A stretch of 61,486 nucleotides of DNA, filler included, from Choristocarpus tenellus KU-1152 (taxonomy: Eukaryota; Protista; Phaeophyceae), in assembly GCA_964200185.2 (NCBI GenBank). It is 11 parts of 11 records of this genome, joined end to end, with 100 filler letters (N's around TTAATTAATTAA, not from the genome) between each part and the next. Parts side by side here need not be neighbours in the genome. Positions count along the whole stretch, not along the records: positions 14,189 to 23,733 come from CAXNAD020003590.1; 10 more parts are not named here. One strand, written 5' to 3'. Under the pieces are notes generated by a model. That model was not told the DNA's origin. It worked only from the letters and a program-made list of their open reading frames with translations, and ran no database searches. The position numbers and the translations under genes were made by a program. This document shows, in pieces, positions 1-61,486 of the stretch. Each line of letters opens with the position of its first letter. Within the stretch, counting starts at the first letter, position 1.

Positions 1-479
1 CCCCCCCAGATACTTTGACCCTGGATGTTGAAAAAGATGTTCGAAATTCATCTGTGTTTAAAAAATGCGTACAATTGTGTCGAAATCTTTTCAAATAACA
101 GAGAAAATTCGCCGTTCTCGAGTCCAACTTAGCACCTAATCCATAAAATATAAAAAAATGGATGAATTGCAAAAGATAAAAAAAACGGGGTTAAAATGCA
201 AAAGCAGCCCAGAACTGGGTACCTATTGCTTACTTTGACTCCCACCAAAATTCGGGAGGATGGGAGAGAATACATACGCATGCGAACTGTTGATTTGTGA
301 AGCCACAAGCATCGCATCGCTGCCAACACCTGTACTTGGTGTGAATGTGTGATACCCCTGCTGTATGTATGGAGACTGTCCCAATGAGGTTGTAAGACAC
401 CTTGGACAAGTGACGTTCCCATAGCTCCCCGATTTTGAGCCTACTGTAAAAGGCCCCCAACATATTATCCCGTTCTCAC

Positions 480-2788
480 CTTCCATAGCACACTTCTTCT
501 CAACGTCGGCAAGACTCGCCTTAGCAAGCTCTGCCTCTTGCATAGACTCAACTCTCTGCTTTCGAAGTCGTTTGGCTTCTTCGGTTGCTGAGAACAAGGC
601 ATGCCTGAAGAATGAAGGGGGGTATAGCATTGCATGCTGAGGACAACTCTGAAAACATACAGGATTTCTGGGTAGGGAATGTTTCTTAGGCATAGGCAAA
701 GGGGTGAGAGGGGAATGGGAAATTCTACCCTTCTTGTACAGCACTTTTTTCTATTCTCACATGTGACTATCTACATAATATAGGTATCGTCATATATTTG
801 TTGTTTTTTATTCAATGATACCTTTGTTGTGTCATGGCATTTGGATATAGCAAGTGAGGGTTGAGACTTGCATTGTTGGATGATGAAGCAACATTTCGAA
901 TATGACGAATAGGGAAATGCTTGAGATGTGACTATTGAGAAAAGCGGCAATACCATAATGTTTGATGGTATTGCAGAGTTATGGGAGAGCTGCAAAACAA
1001 CCATTGAGGATTTGAATGTTGCCACCTTCTCCGATTTGCAATGCAATCAGCTTGTCTTTGAGTTAATGCTATCCTTTTTATATCATTGTGGTTGCAACTG
1101 CTATCTTCTGTTAGGGTTGAAGGGGTGTGTGTCCTTACTTGGCCGTTGTTATTGTTGTTGTTTTGTTACTTTTCTTATCTCACATGTTTTTTCATACAGT
1201 CAAATTGTAACTATTATTTTCACACTAGTGTGAGGGGGCACAGACTCCTGGTTTTAAAACATACGGCAGTGTAGATGTGAGATTATTCATTTAACAAAAA
1301 TGATCAGCAAAAAATTACTACAATAAACACGAATGAAAATAACAGAGGGGGAAACAAGGAGGATATGTATCTCTAGAGTCTCTAGTATCCAGAGAACAAA
1401 TATTGACACCAGCCTCAAGGGTAAGACCTCGGGAATCATCCTTCTGCCATTGTTGGGTACGGTCGCCTTTCGTTTTTCAGGAGATATCAACCATAAGGGG
1501 AAGAAGGATTAAGAATCACCTTAAGGATGCTTCCAATTCTTCTGACTTCAAATCTGCCTCCCTCTGCTGAATGAGAATATTCTTGTTGTTCAACACTGCT
1601 GCATCTCGCTCGGCGAGTGCTGCAGTCACTCTCTGATCAGCCTGTGATAGGAGGGAGAATGAATACCAGGAGGTTCTCAGGTAGTGTTGGGTCTCTTGAA
1701 ACAGGTGTACCCTGCCTCATATGTTAGCTATCGTTTTATATCACCCACTCTTCTGACTCCACTTTACAGTACTAAACATCTATATTTCTGTTGGACTAGG
1801 AAGAGAGTACTGAACGCTGTCACAATCATCTCTCCGTTTCGTCAGAAAGGGTTGGAAACCTTACTATATCCAGCTGTATCTCCAAGTCAAAACTTGGCCT
1901 CAGGTTCTGTTCCCCTTCGGCAATTATTCCCGATCAACTTATTATGTATTTAGTGTATTATGCCTCCGATCACTCCATATCCATGACATTCATCGACTCA
2001 ACCCTACTTTCACTCCGTTGCCGGGAGTGGCCGTCTACACTCAGAGGGTGCTTTTCCAAGAAAGATCGTACCATTGTAACCCTACTACGAGAGGAACATT
2101 AGCCACCTAGGAACAGCATTTTCAAGCTATTGTTATTTGTGGTGTATGCAACGCGAGGTAAAGATGCCATGTTCGATGAAGTTTTCAGGGACTGACAGAA
2201 CGATCTTCTTCAAGGTGGGACCAAAGGAATGACAAATCGGAAAAGCTGGGCAGTCATTCATTCCACATCCACATTTCGGACAGGATATCGAAATGTTGTA
2301 ATAGGTCGTTTCCTCTAACATGGCACACTACCCGAGACAACTTCCAAAATCTACCTGCACTTTGCCGTGGGCTTCGTTGGGTTTCACGATCCTGGACATA
2401 CCCGTCACCCTCTCATTCAGTCCTTTAGCGATCTTAGCTAGCTCAATTACCTTAGCCTCGGCATTGCGAGCCTTGTGTTCCTGCAGTTGTGATGGAGGTA
2501 TTGGTGTTGTAATGTTATGGATATTCTCTGTCCTAAGTCCACAGTCTATCTTAGTGGTTTTGGGTCAGGTGGATTGGGGGATAGGAGGAGACAGGAGCTT
2601 TGCGTGTCATTTTCGCACTGCATCCGTACCTCTTTTTCGATTTCTTCCTTTGTTTCGATGACAGCTTCAAAAAGCTCTTTTCCAATTGTGCCTCCCGCCA
2701 GTTGCCTCGTCCGCTCCTGGTACATCGCATTGCTTAACTTCAACTCGAATAGTTCTTCCTTCATCATATCCTCCTTCGTTCCGAGGAT
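480..2788 (-). CDS. Multi-exon coiled-coil protein of unknown function (internal exons)
   Basis: Phase-compatible GT-AG exons on the minus strand: 2788-2630 (ILGTKEDMMKEELFELKLSN...EIEKE), 2480-2355 (EHKARNAEAKVIELAK...KVQ), 1641-1520 (ADQRVTAALAERDAAV...EASLR) and 604-480 (HALFSATEEAKRLRKQ...). The sequence is E/K/A/L-rich and heptad-like. The 5' and 3' limits are uncertain. Confidence 0.65.
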
Positions 2789-5700
2789 CTGTCTGTTAGA
2801 CCTGCACTCGTTCGATCTTGACTGTGCCATCGCACACAACGGACCGATCCTTGGCGAGTTTTCAGGGCACAAAATGAGATACCCCCAATCAGCACATCGA
2901 AACCCCACATATGCGTGGAAGTCATGGCCGTTTCGCCGTCATCCAAATCTTCTTTTGACAAATCTTCATCCCACCAACCATGAACGGGTCTACGGAAACC
3001 AAGCATTTTGGTGTTTCTTCATGTCAATCTACATCATGTTTCTAAATATGTAGGTGTTTTGGAACTACTTACATATCGTAGATCCCAATATATTATTGCA
3101 GTGTGTTAGAAAAATAGTATATTTATTCATGCAACAAGAGTGTTTATAACTCGAGGGAGGCATGTAGTATTATTTTTGAATTTTGGCGTTTGATGGTAGG
3201 GTACAAAATTGGACAAGGATTTTGCAACATTACAGAGGGAGGGTTTAGATTGAGTTATTCGTAACGTAGGCGCCTAGTAAAAGTGTCGAACTGCTGCTTC
3301 ATTCACTCACCGTGCTGTCCCTAGTTGGACACGTACGTTTGACGAGCCATGAGTGAGGCGGCCATGAGTGAGGCACAACTTGAACGGAAGAAGCTTGTTG
3401 AAGAGATAAAGGCACTAGCGAAATGTGATGAGACCACGGCAGAGTACAAATCGACTTACGACAAGCTGAAGGCCAGTGATTTACTAGATTGTGTGAAAAA
3501 TGAAATACGGTAAAGAATTTCTGCTCCTTTCTATGATTGACCTCCGAGCGACCCAATAGGGAATGGACAAATGTCTCTGGCAAATGTCAACGATCGCAGC
3601 AACCGTGTGTTTAAATAAGGATTATCTTACCCTTCCTAATACCATCATGATATGGACGAGGTTGGGTTACTGTTCGAAATCCGTAGACTGTTTAACCAAG
3701 CTTGAGAGGGAAACACTCGCCTACGTTAATGGTACTACCAAATATTCAAGTAGACGGAACACCTCTTCCGTCCCTCAACCCCTCAGGATAGAAAGGGGGA
3801 GGCTGCATATCTGATGGGTGTGTACCAGGTATTCCCTCCAACCCAAAAACACAGCGAAGGTATGGATGTCGGTCGGTACGGATCCCGCTACGGATCCCCA
3901 CGTCCGTCCTTTGATGTGTCTGCCATATCAGGGATTGATAGGGTCGACGAGTCAGCGCTGGGTGGCCTGGTATTCGATCAAGGCGGTCGGGAGTACCCTG
4001 ACGACCAGTTTTTTTCCTCTCCAACGCGTGTTGAAGACAGCAAAGTCATGATGTCTGCCCCATCGTTGGCTGGTAGCGACATGACTGGAAACCGTGATGG
4101 ACGGATGATGCAAAGTGAGTGGCCATGTAGGGATTTCCAGTGGACATGTTGGTCATTGGAGCACCAGCAATACTCTCATGTTGGCATTGCGGGTATTGGC
4201 CTGGCACTTGTACTTTATCATTGGTGCAACCTTGCTGATCTTGGCCCCTGGAAATAAAGACAGCCAACACTCCATGGTTTCAACTCGAAGCGTCAGTCAA
4301 CTGTTCGCGTTGATTTTTTTAATGCGAAATATACTCTAACATTGTCTTCCTGCCAAGGGCCTTTAGCCACAATTTGCCAAGGCTTTGGAAAAAAACAACC
4401 TTATTTCATATGTTGAAGGGCTGGCAGGATGAGTATCGAGAGAAGTACATCCCTATGCAACCTTGGGTGGTCAGTCAGGGTAAAAACATGCAATTTTCAG
4501 TCATAGCTGTGTATTATGACGTTGTAGTATTACCTTGAGCTTCCCTCGCGATGTTTCACAGTGACCTTCCTCTCCTTTGCAGTACCCTGTCTTGACCTCG
4601 TGCCTAACAATTCCCAACCTCCTAAAACTAGAGATCCTATCTGAGGTGGAAGCTGACCAGAGAAGTGCTTTGTTGAAGGAACGGACAGATAAAGCTGATA
4701 TGAGCTGCATCTGCCTGAACACCCCAATCCTAATAAGGGGACAGCAGGTCTGTCGACACTAGTCTGTGTTATTCAGATATTAGAGTAGGGTGGATAGGGA
4801 AGGAGATGATTATTCTTTTTATCGTGGCTCCTTTATATTTCTGTGTTACCAGTACCATTTCATGGTGAGGGGGATTCTGCGTGATGATCTGAGATGATGG
4901 ATAAGTGTTGTGCTCAGCCAGAAGGAGTGAAAATCCATAATAAAGATAATATATGATATCAAAAGTAAGTGTACATTTAGTCTGCCCCACCCCACTCACG
5001 GAGTCAACTCATGTGTATCGGATCTGAGGTTGCGGACAAAAAAACATGTGCTCTGAGAGTACAACTCTAATCTATGGCACAAACCATAATTATAAGTGGG
5101 ATGATGGTATGATTAATGTATAGAATAGTATGATTAATGTATGGAAGTCAACTAATCTTTTTGCGATCTGACATGTGAACCCTAGTGCCGAGGAATATGG
5201 TACAAACACGCCTCTTACAAATGCAATACCTCAGTGCGTGTGCTTCGAAGCAACAATTTTGTTCTGGAAATGCTGTTGGAGTACATCTCCACAGTTGTGA
5301 TCAGGGCTTTTGACGTGCCTTTTTGTTTGTCATCTAAAATTTTTGTTCTGGAATTCTCGTGGGAAAGGTTCTCCAAAGTGGTGGTTGGGTTTTTTGAGTG
5401 CCGTCTGTTTTCAGTTGTGATGAAAACCCACTATCCCCTCCCGATGTCCCCTCACCTCTGTCCTGTTGTGCCCCCTTTAGGCATCTTTGTCTCAATAGAT
5501 AGCCTCATTTTGTATCTGCCTTGAAAGAACAGTGGTGATTTGAGCAAGGAGGAGGAGTCCTCACGCTGCAATTACGTAATCCCCAACCTACTTTTGGTGT
5601 TGCACAGGGAGAAAATTAATTTTAGAGGTTGAGAAAAGAGCTGAGTGGGTAGGCTGGGCCCGCTCGGTAGTCTGAGTCCTCAGGTTTTTTTCAATAGAAC

Positions 5701-7278
5701 TGGATTGTATCACTGAAGCTGTTAGCCTTGCTTGATGAGTCTTTCATCCCACTTTTTGATCCCACCTATGAGTTTTCATCTTGTTGTCATTTCCCACTGA
5801 TTACAGTGAGGGAGAGGTGAAAATCCCTGGGGTGATTGAGCTCTCCCCCTGTAGTTGTCTTTGCCTGGGGGCAGATAATTTTTTTTTTTCACAGTGAATA
5901 GACAAGTCTGTCAACAATCATCTTTGCGCTTTGCATGAACTAGAATAACTGTTGTGGTATCGACTGCAACCTGCCGGAGTCACTCTTTGGTGTCGAAATA
6001 TATCTCTATCTGTATATCTACATTGATACAATGTGCCCTTATTTATACACTCTGGTATATATTTATTTTTTCCTTAGGCTCCACTCCGGTAGTGCACCAC
6101 TATGTTGTGGTCCTCATGATCAACTCTGGTGGATGAACGCTCTCACCATTTCAATACAATCCTCCCTCCCTTGATGTGTTGTTGGAAAACTGGTGGCGTT
6201 AACTTAGCACCGACTCGCTAGAATAACTTACCACCTGTGTGCCCTTATCCACCCCAATGTCCACATTCAACCTAGTCATCCTGTTATTGTCTATAGGTAC
6301 AAGAATTTGTCCCTTACCCATCATTAGTACTGCTCACCTTGCGCTGCCTGCTTTTTACCACTCCCCCTCGGGATATTTTTCCTGGATAATGGAAGAACGA
6401 GACTTGTGTTGCCAACCCTTGTCTCCCCCTCCCTTGCTAACTACGGTGCTCCCCTCACTGCACTTTAGGGTCGGTGCCTTCGTGGCTGCCCTATTGAAGA
6501 GAGGGTTATGGAAAATGAAGTCAACGGAGATGATGCTGACCAAATGACTCAAGGGTTTGACTCTGGGGGATCAGTGATCTCATCCACAGAGATGTCAACG
6601 CCTGGCGTAGGAGGGGAAGACGCAATAAAGAAGTATCTTGTAAAGGTGGATGGACCGGGAACAGGGGACCCGTGGGAGAAGGTTGTGCTCGTGTCAGGAA
6701 CAAGGAGGTATAGCGACAAGGTGGGTTATTTGGTTCAGGGCAGCAATGTGTCAGGGTGTGCACTGGGAGGGTGGGAAGGTTGGGGTAGGAGCTGGAGTCA
6801 AGGACAAAGTAGTGGAATATAGGTATGTGATGCTGTGCCTTCAATGTGGTTCAAGAAGCTTTAGAGGTTGAGACTGAATATAGGTGTTGCTTCTGGGTGT
6901 GCACCTTGGCTAGAGGTCTGACTGTGCATCCAATGAACTCGATTAATATATATATTTTTATGCATTCAAGTGTGTTTTTTGTTGGTTATCAGAGGTCCGT
7001 GTATGTCGAGGTGGCATGATAAGAGTGTGAGGCTGCTGTAAGAAAATGTTTGTTGGCCCATTCTCCCCGTCAGGATGCATTGAAGGTGTTTTTGTGTCAA
7101 AATAACAGTCGCTATGTAGCCAATTACACCTCTTGTGTTGTTTATCACATGTCTACACCAAATGACAATCCATTGTGCACGTTTCACCTTATGGTTGAAT
7201 AAGTCATCTCACTTCATATCGCGCGCTGCTGACGGCGCTGCGGTTTTCCTCCTTCATCATTTCGGACAAGCCGCTGAT

Positions 7279-7378
7279 NNNNNNNNNNNNNNNNNNNNNN
7301 NNNNNNNNNNNNNNNNNNNNNNTTAATTAATTAANNNNNNNNNNNNNNNNNNNNNNNNNNNNNNNNNNNNNNNNNNNN
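7279..7378. other. Artificial contig-joining spacer (first of ten)
   Basis: N44-TTAATTAATTAA-N44, which gives stops in all six frames. Identical spacers start at 14089, 23734, 29322, 34503, 40355, 43882, 48275, 53886 and 57843. Confidence 0.98.
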
Positions 7379-7454
7379 CTATCTGACATCCTACAACTCG
7401 TTGTAAAAGGCAACGCCCCCATAGCGCCGTTTTAAGGTCGTTGGATTTGAGCTG
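7379..7454. repeat. Dispersed repeat (probable TE terminus), second copy inverted at ~29116-29192
   Basis: ctatctgacatcctaca...aacgcccccatagcgccgttttaaggtcgttggatttgagct matches the reverse complement of 29116-29192. Confidence 0.75.
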
Positions 7455-7467
7455 TACATTCTGGAAG

Positions 7468-7773
7468 GTGATCATTGAGAGGCGCCTGTAACACAAGCGG
7501 AGGGATGTATTTGCTGAGTTAGTTGCTCGCATGGGGGATGAGCGACCTCCCAATATATTTAAATTTGAGGAGCTTGAGAATGGAAAACAGAAGCGAGGTG
7601 GACAGGAGAAGAACTGGCGTACATGTCTCGAAGACGTCCTTGACAATTTTGGGATTGGAGTTGAGGGTTGCAGCACAAGCGTCACTAACCAATATGGGTG
7701 GTATGAGTGTGTTGTTAGTGGCATAACAACGAGGTCCATATCCATTGACATTCAAGGAAGCTGTGCTACCTAA
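7468..7773 (+). mobile_element. Decayed 3' end of an RTE-clade LINE ORF
   Basis: Translation IERRL*HKRRDVFAELVARMGDERPPNIFKFEELENGKQKRGGQEKNWRTCLEDVLDNFGI matches the RTE C-terminal pattern (RR..FAG.VARM.D.RLP.....EL..G.R.RGG..K.W..CL..DL..FGI) and has an in-frame stop. Confidence 0.75.
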
Positions 7774-8589
7774 TGTACGTCATAGTAAAGCATCAGCTAA
7801 GGCTACTGAAGCCACCAACACTACAACGACCATGAATTCTGAATACTGTTTTCTTTGTGGGCTTTATTTTCTTTATTTAAATTCTCCACTATCTGGACCC
7901 TACATAGTTCTTAACCTGTAATCAGATGGCAGTACACAAACTACTATCATGTCAACCCTACTACTGTTTCACTACAACTAATTGCACTTCCCCGTGTGTT
8001 GCTTGGTTTCTCTGCCGTTGAGTGCAGCAGTCGTGGTGCTTCTCGTTTTGTCTCCTCAGTCGAAGCTGGTACGTACTCGCTCCGTTCGCAACGAATCTTC
8101 TCGACCATGATTCCCATCTACATCCTTTTTTGCGGTTAAAAGTAAAATAGTATGGTACAGATGCGCCTCCCTTGTGTTCTAGGCTAGTAGGGCTTGGAAG
8201 TCGAATATCCTACGAGGAATATCTGGTTTCAACCAAGGTTCGAACCCCGGCATTGTTATGGAATATGGTGAAGCATCATCGCTTAACCCTACAGTTCTAA
8301 TACATTCTTTCGACTTAAAATTATTGATACTATTTGTATTAGAAGTATTACTACTATACTATTGAAAAATGTTTTTGGTTGCAAAACTATTTATATCTAG
8401 CAAAAGGATCTTCAAATGTCCCGAAATTTATTGGATTAGTTATCTACCACCCTAAAAAATATCCCATTAATAGAAGTAGTAGCATTAGAAATATCATATG
8501 TAAGTGACAAACTCCCTTTAACCTTGAACAAATACAGTGTGGAGAGAATTTTGATCTTGACAGTTCTGGATATGAATACACATCAAAGA

Positions 8590-8625
<36 letters not shown>

Positions 8626-8635
8626 TTGTTAACAG

Positions 8636-10549
8636 GTGTGATGTCCGACCTCACTATGGTCGTGAGGGTTGTAGGGTAGAATACTGCGTCAATCACAAGG
8701 AGGACTACATGGTGCACATAAAAAAGGTTGCCTCCAAGAATCGCCAAATCATCAAATTGTGCGAACAAGAATTGGGAAGGGAAAACCTAGGAAAGGGTGA
8801 CATAGAAGGAGGGGGGGAGAGGGAGGTCAGGTGGAGCAAGGATCAGGATAGTTCAAATGTGGATACCACTGCTACAGTCAAACGTGGCCGTGGCCGACCC
8901 AAGAAGGTTGCCTTGACTCTGTCTGTTGCAGTTATGGCGTCGCCTTCCGCTAAGAAACGTTCCCCGCCTGAGATAGCCAGGGAAAGGTTGAGGTTTACGA
9001 AGCTCAAGAGGAGGACAGGTGGATCAGAAGATGGATCTTCTTCCCGCATGAACCAACTTAGTGATAATGCAAATTTGGATAAGGATGGAGACGGTGAGAA
9101 AGATGGAAAAGACTGGGCAGCGAATGGCGGACGGAATGACTGGGATGGGGTAGGAACTAGAGCGTGGTCAATTGCAGGAGGTGCTGAAGTAGGCATTCGG
9201 CCAGGGAAACGCAAGATCAAGCTATCAAGAAAAGCACGAGCTGCTGCTGGTGTGGATGAGTCAAGCGGTCCGCAGAGGATGACCAAGGATATGCAGAAAA
9301 TAGAGGAGAAGATTATCGCACCTACCCATAACCGAAAGACCAACAAGAGACAGACCCGACTGTTCGAGGGAAGGGGAGTGGGTGGGGATGCGCTAGGAAT
9401 GGTGGTAAGGGAGATAGAGGCCGATGTAAGTTTGAGGAAGGTAGGTGGAGTTAAGGAGGTAAGGATAAGGAGGGGCAGCAAAGGTGCTCGCGAGAAGAAG
9501 CTCAAGGCCAACTTAGGGGTTCGAGAGGTGAGATAGGTGCCATGGATGTAAATGAATGAGTTGTTATGCTGAGGCATTACGTTGCTCGTTGTTCATGAGG
9601 TCAAATGAGTCTAATAAAAGCACGTTTGTGTACTAATCGGGTAGTGCCACTCTTCAAGTCTATCTTCTTCATACTTCAAAGTTTGGTAATGTGTTTGAAT
9701 CCTGAGCACCTACATGTATCGCACATAGGTACATGGTTTCCAGTCGTAATTGTATAACATCTCAAATGCTCGAAGTCGTGTATGCACTAGCTCACCAATC
9801 GTTGAGATAATGTGTGTACGAGTTAATTTATTCCGTCGTTATGCTTCTCTACTGCATAATCGTGTAATACAGTTCAAAAGTCTCAAGATAGTACCAAAGA
9901 GCTCTCATGCGGGTCATGCGGGAGTTGTGGCACTGGGGAGATACAAGGAAACGTCAGAATCAGTGGGGTCATCTGCTGTCGGTTTCAATGTCTTTGGGAT
10001 GGACAAAGATGGATCTAGACAGGGGTGCGAAGAAGAGGGAGATTGGGTGGACGAGGAAGAGTGGTTAAGCAATGATGAAGGGGTGGAAGAGGAAGAGGGG
10101 GCTGACTGTGAGTTCACGGATTGCCAAGGAAGGGCGACATTTGGTCTGAGAGGGGGAGGAGCACGCTATTGGTAAGGGAGATAATGTGCCGTGGGTGGGT
10201 GGTGGGTGGTAGATACAGTCAGTTTCGATTGCTTGCTGTCAAGTATAGTGTGTTACTTCTCCAATGTGCTACTTTCACTGGAAAAGTTCAATCCCACCAT
10301 TATGAAACTCTTCAAAACCAAAAATTCTTGGTCTTCCTTCAAATATGGTGCTATCTTGCTTATTCGTTTGGATTAGTGGTACTGATAACTGTTGAAGTGC
10401 ATGAAGCTAACAGGAAACCTCCCTATACCTCATCTACCCACTAACCCCCTTTTCTGCGGTTTATTGTACGGTGATATGCTTGCTGCTCAAACCCCCATTT
10501 GTTCAAGTGCAGTCAGGTACACCGGCTATTTGGTATGGTGGTAGTGTAA
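8636..10549 (+). CDS. EsV-1-7 cysteine-rich repeat protein with AT-hook (3' three exons)
   Basis: Exons 8636-9527, 9873-10171 and 10513-10549 (stop TAA) have compatible phases. Repeat 1 is CDVRPHYGREGCRVEYCVNHKEDYMV. Repeat 2 is CEFTDCQGRATFGLRGGGARY-C-QVHRLFGMVVV, with its Cys codon split TG|T by an intron. The AT-hook KRGRGRPKK is at 8880-8906. Confidence 0.8.
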
Positions 10550-13500
10550 CCCTGGTCTACGGATATTTATACTGAAGCAAACGTAGACGCTTCCCATTTT
10601 GCCTTCCTTATGAAGAAGGATGGAGCTTCACTGATAGGTAGAGCTCAAGTGGAACATTGTTGCACAATGGATAGTGCCTCCCTCACATATATTTGGAAGG
10701 GTAAGGGTTCGGTCCAGGGCATATCAATATATACAGGGAATATATTTTCTGTGTGCAGATTTAGGTGGGACTGGGAAACATTTTTTGTACCTAATGTGAT
10801 GTGTTGTGATGGGGGTTGGTATGTAGGTGGATGGTTATTGTGATCTTTTAATGTGAGCTTGTGATCCTCCAGCTATGGTGAAGATGAGTGATAGAACAGG
10901 GAATATTGATAGGTTTCCGTAAACTTAGATACAGATTTGTTAAGCCCCTCATTTCTTGTCATCGAGATGAAATGATCTGATTCAGGGGAGCTTTATCTGT
11001 GAAGCAATGGAATCTGTGTCCTGTGAGGATTTAGTTGTGTGCTATACATAGAATATCACATTGAGTTCCGCAGTCATAAGAAGGATCAGGCAAGTTTAGC
11101 ACATTGAGTGAGGGACTACACCTCCTAAGCCAGTATGTATTGCCACAGCGCTCTGCTAGTGAGATATGGCATGTTGGAAGCATGGTATAGGAAGGCAGCC
11201 AAGAGATCTTCTGTATTTGTTCAGAAAGTACAAAGCATCTGTTGATCTTCCTGTTGTATTGTGTGTGTGTGTCTGAATAGTCTTTAGACTTGGGAGCAAA
11301 CATGATGTGGTGCATCTGATGCTTTACACAGATACCGGGGAATAAATTGTGCACATTGTGTTTGGTTTTATAAAAGTCAAGTCCCTGTAGTGTGAGTGTG
11401 TTAAGTGTGGGATGCAGAGAGTGAGCGATTTGCACTTCAACTTGCACAATTGTTTCATCTTTCCAATTCAAACACAAATATATAGGTTGTCTGCCTGAAA
11501 GTAGAGTTGACGTGTGTGTGATCTATGGAATTGTTGGAAATATTTTGTATTTGATTGTGAGAATCGGTTTTGTTGACAGTGTATCATTTTTCATTAGGTT
11601 GTCAGACTAAAAAGATAGGATTTGCATGTTAGTTCAGGTGCTCCCAAAGTTCTTGACTGACTCTATATTGATGCTCCTATTACCCTGTGAGCTTTCCTCC
11701 CCTGCTTCCTTTCCTTGTAGTCACATTTGATCATTATTCCAGGTCAGAGAGAGCTCTGCAGCTCTTTTTGGAGAGGCTTTTCTTTTGGGATTGGTTGTTG
11801 GAATAGACTGCTTAGAAGTATTTGCTTCTCGGTCCCAACATCATCAACATGCAGACTAGACTTTAGTTTCCCACTGCCAGTTCAGTTCCATGCCTGTATG
11901 ATTATATGTTTCATCACCACCACTATGCACTTGTACGGCAAATCATACTCTTTGAAAGTTTAGCTTTGGTTGTTGAACAAACAATTGCACCAGAAAAAGC
12001 AGTAAATGGTGCAATGGATTAACATTTTGCCAAGTACCATGTAGAGAGAAAGTTTTTTAGTAGCTTTGATCCTCGCTCACTACTGTACTAATTCATATTT
12101 TTATCACCCTCAGGTCACGAGTCACCAACAAAAGCCCCTAGTTCCCATCCTCAGTCGAGAATGTTTGCTAGTGCATCCAAGAATTTTATTGTTAGGTGCT
12201 CATGATTGATGTGAGATACATACCCTGAAATAAGACAAATTGATGTGAAACACCACAGTTGTCTAGATGGTGGCCCAGCAGCGGTGAAATATTTTGGACC
12301 CTTTTCTGAGCAACCTGTCGACTATATTGTCCCCATATCAGTCATCTATAAAATGGGTTGGTAGGACGTCATGATGATAAGAAGTTTATCACTGACAGAC
12401 AGCAGTTTATGGTTTAAAATGCATTTGTCAAGTTGTGTTACCTAAAACAGAAAGCAGTTTACTATCCACTACAATCAGTCCCAATTGATTCAACTTCTCA
12501 AGAGAAGTAATTTTTGGCACAGTGACTTGCTGCCTTTACGCCTGTTAGCTGTCAGTTACAGATAAACATTTTTATTATTATTTCTGTAATGACAGTACGC
12601 TTGTTAACCCCACTACCCATTCAGGACTTAAGCCAGTTCCCTTTTTCTAATACATGGATGGTTGGTCCGAATCTGGGTATTCATCCTAATGATATGCACA
12701 TCAACATGTAAAGTATGTTCAATGAGAGCCTGCAACATGGAGTCTGTACCTCTCGTCTTGCCTGGACCTATGGTCTGTGGAACTGTGGAGATATTATTGA
12801 CTTTGGGCGCTAGACTGGTTACGCTCTCTGGTTTAGTAAATCTGTATGACCATTGACAACTTATTGATCTTGCTCATGGACTTCCTATCGTCTAGAAAGC
12901 TCAGTGCTCACATTGTCATGAGTGAGTGTACGGTATGTATTCTCTAGTTCATGGAACGAGTTTCGTGGACGAGTGGCATGCCAGAGGACCTATGATAGGT
13001 GATCGATGCCATCATACTAACACAACAGGAAGGAAGGTAACGCAAGCAGATCAGGGTACATGAATGCATACTCACCGTCACTGCCTGCTGAATGTTGCAT
13101 TCCGCATTGTCTTTTCCCTTGTGGGTTCGAATTCATCTCATTCCTCTCAACCCAAGTACTACTCAACCAGGGCGATATTTTTGGAGGGTTGTAGGGTGTT
13201 GGACAACTAGAAAGCGCTCAGGGAAACGTAAATCGCCCTCCATCTCACATTTAAAAAGACGTCCTTGAGTGATTTAAAGACCTTTGATCCATGTAGAGAT
13301 TGGTAGGTATCACTAGACAGCAGTGGATAATTGTAACTATCATCAGACACACACCACTTCCCTTCTATCTGTAGTCCAACCATTTTGCCAAACACTACTG
13401 AGAAGACAGTTGGCTTAGACCTTGACTTGTCTGATTTTATGGGGTCTGGCAGGGTCCTAACCTATGGTGCCAATTGCTTCATTTATAGTTCCTTTGAAGG

Positions 13501-14898
13501 TTAATGTTACGTACAGACCGCACCCATTTTGAGGAGAAATATAAGATCCCACTAACCATATATTGCGGGATCGGTAGATTAGTATGAAGATGTGAGGCAT
13601 ACTGCCAATATACAGATATATGTATAGTCAGTATTCAAATACATGCCTATAAAAAAATCAACCAAAATGGGGCAGCCTACACCTATCGACGATTCCACCC
13701 CTGAAACCCTCCAAACCCCATTCCAGCACAGAATTTCACCGCATCCACTGGGGCATTTGAGGGGAGCTTGCTTGTCATATCAGCCTTTTCCATGCTAAGA
13801 TAGGAAATTTTGAAGGTGTTGTCACCCTTGGACCCTCACACTTCACTGTAGACTGCAAAGAGGCTCTGCCAGATGCACTCTAGTGTCTCCTGGGGGTACA
13901 CATTGCCTCCATTGTGGCCTCTACCAGCTCCTCTGTGTTAGTCACCCCCACGTTTTCCTTCAGCAGGTGGATGGGTTGAAAGGATCCCAGTTCGTTGATG
14001 TGAGGCCAGGTGAGTTGGCTTGCTGGGTCTCTATAACAATGATGTACCCTGCTGCCTCCTTGATCCCCCCCTCGGTGTGTGACTTTGCNNNNNNNNNNNN
14101 NNNNNNNNNNNNNNNNNNNNNNNNNNNNNNNNTTAATTAATTAANNNNNNNNNNNNNNNNNNNNNNNNNNNNNNNNNNNNNNNNNNNNCCCCCCCCCCAG
14201 ATACTTTGGTCCTATTTTTTAGCTCTTACTTTTTTTGCCCTGAATTTTCCGAGAAAACAGCAAAACCGAAACTTTTGACTTAAACAACTAGAGCAGCTAA
14301 AGCAGAGGACTTTCTGCTGCTGATGTCAAATCCAAGTGAAAAAAATAAGAAAGGCAAAGAAAAATATATGCAAGATATTGTCAGATACGAATACTTTACC
14401 TTGAGCTTTCCTGCACAGACTCTTACAGGCTTGATAGTCACCTGGGTAGTCCAACAAGCCTTCCCTTTGAGTCGACTATGCTCGAATTTGACTTCTGGCA
14501 TACTTCTCTATTCAAATCTCAATAAGTGCTTTAAGGTCGTTTCTAATCCTATCCCTGACGTCCTATCAAACTACTCAAGTATTCTGAGACTAGGTGCAAT
14601 CCTGATCCTCCTCAACAATGTATCTTTGTCCAAGCTGATCAGATTGCCTCCAAGGGTCAATCCCCAACTTCAGGAACCCACTTCCAACACTCTTCTTGTT
14701 TCACACAACTTTGAACCTAACCCTGACACTGGTCCTGTATCTGAACACAACTCCAGCAGTCCCTCCTTCAAACATGTTACTGTGTTCTCAGCTTCTCCTT
14801 GAGCTACAACTGTACATCCTGATTCCTCCTCCAAGTGATGTATCCTTCCAATGCTCACCTATCTCCCATTCACACAAAAAACAATGCCAATAACACAG

Positions 14899-17800
14899 GT
14901 GCAGTCAAAGTACGCCTCACCAAGGTTTGGTGTTGCCTCCTTTTCTACAAAACCCAGTCCACCAGTTGGGATTGGTGCAGGAAGCATGGGGTCTTTTGAA
15001 TACAACTTGTCACTGGCTCTCACTGACAACGCAGATGATATGAGGAGCTCGCTGGAGACCGTGACGTGGGCACTCAAGTGTGTTGTCAGAATTCAAGGGT
15101 GTTCCTTTCTGGAGAGCGTTTCTCACAGGGCATTTGTCTTTTCTGGCCTTGAACTGCTTTATCTTGTTGGACTCTATAGCATACTACCAAGCATCTAATA
15201 TGTTTATATACACTAAAATCAGGGCTCATTTTCCTGTGCAGTGTGGTGTAGTACTTGTTGGACTGGGTAATTGCGATAGTTGGTTGTGAGTAGAGTTGAC
15301 AGCAAAGTGAGCATCGAGCCCTGGTAAAAGAATGGGAGAGTGGGGTCAGGGCTGAGGGTTAGAGACTTGGAAAAACTGTCCTGCTTCTGGGAAAGGCAAG
15401 GTGCGAAGACATACAAAACATAGTTTGCTGCAGAGGAGAAATCTGGTCCCTTTTGCCTTATTTGCCAGGATATGATACAAGATAATCTTACCTCTTTCCT
15501 CACTGCCTGTCTGTTTACTGTCTCTTCTTGGTCTCTATGAAATTTCCATTTTATGCCATCTTTTCAACTGCAGACCCTTGATTCCACCTGGAGGGGGAGG
15601 CTCCCAGCTGACAGCTCTGTTCATGGCAGCTAAGAGGTACAACGAGACTGGCTGGAGGGATTCAACTTTTCGTCTGGTAGCTGTACTCACAGGGAGCAGC
15701 TTTGATGATGCTGAGAGCAGCACATCGAATGATCTGGTGGGTGAAGCCTAGACCCCCTTTAAACTTATCTACTCCCATCTTTTCTCATTATCTTGCAAGA
15801 TATTGATACAGCTCGAAGGCTATTGTTTTCGAGGCATCATCCACCAAAAAAAGCACCAGTGCATTGCAGTACCTTGTAGATAAAAGAGAGACTCAGAGGT
15901 CTTCATTTTTTTTTTTCATTTTTTTTCCCCCAAAGAGATCTTGACATATATCAATTAATTGAAGGCAGCTCTGAACCTCAAGTGCCACTCCCATCCCTAC
16001 TGTTTACCTAATCCTAACAATTTCCATATACTGTACTCATGGTTCGTTTCTATACAGTCCTTCCCTCAACCATGTTCTGTACCTCACAACTTTCAAATTA
16101 TATTTGCATGATCTTACTTGCGACTGTTGGGAGCTGTCAACTACTTCCTCCTTCCAATTCCACCTGTGTCAAAGGAAACTGTTTCTACGGGGATGGAAGT
16201 GATTCATCTCCTCTTTTCATTCTGTTCATCTCCCCTTTTCATTCTGAAGGATTGAGCGCCTATAACCTGAGCACCACGATGACCCTTAGATCTTAGGGGT
16301 GATCATACCTTACGAACTTTGGCAGAGTGGAGGGTGTTCACATAGGCCTTCCTTCGAAGAAATTTGCCACCTTCCTCCGAAACACTGTCATGATTCATGA
16401 TCATCAATGCTCTGTCAAGCCTCAGATAGTCACATCAAGACCACACAAAACCAAGCTCCATACACAATCCTCACAACTCGTTGAACAGTGTGACCCTCAT
16501 ACAGTATATTATTTGTACAAAATAGTACCCATCCATGAAATCCTCTTAGTTCATGATGTATGAGAAAGACAGTGTATAGGGATTCTTCTACAAGTTGGCA
16601 AAAGCATTGAGGCACTGCAACAACTCATTTCCGAACACACTCTTAGTTTGACAATTGACAGTATTTCATGAGAGGCAATCACCTGTCTATCTTAGTCTGT
16701 CATTATTTGAAACTCAAAATGGTTGAGCTTGAGCAAGGGATATCTTCTTTAATTTAACCTCTCTTCATTTTGGCCACTTGAGAAGTCCCAAGATATTCCC
16801 TGATTTCATCCCTACTCCAGAAGTGATACACGCTTCTCATTTCATGATCTTCCACCATACCATGCTCATGTGATTCCCTGTCCCCAGGATTCATCATCAG
16901 ACCCCCTAGAGAACTACATCACTGTATCAGACCTGGGCTCCCAGCTGTCCTCCTCTGCGGTTCACCCTCTATTTCTCTTGACTAACAGTGATGCCACGTT
17001 GGTAAAAGAATATAAGGATCTTGTTGAGGAGCTGGGGTTTGGAGCAGTGGTAGTGGTGGATCAAGAAGCTGCCTCAGAATCAAGCTTCAACAAGGACTAC
17101 TTGCCCTCCGCCCTAATAGAGGGACTCGAAGTGAGTCCCTTCTCACAGAGACCCTCCATGGGTTCCAATGTTCTTATAGGAGTCTAGTCGCACTGCATTC
17201 CACTGCTTGTGTGAGTAGAGTCAAGCACAAAAGAAAATGAACCGACAGGACAGTCTATGCACACACCCTCTAGTTGTAAATTATATCCACTTTTGTTTGT
17301 GCACGTGTGCTGAATGCAATAAGGTGGTGGAGGTGCGAGCAACCGTGCACCTGGGTGAGAAATTGAAGTCGGTTATACTTGCGAGAACGGAAATTCTTCC
17401 CTTGCACAACTCCTGGTTGAAGGTTCAATAGGGTGAACAGCATGTTAAATCACACCCCTCACACCCAAATGACTTGATCCCCTCTGAAGAGCACACCCCC
17501 TCTGAAGAGCTCACCCCCTCTCACTTCTCCCCACGCTCAATCACAAACAGAAACTGTACACCCAGGGTACTTTTTTCATCACCTCTGACCCTGAAAACTT
17601 CGTGTCTTCGGTGTCTCCCACCAACGACCCCTTTCGGAACGTCACTGCTGGAACTACATTGGACTTCCTAGTTAACATATCTGCTGCTTCTGCATCTGCG
17701 GGGGGTGATGGAGGGGACATAGGGGTTTCCTTTCAGGGACATGAGGTTAGGTTTAGGGTTGGGCATCAATGTTGTGACCATCTTAGGAAGTGGATAGATG

Positions 17801-20800
17801 TCTATGATAACCTAGACATCATTGTTTGGCGACTCAGATATGTCAGGCTCAGACTTGAGAATGCATTCAAATGTCTTGGTCTCCTGATGAGGACACGGTC
17901 GAGGTTGGTTTGGTAGTGGTGTAATTTGACCAGGATAGTTGTCTCCCCGTTGTTGTGTCCGGGAAAGAGGTAGCATGTGAAAAGGGCGGGGGAGATCAGA
18001 GGACAGGTGAGGGAAGACGGGGGGGGGGAGGGGTACAGAACTCGGACATATGATGATAGGGCAGGAAGACAAAAGGAAAGGGGTATAGCTTAGTGTTGAG
18101 AATGGCGAAGTTGTGTCAAATGAGAAGAGGGAGGAAGAGGAGAAGAGGACAAACTCCGTCAATGTCTCATATCTTTTTTGACGATTAGAAAAGAGTGTTC
18201 AGTGTGTCAGAGTGCTCTTGAAATAGGAAATCGGCAGTTGTTGGTACTCTAAAGGGTATCTACCCGTTTCATCCCTTTCCAAATCTACGTTTGATGATCC
18301 TATCCGTAACCCGTCGGAGCAAAATCGACCAATTTTGTTTTTGTTCTTTTATGCTTTGAATAGGCCTTGCTGACAGTAGTACACAGAAGGGAGACCTGTG
18401 CAACAGCAGAGCTGGAGCGAGGCGGTGGCAGTGACATGAATGAGCTAGATGCTTCCCGTGTGGGTTGGCTTCAGGGGTGAGGAGTGTGCTCCTGTGCGTT
18501 CTGTGGGTATTTATATGTTTGTGTAGGGTAGAGAATTCTTTAAGGAGAGGGTAGGAAAGGAATATGGTTGAAGAGGTTGTGTGTGTTCGAAGGACACTAT
18601 TTAGTGCGGCAATGGTATGGCATTCTCTCGTGCGGCAATGGGATTGACCGAAATGTGGAGTGCCCCATCTAAAGGAGACTGTTAAAGGGGAATTGTAGCG
18701 AGGTGAATATCACATTGAAGAGGAACATGTGGTAAATTCTCTATGTACAAGTGAGAGTGATGTACGAATGATCTGTATGTGGCGCTAGGTTTTTGCCTGG
18801 ATGCTTGATACTGATGGCGATTCTTCCTCTGCTAGAATAACTAGGTTGTGTAAATTTGGCACTCACTTTAAAAATGCCCAATGTCTTTGCCGTATTTGTG
18901 GGTTACAGGTTCTATGCTGATGAGTCAACAGAATGGATCTACTCTTCACTGTCTTCCTTTGTTGAAGTGCAAGGCCCTTTTGGGGTGACTCTTCGTGCAC
19001 TCAACATTTCCTGTCCTGGGGGATGCAGGTGCTGTCCTCCTCCCACCCCTCAATGGCAAAAAGACCTTCTGCACGGAACAGTTCTGTGTTGGGGCTCACA
19101 CCATATACGGTGTTGAAAATCGCCCCGATTAGTGTTCTTGGTAGGTAGGGTGACAAAAAATCGTTCACTGGTGCCTGCGAAATGCACTCTGGTATATGTT
19201 TTTGTGTCAGTTGACAGTCCAACACGCCATGTCTGCGCCCATTGTTGTATGGAGGTGATCCCATCAATGAGACCAGCAGAGGAAACCCGAAAGGAAATGG
19301 TTTTTATTTCTTGGGCAGGGTGCACTTTTATTGTCACTTCCCATACCTCAAGATCGGACAGGTCAGGGAACAAAGGGTGCCTGCTTTGCTGCATGCACCA
19401 CAGCGTTGGTATTTGTAGAACCCCCCTGGCCAAGGTCATAACTAGCAGTACTCTCGAGTAACAGAGACTACAGACGCCATATCGCGTTTGCTGTATGTAG
19501 AGGTCAAGTTCAAACCTTCCTCACCCTATCACTCTCTAACACGTTCGACCAGTCTTTTCTCAACTCCAATTGTATTTTAATAAATACGTTACGGACTATT
19601 TCCCAGTCACCCCAAAATATTTTTGAAATAGGATGGGAGGGTAGGGGAGGTGGTAGGGTGAGCGCATCCTATTGGCCTAATCAAAGCAGGGTATTCTAAT
19701 GCTCTACGATTTACTTTTTTTCCAAGGCTCTCCCTCCATTCAACTTTTTCACGACCCTACTGGTTCTCCTCCCATTACTGCTAACGAGTCAAAGTATCTT
19801 AGGGTTAGGGTAGGGCCGCGTCCATTCGGGGGCCGAAATCCAATGTTACGATTTCCATGTAATTTTGATCCGTCGCATTTGTTAGGAAGTGTCAGTATCC
19901 TTGTTCCGGACACACCATTTCATAACGTATACATTTTACCTACTCCGAAACATTTCAGAGTAGGAAAAATATCACAAAAACCCCATGGGAAGCCAAGCCC
20001 CAAATGGACAAACAGGGCAAAACTCGTACCCTCTAAGATACTTTCACTCTAACCTTTCCCCGTTGATTCTTATAAACTGCCAGCACTTCACATATCTGAA
20101 CTTCTATTCCCACCACCAAGACAACTTTATAATCCCTTACCCTGCTCTAATACACCAAATCTCCTACTCCTGCAATACATTCCGATCGTCTTGATCCCCT
20201 CTGCAAACGAACGATGATACACAAACCGGCCTGGCCACCATGCATCCCCACCCCAGTGGTGAAGAGGCATTCATGAAAGTATCTCTTGGCTATGCCAGCG
20301 AGATGCCACTTGTTCTCAAGGCATACAGCAAGGCGGACATTATAGGCTTTGATAATGATCGCCAGGCCTCATTGACTCTCACTGTCACATATGAGGATGG
20401 CACCACAGAGGATGGGATTTTGTTGTTGGATCTGGAGACTGGAACGGACCAGTGGGAGCAATCTTTTGGTGTCTTGTACCCCACAGAGATCGTATCAGAG
20501 GCCACAGTGAGTGGATCAGAGTCCTCAATAGAGAAATTGAGACTGTCTTGTTTGTGTGTACTCGGTGGAAAGTGATAGTTATGTTGACATCATCGTGCGG
20601 CTACTTATCCATAAAATAGCAGCCTTCAAACATTTGGGATTAGGGTTAGGGTAACATTGCAGCAAGCGGTAAATGCAAGGACGAATAAACTTCCTAGGGC
20701 TCAAGTATCTGGGGGAGGTGGCAGCTGTCCATTTGGGGTCAATCTTTTCATGTCACGATTTTTGTGTGATTTGGTTGCATATGTCGGATAAATAAACGTA

Positions 20801-23733
20801 ATTGCACTTTTCCTGATTTTGGCCCAAATGGACACCCTGGCGTAGACCCCCCCCCAGCCGCCGCCAGATACTTTGGATCCTAGGAAACGCTCAGATCAGA
20901 ACGTTGCTCTTGAAATAAGTCAAGTCCATCAACTAGAGATAGACTCAAACAAGGATCATGGGGATGTTAAAGGAGGGTATTTGAGTGCGATTCCATACCA
21001 GCTAGTTGACTGTGGGGATGATTTTGAAAAATACTTGTGCATAAATCTTGTATGAAGTTTATTCTATGATTCTCCTAGTCCTGAACATACTTGATGTACG
21101 ACTGAGTTTACAAGCTAGAAAGGTTATGGCCCATTCTGAGCTCTCCCTTTACTGAACCTGATACTGTGATTGATCTGATGATCCGATCCTGAGTTCGTAA
21201 AACTGCCCTGCATTGAGCTTTGAAATTGAGTACATACACTAATGGTTGAGCAGGGGCAAGTCTCAAAATACTTATTCTCCATCTTAACCTTGTCTGTACG
21301 TACCTTTTATGTGCAGTCAACCTTTTGTTGTAGAGGGGGCATTTTAGCGACTATCTGAACCAACTGTCCCTTCTTCTTCCCGGGTATTAGAGTTGTGCAG
21401 CAAACCTATAGCATACATCCTCTAACAGAATGATTCAAAGATAGGGAGGTCTGGTGTACATACAAACAGCTACCCTTATTCACTGGAGCATTTCTTGTGC
21501 AAATTTGGCTGGTTAACGAGCATAGGACTATGTCTACCGGATAGAATGAGAAAATGATCTTAATGGCTTCTCACTGGCTAAATCTGGCTACCTCTGGGTC
21601 TCCTGTGATACACACCTCCCCGCCCCTGTGCCCCTCATATTTGAATTGCTTGACAGCATATCTGGCAGTGTTTTGTAGTAGACCTTGTGAAATATTTCAT
21701 CCATAGTGCTCCAAAATATCTTGCTGAACAAGATGGTAGTGTGAGGTTCTTTGCTTTGATTCTAGGATGGAGTTATCCGCCTCAAGTTTTGCTCAGCATT
21801 CTCATTATCACCTTAATCGTTCTTTATGACAGTGTCTCAGGAATCTATTTGCCCTTGGCTTTAGCATGTTTGTAGTCTAACCTGTTAGGCGGCAGCAGGG
21901 CTATGCTCTAGTCCCTCGACACCCTCCACGACTGACTTCTCCCTCACCTCCTCCACTAGGTGATAATTTCTTTTTCAGGGACTGGCGGAGCATTGTTTGC
22001 CTCTGTAGGACTGTTTGCTCACCCCACAGCTGCCTGCCGATGTGATGCAAGATATTTCTTGGATATAGAGTCCGCACCAGTGAGAACATGCTTTGTTTGA
22101 TGAGCAAAATTCATGTAAATTTTTCGCAGATCTTGTGCTAGCCTTGTGTTGTCGATGGTCTATATGCGAATGACAATACACTTCTGGCGGGTAAGCTGAG
22201 GGAATGCTAACCAGAAACCACAGAGAGTGCTAAGAGAAAATGACTGAGCTTGAAGGTGTCTACAACTATGAAAAGTGCACTACTCCTGTAAGAATATAGG
22301 AGGATGAAATGCTGTGAGTATGACCTTGTACTTCGCCCTAGTTGTTACTTTTCTGAGGGGTGAAGGGTGGACAGGTCAAAGCTGACCAATTCACGTGCTT
22401 TGCCTTTCCAGCATAGCCCTTGGGTGACCTAACCACCGAACATTGCTCTAATCACCTGATCGAAGGCTGAGGTGGATGCACCAAACACCAGCAATTTTAT
22501 AAAATCCATTCAAGAGAGTAGTCCTTTATGTCACTCTCACCAATAACATCACGTTTATAGTATGACCTCTTTCTGGAATGCATATGCCTTGTTTGCCTTG
22601 TGACTAGGAGTCAAACCCAATGCTGCTGTCAGCCCGTTGCTAAGTGAAGCATTCCAAGTAAATCTATTTCTCTCAACAACACTCTGCTATGTGAAGTACT
22701 CTCCACAATTTTATTCCCACCTCTAGCAATCACCAGGTTGACACGTACCACAGACGTATGTGAGTATAAAGGTATCATGGCAGAAAATTGATCTCTCTTA
22801 AGTTTGTTCTCTTCCTGTTCCTCTTCGTCCAGTCTGTACTAGTGTGTAGCTTGATAGACAAGGGCCCCACACATCCTCATTTTGCTCCCTCAGGCAAAAC
22901 TGTGCAGTCCCCAGCCCAGTTGCCGGTTCTTCAAGGGGGACTGTAACTACTGCAGGGCAGGATACAAGTGCCCTCAGGTTTGACCACATGGAGGACTATC
23001 ATATCCCGAATGGCTTCCACCGTAACATGTTTCCCACTTGGCGCATATACCCTTCACTACTCCTTCCTTAACATGGCCTTTCTTACTTTCCCACCTTTTC
23101 ATAAAAGGTCAGCGTCCAAACTACTGCTGAATTCTTCATCTGTTCTCTAAATTTCATCACAGCAAGTAATATAGTCACAGAAGTCAACATGTAGTCTGTA
23201 TAAGCAACATCCAGGAAATCCATAAGAGGTGTAGTCTCATGAATATGTTACGCATTGGTGTCTTCCATAATGATTCCTGAAGTGTTCAATCTAGCGCACG
23301 CCCTATTCTTCAACCCTCGGATAAAGTACCACCTTCCTGTCCCTGTGTCATTTTGCCTTCCCCCAGTCTTTTGTTTCTGTGTCAACGGAAGCAATAATAT
23401 GGAGTAATTACACTAATCTGGAGATCTTCTTTTCAAAGCAGTGCGAGTATGTCTTCTTGTCTTTCCGCCTCCACTCCCCTCATGATTCTCTGTCCCACTC
23501 TACTTGTTCCAAATGCTGCGACTGCAAGGGGGGTGTCTTGACATCGTGCATGGACGAAAATGATGGAGAATCACAGTACTACTCCATGGGAGGGTCCACA
23601 GAGTGCTCCACCTGCCCCGATGGTTGGATTTGTGATCGTGGTCTTGCTGTCCCATGTGGCTACGGGAAGGGGGCCACCTCTTCGACCACAAATGTAGGTG
23701 GCAGTGATGCACAATTTTGTGAGTCATGCCCAC
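14899..23733 (+). CDS. Integrin-beta-like vWA (betaI) + hybrid-like + CBM-like + Cys-rich repeat protein (partial, >=10 exons)
   Basis: Exons are 14899-15065, 15574-15736, 16888-17130, 17551-17745, 18364-18476, 18909-19028, 20257-20506, 21960-22079, ~22894/22936-22977 and 23529->23733. All introns are GT-AG with matching phases (2,0,0,0,2,2,0,0,0) and there are no stops. Motifs include RFGVASFSTKP, SQLTALFMAA..ETGWRDSTFRLVAVLT, YITVSDL..QL..SAVHPLFLLT, YKDLVEELGFGAVV, NVTAGTTLDFLVNISA and CSTCPDGWIC. Both ends are cut by spacers, and the last two exons are less certain. Confidence 0.8.
19786..20049 (+). mobile_element. Sola2-like MITE, family A, full copy (intron of integrin-beta-like gene)
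   Basis: TIR GAGTCAAAGTATCTTAG...CTAAGATACTTTCACTC with 4-bp TSD TAAC; 264 bp. Confidence 0.85.
20698..20879 (+). mobile_element. Related MITE, family B (poly-G subterminal)
   Basis: GGCTCAAGTATCTGGGGG...CCAGATACTTTGGATC flanked by CTAG/CTAG. It has internal GTCCATTTGGG/CCCAAATGGAC motifs and is homologous (inverted) to 29852-30032. Confidence 0.75.
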
Positions 23734-24689
23734 NNNNNNNNNNNNNNNNNNNNNNNNNNNNNNNNNNNNNNNNNNNNTTAATTAATTAANNNNNNNNNNN
23801 NNNNNNNNNNNNNNNNNNNNNNNNNNNNNNNNNTCAGCAAGAAAAAAAGTTGTTTGACCGAAATGGACGCCCCCTCGCAAACCACCCCCCCCCCAGATAC
23901 GTTGACCCTTAGGTCGTGTATTATTGTATTTGATATATTTGCTGCTCATCCAAATATCAATATGTTTCATCCAGCTTTGTCTCATCCTTGTACCCCCCTT
24001 ACAAACTTGACATACTTGGTGCTTCCTCCGGCAGGAACATTCGGGATGGTGAAGTGGAGCATGTCAAGATCATTTTTTCCTGTGCGCGTGGGGAGAGGAT
24101 ATAGTCTCCCCAAATGCTATAGTTGCCTTTCCCCCTTGCGCTTCGGATGCCAATTCAGAGGAAGAGGAGATTCGGGAATGGGTAGACTCAAAGCCACAAA
24201 AGTGGCCTGTTGGTGCTCTTTGGGGGCCCATGGGTGAATGGATGGCAGGTTGGGGAGGTATTGAGGAGGTATCTTTGGGTGTGTTGTGCTTAGGGGGGTC
24301 TGTACTCGCCTGTGCAAGAATTGGTGGTAGAAGTTTAAACGTACAGGAGTAGGTGTATCCTTTGGGTAACTTCGACCTTGAAAATGTTCAACAGGAAATG
24401 TTTCAAAATTTGGGAAAGAGACATCACAGGCAAGGCCCCTGCCAGAAAAATGACATTTTGGGCACAGGTAGAAGCTAGGGTTAGGATTAGGTTAGGGAAA
24501 CAAAGAACAATTTTGGGCCATCCATCCCCTAAAATGTCGTTCAGCAAAATATGTTGGACCACAAACAGAATCGAAGTTTGTGCGGAAATTTGAGAATAGT
24601 TGCAAGTACCCACTGGTCCAAATGGAGCAATAGCCACTATTAATTTCAATTGATTCATTTGCAGCTATTCAACCGATCCTATCAGCTAC

Positions 24690-25000
24690 TGTGCAGGAGG
24701 TATTTTGCCCACAAAAAGGACCCTATCGGTTGTACATTGCTATTACGATGATGTCATTTCTGCACTTTAGTTTGGGACCAGGAACCCAGCCAGGTTGGGC
24801 TGACCTAGCCCTGACCCGTTGTCAGAGGCACTACATACTGCACAATTTCTAATCAACTACGAACGTACTGTTGTCTTCGCATCCTGGCCAATTGCACAGC
24901 CCCTTGTGTACCTTGCGATATTCTGGAATGTTGGGCTTATCATTTCCACAACTTGTCTCTCCACCTCCTCCCTCAAATCCTGTGCAGCACTTGCCTGGCC
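24690..25000 (+). repeat. Dispersed repeat family (other copies ~28722-29010 and ~38440-38635)
   Basis: Shared blocks: agctactgtgca and cctagccctgac (first two copies); gtcagaggca.t.ca.act and a variant of ctccacctcctccctca.atc.tg (all three). Confidence 0.65.
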
Positions 25001-26283
25001 ACGTTGAACACGAACACTTGCCACTACAACGCAGTTTCTGCGTTCTATTTTGTAGTTTAGTTAATACAGGAGAGTGCAAGTGCACCATTCCATCATGATT
25101 GCTATGGAGTGCATTAAAAATTGAGACTCCCTGAGTACTAGAATCAACGTTGATGTTGATTTGATAGAAGTCATGAGACCATCCATCACTACTCACTGAG
25201 CTACGAGGACACTCATAGAGGTCCATTTTTTCCTTGGGACTATCGAAAGACAGGGAGGTATGTCACCAAGACAGATTTGATTCTGTCATTTTGTGGCGAG
25301 GTAGGTGAGGCTGACAGGCTGGATATGGGATTACCCCTGGAGCCAAAAATCGTATGAAACTCCTTCAGGGGCCAACCCACGGTTTATCCTTGTAAAAGGC
25401 CAGGGTGAAGTTCGTGATGCGGTGGCCCCAGAGATATTAGATGATCTTATGATTTCTCGTATTTAAGGAAACAAACTTCTTACCCATACTTGTTTTGAAC
25501 AGAAATGGATCGTCCATGAGGAGGTCGCACAATTACTGCCCCCAGGGCTACACACCAAATCAAACTTCCAAACCAACACGGAAAGGTACCTATACAGCTG
25601 TAGGCTAGTACGTACGTTGTCGGAAAGATCGTGTTTGAATAGTTGTTTTGCGGTTTGTCTTTCAGAAAATGGAGAGGAGATGCGAGGTAGCAGTCGCCCT
25701 TGTGATGCTTTATTGCTGAGTTGTGAATAATCGTTGTTCTTATTGCTGGATAGGTAATAGTAGTATAATCCTATTTGACATGTGTACATATCAGATGCAC
25801 ATTGGCAATCGCACCAGACTACAGGCTGGCTGATTTGCCCAACTGACTTAATAGACTGTGCTATGTGTCCTGAGGGGAACTACTGGACTTGGAGGGAAGG
25901 CAGCGAACATGATCTTCAGTTCCACTTTGGTTACCATTCCTGTATTCAGACAGTTAGTTCTATATAGTATGCCTTAATGCAAAAATTCCGTTACACCTAA
26001 ATCTTCATCTTTAACTCCCCAAGATAGCTTCTTCAAACACATAATTGAAACTGTTGCCGGTAGAATATCATACATGCATACCGCTCTTGAGACTCTGTCC
26101 TCTGTTGTTGTCTTGCTAGTCGCAATTACAGTTGTTGTTACTGGTTAGAGCTGCTGTTGGAGGCACAAATGAATATGTGAATAACCATTAACTCCTCTAT
26201 GAAGACGTGGCTTTGCAAACTCTGGAACGAATACATTATATACATTCAGCTATGTACTGATCCCTACAGCAACACCACCACCA

Positions 26284-26540
26284 GAGTGAAAGTATCTTAG
26301 AGAGTGCGACTTTTGCCCTGTTTGTCCGTTTGGGGCTTGGCTTCCAACAGGGTTTTTATGGCAATTTACATACTTCGAAATGTTTCGGAGTACTTACAAT
26401 GTATACCTTATGAAAGTTGTGTCCGGAACAAGGATATTGACACTTCTAAACAAACACGATACTCAAAATTACATCAAAATCGGAACATTGGTTTTTGCCC
26501 CCAAGCGGACGCGGCTCTACCCTCTAAGATACATCGACTC
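26284..26540 (-). mobile_element. Sola2-like MITE, family A, full copy
   Basis: GAGTGAAAGTATCTTAG...CTAAGATACATCGACTC with TSD ACCA; reverse-complement homolog of 19786-20049. Confidence 0.85.
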
Positions 26541-27302
26541 ACCACCACTACCGAAAAAACAATAGTACACTAATACACGTTTGTGCTGACAATTGTACCG
26601 TGAACCATCTACTGCAATTGTCGTTCCTGTTGTCAAATTTTGTTTTCCTTGTTATGAGGCACTATGTCAAGGTTTTCATATCAAAACGATGAATGTTGAG
26701 TGGGTAGGGATATTGAGGGGGATTAGCCCATCGTTATACCATAAAAACGCAAGACTGCTATTACGAGAGATGCTGAGGCAAATCCAGCACAAGATTTGAA
26801 GGAGGAAACGGAGCGACAAGATACATGATAACTGAACCTCAACACGTAAAATGTAAGGCATGAACAAAATAATTAGTCGTAGTGCAACAAACACAGGACT
26901 TACTATGAGATGTAGTGGAGTGTGTGTTGCCTTTTGCCATAGAGTTTGGATAGTCCCAAGACTGGAGTGTAAATATTATACATTTCGAAGTATTCTCCTC
27001 CTGGAGTATATATTCTACTTCGTATAAAACATACTTAAGCATGTAGGAATGAATATAAATACCCATAACTTGTAACCTATTACATATATGGGGTATTATT
27101 TCTACACTACTACTCTACAAGTATATTTGTGGTGGTGCCTATGGATTTTTTCATCCCATACTCTATACCTCCTGAAACTTTGTACAATTCTTTGGACTAT
27201 GGCAAATATTCTTGTCATGAATAATGTCGGTATGGCTCCTGGATTTGTGCAGGGAAGTCAGTCCACAAATAAATTGCCATCAAGTAGATGTTATCAACAC
27301 TA

Positions 27303-27566
27303 GAGCCAGAGTATCTTAGAGGGTAGGGCCGTGTCCATTTGGGGACCAAAATTCATTGTTGAGATTTGGATGTGATTTTGGCTATCGTTTTTTTTAGGAA
27401 GTGTCAATATCCTTGCTCCGGACACACCTTTTTATAACGTATGTATACAGTTCACCCACTCGGAAACTTTTTTGGAGCGGGAAAATATCATTAAAATGTT
27501 TGGGGGAAACCAAGCACCAAATGGACAAACAGGGCAGAACTCGTACCCTCTAAGATATTTTCACTC
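27303..27566 (+). mobile_element. Sola2-like MITE, family A, full copy
   Basis: GAGCCAGAGTATCTTAG...CTAAGATATTTTCACTC with TSD ACTA. Confidence 0.85.
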
Positions 27567-29421
27567 ACTACTATAGTAGTAGTAGTAGTAGTACCACTGG
27601 GAGAGAGACACCTCTTCTTCGTTCATTCAGATCTACAACGTACCTCCTTCAGTATGTGCTTTCGTGATTTCTAAAGAGTTGAAGAAGCAACTTTCTCGTG
27701 GACTGCAAGCTCACTATGCACGACACTTTTTTTTTTCGACATAGGGACCATTCTCCTGATTCTTGATAGCAGATACGAGGAGCACTTTAAGTATATTGAG
27801 CTGTACCATTCAAAAGGGTAAACGTTTGACCCCGGTTTGTCCGTTCGAGGCATGAGATTTTGTGGCGAAGCACGACATTTTTTTTTTTGTCTCTTCGCCG
27901 TTTGGTTAAATGTACAAGTATTGTCGATTTTGACGCTCATTTTTCTTTTTCTCGGTTCCGGAATTGTTGATATCAAAATCACAACAATGAATAATGACCC
28001 CGAACAGACGCCCACCACTCCCTGTAAAATGGTGACGCTCATTGGATGAATATCTGTTAGGAATTATACCAATATCACCTATAATAGGTAGACTATGCAA
28101 GCAGTCCATTTCGCACATATGCTAGGACTGATATAAATTCTACACCGAAAAATTCAAAAGTATAAATGCATTGACAATAATGTTTATCACAATATCCACC
28201 TACAGCAAACTCGTTGTAATTTTCCTACTCTCTGTAGAACCTTTTCCTTTGTCAACTCATCATCTACTAGTATATAAAAAAATAAATGTTTACTTTATGG
28301 TGCAGTTCAAGGTCCATTACATCCAAACAGAAAATTGTGTTATTTTGTTTGAATCATTACTCTTATGGTATGGTGGAGGTGAACCTCTATGTCAAGACGT
28401 TACATTTTCGTGGTGGGTGTGGAAATATAATGCCAGCTCATATTTGTAGAAGTGTTTTGTGGGGCATTATGTCAATTTCGTAGGGCTAGTAAGGGTGGTT
28501 TCAGAGATATTTCTTTCTTTCCCATACACATACAGCTCATTTCCTGAGGAGTATAAAGAGAAGAATGGAAGTGCGAACTGCTAAAGAAGCACAGCAAGAA
28601 ATTTCTTGGCAGAGTTTGTAGTACACACATGTGAGAGTGAATATTTGAATAGTCCAATCTTTCCATTTCGTGGTTGGATATTTTCCAAAGGATGGAGTCG
28701 AAGTGGTTCAATCATTCACTGGTAGCTACTGTGCACAAGGAATTTTGCCTATGAAAACTGACCCAATATCACTATCTGCACCATAGTCTGGGACTAAGAA
28801 CTCAGCTGAGCCCAACCTAGCCCTGACTCATCGTCAGAGGCACTACACACTCAACTACATTGTTAACTAGTTCGCATCAACTACAGACTACAGTTGCCCT
28901 TCCACCACGACCAAGTGCTCTGCCTCGTATACATGCCTTGCATTATTCTCGAGTCTTGGGCTCACTCATCCCACCGGTCGTTCCTCCAACATCCACCATC
29001 AAATCCTGGAGTGTACTACTCCCCTGGCTGCATTGAAGACTTGACATTTCCATTCGGGTTTTCTGTTACAGGATGGAAGTCTCGGTAGGACCTCCATGTT
29101 ACAGCATGCCCCTGAAGCTAAACTCCAACGACCTTAAAACGACGCTATGGGGGCGTTTCCCTTGGTAACAGTCTGTAGGGTGTCAGGTAGCCTTCTCTCT
29201 TAATATTCCACTCAGTGCTTAGCTCAAAGCTCGGCTCAAAGTTTCGTTCAAGCAAGGTAAAAAGACTGGTAAGAGGGGTAAAAGTGATTTCACTAAAAGC
29301 GACCCAGAGTATCTGGGGGGGNNNNNNNNNNNNNNNNNNNNNNNNNNNNNNNNNNNNNNNNNNNNTTAATTAATTAANNNNNNNNNNNNNNNNNNNNNNN
29401 NNNNNNNNNNNNNNNNNNNNN

Positions 29422-29503
29422 AATATCACAAAAACCCCATGGGAAGTCAAGCCCCAAATGGACAAACAGGGCAAAACTCGTACCCTCTAAGATACTTTCA
29501 CTC
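29422..29503 (+). mobile_element. Family A MITE right end at contig start
   Basis: Nearly identical to 19968-20049 (1 mismatch by eye). Confidence 0.85.
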
Positions 29504-29851
29504 AAAAAAATCCTTAACTGGAACGGAATTGCTCACAAGGAACCTCAATTGATATGGCGGTATATCGCATACGGCAATAACGGTTTTCACGCAGATGGTG
29601 GTATACATTCGAAACTTCATACCGTCACAAACACTCACATTCAGCCAACTCCACCAACTAATACCTACAAGTATATTATTATTTCCTCTGACATTTTGGA
29701 GATAGGTTCGATATGTTCCCTATGCAGCGGATGAGGAATTGTGATGATGGTGGAAGCAGGGCTTCAGATAATGAGCCAGGCGGAGTGCCCATGATCATAT
29801 ACAATACTCGGAGTATATCAAAATTTCAAATTCTTCACCTTCGAGAGTGTT

Positions 29852-30032
29852 GGCTCGAAGTATCTGGGGGGAGGGGGAGGGTCTACACCACGGTGTCCAT
29901 TTGGGCCATAACCAGGAGAAGTGCACCAACATTATCCACCTGACGCATGCAACCAATCATCAAAAAATCACAGCATGGAAAAATGGCCCCCAAATGGACG
30001 GCCGATCCCCCCCACCCCAGATACTTTGAGCC
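29852..30032 (-). mobile_element. Family B MITE inserted in decayed LINE
   Basis: TIR GGCTCGAAGTATCTGGGG / CCCCAGATACTTTGAGCC, homologous to 20698-20879. No clear TSD. Confidence 0.75.
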
Positions 30033-31640
30033 ATTCGAGTCTTAACCTCAAGTAAGACACACGAGGTCCGGTCGTAAATTACTTGGCCGTACTTGCGGAA
30101 ACAACTACAAGCTTTCTGAATCCAACTACTGATCTCAGGAGTAATAGCGGCATCATCACTGATAGTTCCCCCAACGTAAATTAACCTATCAGTCTGCCCG
30201 TAGGTCTAGTTCAGTGCCTGGATCGGCAAAGTTTCGGCATCCTGATCAGGCGGGTGAAGACAAGTAGACTCCGTTTTTAATGCCGATACAGCTAGAGTGA
30301 CTTTAAGCTGGTCACCTTCACACACACTGTTATCATCCTGACCAAACAAACCTTCTCAGTTATTGGATAGAATACCTGCACCATCTGTATAAAGTGTACT
30401 CCATAAAAGTGCTGTCCCACTCCCTGGTGCTCCTGCTCCTCTCATCTGTTTTTTTGTGGCCACTCTCCTGATCATATCAAGGTCCTTGGAGATGGCCGAG
30501 TCAGAGGTGTCTACCTTAACTGCCAAATTTAGCGTTGCAGCAAAGAAGACGGAGAAGAGGATTGGAGCAAGAAAAAAACTACCTCTGCCAAAGAACCTGT
30601 CCAACCTCAAACCAGTCTGTGCACTCATCATCATCCTCGCAAACTTATGCCCTTACACCATCATGAAATCGACAGGTGACAGAGATCATCTCGAGAAGTA
30701 TGCCCATGATTGACCAGCACAGCCCCCAGGAGACCCCGATGAACAGAGTCACAAATGCTTCCTGTAGATAGATAAAGCACACAATGAACAGGGATACATG
30801 CTTTTACCAGTCAATCTCTTGGAGGGCAAGTACAGGTTCCATGATGTTCACTGTGGCGGGTTGGAACCAGAAGCCACAATGTCCCTCATGAAGGATTTCT
30901 CTCATTCCAGGTAACTCCCCAATCCTGTGCAACAACCTTTGAGGAGGACTTTGCCAATGTGCCACCAATGAGATACCCCTGTAGTTGCCACAATCAGCTC
31001 AGTACTTCATCTGGTAGGGCACAGTGAAGATCACATCTTTCCAGACCCGCAGCTCAACTTCCTGGTTCCACCTAGTCAACAAAATCTTATTGAAACCCTA
31101 AAGGATGGATACGTCCTTCTATAGACCAAGCCCCACGAGCTCAACTGGAATGTTTTCAAGAACCATAACCTTTTCATTTCCCATTTGCCAGGAGTGCTTC
31201 GGCCACTTCCATCATCGTTGGAGGAGTGCTGGGGGTCATGGATGTGGTGTGTTGATATAGGGTTTCAGCATTATGGAGTTTGAGATCAACCAACTTGTTC
31301 GAGAAAATATCCTGTGAAGTATCTCCTCCACCGTTCCATGATGTAGCTTTCTCCACACGAGTAGTTGTCCATACTTGCTACGAATGTGCTCTGGTTCTCT
31401 CGATGTTAAAGTCTCGAAGGTGTTTGGTAGAAACCAGTTTTGTCCCCAGAGCAAATAAGGTCTTGCATCTTCTTGGTGTAGGTGTCAAGAAACTCCTGCA
31501 AGTCAGACACCTTCACCCGTTTGAGTTCTTTGTCAGCCTTCTTCTGCGCCTTCTTGAAATGGCATTTTGGGATATATGCGAGAGTTGTTTCCATGCCCTT
31601 TCTCGTTTCTCCTAGGCTTCCAAGATGATTTTTATGCACA
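30033..31640 (-). mobile_element. Degenerate RTE-clade LINE reverse transcriptase
   Basis: Minus-strand motifs occur in the expected order: PTMMEVAEALLANGK, IPVELVGLGL, WKDV, DCGNYRGISLVAH, LAPILFSVFFAA, LWSTLYTDGAGILS (YADD decayed), QTYRQTDRLIYVGG, CFRKYGQVIYDR. There are many stops and frameshifts. Confidence 0.85.
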
Positions 31641-32385
31641 GCACCCTATAGATATCATTGTAGTAGAAGAACTTCTGGGGTAGCGTCCAAGAAATGGGTG
31701 GATACGAAGGTGTCATGTTGTCGACATTGGGAGGTATATTACGTGTATCTATCTTTGGGTGGGACTGTATCTAGTAGATACATGGTATGTATGTGATTGA
31801 ATGTTGTTGGGATTGTTGTGTTCTTATTTGTAAAACTTCCAATACATGGACTTCATTATTGTCTTCCAAAACAGAATATCAAAATGCCCAATAATTGCCC
31901 TAACACTAATCCTTGGAAGATCTCCTAAATCTGTCCAATTATTTAAAAAAGTGCTGTAAAGGTAACAGATAATAAATACTCACATTGAACGTTGTAGTAG
32001 TGTTTACAGGATATCGAGTTGCTTCTAACAATAAAATATTATTTTTATTGAATATTTTTAATTGTTAAACTGATATGTATGTAGAACTGCTATTGATAAT
32101 ATGTATACTATATTGGAACTTTATGTTTTGTCATACTTGAAATAGGACTTCCGACTTTTATGCGAAAACCCTGCATCAGTCAGTCTCCTCTCAACATACT
32201 GGTCGATATATCTTGTTCACAAGTGGAAGTACCAGAGGAAGGTGGCGATCTCGATGCCAACCTCAGCATGGAACAAGAATCAATAGATTTCCTTCATCTA
32301 GAGATTATTCAAGCATAAGCTGCAAGATCTTTCTGTCAGCGAACCTGGACGGTGCAGTGGTGTTTGGCTTCGCTATCGGGAAAAC

Positions 32386-33076
32386 ATGGGTGGAGTCCCT
32401 GGAGTCCTGCTGTGCCTCTGGTGCCGTGGAGGATGTTCCGCTTCGACCGTGGCCTCTGCTTTGACTTTCTTTCCTCCGGATCCACCATGCTACAAGGTAC
32501 TATTTGTGCAGGACAGCCACTTTCCATTCTGATTTATGTGAAGTTGGTATCTAAATTTGGGATTATAATGACTTGTTGCGTTTGACATGTGGTGAAGACA
32601 CATTCTCAGTTGACCTAGACTAATCGGAATATAGTTATGCACTAAGCGCCTGACAAAGGTGCAATGTCACCAGCCCAAGCCTGAATGAATGAAAGGTCTA
32701 TTTCCTTGGTACTCTGTGTGAAGACCACGGGACGGGGCGTGTTTTGCTGTAATTACCAACTGGTGCCAGGATTTCAGCTACACCTGATGGTCTCCACATC
32801 TACGTGGCTCAGCTCATTATATCTGAACTCCACATGTGTACACTAATCCCTGTAGCTTCGCATGGGGTCGTCATATTGAACTCTTAGTCTAAGTCGAGTA
32901 GGAACACCCTTCCTTGGTGTTGCACTCATTTTAGCCCGATGCAGAGGATGGATTGACGAAGGGTTGATAATGCCAACTATTCCTTCCTGTACCCTCTGTC
33001 TGTGTCTACTCTGGATAAGGTGAAGAAGAAAGAAGGGAGCGATGAGCTTGAACTTGTTGTAGAGGACTTCCTTGAG
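32386..33076 (+). CDS. ABHD17: ABHD17/FAM108-type alpha/beta hydrolase (depalmitoylase), first two exons
   Basis: Exon 32386-32496 reads MGGVPGVLLCLWCRGGCSASTVASALTFFPPDPPCYK, matching the family N-terminal A..L.F.PP.P.Y motif with its Cys cluster. Exon 33020-33076 reads VKKKEGSDELELVVEDFLE. The intron is GT-AG, phase 0. The catalytic exons were not found. Confidence 0.7.
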
Positions 33077-34296
33077 GTGGGTGCAAGCTTTCCTAGCCCA
33101 GTTGAGGGAGTCAATGTGCTGTTCCATCCAAGAGTAGTTCTCTAGTCTGCGTAGGGACCCCATCTCTAATTAAAATATGAAATCTTTGCTAGCAATGTTG
33201 TTCATCCTGTAGTGGCTCAATAATATTTCGACGGCGCAGCATCAGCTGAAAGTATACCACCACGAGCAATGACCATTACCTTTCCTAGCGGATGAGAGGA
33301 GGTTACTTACCTCATCTGTCTCGTAACAGACTTCTCCTGGCTGATTTTCCCTGAAGAAGGGTTAACTTTTCCTTGAACAGGACACTCGTTAGGTAAGACC
33401 ACTCACGTAAACGGCGTCACGAGAGTTGATCCAATGAACCCCTGTAGAGTGCAATTGAGTTGCAGCATCTAGAGGATAACCGTACATCGTTTTGCACATA
33501 TCCTCCGATGGCGCCTTGTGTGAGAAGGACAGGTTCTACCCGTCCAATGTGAACAGGTGATGTGTGATATTACTACAGGAGAAAGTACTGCGTGAAGAAA
33601 AAGTAACGATGCCAACTTCTGACAAGTTCGTTGGACCCAACAGTGGTTGTTCTTGTACGTCTGGAACAGACACTCTGTGATTTCAACGAACCAATGGCTT
33701 GGAGAATAGAGAGGATGGGGGATGGGAGTGGGGAGGCAATGTCCAGAAGAAGCTGGGAAGGTGTTAACACAGTGTTCCATCACACCATACGAGGAAGAAG
33801 GGGTATATATCTCTCCCTCTCTCTATGTATGTCTTTCTCAAAGTTTTTGCCTGTATGTGTCGAATACTTATTTTATTTTATTTTGATGAAATGTGCAGGA
33901 AATGACAAGATTGTCCTGGCAGATAGATAGGTGGTGCACACATATGCACCCTCTGCAGTCCGCCTGCTGGAAACACTTCAATCGTTTTTTAACCATTATG
34001 TACTACAGAGAATTGATTTTTTTTTGTTGGAGTGGTGGAAATAATGACAATAAGAACGCTATGAAAATTTGAGTGGGGTAGCAGGGGTAGGCAAGGTTCT
34101 CAAGGTACTAATTAAAACTCAGTGTATGGAAAAGCATGTATGAAGTATGTATCTGATTTGAACAATATATATATATATATATGAAATAATAATATTCATA
34201 TATATATGAAAAAAAACTTGCGTATTCTAATTTATGACCGGTGCAACGCGAGACACGTGCAAGCTTTCTTTTTTTATTTTAAATGTTATGCTTTGG

Positions 34297-34325
34297 GTTA
34301 GGGTTAGGGTTAGGGTTAGGGTTAG
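34297..34325 (+). repeat. Interstitial telomeric repeat (TTAGGG)n
   Basis: gggttagggttagggttagggttagggttag with unique sequence on both sides. Confidence 0.9.
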
Positions 34326-34400
34326 AGTATTATTTTTAATATATCAATATACCCTCAAGCAATCTTCACATATCATCACGTCATCGAGACCCCTCTCTCC

Positions 34401-34454
<54 letters not shown>

Positions 34455-34859
34455 ACAACCCAACCCCCCACCACACCCCCCCCACCCCCACCACCCAAGA
34501 ACNNNNNNNNNNNNNNNNNNNNNNNNNNNNNNNNNNNNNNNNNNNNTTAATTAATTAANNNNNNNNNNNNNNNNNNNNNNNNNNNNNNNNNNNNNNNNNN
34601 NNTACACAAAATAAGGTACACCTCACTATTGTCCTATTTTGCACACTTTTCACATGAAGATTCCGTCCTCTCCACAATGGATAAAGCAGTGAGAATGGGC
34701 TAGACAGTAGAGGTGGAGGAGAGTGCCTATCAAAAGTAGTGAGCAAAAACATTCCTACCTGAAACAATACCCAGTAAATAAACATGTACCTTCCATCGAA
34801 CCCTACCACTCTTCCTATGGCTATACCTTGACTATTGATGCCCCCATGCTGCATAACAG

Positions 34860-36547
34860 ATGCGAAAAGGACACCACCGCCTTCTTCCCTTCCTTGTGGC
34901 GGCCAACCCTGTTAACTATGGCCGACCATTCAAGCTCTCTTGCGCGGAAGCCATCGCAGCAACACTCTATATTGTGGGGCACCAGGCAAGGCTGGTTGAA
35001 TTGAAGTCAGTCCCCCCTGCAGGTGTAGAGGAACATCACCTCACATTTTTCCACAAAGCATTTCTAGTGAAAACAGCACACACATGCACATGGTGCACCA
35101 CTTGTTGCCCGCCACTGTATAGTATGATATATATTTTCTTGCGAATATGGTAATGAGCATCACTCTGTGGAACCTTTTGTCCAACCTTCATACAAAGTGA
35201 TCTGTACACCTCGAACTGAATTTCACTCCATGCCTTGATCACCAATATCAGCCCCACTTTCCCAACTCTGCTCTGTGCAGAAGGAGGATGTACTCCAGAA
35301 GTAAACAAATATATTGCACAGTCAGGGGGATTTCCATCTCTTCGTTGGAGCCCCCCAATGTTTCATAACCTGTTCTACCCTGCCCTATTTGCACCAGGAG
35401 GAGGCAGTTGAGCTTATGGGGTGTTTTGGCTGGGGACCAGAATTTCTGAGGATCAATGCAGAGGTTCTGGAAACCTATGCTGCCTGTGCCAATGGAGCTG
35501 AGGTTGTCAAGGCACAGGTGCACTCTCACGTGAACACCTACAAGCCCATATTCATGTACAATGGTGCCTAATGCATAGAACTACAAAAGGCTGGAGTCGC
35601 AGATAGCGGCACCTTTCACAAAAGTTTTTCCCCAGTGTATCTCGCACTTCCCCTCTAGTGAGACATTTGTTGTGAACCCACTCCACCACCAATCCAGGCA
35701 TGCATTGTGTAGCTCACAGGAGGTCTCCAGCGCTGCTCAGCTTTGAACGTAATATATCCTTACATCAGTTCCATTCCCCTCCCTTTTTTTTATTTCTCCT
35801 TTCCTTCATCTGCCGTGTTGCTGTGCATCTTACACGTAAACTCAAGAACTTTCCCCACATTTGACTGCAACCGCTGACCCCTGATATCACTGTTGAATCC
35901 CCTTCAATGTACCCCTCCATTCCGTTCCCCTTCCCTGAGGATCCACTAACCTGGATATTTCCTGAGGATACCCTCCGCCGCCCATTGTTCAATTCAAGTC
36001 CTGATCCATGTGCAACCTCAGGTTTGCTTGTTTGCCACCCACTTCTTACAGAGCTCAGTGGTAGGGGGTGATATCAATTTGTAAGCTCTCAAGTCACCAT
36101 CTGTACCACCTGTTCTAAGCTATAGGTCTCTCTTGTTTGTCCCTTCCGCCCCTGCCTCCTCCTCGGGGCCCATTGTCCAAAAATCAATAGGAAGCATTCC
36201 TGGCACGTTGCCAGTCAGAGGCTGTAGCCAGGAGGGAAGACGTATCATTGGAAGATATGATGCCCCCTTCCTATTCCGATATTGAAGGTGAGGAGGAGGA
36301 GGACAGAGGAATGGAAGCAGAAAGGGGTTATGGCTCAGAGAATTGCAAGGGGGTAAATATAGGTGACAGAGAGGATACACAAACTCGAAGCAGGGGAGAG
36401 AAATTGGTTGGAAAGGGTTGTGATATTTCTTCTGAGGAGGTACTAGAAAGGGGGAATTGTGACTGGGTTGATGGAGGAAATATGGAGGAACTAGAGGTGG
36501 AAGCAAATAAAAAAGATAACTTCCTATGTGGGGGGGGAGGATGGTAA
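34860..36547 (+). CDS. TSR3: 18S rRNA aminocarboxypropyltransferase Tsr3 (3' three exons)
   Basis: Exon 34860-34985 reads [37 protein letters not shown]. Exon 35398-35517 reads [40 protein letters not shown]. Exon 36191-36547 reads EAFLARC... through an acidic tail to the stop. The first intron shown is GC-AG. Confidence 0.92.
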
Positions 36548-39500
36548 TAGTGCCTCTGGAATATTGGAAGAGGCTGGAAGCAGTGGAGGACTGTGGGGTG
36601 GGGGGATGGGAGATTCAGGGATAGACAGCGGAGGAATGGAAGCTCTTGGGGGTTCAACATAGTGACTACTTGAGAGCAGTGGCACAATACCCTCAAATTG
36701 TGATGAGGCGAGTGTTTTGATGTGCAAGGACAGATGTTGTTGGAATTGTATTGAAGATGTAACTGAGATTCCAAGGTGCGTGCTTGTGGCAAGAACCACT
36801 ACTGGTCAAGAACTCATAGTGACGACCTTAACCATTATGAGTGGAATTTTTTTCACCATTTTTGTACTATATGATGAGCTGTGATTGATTCGAATGCAAA
36901 CTCTCTCCTCGGTTCAGTCTTACATGGACTGCAGGATGCTGTTGAGGGATTGATGTTTCACGAGGTTGGTACTAATTATAATTTGTGTGTTTGTGTGTGT
37001 GGATAGGGAATTCAGCATGAGATGGGTTGGTATATATTAAACTTGGTTCAGACATTATTTTTATTTGTGCTGTATGTTTTTCCATGTGTTGCTATTTAAT
37101 TGTAGAGTACTGCAATGTCCGGGGTTCCCCCCCTGCAACATGATGTACGTACTTCAGTAAGAACCGAACTTTCATCAAAGAGCGCTGACAAGCCACCCCG
37201 TAACTCCTTTCATTGATTTAACGAGTTCGCATTGCACATCTGCACATCTTATTCTCACTTCACTGTTGTGGTACTACTATTGATGGGAGATAGTGGATTA
37301 TTAATCACCACCATTTCAAACACAAGCATTCGAGTATTTGGGGCTCTTACATCTAGGGACGCCAACATTAGGCACAATGTCCTCTTTCTCTGTGTGGGTA
37401 GGCGTTTCCCCCCTTATTCATGCCATGTAATAAACCAGCAACAGTACCTACCAGGTATACTTGGAAACTTTTTTTTTTTCAGCTGTTTCCATGCACATCA
37501 GAATCAAGGTGGTTAAGCAGCATTGTAATTTAGGGGGGTCAGCTGGACAGTTTGACGTTATGATATATTTGCTGGCGATGTAAGGTATACCCTAGATACT
37601 AACAGCAGTGTTTTTTCTTGCACAATAGTAATCTTACCATACCACCAACCAGATTATTTAGGGGTGCTTCGCAGTCAGAATAGATGCCCCTTCTGCTTCA
37701 CTTCTCCACTTCATGAAGGATCAGCATGTTGCCATGTAGGTGAGGGAGTACGCAGGGCCTTAAAACTGGAGTGGCAGTTAACCAGGGCAGGCTGGGCTGA
37801 CTGGACCCATTTCATTCCTGAAGACCTTGGACCAGCCCCATTAAGAGCTATCTTACCTGGAGTGGCTGGTACCCTGACCCTGTTAAATCCCACTTTACCT
37901 GGGGCAGCCCCATCAGTAAAAGGGTACCTCAGTCATAATTGGTGCTGCCATTTTTAATCTGTATTATACTTTAAGAATATTTATGTGTAAATTTAAACTG
38001 TGTTCATAACTGTGTTCATAACATGTACCTACTTTTAAACTATGTACTTTGAAGTTTGAAATTCATTTAACCATTCACAATTCACCTTTGAAACACTCAG
38101 CCCAGCCCTTCTAAAATATATCTTGCTCAAGCCGATCTTGGTCTTGCCCCAACAAAGCTATTGGAATGCCCTAGCCTGACCCATACAAAAATATTTTTAC
38201 TCACCCACCTCACAACCCTGCCGGGTCCTTTAAAATCCCCAATAACCTAGTTTAGCCGTGTTAATAGATATTGTTTACCAAGTCAACTCAGTGTCCAGCC
38301 CTGTCACAGTCACTTGGACCAGTGTCAGCGCTGTATTAGTAACAGGCCTAGTTGCATTGTCGCTCATCTGCTCAGAAGGCACATACGTATCAACAAGAAC
38401 TGCTGTTGTGTCAATATTAATATGACTAGTAGCGTGTTCGCTTTAGCCTGGGACTATCCTGACCTGTGGTCAGAGGCAATGCACACTGCACAACCCCTCA
38501 TACTAACTACTGTAACAAGAACAGTAATTTAATACTATTAATTATTCAGTTTTTTACTGCATTGATATTGCTTCTTGCGTGTTGGGTTCAACAATCCCAT
38601 CACTCATCACTCCACCTCCTCCCTCAGATCTTGAGCTGGACAAAGCCTCGATGTCACCACCTCAATCTTGGTTTGGCGAGTTTGTGTTACTTGCAACTGT
38701 TACAACACAGTTGTACTCGTACAGGAGTACAATCTGTTGTGCGTGCCATGTGCAACTGGCTAACCGAAAACCAGATTTCAAGGGGAAAATATTGCATCGA
38801 TGAGGTTCAAACCCATGAAATGCATGCACGGAATAGTCTCCTTAACCAGTGACGAAGAAGGATGTGTTATGTACGTCCGTGGATACGCTTCCAGCGCCAC
38901 ATCGTACCAAGTTTCAGGAGTTCCTAACTCATGCAATATCCAAGACAGCCTTAACATAGTCGCCCCTTCCTCACCCACCTTTGTTCACTTTTTATACCTA
39001 CACGCAAACAAGTACTGCCACAATTCAAGCCCAAAAAATTTTAGATTATTATCTTAATCACAAGACCAGCAGTATACATCATCCTTGCCTAAATCCATTG
39101 ACCACTTTGACATATTGGTGACTTGATAAAAGCAAGGAGAAATAGCAGGACAACCATATCGTTTAATCAGTTGGCATGTTATTTGCTAAGATGCTGCTTG
39201 CAGCAACCCACTCATCTTGCAGGAACATCAAATCTCAAATTATTTTTTTATGTGCTTCTCGACATGTGCATTATTGATTGCATAAAAGCCATATGAAAAC
39301 CTGCACCCTTAACTCGGAACTTGCCTTAACATGAATTTTCTTAGGACTGATCAGGATTTTTTTGATTCTACCTCTGAAAGCACTTTCTATGCATTCTGTA
39401 TTGTGGGTTGCTCATTTTTTGTCTTTTTGTACAATACACATATATATAGTAATCGATAGACATCGCCAGGAAAATTCAAACTTGGTGAACTATCCATTGC

Positions 39501-40202
39501 CCAAACCTCTACCTAGTCATAATGCTATCCTCTTAATCACTAACTCAACAAAGCCTGCAGCATTGCTGATGGCTCATTGGACGCATGAGTGAAGGAGACT
39601 GATATGTCCTCATGCTACTATGCCTTCTAACCTCTAGCAAAACTACTGCCTTGCTATCCACCTTCAGCACATACAATAATGCAAATATTGACTTCTGAGA
39701 TTCCACCATATCCTCGAGCTCTACTATAGGATCGTCTGTCTCACAATGGGAATAACAGCCCACTGTCGAGAGTGAACGAACAGTCTGCAGGCTATCAAGG
39801 TTAGTTGGATTTCTATCCAGCCACTTGCTATCAAAGACATCAGTCAACAGATACACAAGATCCACCTCTGTATCAAGAGCTGCAGTACACCTTCCCCTAT
39901 CCCTGCCAGTCCTTTCACTGCTTCTTCTATGCTCTAAAATAAGAGCAACCACGGAGTTCAATCCCCTCTCCATGTCCGCCAACAGCTATCTCACTTTGCC
40001 TTATGGCACAAACTAAACTCCTCCAATGATGCAAGCATATCAGTTCAACACATACCTTGAACTCCAACTTCAAATGTATTCATTGTGCCTCCCCAATTCA
40101 GAATGATCCTCAAATATATTTAGGGCCCCACCTCAGGTGTGAACGGCATGCAATGCCAGGTCACACAAAAATATCGAAGTTTATGTTACAAGAACTCAGG
40201 AG

Positions 40203-40316
40203 CTAAAAGTACTTTACGACAGCCCTCAGGCAGTCTCCATTGTGGAGAGCATCAATGGCATCGTTGGTCTTGTCCACTCCATCAAACTTGTGAGTAATGT
40301 AATGGTCGATTGGGAG
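40203..40316 (-). CDS. GSNOR: S-(hydroxymethyl)glutathione dehydrogenase / class III ADH, last exon
   Basis: After a pyrimidine tract and AG the frame reads LPIDHYITHKFDGVDKTNDAIDALHNGDCLRAVVKYF*, matching the ADH-III C-terminus (D..ITH......N.A...LH.G.C.R.V). It is too short for the ORF track. Confidence 0.8.
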   Translation of the reverse strand, partial: LPIDHYITHKFDGVDKTNDAIDALHNGDCLRAVVKYF

Positions 40317-40454
40317 CTTAGGGCAATAAGACAGAGGAGCCAAAGGAGGGGGGGNNNNNNNNNNNNNNNNNNNNNNNNNNNNNNNNNNNNNNNNNNNNTT
40401 AATTAATTAANNNNNNNNNNNNNNNNNNNNNNNNNNNNNNNNNNNNNNNNNNNN

Positions 40455-41241
40455 CATGTCCTGGTCCGAATCCACTAGGTATTGAACCAGTCCATGTCCA
40501 TGTCCGGACTGGTCCCACAATTATTTAGCATGTCCTGGTCCGAATCCACTAGGTATTGAACCGGTCCATAAACGCCAGCCGTACCATGTTGACATGGTAT
40601 TACACCAGTCCATGTCCACCGGGCAGCCAGCCTAACTTTGTTCCTTGCATGTCTGTACCAAGGCTGTCCATCAGTTCTATTTTTTTTCCGCTATGTCCGG
40701 ACCATGTCCACTACGTGTGTTGTACAAGTGCGAATGTGAGACGTTAACACACACTTGGATCACATATCACCCAAGATACACAACGATGTACTTGAAATAA
40801 TTTTTACGTTTTAAATAACACAACACAGAATAATAACATAGGATATTTAGTACTTTTCTAGTAGAAATTTGAAATTTAGGATACAATATTCAAGAAGAGT
40901 GATAAAAGTACGAAATAGGAGGCATGGCCATGATGTGGCCGACCCAAGCGTTAAAAAAAAAAATTACCTGACCAGCCATAGATAAAATGTTCCTAACATG
41001 GTCGAGCCCATGGTCATTGCTTACACAACTTTTGAACGTGGCCACTGGCCAGCCATGTGCAACCAAGTTCAAACATGGTCAAGTCCATAGCCATCACTTA
41101 CTGAACATGACCAGTGCCGCCACCGGGCATGTATACTCAAGTTTGGACATGACCGAGTCCATGGCCATTTACCGTTTCAACATGGCCAGGCCAAGGACCA
41201 GCCTGTGGCCATATGGCCAACAGTGGACATGCTAACTACCC
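40455..41241. repeat. Internally repetitive non-coding element, probable DNA-transposon end
   Basis: A 34-bp direct repeat catgtcctggtccgaatccactaggtattgaacc lies at 40455 and 40528. There are many CATGTCC motifs on the left and GGACATG/CATGGCCA motifs on the right, plus an inverted tagcatgtcc/ggacatgcta pair. Confidence 0.5.
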
Positions 41242-42088
41242 GACCTAATGAAAAACCCCAGATTTCTCCTTGTGCTCACTAGGGCTAGGAATTAAAAAAA
41301 AAACGGTATACACTTTTGCAGATACTACTGGTACTCTACACGCCTGCACTTGATTTGGAAGATGGCACTGGCATGCACTCTCCATGTTGAGGACGGATTC
41401 ACCACAAGGAAACAGCCACAGAGGTGGTGAAGATCAAATCACATACTGAAGTAATCGAGAAACAATATTTTTGCTTTGCACACCTTACTACAGCTCCTTC
41501 ACAGGTCCTCCAAGGGAAACTCCAGCCAAGTGTTCCAGATGTGCTTTGTCCACACAAACAGGAGACCAAAAGCCAGTAACATTCAAGGGTACTACACCCT
41601 GCAAGGGCTTGTCATCATTTTCTTGTAGTTCTAAGGGTTAGGGTTAGGTATGATGCAGTTCACCGCACTAAAAGACTGAAACTGACACCACATAGACGCC
41701 TGTTTTCATTGCAACAATCATTCACCATAACAAATCAAGTGTGCAATGCCTGTGTGGTCTACTGCTACTGAGGATCGTACAGAAAGAGTTAATGCATGTT
41801 GAGCATACACTTCATCAACATAGAAAATTGGCTGTTGCTCTTTTGCTCGTCCACCAGAGCTCTGTACTTGTAAGAAGGAGCGATTAGTTGACCTACTTGG
41901 ATAAATGTTAGGTTGCTGTTGTCAACCAAACAAGGAAAAATTCAAATATACACAAAACCGTTTACAACTCGAGGTATTTACAACATCCCCCTGGGACATG
42001 CACAAACAAATGCCAACTCCATACTGTTCAATCAAGTAATCAAAGTCCTCCTATTGAAAATAGCAGCTTGTTCAAGACAATGCTTGTC

Positions 42089-43352
42089 CTAGGACAGAGC
42101 CTCAAAAGCTTCCACAAACGCGTCAGATGGCTGAGCCCCAGAGAGCTTGATCTTGCCACGGTTGCCCTCCCGAGATAGGACATAGAATGGCACTCCTGAA
42201 ACCCCATGAACGGATGCGCATTGCTCATAATCTGACAATACCTCTGCCTTCCCCTCTGAACCCTCGAGATACTCTTTTGTGCAATCCACACCGGCCTGGA
42301 TGTGAAGATAAGAGCGACACAGGGATGGGGAGTGTAGTGCAGGGGGGGCATTAGAGAGTCAAACACAGCAGCACAGAGATCAAGGCATACTTGGCGGGGG
42401 CCCGGTATAGTGAGAAAATTCAATTCTCTAGAGATTTTGATGCCATCTTCTAGGGCACTTGTATATGGGTCAAGAGCATCCAAACACTTGTGCCTACATT
42501 AAAAAAAAGGAAAAGCATATCCACCAGTACCAATCTTCGAAGTAAAGCGTGAAAACTCCTTGAAGAAAAATGGAGAGCGAGGGTGTGCCACCTTCTTCGC
42601 GATGTCGACCAGTACAGTGGGGTCAGCAATGTTCGCGCACTCCTCGAAGTAAGCATGAAAGATAGCTTCAATTATGTCATCCTGCTTTCCCTGCTCCCCT
42701 CCTAGCCGCACCAAGCGGTGCGACTTCATCGTATTGTGCACAAGGCGGTCGCTGTTGAAGTTGATGCCTGTCCGTTCGCCAGCCTGAGCCAGCGCATGAG
42801 ACATTCGAGTCCCAGCCGACTCACCATACTTCTTCTTAAGATGTACCTAGCATCGTTAAGGAAATGGATTGGGTGAGGTCTGTGAACAACATTGTTGTTA
42901 TAAACATCACTGTATATACATTTGCACCATTTTTCAACTTCGAACATCGTACTCTTCTCAAAATCAGGAGAGGAACATGGTTTGGAAAGGGAGAGGTAAT
43001 GCACACGAAAGTGTAACGATCACAATCCTAGCTCGACGTAGACAGCATATCGATAAACCCTGCATTACTTTCCACTGTGGCGTACGGTGAGATGGGCGAA
43101 TTATCCATTTCAGTATTCAGTACGTCATAATCCCACACAAGAGTTCTGCATGTCGCCTCTTAACAACACCACCGACAAGAAACTCACCAAGATAGGATCA
43201 TCAGAAGAATCTGGCGATGATAAGTCCAGGAAGAACGGTTTCCATTCCACCTTGAACTCGGCGTTTGCAGAGTCTACCTTGTAATCCTTAATCGCTTTCT
43301 CGAGGTTGCGCTTACCCACGAAGCACCAAGGGCAAACATTGTCACTGAAGAC
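42089..43352 (-). CDS. DsbA-like / FrnE-family thiol-disulfide oxidoreductase
   Basis: Exons are 43352-43188 (VFSDNVCPWCFVGKRNLEKA...WKPFFLD), 42846-42592 (NTMKSHRL...AYFEE) and 42295-42089 (GVSGVPFY...SGAQP..., stop), all phase 0. The active site is CPWC. The first short exon was not located. Confidence 0.92.
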
Positions 43353-44515
43353 CTACACCAAAGAGGGTTGGGAAACACGAATAAGTACGACATAGAGACA
43401 AATATCTCTCATGTCATCCTCATATTTCATATTTCAACGTGGTAGGTTTCAATATGGATGTAAAATGTAAGGTATAGATAGTCCAGTTGACTGACTGCTA
43501 CATGTTGTGATCATTTGCGATAGATATTACTGACCGTAACCATAAACTTGGAGCCCGACATGACTCTCCCAAGTATGAGCAAAACAAGGTGTTGATTTTG
43601 GGAATTAAGTCTATTAACCAGCACCTGAACGCACAACAGACAAAAGTAAGCACTCCAGAATTCAAAGCATCTTGTTTGTGACAGGAGAAATGGGGTAAAC
43701 CAAGGTTCTTAAAATGGGACAAAAAAGCAGTAATATACCATCGGTATATTACAGATCTTCTTATAAAAAAAGAATGATGTTGAAGGGCATAATAATATTG
43801 AAGTAAAACCCTCAACAACCAACTCACAAAATTCTTCCGAACCCATGTGTGGAACATTTTTCGGGTCAAAGTATCTGGGGGNNNNNNNNNNNNNNNNNNN
43901 NNNNNNNNNNNNNNNNNNNNNNNNNTTAATTAATTAANNNNNNNNNNNNNNNNNNNNNNNNNNNNNNNNNNNNNNNNNNNNTTGGCCCTCCCTCTCCCCC
44001 CCCCCCCCCCCTCTCACCCCCCCTAGACTGAACTGTGCCGCAGCAATGAAAATGCACAAAGTATGTTTGGGAGTACCCTAAACAAAGATGATCAAGGTTG
44101 TAGTTGTATTGAGAGGACAATGATCAACGGTCCATCTCTCACCCCAACCGCTGTTCCATCCTGTACCCTATTTAACCTTGCCACTGCACCAACTAAGAAA
44201 GGTACATGCAAATTTGTAAGATGGACAAACACAAATTGCCTTTGCACTTACTCCAGCAATCATAGAATCACCTCATTAGTTCGCTCAATGCACTCCACTC
44301 ATAACCTACCATTTCCACACCAAAATTGCTTTCATAAAGAGCATCTCTTCTAGTGGGTGCCTCTAGCCGATAACCCCCCAAAATGCCCTAGTTAGCAAAA
44401 GAAAACCCGTAAATAATTTTGGATTTTTTTTAATTATTATTCTGTTTTCGTAGTCGCCCAAACTCCTAACCCCACTAACGCCTCCAATGATTTATAATTT
44501 TTTGCTGTGTTGTAG

Positions 44516-46509
44516 GTGGAGGCGTTGTGGGAACACGCCTTCCGGAATCGGCTCCGAGCGGACCCAACAGAACGCCCAGTGCTCTGTGCAGAGTGTTCTT
44601 GGAGTGGACCAAAGGAGAGGGCTAAGCTAATGGAGCTCATGTTTGAGACCTTTTCGATCCCGGCCTTGTACCCTGCCAAGAACGGTGTGCTGAGTGCCTT
44701 TTCTGCCGGCCGTGCCACTGCCCTGGTGAGATTTTCTTCTTTTTTTTCCTAGTTTTTGGTTTATATATGTAACTGTAGGTGTATGTAACTGTAGGTGTAT
44801 GTAACTGTAAGTGTATGTAACTGTAAGTGATGTCGAGGTGGAAAGGTCGCTTGAGAGTTGCGCGTGTTGCAGAGTTATTGCACCTCATTTATCTAAAATT
44901 AGGCATTTTTTGCTGTTATTTTTTTGTTTTTGTTTTTGTTTTATTGTTGTGTTCATTGAAGCAGATTGAATAACGCTTTGGAGTATGTATGCGTACGGTG
45001 TATGACCTCCAGGTGCACAAAGAATTCCCATGCCATGTTGGACTCAGTTTGGTGCGCTTGCTCGATTGGGAATGCCGTGGGTTGAGCCTTCATCGCTAGG
45101 AGGGTATGGGCTCACATGATCTCGCTTAGATTGGCTCTCAAAATGATGCAACTCTGCTTATGTACCTCTAGATATAGTACAGGGTGTATGATGCATAACT
45201 CTTCATTAAGTTTACACACTCCAAACGCATATGCTGATTGATGCATAGTATGTATCCACGTGTGCACCTTAGCAGCGTGTGTGTGAGGTCTATGTTAGAG
45301 GGATGCACGCCGTCTACGGACACAATAATAATAATAATAATAGTAATCTTCCGAGTTTTTTTTTCTGTTATCTGAAATTGATACCGTTGAGGTAGTGTCG
45401 ATGGTCACCGGTTATCTTCTGCGAAGGGGGGGGTGGTGGCAGTCCCTGTGACGGGGTCAGGAAAGAAGTAAGTGAGTGGGAGGGGCCTCCGCCGCCTCCA
45501 CTGCTCTCCACTGGAGTCAAAAAGGAATCAGAATCATCAGAACAGAATGGAAACCTCAGAACAAGACACGTGCCTATGGCGCCCAGTTGCTACGGCAACA
45601 GCTACTCTCTGTCGAAGGGATCGTTGAGAAGGGAATCTATCTTTGGTCTGAACTGATGTTCTTTGCTGTTTGTCCAGATTCCGATCTTGTGTGTCTGGGG
45701 ACGTTGACTGTTTTCCTTGAACAGCTTCAGTGTGAAAGGATGGTGTGTATGTCTGTGTCTCTTTGTGTCTGTGTCTGTGTCTCTGTGTGTCTCTGTGTGT
45801 GTCTGTCTCTGTCTCTGTCTCTGTGTGTCTCTGGTGTCTCTGGTGTCTCTGTGCCTCTGTGCCTCTGTCTGGGACTGTATCTGTGTGAGTGTAATGCATA
45901 TGACTTCGTGCTGTGTGTCATATCAATGTGCAGGAGTTCCCAAATCAGACCTGTACCTGGCACTAGTGTCAATACCATTCAGAGTAATAGTGACGATGTG
46001 TATCGTCACATGCAGTATATACTGCCGACCGTGGCAATGTGTGTACTTGATCAAATGATAATGGTACCCTCCAGAAGGATGAATCTGAGAGGGCGGTGGG
46101 AGGAAGGGGGGGGGGGGTCACCATCGTGTTCCCTGTGAATATTTGGCCCTATTGGACATGGCAATGCCAGCAGTCCATTGAGCACAACCTTAGCATGGGT
46201 CAAAATGGAGAGGTCTTCGATGCGTTAGTTGATGCAATCTGATAAACAAACTCTAATTGTTACGATGTATCGGCCGACAAAGCCCAGTATATCTTTTCAG
46301 TTTCAACCCTGTGAAATGCACTACTCTCTCCTACATGTTTCTCACAACATGTTTCTAACAAGTGTTTCTAACTTCGAAAGGTCTGCGACTGTGGACACGG
46401 TGCTACGAGCGCTGTGCCGGTGGTGGATGGCTACGTGCTGAACAGGGCCGTTCAGAGGGGAATCCGAGGAGGAGAGTGGCTCACCAAGCAGGCGTACTCT
46501 TTCCTAACT
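44516..46509 (+). CDS. ARP4: Nuclear actin-related protein 4 (two internal exons)
   Basis: Exon 44516-44725 (WEHAF..L..DP.E.PVL..E...ELMFETFSIPALY.AKN.VLSAFSAGRATAL) joins in phase 0 to exon 46381-46509 (VCDCGHGATSAVPVVDGYVL...GGEWL). The GR.TALV.D.G and DGYVL motifs are typical of ARP4/ACTL6. Confidence 0.85.
44767..44829 (+). repeat. 16-bp minisatellite x4 in ARP4 intron
   Basis: (atgtaactgtaRgtgt) repeated about 4 times. Confidence 0.85.
45743..45870 (+). repeat. Compound GT/CT microsatellite
   Basis: Runs of gtgtct/ctgtgt/gtctct. Confidence 0.85.
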
Positions 46510-46574
46510 GTGAGTGTGTTGGGAATGGTTTTTGTTGGGGACAGGGGGACTCTCCTGTCTGTTACGTGTGTTGT

Positions 46575-46608
<34 letters not shown>

Positions 46609-47299
46609 TTTAGATTAACTATATTTTGTGAGGCATTTGATCGTGTTGGGAAAAAGGTCTAGTGAATTGGAAATTTGATGTGGTTCCTTTATTAACAGGG
46701 GACTCTTTTTTTTAGACTCCAATAAACATATATATATGTTTTTTTTAATCTGAAGGGGGGGATATAGACCATATTATGTTGTTTTGTTGGGATGACAGTT
46801 TCACTTGCTGATGTGGTTATGTTGTATTTTTGAAAGCTATACGCATGAAGTATTTTAATATAGTGATGATTTTGTGTATACCCTCTGAAGTTATTTTCTA
46901 GAGTACTTTGCATTTACTTTTAGAGATTCATAGATTCCCCCCCTGTAATTGTATGCTTCATTTGGAAAACCTAACTGTATCTTAATGGCATATCAACATT
47001 CTACTCACCAAGCCTTCACGTGTTTTTAACGTGTACTTGTACTCCTCCCTGATGTTTTCAAGAACATCAATCAATTTTGCCAAACGCCTTCTTGTTCCCT
47101 CATGAGTCCATCTAACCACTAGATAGAGCAATGGGGTTAAAATGTAGAGGCCGTCAACGCTATGGATGTGTCACAGACTTCGCCTGTCAGCATTTGTGCT
47201 AGATGATTGCTTGTGTGATCTGGTGCAGTGTAAAGCAGAGAGGTTCTGAGACTGTTATGATTCTGATTTTATTCACTGTTCACAGTATACTTGCATTAG

Positions 47300-48270
47300 A
47301 ACCATGGGTTCCGAATATCAGGTGAAGGGAACAGTTACATACCGGATGTGTTCCAGAATACTGTATGTTGGACGATACGTTGATCAATACCTTGGAATTA
47401 ATTGTTGGTTGACCACTAGGGAGGGAAATGGAGGAGGCCATGATGTGAAGCAAGGGTCACTACATCATATGGAGTTGGGCCCCTCATCGCCTTGTGCAAA
47501 CAAGGGGAACCGATATGATCCTTTGTGCTCCTTTACCTCCCTAGTAATTAATTCAACAGTCGGTTTTGTTGAAGGTAATGACCAGCACGTTGCCCAACGT
47601 ACTGTGCAATAGAGCACGCTTTCCGTAGTGGTTCCCTTCACCTGATGTTTCAAACCCGTGGTACTAATGTAAGAAATTGTGAGCTATGTATCAGGCGGAG
47701 ATTGTACCAGTCTCAACGCTCCTCTGTCTTCTTGTACGGCATTGTATTGAGCAAGCAATCAAGCTTAGAATCCTCGCACACTTCCCTTGCATCGATATCG
47801 ACGTGTGGCAGACAACTCCACAATGTATCCAATGTATCCAACTTCCGATTAACCCCCTGTCAAACCCTAACCCTAACCCTAACCCTAACTCTAAGCACGA
47901 TGGTCGTACAGTTTTGCTAAAGCTTCAGCCTTGGTTGCCAGATCCCCCATTTGTTTATCGTCGCTCCCTACGGGTCTTACCTGAATCTTACCTGAATCTT
48001 CTTCTACGAGTCCATATGTCCAACGTAGTGGTAACTAATAACTGTCCTCTGAGCCAATTCAATGGCCTCATGGTTGTCGTAGATCAACAGTGGTACCCTA
48101 TATCTGTCAATAACTGGCCCTATACATATCAACTGGATCTGCTGTGGACAAACTGCTTCCTTTTTTGCCAAATCATGCGTCAATGCCACTGCTTGCTCGT
48201 CCTTTGTAGTGGATGGTGTAATTGCCTCCTACTCCCGATACCCCTTCGGGTAACACAAGCTCTTCATCCC
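47300..48270 (-). mobile_element. Highly decayed LTR-retrotransposon (Gypsy-like) integrase region
   Basis: Fragments YHYVGHMDS*KK (H..GH.G..KT-like) and RWATCWSL...ELIT...FPLFAQGDEGPN (integrase-core-like). There are many stops, and the region is interrupted by (CCCTAA)n. Confidence 0.4.
47863..47889 (-). repeat. Interstitial telomeric repeat (CCCTAA)4
   Basis: aaccctaaccctaaccctaaccctaac. Confidence 0.9.
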
Positions 48271-48732
48271 CCCCNNNNNNNNNNNNNNNNNNNNNNNNNN
48301 NNNNNNNNNNNNNNNNNNTTAATTAATTAANNNNNNNNNNNNNNNNNNNNNNNNNNNNNNNNNNNNNNNNNNNNTATGTATGTATGTATGTATGTATACA
48401 TATGTTAGCGTCATGCGCGGTGGTGTGTGTGTGTGTGTGTGACAATTTTTCAAAACCTTTAAAAAAAAAAGTCAAAAGTTTGATACTTGTCCTATTTAAT
48501 AACGTTCTCATCAACATACACAATATTGGGAAGGAAAAAATAATGCTCATGCAATGCATAGGACTTCATTCCCAACTCCAAACATCATTTTTCAAAAATT
48601 AAAAGAACAAAAGAACAAAACAGAACAGGTACCATACCGAAGTCTATTTTTTTTAACTTTTCACACCTACATTTTCACAACTACATCCAGCCAGTACCCA
48701 AGCAAACCACAATCTCACCAAACCAAACTCAC

Positions 48733-51700
48733 CCTTGAGGTTGTTATTCTCCAGCCGGAGGCTGACCACTCTCCCCTCATCCAGGGTAATTCCATACCAT
48801 TCCTCCAATGGAGCTTCGCTCGCCCATCCCTCCTTACTCCTCCACTTTTCACCCCCAGTGGACTCAAACAGCACTGTAAGCGCCTTCCTATCTTGAGTTC
48901 TTGGCGAAGCTGGCGGCGATTTACTCTCCTCTGGTTCCGGCGGCGGAGTGGGTGGCTCCTTCGGAGTACTCAACGAGCTTGCAAGCTCCAATCCTGAGGT
49001 CATCAGCGCAAGAACAACCTCGGGCCTAGTCTCACACTTGTCTATGTTCACATGCAACTCTAGATCGCGTGCCATGATAACGACCTCTAGGAGGTTCTTG
49101 GCCATGAGAAGATCCCGAACCGATCCCTCGCCTACCTCAGGATAACGCCAAGACGACTCCCTATCCCCAGCACAAAAGAGTCCCAGGGCCGGAAGGAGGC
49201 GAGCATCTACCCTCGGGAGCACATCTACTGACTTTGGGGGCAACAGGTGCACGCAGGAAATGAGGTCCAGTAGGTGCAAAAAGACCTCACGGCCTTCGGA
49301 ATTGTTAGCTGTCGATTCGTCCAGCCAGAGGGGAGACAGGGAACGGATTATGCTCTTGAGTGTTCCCCTCACCAAGAAGTCCTTCGCCTTCGCCGGAGAT
49401 TCAATCTGTGCCCACACAGAGTGCGATCGCATGTGAGAAACATAATGTAAGTGATATCGCAAGCGGAGGGTAGGTATGGGGGGTGGGACAGGGAGGGGAC
49501 GGAGGGAGGCCAAAAGGAGAGAACCGAAAAATGACACAAACATGATCCAAATTGGAACAGTCAGGTGTAAAGGTTCACAAATGGACGCGGACAGGATCTG
49601 AAGGGAGAATCCCAGTATCACCAGGCAAGGGGGGCAAGGGGAATACCACAACCGAAGAGGAATTCTTAAGCCCATGAAGCCAAACAAAGATACCGCCAGT
49701 GCACTTGTCAATCACAACATTCCAAGGAGAGAGGAATGACAGTTTCAATTTCTCTATTGTACTCTCTGACCAAAACAAACAAACAAAAAATTAGCTCACC
49801 TTGCTCCGCCGGATGTAACCAGTCGAGACTGCAATAAGGGCCCCCTTTAGCCGAGTGTCCATATTGTTGGTGCTGGCGGCAAAAGCCTTCATGCCGCTGT
49901 CATAGGCTGCCTGTAGGAATGCTACATCACCCTCACAAACCTCATAATCATTGAGCGCTATCCCCACCCCATCCAGTGGCGATGACTGGAACAATCAAAA
50001 ATAGTACGTAAGAGTGGAATTGGGTACCAAAAGGAGCGTGAGGGGGAATTGATCACCATTGCAAAATGTTTGTGTGATCAACCACTGAGCAACTGTGGGT
50101 ATTCCTTGATCTCACTAGCAATCTCATTAAACCGGAAATTGAGAGGTTGGGTGCATGCTAGAAGAAAACACATAGATTAATGAGACAGCCCACGTGATAC
50201 TTAAAGTCAGCAAGATCTCATCCTGTAAACTTCCCTGCCCCCCCCCGCTCTCGCTGTCACTATTCCGCAGCACACCCCACACCCCCTCCTGCTTGCATGT
50301 CACATTCTTAAAGGTTTTTCAACATTGTGTTTTTGGAGTTTTAAGAGACCTGGACCGAACCTCCCAATCTGTTCGTTGCATCATAACTCTCCCATCACAA
50401 ACTATTTTCTACAGCAGGAGTGCTCACACTCTTCTTTGAGGACACACACATAAATGCCACAAATGACATAATGTCAACATTCCAACAAACACAAACGCAC
50501 TTGGCCACCCTGGAGACCTTGCAGAAATTCCTCGAAGAAGTTTCTATTAGTTTCTTGGTTGGCCTCGAAATCGCGCGTCACAGCTTTCACATCGAAGGTG
50601 GAGGACACTTCTCTCCCCTCTCGCTCGTCCTTCATCTCCTCAGTGCCCTCGCCCGAGTTGGAGACAAGGCTCCCGGACTACGCATTGCATGGGACAAAGC
50701 GCAAATAAAAATAATGAACATGGAATGGAGGTGGGCACAGGAGAAAAAGGACACAAAGGTGGATCAGTGGGAGGGAAATAACAAGGATGGCACCTACGCC
50801 TGTTTATATATGCTACGCGTTCAACCATTGATATGCTGGTGTGTAAGTCGAATAAAAATCAATTGTATAACAATAAGGCATCAACACGAGATGTATCTGC
50901 TAACTGTTTCCATGGGGTCTGGATAACGATACAGTCCTCTGATCATGCAAAGGGAATTAACTCCACTCTCAAGTCACAAAGTGACTTCCGCAATACTTGG
51001 TAACAGAGGAAAAGAGCAACAGAACAACTGAACAATATGCAGGCGTTCGACAAGCGTAGCTGGAGGATGACCAAGTATCAAAACCCTGCATACACACAAG
51101 GGGCAAGAGCGAGTTGCTGCATATACTTGTAAGGGATATGGCTTGTTACAGGTGCTACAGGAGAATGCGAGTGGAAGCTGGACCTCCAAGAGCATATTAT
51201 CTAAGTGGGTATATGCATTTCTATTCGTTCGACACGGGTGTAAGAACGTCTATCGTGCTCCAGATAGGGAGAGACTGCTTTGGAAATGATCATCCACAAC
51301 AACTCCCCTGCTTTTGGAAAAGACCATGTGCCCAACTCAATCAATCTCACCTCGGGCTGGCCCCCGATTTTTGACAGGTTTAACGCAACCATTCCTTCAC
51401 CTTCTGGTGCTGGACGGGGTCTATCCGTTACCTTGGAGATAATCTCTCCACCCCACGCCAACATTTCCTCATTCTTCTTGCCCAGGGCATCCCCTGTTAA
51501 CATCTCCCATCCAACAGTGACAAGGCTAGCTATAAGCTTCGAAGCAAACGGAGGAACCACAAAAGGTGGTGGTGCTGGCAAACCCATCTTAAATCCAGGT
51601 GCAAGTCTGGGAGAGGAGGGAGGAGATACAGAAAGGGGAGAGGAGATTGCCGTGCTTAAAGACTCTTTAGTAACTTCGGCACTGGGCCGCTTGCCTCTAA

Positions 51701-51737
51701 AAGAAAGAGGTCGGGGCATGCTGATCCCCTTCACCAT
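48733..51737 (-). CDS. LRR protein with long uncharacterised N-terminal region (5' four exons)
   Basis: Exons are 51737-51351, 50677-50501, 49985-49800 and 49405-48733 (introns phase 0,0,0; the last exon ends in phase 1). The protein ends in an LRR N-cap and first repeat, DRKALTVLFESTGGEKWRSKEGWASEAPLEEWYGITLDEGRVVSLRLENNNLKG. Confidence 0.8.
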
Positions 51738-52300
51738 CTTGAAACGTACTGCCAGTAACTTGACCACACAAGTACTGTTCCGCACACCCTGGTGAGTGGG
51801 GCGGACTAAATCTTTCCTTGCAGAGCGAAGTAATGCCGACGATGATATTCAATATTCATCACTCAACAAGGATGAAAGAAAGGAGAAATAGGAAATGGGA
51901 ATGGGAATTGAAATTGGGAATACGAACGGCGACAAAAAAATATCAAAAGTGCACGCATTCCGATCACAATTGTAAGGCAGAACAGAGAAAATACGGATCC
52001 ACGAGGATTATTGAGAAAGAAACGCCACATATCACCTTTTAGGTCTTGGACCAACTTTGGAACTATTGATAGGGGGTGGCCGTTCACCAGCGCTTGTAGT
52101 CACTGCAGCTGGCTTCCTCAGGGAAGACATTAGAGCACACATTGTTCTGAAGTCTTACTATCGAAAATAGGTAGTCGAGATGAAGAATCACGTCACCAGT
52201 CAGTCACTCACACAGACAAACCAAGGAACGACACGATGTGTCACTATACCAACTATTCGACTAGAAATCAAGAATTACTCAAGGAAAGGAAAGAACATAA

Positions 52301-53850
52301 TGTTGAACCCTGTTTCATTAGAGTTGATTCGGATACTCCAAACCCCAAGGAAAAATTGATTGCGGTGTGACACCAAATTTTATTGTAATTATGGTGTCTA
52401 TAGACGTATGAAATTGAAGAAAGAATCGGTATCAAGTTACTTTATATAGGTGATTGTTATCAATAGGAGGAAATTTTGAAATATCCACCCACTATCTGAT
52501 CTGTGATCTATTATACATATCTCGCATCTATTATGAATTTTTGTTGTTGTCTTCTCCCATCCTGTTCCATCATTTCTTGATATTTTCGGGGGAGTCTAGG
52601 AGTCTTTTGAAAGTTGGATTGAACAAAATTATTATATTTCATGATGTGGAAAGAATCTAAATATATACATCGACAGTACTGTACTGTACTGTACTTATAT
52701 ATTGAAAAAAATCAAGAAACACATTTTTCTTTTTCTTCGTGTCTTGACTATTTTTTTTGTGTTCTCTATCTCTTTGACGTATATTTCATTAATTCCTCCA
52801 TACTTTCTACATTTCTCATTTTCTTCTATCCAGACGTAATTTTCTTGCTATATTATATAATGATATCCCTCGTCCTTGGTATCTCCACACAACAATTTGG
52901 ATATCGCGCGCAGTTATACGTTGAGCGCGCCGCAATCCCCAGTTGAACTTGTTCAAGCCACCAGTCACAGTCCCAAAGACATCCACACAACTTTCACATC
53001 TGGATGAACAGGGAATAGTCAGATCGAAGAGTCCTTCCCATTATTTCTGATCATGTGCAACTACTGGTTATCGTCATGTAGACGCTCTGGGACAACTGTT
53101 TTGTAGTGAGGTTTCTGCTCTCTCCTAACTCACTCAACTCTAGTTGAGATGATGAATGGAGGGAGACACACCCAATTCCGGTGTGATCCACTCCCTTTTT
53201 CCTCCTTGTCTCAAGGTGCTGCACAGCTATTGTTATTGCCCTCCATCGCAGAAAACCAACGGGCATAGATCTCACATTGATATTCACGCCAGTGGTTACT
53301 TTGGGGGCTGTTCGCTAAGTGCCAAGTCTACATCAATATAGCTGACAAACCCAATTACAACCGAGAACACAAAGATAGGGGTCGACACTACGCACATGAA
53401 AATAAACGGAGGAGAGGGGGAAGGAAGCAAAGCCACCACGAATCCTACCGAAGGGGGTAAAGAAGTGGGTACTACCCAAGCTCCACCTCTACTGGCTCCT
53501 GCACTCACTAATGTGGACGATGGCACCCCTCCCTGGTGACCCACTATAACAGAACAGGGCGAAGCTACAGAGCCTGAGGAAAGACAAAATATGTAGACCA
53601 GGCCTGATCTACCTGATGGCAGTCCCGCCACAGATTTCAACATAGATGATGATCTGAAGTGTCAACCCAAGTATGCCCAAAGGGTTGTCCATGAGACAAT
53701 CAGCAGGGTGGACGACAACCAAGGGTTGGTGACTGCAGTCATGCAATCACTCAACATGCAGAAGAGTTTCGCTCACCCTCATGATACAGCATCCCATGCC
53801 TCACCCCTCCTCCCAGACGGCTTAGTGGTCAAATACCTCACCCACAAAGA
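52301..53850 (+). mobile_element. Probable decayed Copia element (putative 5' LTR 52301-52894 plus integrase remnants)
   Basis: An AT-rich block bounded by TGTTG...CAACA is followed by TGG (PBS-like), then DEQGIVRSKSPSHY and LKVLHSYCYC fragments. Confidence 0.4.
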
Positions 53851-55140
53851 TTTACCAGCATTGCCTTTGACTTGAAGTATCTGGGNNNNNNNNNNNNNNN
53901 NNNNNNNNNNNNNNNNNNNNNNNNNNNNNTTAATTAATTAANNNNNNNNNNNNNNNNNNNNNNNNNNNNNNNNNNNNNNNNNNNNTTCAAGTCTTCACCC
54001 CAAAAAACAACTGCCCAATCAACTGCAAATTTGGCGATCAATTCAGGGGTGTTTGAAAAAAAAAAAAAAAAAAAACAGGCTGGGAATCAAGGGCTATGCC
54101 TTCCACTCAACACCAGGCGTCAGAGGATACAAGGCATCTACCTACCCACTCTACAACACATATGCCACAACATTTTGTTGCATCTGCTGCCACCTTGCCT
54201 CTGACCAAAACCACCCACCAAGACACACTCAGTATAAGGCTTCATCTCAGCAGCAACAACTTTCCAGCAAGATGTCGATGTGACATGAAGATGATTTTGA
54301 GGAGGTAGAAGGCATCCACGGTTTGCTCAAGGCTACTCTATCTCGGGTTCTATCTTGCGGGCTTTACTCCGTTCAATGTATGGGATCCAATAGGGTATCT
54401 ATCTTACATGTTAAAATATTAAAATCAAGGAAATATTCCCAGCAAGACCCAGTGTCACTTCTTTTTTTTTTCTCCCCACACTTTTCTCACCTTCTGGACC
54501 GCCTCCTCTGCTCAGAAACCCTCGAGAGCTCTGCAGTCCTCCTTGACAGCGCATCAAACTTCTGAAGCAACAAGCATTACGAGAACGGGGTGGGGTTGTT
54601 GTAGACTGGTCTTGGAGCAAAAAAGCTGGGGCTATGTATCAACATTGATACCCTATCAGGAAAAATTGACGATGTTGACTTCGTCGGCAGTTGGCCAAGA
54701 GCACCTATTCTTCGCCTATGTTTGTTTGTCAAAAGTTGTAGAGGCTACTAATAAGAATTGGCCAGAAAAGACTTGTCTATATGGTTGCAGTGTGCTACCT
54801 TCAGCAACAGTTGGGAAAGGGGACCACTTGCTAAGGCTCTTCCAGGAGATCTAAAAACATTGATGAGGGCAAGTGCAAAAGATATCAGCCTCAGTATACT
54901 CCCAAGAAAGTGCTGGCACAGAGGACAAAATAAGAGTGAGTTGAGAAGAAGACACGAACCGACATATGAAGGAGAGTCAAACAATGCAACTAAATTCACC
55001 TGGACACATTAGTGCAGTCCCACATATATAACAAATACAGTGTTCACAGCATTTTGATCTGCACTATCTGTACTCAGAATAGCAAGTACAAACAATCAGG
55101 AATTGAATCTAGAGAACTTTCCCCAACAATCCTTGAAAAA

Positions 55141-55380
55141 GAGTAAACACATTTAGGAGGGTAGGAGTTTGTCATGTTTGTACCTTTGGTTTTTTATGCC
55201 CTTTTTCGGCTTTTTGTGTGAACACAGTTACCAAAGATGTATACGACTATGAAAGGAGTGACCAGAGCAAGGATATTGACATTTGCTAAGAAACATGAGA
55301 AAGCCAAAATGAACCAAAATATCATAGTGGATTTATGACCTCGAACGGATGCCACCCTACCCTCTTACATGCTTTGGGGA
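55141..55380 (-). mobile_element. Old diverged family A MITE
   Basis: gagtaaacacatttaggagggtaggagtttg...caaggatattgaca...ctaccctcttacatgctttg aligns with 26284-26540 and is flanked by AAAA. Confidence 0.65.
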
Positions 55381-57781
55381 AAAAAAAATGAACAAAAGCA
55401 TCCCAAACTACAAGAAGGCCTATGAGTCAAACAAAGTAAACGAGGGGTACCCAGAGTTTTATTTTAAGGATGCTGAAAAACATACGCAAAATTCGTTTGT
55501 TTTTTTTCCGCAAATGCAAGTAGAGGATATTTTCCGAAGTATGTCCAAAATTTTCAAACAATAGAGGTATCAACCCTCTCAAGTCAAACTTTGTACTTCA
55601 TCGACAGGAATATGGGTGAAATGGAAAAAAAAAAAATTGAAACACTGGCTCATGAAGCAAAACGCCCCAAAACCGGGTACCGCTTATTCTCTTTGGCTCC
55701 ATGACACGTTGAAGTGGAGGGTTGGGAAAGGAAAACAACTACTGCGGGGTTGGGCAGGGATAGGTCCAAGGGTATAAGACAAGTTTGAAACCCTTCATGA
55801 AGCGGAGCACCAGGGACACATCCCACGCATCATGTCTTTGCAATTGTTCGGACTGACTGCATGCTCAAAAAAAAATTATAGGGAGCACAAATTTTCCCCT
55901 TTTTGGTCCCTTCATTACTGGTGAAGAAATGCAGGTTAGACACACTACCAGTGTGCAGTGAACCGGAAAAGCTTCCTACAATCAATTGCTGAATTCGGGA
56001 TATGGTGAGTTTTGTTTTGGTTGGTAACCATAGATAGTGATAGGGGACGATAACCAACAAGGCTTATTGGGAACTCCCAAGCCTCCCACCACAATATCCA
56101 AGGTTGAAGGTGAAGATTGACAACCCAGTGATGATTGGAACTCTAGGAGCAGTACTTCTAATACCCCTCCCCACTCGGATCCTAAGTCGCCCTCTGGGAC
56201 TCTGTTGAGTCGGACAGGACAAAAGGAAGAGACTGAGGAAAAGTCTTTCACCCAACCCGAAACCCTAACTATCCAAGGTCCTCAGAGAAGAGGAATTCAA
56301 ATATGAGAAGTAGGAGGTGGACAAGTATTTCGACGTCGGGGTTCCTTGCCCTTCAAAGTCCAAATTCTTGCCTACTTCAAACAGAGTTTGGGAGCACAGG
56401 ACTGCGGATGCCCATGGCCCTTGCAACCGTGAGCCAGCAGGTGAGAATACCACCCCACTCCACCCCACTAACACCCCCCACAACAAAATACTCCATTACA
56501 AAGCATTTGGTCACAAGGACATTACCACATGAAGAGTTTTCGGCACAATGAATTGCTTTGGTTACAATGGTCTCCAAAAAAAAATCAGATAAAAGGGTTT
56601 GAATATTTTGCCCATACATACCCTCTTCGACTGCTGTGAAGAAATGTCCTTTTCACAGCGGAAGATGAAGAGAAGTATGGTGCAGTACTTCACAACATTT
56701 GCCTTTCACTCATTCATCATCAATTGTCTCAAGGTAGCTCAGCAGAGCAGGTTAGTATCTGCAGGTTCAAGAAACAATCAACACCCAAGATATTCCTGCG
56801 ACTCACAACCCTGGAACTCTGTCTTCAATTACTTGGCCGCCAACAAGGTGACTATCACATATGTCCCACTTATTGGACTCTTCAAGTCCCACAACATTTT
56901 TTCCCTGCCAAAGGGCTGTCCGAGATGAATTACTGGTGACTAAGTTTTGTGTTCATGTTTGAACAGAACCCGCATTGGAGGGGAATTGATGTCCAGGCCA
57001 GGTTCCATGTGAGACTAGATCGCTTTCAACACTTTTTAGACCAACCGAGTGCAGTCATGTAGGTAGTACAAACAGGCATTTCTCATTGTGAATGTTTCAT
57101 GTCCCAAGATGCAGGTCAGATGCTTGACCCGCATACGGCGACCTGGATGTGTTCAGTGATCAACATCAGCAGCCCAATTCTGGGGGGTTTTGTCTTCTGT
57201 TCTGACTGGTCGCATCCAATACACAGCTAGAAAAAAAATAACGCGCTGGATTCGGGATTAAACCTCGCATAGTTCCCCTCAAAACACCTCAACCACTTCC
57301 CTTTTCATCCACCTCTTTGGTGGTTCTGACTAAACACCATTCAGACAGTGAACGGAACTTCACAAAAGCAATCAAGGGTTAATGGATAATGTAATGTACG
57401 ATACATCAAACACGTGAATGTTGCACTGCTCCAGCATTTGCCATGCTACTAAGGTGGACACGGTTGCACCCCATTCAAAAATTCCAAACATGATATTTCT
57501 ACACAAGTATCACAATTTATCCGTATGGTCTATTAATCAAGTAACGCCTAGCCTGGTGCTCTCTTGCCCGCATACCAAGGTTCACACAGTAAACATTTCA
57601 AGACAAAACTAGGGATATATTATTCCACAATAAATGTAACTAAGACGAAAATCAAACATCAGTCCAAGGTACGTACGAGCGATTTAGAGCACACCTTCTT
57701 CCCTCGTTCCACACCCCCACGCACTTTACTACACACTCTCTCGAGCAGTGCGTAGCTAGCCAAAATTGTGGTAACAATAAT

Positions 57782-57999
57782 GAGCCAAAGTATCCTAGAG
57801 GGTAGAGTCACGTCCATTTGGGAGCCAAAATCCAATGTTGCGNNNNNNNNNNNNNNNNNNNNNNNNNNNNNNNNNNNNNNNNNNNNTTAATTAATTAANN
57901 NNNNNNNNNNNNNNNNNNNNNNNNNNNNNNNNNNNNNNNNNNCCAAGCCCCAAATGGACAAACAGGGCAAAACTCATACCCTCCAAGATACTTTCACTC
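57782..57999 (+). mobile_element. Family A MITE left and right ends on either side of a spacer
   Basis: GAGCCAAAGTATCCTAG... at 57782-57842 and ...CAAGATACTTTCACTC at 57943-57999. Confidence 0.8.
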
Positions 58000-58259
58000 A
58001 TAATGGCTCCCCCCCCCCCCCCCTTCTTCCTTCCTGAACCCTACCCTCCTAGCTCCAACCTCTCAAACATTGTTTCCCATATCTATAGAGCCCCCCCACC
58101 CGCACTGCCTATAGAGTCATCTTCACTGTCTTCTGGGGACCTGCTAGCACTCATACAGAAGACTTCTAAGCAACTTCAACTGTGCCTGCTTCGTGTCCTT
58201 AGCTTCATCCCTACAACCCGCATCACCTAGCAGTTGAATCTCCTCCTTGCAGTTCCAGA

Positions 58260-58870
58260 TCCTAGTTGAGCGTGCCTCCATTTGTTGGAGTTTCTCGAGG
58301 ACCTGTCACGAACAATCTCCTGAATGTCATCATCGATTTTCTAATGTCAGAGTTCACATTGTCTCCGGCAACGCAAACACTTATCCCTCCACCGACTCCA
58401 ACTTTCAGCTCAGGTTCTTCAACTCTGATATTTTTCTGGCTAGGTCTACCCTTAGCTCTGGGACCAAGTCTACACAGTGTGTCTCTGCTGATGATGCTAG
58501 ATGTGTTAAAATCCTCGTCAATGCCATCTTTATCTGAGGCTACCGTCTTTGTCTCCTTTCTGGGATTAATGAAACGTTCTCTTATACGGTGGCAGGTTGG
58601 TTGTGATGAAGGGGTATCATAGTGCAATGAAGTATCGGTATACTTGGGCTGATGAACTTAGTGACATGTTTTGCACAGTCAAGGTTGTTTGGTGTGGAGA
58701 TGCTGGGTATTCCTTGGTACATTCACAAGAAGAGATTTATGCTGTGTGTAGAGGCTAGTCACCTTGTAAGAAAGGGTTTTGTGGATGTTTTTAATTTGAA
58801 TATATTGCGTCCAGTTGTGTGTCAGGTACACTTCGTGCAGAGTGAACTCGAGGTCTAAGCGGGGCAAGGT
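58260..58870 (-). mobile_element. Possible decayed MULE transposase C-terminus
   Basis: SCEC/YQGIP fragments (SWIM-like) are followed by PRAKGRPSQKNIR. The evidence is weak. Confidence 0.25.
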
Positions 58871-59743
58871 CAATCAGAGAAAAAGAGCAATCGATATTTG
58901 AGGTACAACTGGTGGCTCTGATGTGAAGATCAAAATAAAAGAACAAACTTCAATCAGTATCTGGGACAAGTCATACGGCACATAATATGATTGTATTTTT
59001 TATAGATATCGACTGTTCCATACTTGCTATGATGCACCCTGGGGTTGTAACGGTAATTTATTATCCGAAGATGAGGTACGAATGGTGTAAATGTCAGAAA
59101 CGACCAGTTCCCATGTGCGAATCAACAGTCAGTATTAACTGGTAATATTGTATCGTATCGATGACATAAAAGATCAATAGCCTGTGTCTTAACACCTTCC
59201 CCTTCCTAGGAAGTGGGTCACAGGATGCCCGAAGATTGAAGTCTGCGCTAGGATCATTGTTCATGAGCCCACACATGACAAGGCGAACAGCTGCTCAGAT
59301 ACGCAGTGACTGGGTATCATACTCCCATTAGCAGTCGCATTAGAAATTTGAAGTAGATGTAGGCTCATCAACACCAGTTGCTGTTACCTGCTCCACTTCC
59401 TCAGCCGCGAGACTCTCGTTCTCATCTAACACTTTTGGGGAGCAGTAAGGCAGGTGAGGGGGGAATAGTTTACAAAGATGGGTAAACATAAACAGAAACT
59501 TTGCCAACTAGAGAACCTCAAGCAAAACCCAACACTCACGAAAAAGATCTGCCCACCCCTCCTCACCGGCAGAATCTGGCCAGGTGGTGGCAGTATCCTT
59601 CTCTTTTGCTCAGCTCTCGATAGTTCCTAGCAAACTTCTGTAACCAAGTCCCCAACCCATTGGGCGGATTCCGACTTTCCTCGTTCCTGGTCAATCCTTT
59701 GTGAGCGATATGCCACAGGGGAGACGGCACTGCTCAATCTAGT

Positions 59744-59886
59744 CGGTCGAAGTATCTGGGGGGGGTGGTGGTTTGTGATGGGGCGTCTGTTTCGGTCCGG
59801 ACGAATTGCTCAAAAATCGTAGCAATTCGTCCTGACCGAAACGGACGCCCTTTCAAAAAGCACTATCCCTTAAGATACTTTGACCC
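59744..59886. mobile_element. Fold-back MITE (family C) with the same TIR core
   Basis: CGGTCGAAGTATC...GATACTTTGACCC with 30-bp internal inverted arms at 59781-59810 and 59821-59850 (28/30). A partial relative lies at 23855-23908. Confidence 0.75.
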
Positions 59887-60647
59887 AGCCACCGTCCTCG
59901 TATGATGTATTTTGGACAAAAAATTCCTTTAGGACCTACGCTTGGCGCTTGAGTGGGTGTAGACTATATTATTTTGGCTCAGGGAAGTTGCCGTTGGGTT
60001 CAAAGTTTTGAGCCGGGGTGGTTGCCGCCGCTTGGTTTGGGTGTGGAAGAGAGGTCATCTGTTGTGGAAATCTCGGCTTGTGCTGAAGATGGTGGTATGG
60101 AGTACGAGATGCTTGTGCGTTAACGTATTTTTAGTAAGGTTTCTGTCAATTGCTCTGTGGTCCAATCAACGCAAAGAGGGGAGGAAAAAGGATTGGGGCA
60201 TGGCAGTAAAAGTATTAGAGGGTGGTGGCAAAACGCACTAATGGAGATGAAGTCTAGGTTGCCACCGGGCCAATCTAAACATGCGTATGAGGACACATAA
60301 ACACAAACTCTTCGGGAAGATAATATAAATTCAATAAACCAAATGTGTAAGTCCGTTGATTTAGAGAACGTTCGATCTCTCTATCATGACATGTCTGTCG
60401 AGGCATGTGTCGGACTGGCGAAGTAGAGTGTGAATCACGAACAGAAATTGGCCTATGTTGCTCCTCAAAGCTGTGTCTCTCGTCAGTATGGTGGCAGTGT
60501 AGGACTTGTCCAGAACCAGGCCCGTGTAGGAGGGTCTTGGTCAAACTTTAGTGTTGGACAAGAAGCTGGATATTTCGCAAGTCGCCATTCTCCCATTTGA
60601 CCTCGTAAGGGTAGCTGACTCGCTCCTCTCTAACTTTCACCGTGTAG

Positions 60648-61486
60648 TGTTAAAGTATCCCCAAAATCATCAAAGAGGACAAGGTGATAAATCCAGCGAG
60701 ATTTCTTGGTGTCTATAGAGTGATTGATTATATTTAAGTGGGGCATGCAATCCCCCATAAAAATCAGAAATATTTCCTATATATGAGAAAAATTCTCACA
60801 CAACTAGTCACTAGTAAAAGGTTCTGATAACTCAACCACTAATTGATTGTTCCTTTACTTCGTACATATTTTACCGTAACTGTCGGATAGAGTTGGAAGA
60901 GTCTAATCGAACACCCTCCCTAGCTCAAACAACTCTTGGAAACTTACAAGAAAAAAATTATGGATCCTAGGAGACTCCTTAGGTCAATCCTGTATGACAA
61001 GAAAACAACCAGCTATTGAACTCACTGACAATAAATAAATCCAAACAAACACACTCAAATTCAGTAAGAAACAAACCACTAATCATAGTCTAAATTTAGC
61101 AAAGCCCCTGCATCGCTCCAAAACGTTATTTCTGCTAAAGGCTTGGTCAAGATATCTGCATGTTGTTCATCTGAAGTAACATGGACAATTCTTATTTGTC
61201 CATTTGCTACAAAGTCCCGTAGGAAATGATGCCGTACATCAATGTGTTTTGTCTTGCCCGAGCTCAAAGGGTTGTTTGCCAAATGGATGGCTCCTGTGTT
61301 GTCCTCATACACTCATAACACGCCCCAGTCATATCAGGTTGCAAGAACTCCAAAACTCAGCAAAAACAACAACTTCTTTACACAATCCCCCATCGCTATG
61401 TATTCTGCCTCTGCAGTCGACTGTGCTATGACACGTTGGGTCCTGGAAAGCCAAGAAACTGCTGCCCCCTCACACATCACTACCCC
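60648..61486 (-). mobile_element. Ty1/Copia retrotransposon 3' end: RNase H, PPT, 3' LTR
   Basis: The RNase H reads SWLSRTQRVIAQSTAEAEY...YEDNTGAIHLANNP...KHIDVRHHFLRD...QHADILTKPL (stop 61079). The PPT AGGGAGGG is immediately upstream of TGTT at 60913, and the putative LTR 60913-60648 ends in AACA. Confidence 0.9.

Follow-up and report, generated by a model that had tools for sequence, protein, structure and literature searches.

The piece studied here, positions 14899-23733 of the window (the whole 61,486-nt stretch of DNA that was analysed, whose positions are used throughout), comes from record CAXNAD020003590.1 of the Choristocarpus tenellus KU-1152 assembly GCA_964200185.2. It contained the middle of a gene on the + strand, with both gene ends missing from the window. 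Ten exons starting at 14899 were identified, as the first-pass annotation had proposed, and they were joined by GT-AG junctions with matching phases into about 552 codons without a stop. The introns between the ten exons measured 420-1453 nt, and the GC content in this model was 0.51 for exons versus 0.44 for introns. The exons were as follows:

Exon 1, 14899-15077, + strand: betaI (integrin-type vWA), FGVASF strand and next helix; 46% identity to CAM9974939.1 562-626
Exon 2, 15574-15736, + strand: betaI, GWR motif and the strand equivalent to LLVFxTD
Exon 3, 16888-17130, + strand: C-terminal half of betaI, with HPLFLLT strand, LGFGAVV and last helix; 67% identity to CAM9974939.1
Exon 4, 17551-17745, + strand: hybrid (Ig-like) domain, second half
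Exon 5, 18364-18476, + strand: final hybrid strand, conserved Cys, then the beginning of a beta-rich domain
Exon 6, 18909-19028, + strand: beta-rich domain with CxxxC motif; 65% identity to CAM9974939.1
Exon 7, 20257-20506, + strand: beta-rich domain
Exon 8, 21960-22079, + strand: end of the beta-rich domain and start of the Cys-rich region; 65-72% identity to orthologues
Exon 9, 22894-22977, + strand: Cys-rich repeats; 83% identity to CAM9974939.1
Exon 10, 23529-23718 or 23529-23733, + strand: CxxC-type Cys-rich repeats, the gene being cut at the edge

Seven of the eight searched motifs were present as unbroken stretches on the + strand of the piece, namely RFGVASFSTKP (14923), FEYNLSLALTDN (14995), ETGWRDSTFRLVAVLT (15644), YITVSDLGSQL (16915), HPLFLLT (16963), YKDLVEEL (17011), and NVTAGTTLDFLV (17638), and the eighth, GHEALLTVV, was split across the exon 4/5 junction. 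The end of exon 10 was ambiguous, with either a GTGAGT donor at 23719 or read-through to the edge at 23733; read-through gives CESCP, which is CxxCP as in the orthologues. The exon with the MIDAS strand and the first hybrid strands lies outside the piece. Pfam and PDB searches with the beta-rich domain of exons 5-8 gave no assignment, and its reading as a carbohydrate-binding jelly roll, judged by eye, is a guess. Long intronic ORFs in the piece had no Pfam match.

The nearest relative was CAM9974939.1 of Discosporangium mesarthrocarpum, an automatic gene model labelled 'unnamed protein product, partial'. Its comparison with the piece by tblastn matched exons 1-9 in order (E 1e-7 to 1e-29), while the reversed piece, used as a control, gave a best E of 0.21. 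These nine exons were collinear with CAM9974939.1 at 44-83% identity and shared intron positions, in agreement with the proposal of a brown-algal-type gene. Additionally, related loci contained all ten exons in the same order, and position and phase were identical at 78 of 78 splice sites (exons 3, 4, 6, 8, and 9; eight loci). Changes relative to Discosporangium clustered at third codon positions (23/10/53 in exon 3). By these comparisons of sequence, the ordered matches, conserved splice sites, and codon-position bias confirm that the ten-exon gene is real and not a product of chance. Bacterial contamination was rejected because spliceosomal introns are common to the piece and a brown alga. 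No further full-length kin were found in homologue searches, although relatives of about 1,900 aa exceed the length range covered, and there were no further relatives in metagenome contigs or plasmids and no match in NCBIfam.

The motif order of an integrin beta headpiece, betaI and then the hybrid domain's second half, had been read from the translated exons, and it was borne out by profile and structure searches. Residues 529-723 of CAM9974939.1 scored 26.7 bits against Pfam Integrin_beta (PF00362; cut-off 24.8), and the 15 PDB profile matches consisted entirely of integrin beta chains and pactolus, the best at E 1.4e-4. Searched one at a time against Pfam and PDB, the exons matched weakly or not at all, and exon profiles alone gave no match for the hybrid domain. 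The fold was predicted for CAM9974939.1, with exon pieces of the window gene as separate rows in a 20-row fragment alignment, and the confidence of the model was moderate (pLDDT 56.7, pTM 0.53); single-sequence AlphaFold of CAM9974939.1 475-1012 gave no usable model (pLDDT 34). In Foldseek, the top 50 matches of the predicted model were all integrin beta (best E 5.9e-12), and in VIA the model matched integrin beta with Z 13.5 over 259 residues, hybrid included, versus Z 8.6 or less for other vWAs. Model residues 1-335 aligned to beta3 80-427 and residues 1-328 to beta7 102-442, whereas betaI-only chains aligned to residues 35-270 only. Integrin beta thus surpasses generic vWAs in the fold match, and therefore the headpiece call holds: in the predicted model, the head has a hybrid domain that houses a betaI vWA, arranged as in integrins.

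The exon for the DxSxS MIDAS position lies outside the piece, and in orthologues the motif was present in none of eight. The residues at this position were EANAS, ELESA (twice), ESESR, EADVR, ESDAA, EINAH, and ESDVD. In exon 2, PPGGGG replaces SPEGG and TG replaces TD, with loss of the metal ligands, and the Glu of SPEGG was retained only in Discosporangium. The SyMBS motif N-D-x-P-x-E was absent at the aligned position in the window and eight loci, and the ADMIDAS D-D after the MIDAS loop was DD in two of eight, a single D in three, and no D in three. At the aligned positions, the canonical MIDAS and SyMBS residues are lost. Nevertheless, the first MIDAS position was Glu in all eight orthologues and the third was Asn, Asp, or Glu throughout, so that a remodelled, Glu-based cation site in the betaI head is possible.

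The termini were taken from orthologues more distant than Discosporangium, since the ends of the nearest relative are also missing. Three fuller orthologues, with a gene start bounded by a neighbouring gene on the opposite strand, had the signal-peptide-like hydrophobic N-terminal segment that the first-pass annotation expected at the 5' end, followed by Kelch repeats; signal peptides were judged from hydropathy alone, and the segment lies outside the piece in the window gene. Matches at the Pfam level in orthologues comprised Kelch, Calx-beta, EGF, and Ephrin_rec_like, with the Kelch matches falling below Pfam cut-offs. CAM9974939.1 showed no match to a PSI domain, and EGF and Calx-beta stand before its hybrid domain. 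Cys-rich repeats do follow the head as had been described, but they matched Ephrin_rec_like and TNFR_ELAPOR1; an integrin I-EGF stalk was not found after the head, and a single EGF sits upstream. In six orthologous loci, the stop came 0-3 codons past the C-V/I of the last Cys-rich repeat. These orthologues had no transmembrane (TM) helix, GPI signal, or NPxY tail (terminal 19-residue hydropathy 0.86 or less), no conserved TM/NPxY exon was detected in the 1-5.6 kb downstream at four loci, and the window exons had no hydrophobic stretch at the TM level (maximum 1.7).

From the orthologues, we infer an N-terminal order of signal peptide, Kelch (about six repeats, probably forming one beta-propeller), about ten ephrin-receptor-like CxxC repeats, one EGF, and Calx-beta. 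The C-terminal order would be the hybrid domain with inserted betaI vWA, the beta-rich domain, more CxxC repeats, and the stop, giving a protein of about 1,900 aa (hand sum of orthologue exons).

The relatives have no membrane anchor or standard metal-binding site, which argues against a receptor and for a secreted protein of the matrix. We propose, with a probability of about 0.68, a secreted, roughly 1,900-residue scaffold in which a betaI/hybrid head without MIDAS is reused as a module for interactions at the wall or cell surface. In this mechanism, export would bring the protein to the wall or surface of the cell, where its disulphide-rich repeats could serve as rods holding several binding heads apart. 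The betaI/hybrid head is a predicted protein-protein contact module that would work without the integrin Mg-carboxylate grip, by analogy with pactolus, a MIDAS-less integrin relative whose betaI has lost the function of that site and takes no alpha partner. Probable roles of Calx-beta are calcium binding and stiffening of the chain. Matrix components might be cross-linked or positioned by this protein, which alone would be unable to signal across a membrane. The scaffold is compatible with the earlier suggestion of an adhesion or wall protein that was built independently, albeit in a secreted form.

Other readings of the same evidence were considered. A generic vWA that happens to stand next to an Ig-like domain, or an exon chain that is an artefact, could account for the weak profile matches of single exons and the moderate confidence of the model; it is extremely improbable given the conserved splice sites, the codon-position bias, and the distance by which integrin beta exceeds every other vWA in both sequence profile and fold. 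A true integrin-beta-type receptor, the membrane partner of alpha-like FG-GAP proteins, might have kept its TM exon in this basal lineage or as an alternatively spliced form, and the predicted betaI plus hybrid fold is in its favour, as are the 3' ends of the window and Discosporangium genes, which lie beyond the available sequence, and the alpha-like integrins, talin, and alpha-actinin of brown algae (10.1101/2024.02.19.579948; PMC8307928; 10.1101/2020.04.29.069435). The stop after the last repeat in six orthologues, the lack of a conserved downstream TM/NPxY exon at four loci, the lack of DxSxS and PSI, the shortened Cys-bonded loop past the LLVF strand, and the low hydrophobicity of the window exons make this improbable, and a membrane receptor was rejected on the basis of orthologues without a C-terminal anchor. 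The first-pass annotation had called the product a receptor ectodomain and noted that this claim would weaken without a TM segment, as is now the case in six orthologues; it had proposed a search for 3' TM/NPxY exons on other contigs, at a place where these orthologues have a stop, and a 'beta-type partner' is at odds with the unconserved metal-binding residues and the lack of TM/NPxY and integrin stalk.

A soluble partner, or single-chain mimic of the integrin head, would have a betaI/hybrid switch that docks either on the Kelch propeller of the same chain or in trans on the propeller of the membrane alpha-like protein, possibly through a Glu-based cation site. The combination of a propeller-type domain and betaI/hybrid on one chain, the retention of the hybrid domain, which relays shape change in integrins, and the invariant Glu are consistent with such docking. 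However, Kelch differs from FG-GAP, repeats about 400 residues long lie between the two domains, and the loops that touch alpha in integrins are shortened here, so we regard it as unlikely. If it were true, seaweeds would have an independently assembled integrin-like head, in which a soluble, wall-bound beta half would tie the alginate wall to the orphan alpha-like receptor. Long secreted CxxC-repeat chains are typical of algal flagellar-hair and surface proteins, and the product may instead belong to the surface of gametes, spores, or flagella, as a hair or adhesive component, and not to a vegetative wall scaffold. A female-only, weakly expressed transcript auto-labelled ITGB1 in a kelp gametophyte transcriptome points in this direction, but its label may be wrong or the transcript a contaminant, and we regard this reading as unlikely.

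Under the preferred reading of a secreted matrix scaffold, the gene is a candidate structural protein for the poorly known brown-algal matrix. In the literature searched, there is no earlier report of an integrin-beta-type head in brown algae: the view in the first-pass annotation that these algae have alpha-like integrins and no clear beta agrees with two published accounts, neither of which describes a beta-type protein (10.1101/2024.02.19.579948; PMC8307928). This intron-rich algal gene family with betaI and hybrid brings the module to stramenopiles, and it provides a concrete case for the question of whether the integrin head was acquired repeatedly from bacteria or is of early-eukaryote age. 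It is also the sole beta-type candidate found as a partner for the algal alpha-like integrins, although the gene family does not demonstrate integrin signalling in seaweeds.

One survey reports integrin beta homologues from Amorphea and CRuMs and, as partial look-alikes, proteins of one cyanobacterium and one choanoflagellate (10.1101/2020.04.29.069435). BetaI-like vWAs have been reused in Trichodesmium (cyanobacterial), Didymoeca (choanoflagellate), the amoebozoan type II ITGB, and Dictyostelium Sib (10.1101/2020.04.29.069435); none of these non-canonical ITGB-like proteins is from stramenopiles or has the algal architecture, and for type II ITGB and Sib, membrane or tail motifs have been described at the C-terminus, unlike in the algal family. 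Exon 2 weakly matched vWA_SIBA-E (PF24909) at E 0.087 and 12.7 bits (cut-off 27), and CAM9974939.1 had no match to it at E 0.1. In the Atlas, bacterial Integrin_beta clusters lay close by, with a feature score of 0.90 for exon 3 and TM 0.42-0.46, and the bacterial likeness of the vWA is a lead. The integrin-alpha-like FG-GAP proteins of brown algae belong to the same lineage and also carry extracellular adhesion-type domains, but they are membrane proteins with FG-GAP propellers, unlike the putatively secreted algal head protein (10.1101/2024.02.19.579948; PMC8307928).

Pactolus (integrin beta-2-like, PDB 2IUE) was the top single-sequence PDB match (E 0.006; Z 10.8). It derives from rodent beta2 and keeps the standard layout of integrins, unlike the algal protein, and the likeness is most likely a parallel loss. 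Integrin beta subunits (PF00362) have the same betaI-in-hybrid arrangement and motif order and gave the best profile and structure matches; they possess the DxSxS MIDAS, SyMBS, PSI, I-EGF stalk, TM helix, and NPxY tail that the algal family lacks, whereas the algal family has Kelch, Calx-beta, and ephrin-receptor-like repeats. Taken together, the algal protein is a variant use of the known betaI/hybrid module and not an integrin beta subunit.

The ten in-frame exons that the first-pass annotation had observed were identified on the plus strand of the piece at window positions 14189-23733, with AG/GT ends and matching phases throughout, and their joined frame ran for about 552 codons without a stop; the motifs that the annotation quoted were also found, with GHEALLTVV straddling the exon 4/5 junction. 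GC content was 0.51 in the exons versus 0.44 in the introns.

Exons of the candidate integrin-beta-like gene (window positions)
14899-15077, plus strand, exon 1
15574-15736, plus strand, exon 2
16888-17130, plus strand, exon 3
17551-17745, plus strand, exon 4
18364-18476, plus strand, exon 5
18909-19028, plus strand, exon 6
20257-20506, plus strand, exon 7
21960-22079, plus strand, exon 8
22894-22977, plus strand, exon 9
23529 to 23718 or the edge of the piece, plus strand, exon 10

The gene model was queried against databases one exon at a time. Exon 3 matched 17 proteins among 1.84 billion representatives, the best being an unnamed, partial protein of 1050 aa from Discosporangium mesarthrocarpum (CAM9974939.1, hereafter P0001), which was collinear with exons 1-9 (44-83% identity, E 1e-7 to 1e-29); the reversed piece, used as a control, reached a best E of only 0.21. 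The remaining matches were single-exon fragments, almost all from Logan assemblies of sequencing runs, and contigs L002-L008, L011, and L012 from these assemblies contained the exons in matching order. Splice sites were conserved in position and phase in 78 of 78 cases (five exons, eight loci), and substitutions relative to Discosporangium were concentrated at third codon positions. For exons 1-7 and 9 of the gene in the window, Discosporangium gave the highest scores, and a loop in exon 1 was common to these two and missing from the other loci, which makes a basal brown alga the likely source. The Logan loci were treated as brown-algal because they share these introns, and the accession block of the runs presumably fits a macroalgal genome project. 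This conservation indicates a genuine gene of brown-algal type.

Several further features were observed at these loci. A 172-codon stop-free stretch in the intron preceding exon 1 (14284-14799, plus strand) had no match in Pfam or to the orthologue. Intron 7 contained a short element (20695-20876) whose ends are imperfectly inverted and which looks like a small non-autonomous transposon; one of its ends was found again where the piece begins (14191-14214), and the element may explain the contig break. Pairs of TTAGGG units adjoined repeat-like stretches in introns 6 (19799-19810) and 7 (20640-20651). The exon 3 orthologue at L005:1621-1857 (run SRR23272293) was interrupted close to its end by an in-frame stop in an otherwise apparently intact gene, which may reflect a pseudogene, an allelic variant, or misassembly. 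The exon 10 equivalent was split by an intron in L002 (13209-13860), L003, and L005 and unsplit in the window (23529-23733), L004, and L008, an intron gain or loss within the gene family. In two other database fragments, P0004 and P0008, the equivalents of exons 3 and 4 ran on without a break, which suggests either that these contigs derive from transcripts or that the intervening intron has been lost; a transcript origin would give the exon 3/4 junction independent support.

The claim of an integrin beta headpiece (betaI vWA and hybrid domains) was borne out on the orthologue. P0001 residues 529-723 scored above the Pfam Integrin_beta cut-off (26.7 vs 24.8 bits), and the best PDB sequence matches of P0001 were pactolus and integrins beta7 and beta2. 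With a profile from A5, an alignment of P0001 492-860 and the exon fragments as separate rows, all 15 PDB matches (E up to 10) were integrin beta chains or pactolus (best E 1.4e-4). AlphaFold gave a moderate model of A5 (pLDDT 56.7, pTM 0.53), in which an alpha/beta domain was preceded by two strands and followed by five; integrin beta chains took every one of the top 50 places in a Foldseek search with this model (best E 5.9e-12). Against 48,161 representatives, the model gave Z 13.5 with integrin beta7, where model 1-328 lay on chain 102-442 with 259 residues aligned at rmsd 5.1, and Z 10.8 with betaI-only chains (residues 35-270), while no unrelated vWA exceeded 8.6. A generic vWA or an artefact is highly improbable. 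Model residues 1-335 aligned to beta3 80-427, which we take, by established numbering, to be betaI plus most of both hybrid halves. In the Atlas, the closest cluster to exon 3 was bacterial (0.90, with only 154 features shared), yet the fold was nearer eukaryotic chains (TM 0.52-0.54 for eukaryotic integrin beta models vs 0.42-0.46 for bacterial Integrin_beta clusters). The predicted fold is thus of integrin beta type. In the window, exons 1-3 cover most of betaI, and the second half of the hybrid domain falls in exon 4 and the beginning of exon 5; the first hybrid strands and the MIDAS strand belong to an exon past the left edge of the piece.

Metal-site motifs were defined as published (10.1101/2020.04.29.069435) and positioned by alignment to beta7. 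The eight sequences showing the D-x-S-x-S position read EANAS, ELESA (two loci), ESESR, EADVR, ESDAA, EINAH, and ESDVD. The SPEGG Glu was kept in Discosporangium only (PPGGGG in the window), the Asp following the LLVF strand was replaced by Gly or Gln, and the loop after this strand, Cys-bonded in integrins, was shortened and without Cys. These residues indicate that the canonical metal ligands are lost in the head. Since position 1 was an invariant Glu and position 3 Asn, Asp, or Glu, there is room for a remodelled cation site.

Summing the exons of the orthologue by hand gave a full protein of about 1,900 aa. Three loci opened with a hydrophobic signal-peptide-like segment at the N-terminus, after which came some six Kelch-like repeats (under the Pfam cut-off, with best E 4.5e-4 and 6.4e-4), and the gene start was bounded by a neighbouring gene on the opposite strand. 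The upstream neighbourhood was conserved in two runs (L009:4368-8642 and L010:1997-6077), with a SURF2 gene and then a minus-strand gene, with ankyrin matches in L009, head-to-head with the orthologue. Upstream of the head, P0001 carried seven Ephrin_rec_like repeats, one EGF, and a Calx-beta domain. Downstream of the head, exons 5-8 encoded a beta-rich domain of roughly 170 aa, to which no search gave an assignment, and then CxxC repeats resumed. In six loci the stop fell 0-3 codons past the end of the last repeat; the last exon was not hydrophobic, reaching 0.86 at most over 19 residues, no window exon exceeded 1.7, and no conserved further downstream exon was found in the four loci compared.

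From the domain order, predicted fold, loss of metal ligands, and anchorless C-terminus of the orthologues, we infer, with a probability of roughly 0.68, a secreted scaffold of rods and heads in the wall or at the cell surface. In it, the CxxC repeats would act as spacers between a Kelch propeller, a probably calcium-binding Calx-beta domain, a betaI/hybrid pair that serves as a contact module without MIDAS, and an additional beta domain that might bind glycans. The first-pass reading of a receptor ectodomain and possible beta-type partner kept its head fold and failed otherwise where it could be tested: no TM helix, GPI signal, or NPxY tail was present wherever orthologue ends are visible. 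The ends lacking a TM helix or NPxY tail also argue against a true membrane beta subunit retained in a basal lineage, which we consider quite improbable. A soluble or single-chain mimic of the integrin head, still switching shape on a propeller, is unlikely, and a surface protein of a gamete or flagellum equally so.

Brown-algal integrins have been described as alpha-like only (10.1101/2024.02.19.579948; PMC8307928; 10.1101/2020.04.29.069435), as the first-pass annotation stated, and non-canonical beta-like proteins have been listed for a cyanobacterium, a choanoflagellate, and amoebae but for no stramenopile (10.1101/2020.04.29.069435). No description of the algal family was found in the literature searched, which excluded most subscription journals. 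Because one kelp transcriptome carries an unexplained automatic label 'ITGB1' (PMC6742357) and a faint Integrin_beta match is already precomputed for the Discosporangium model, the domain may already be present in annotation tables. The algal protein shares the head fold of integrin beta but departs from integrin beta subunits in MIDAS, SyMBS, PSI, stalk, TM, and tail. The known module is the integrin beta head, and what is new is the lineage and the apparently secreted architecture, which broaden the range over which the betaI/hybrid pair is known and offer a testable candidate matrix protein.
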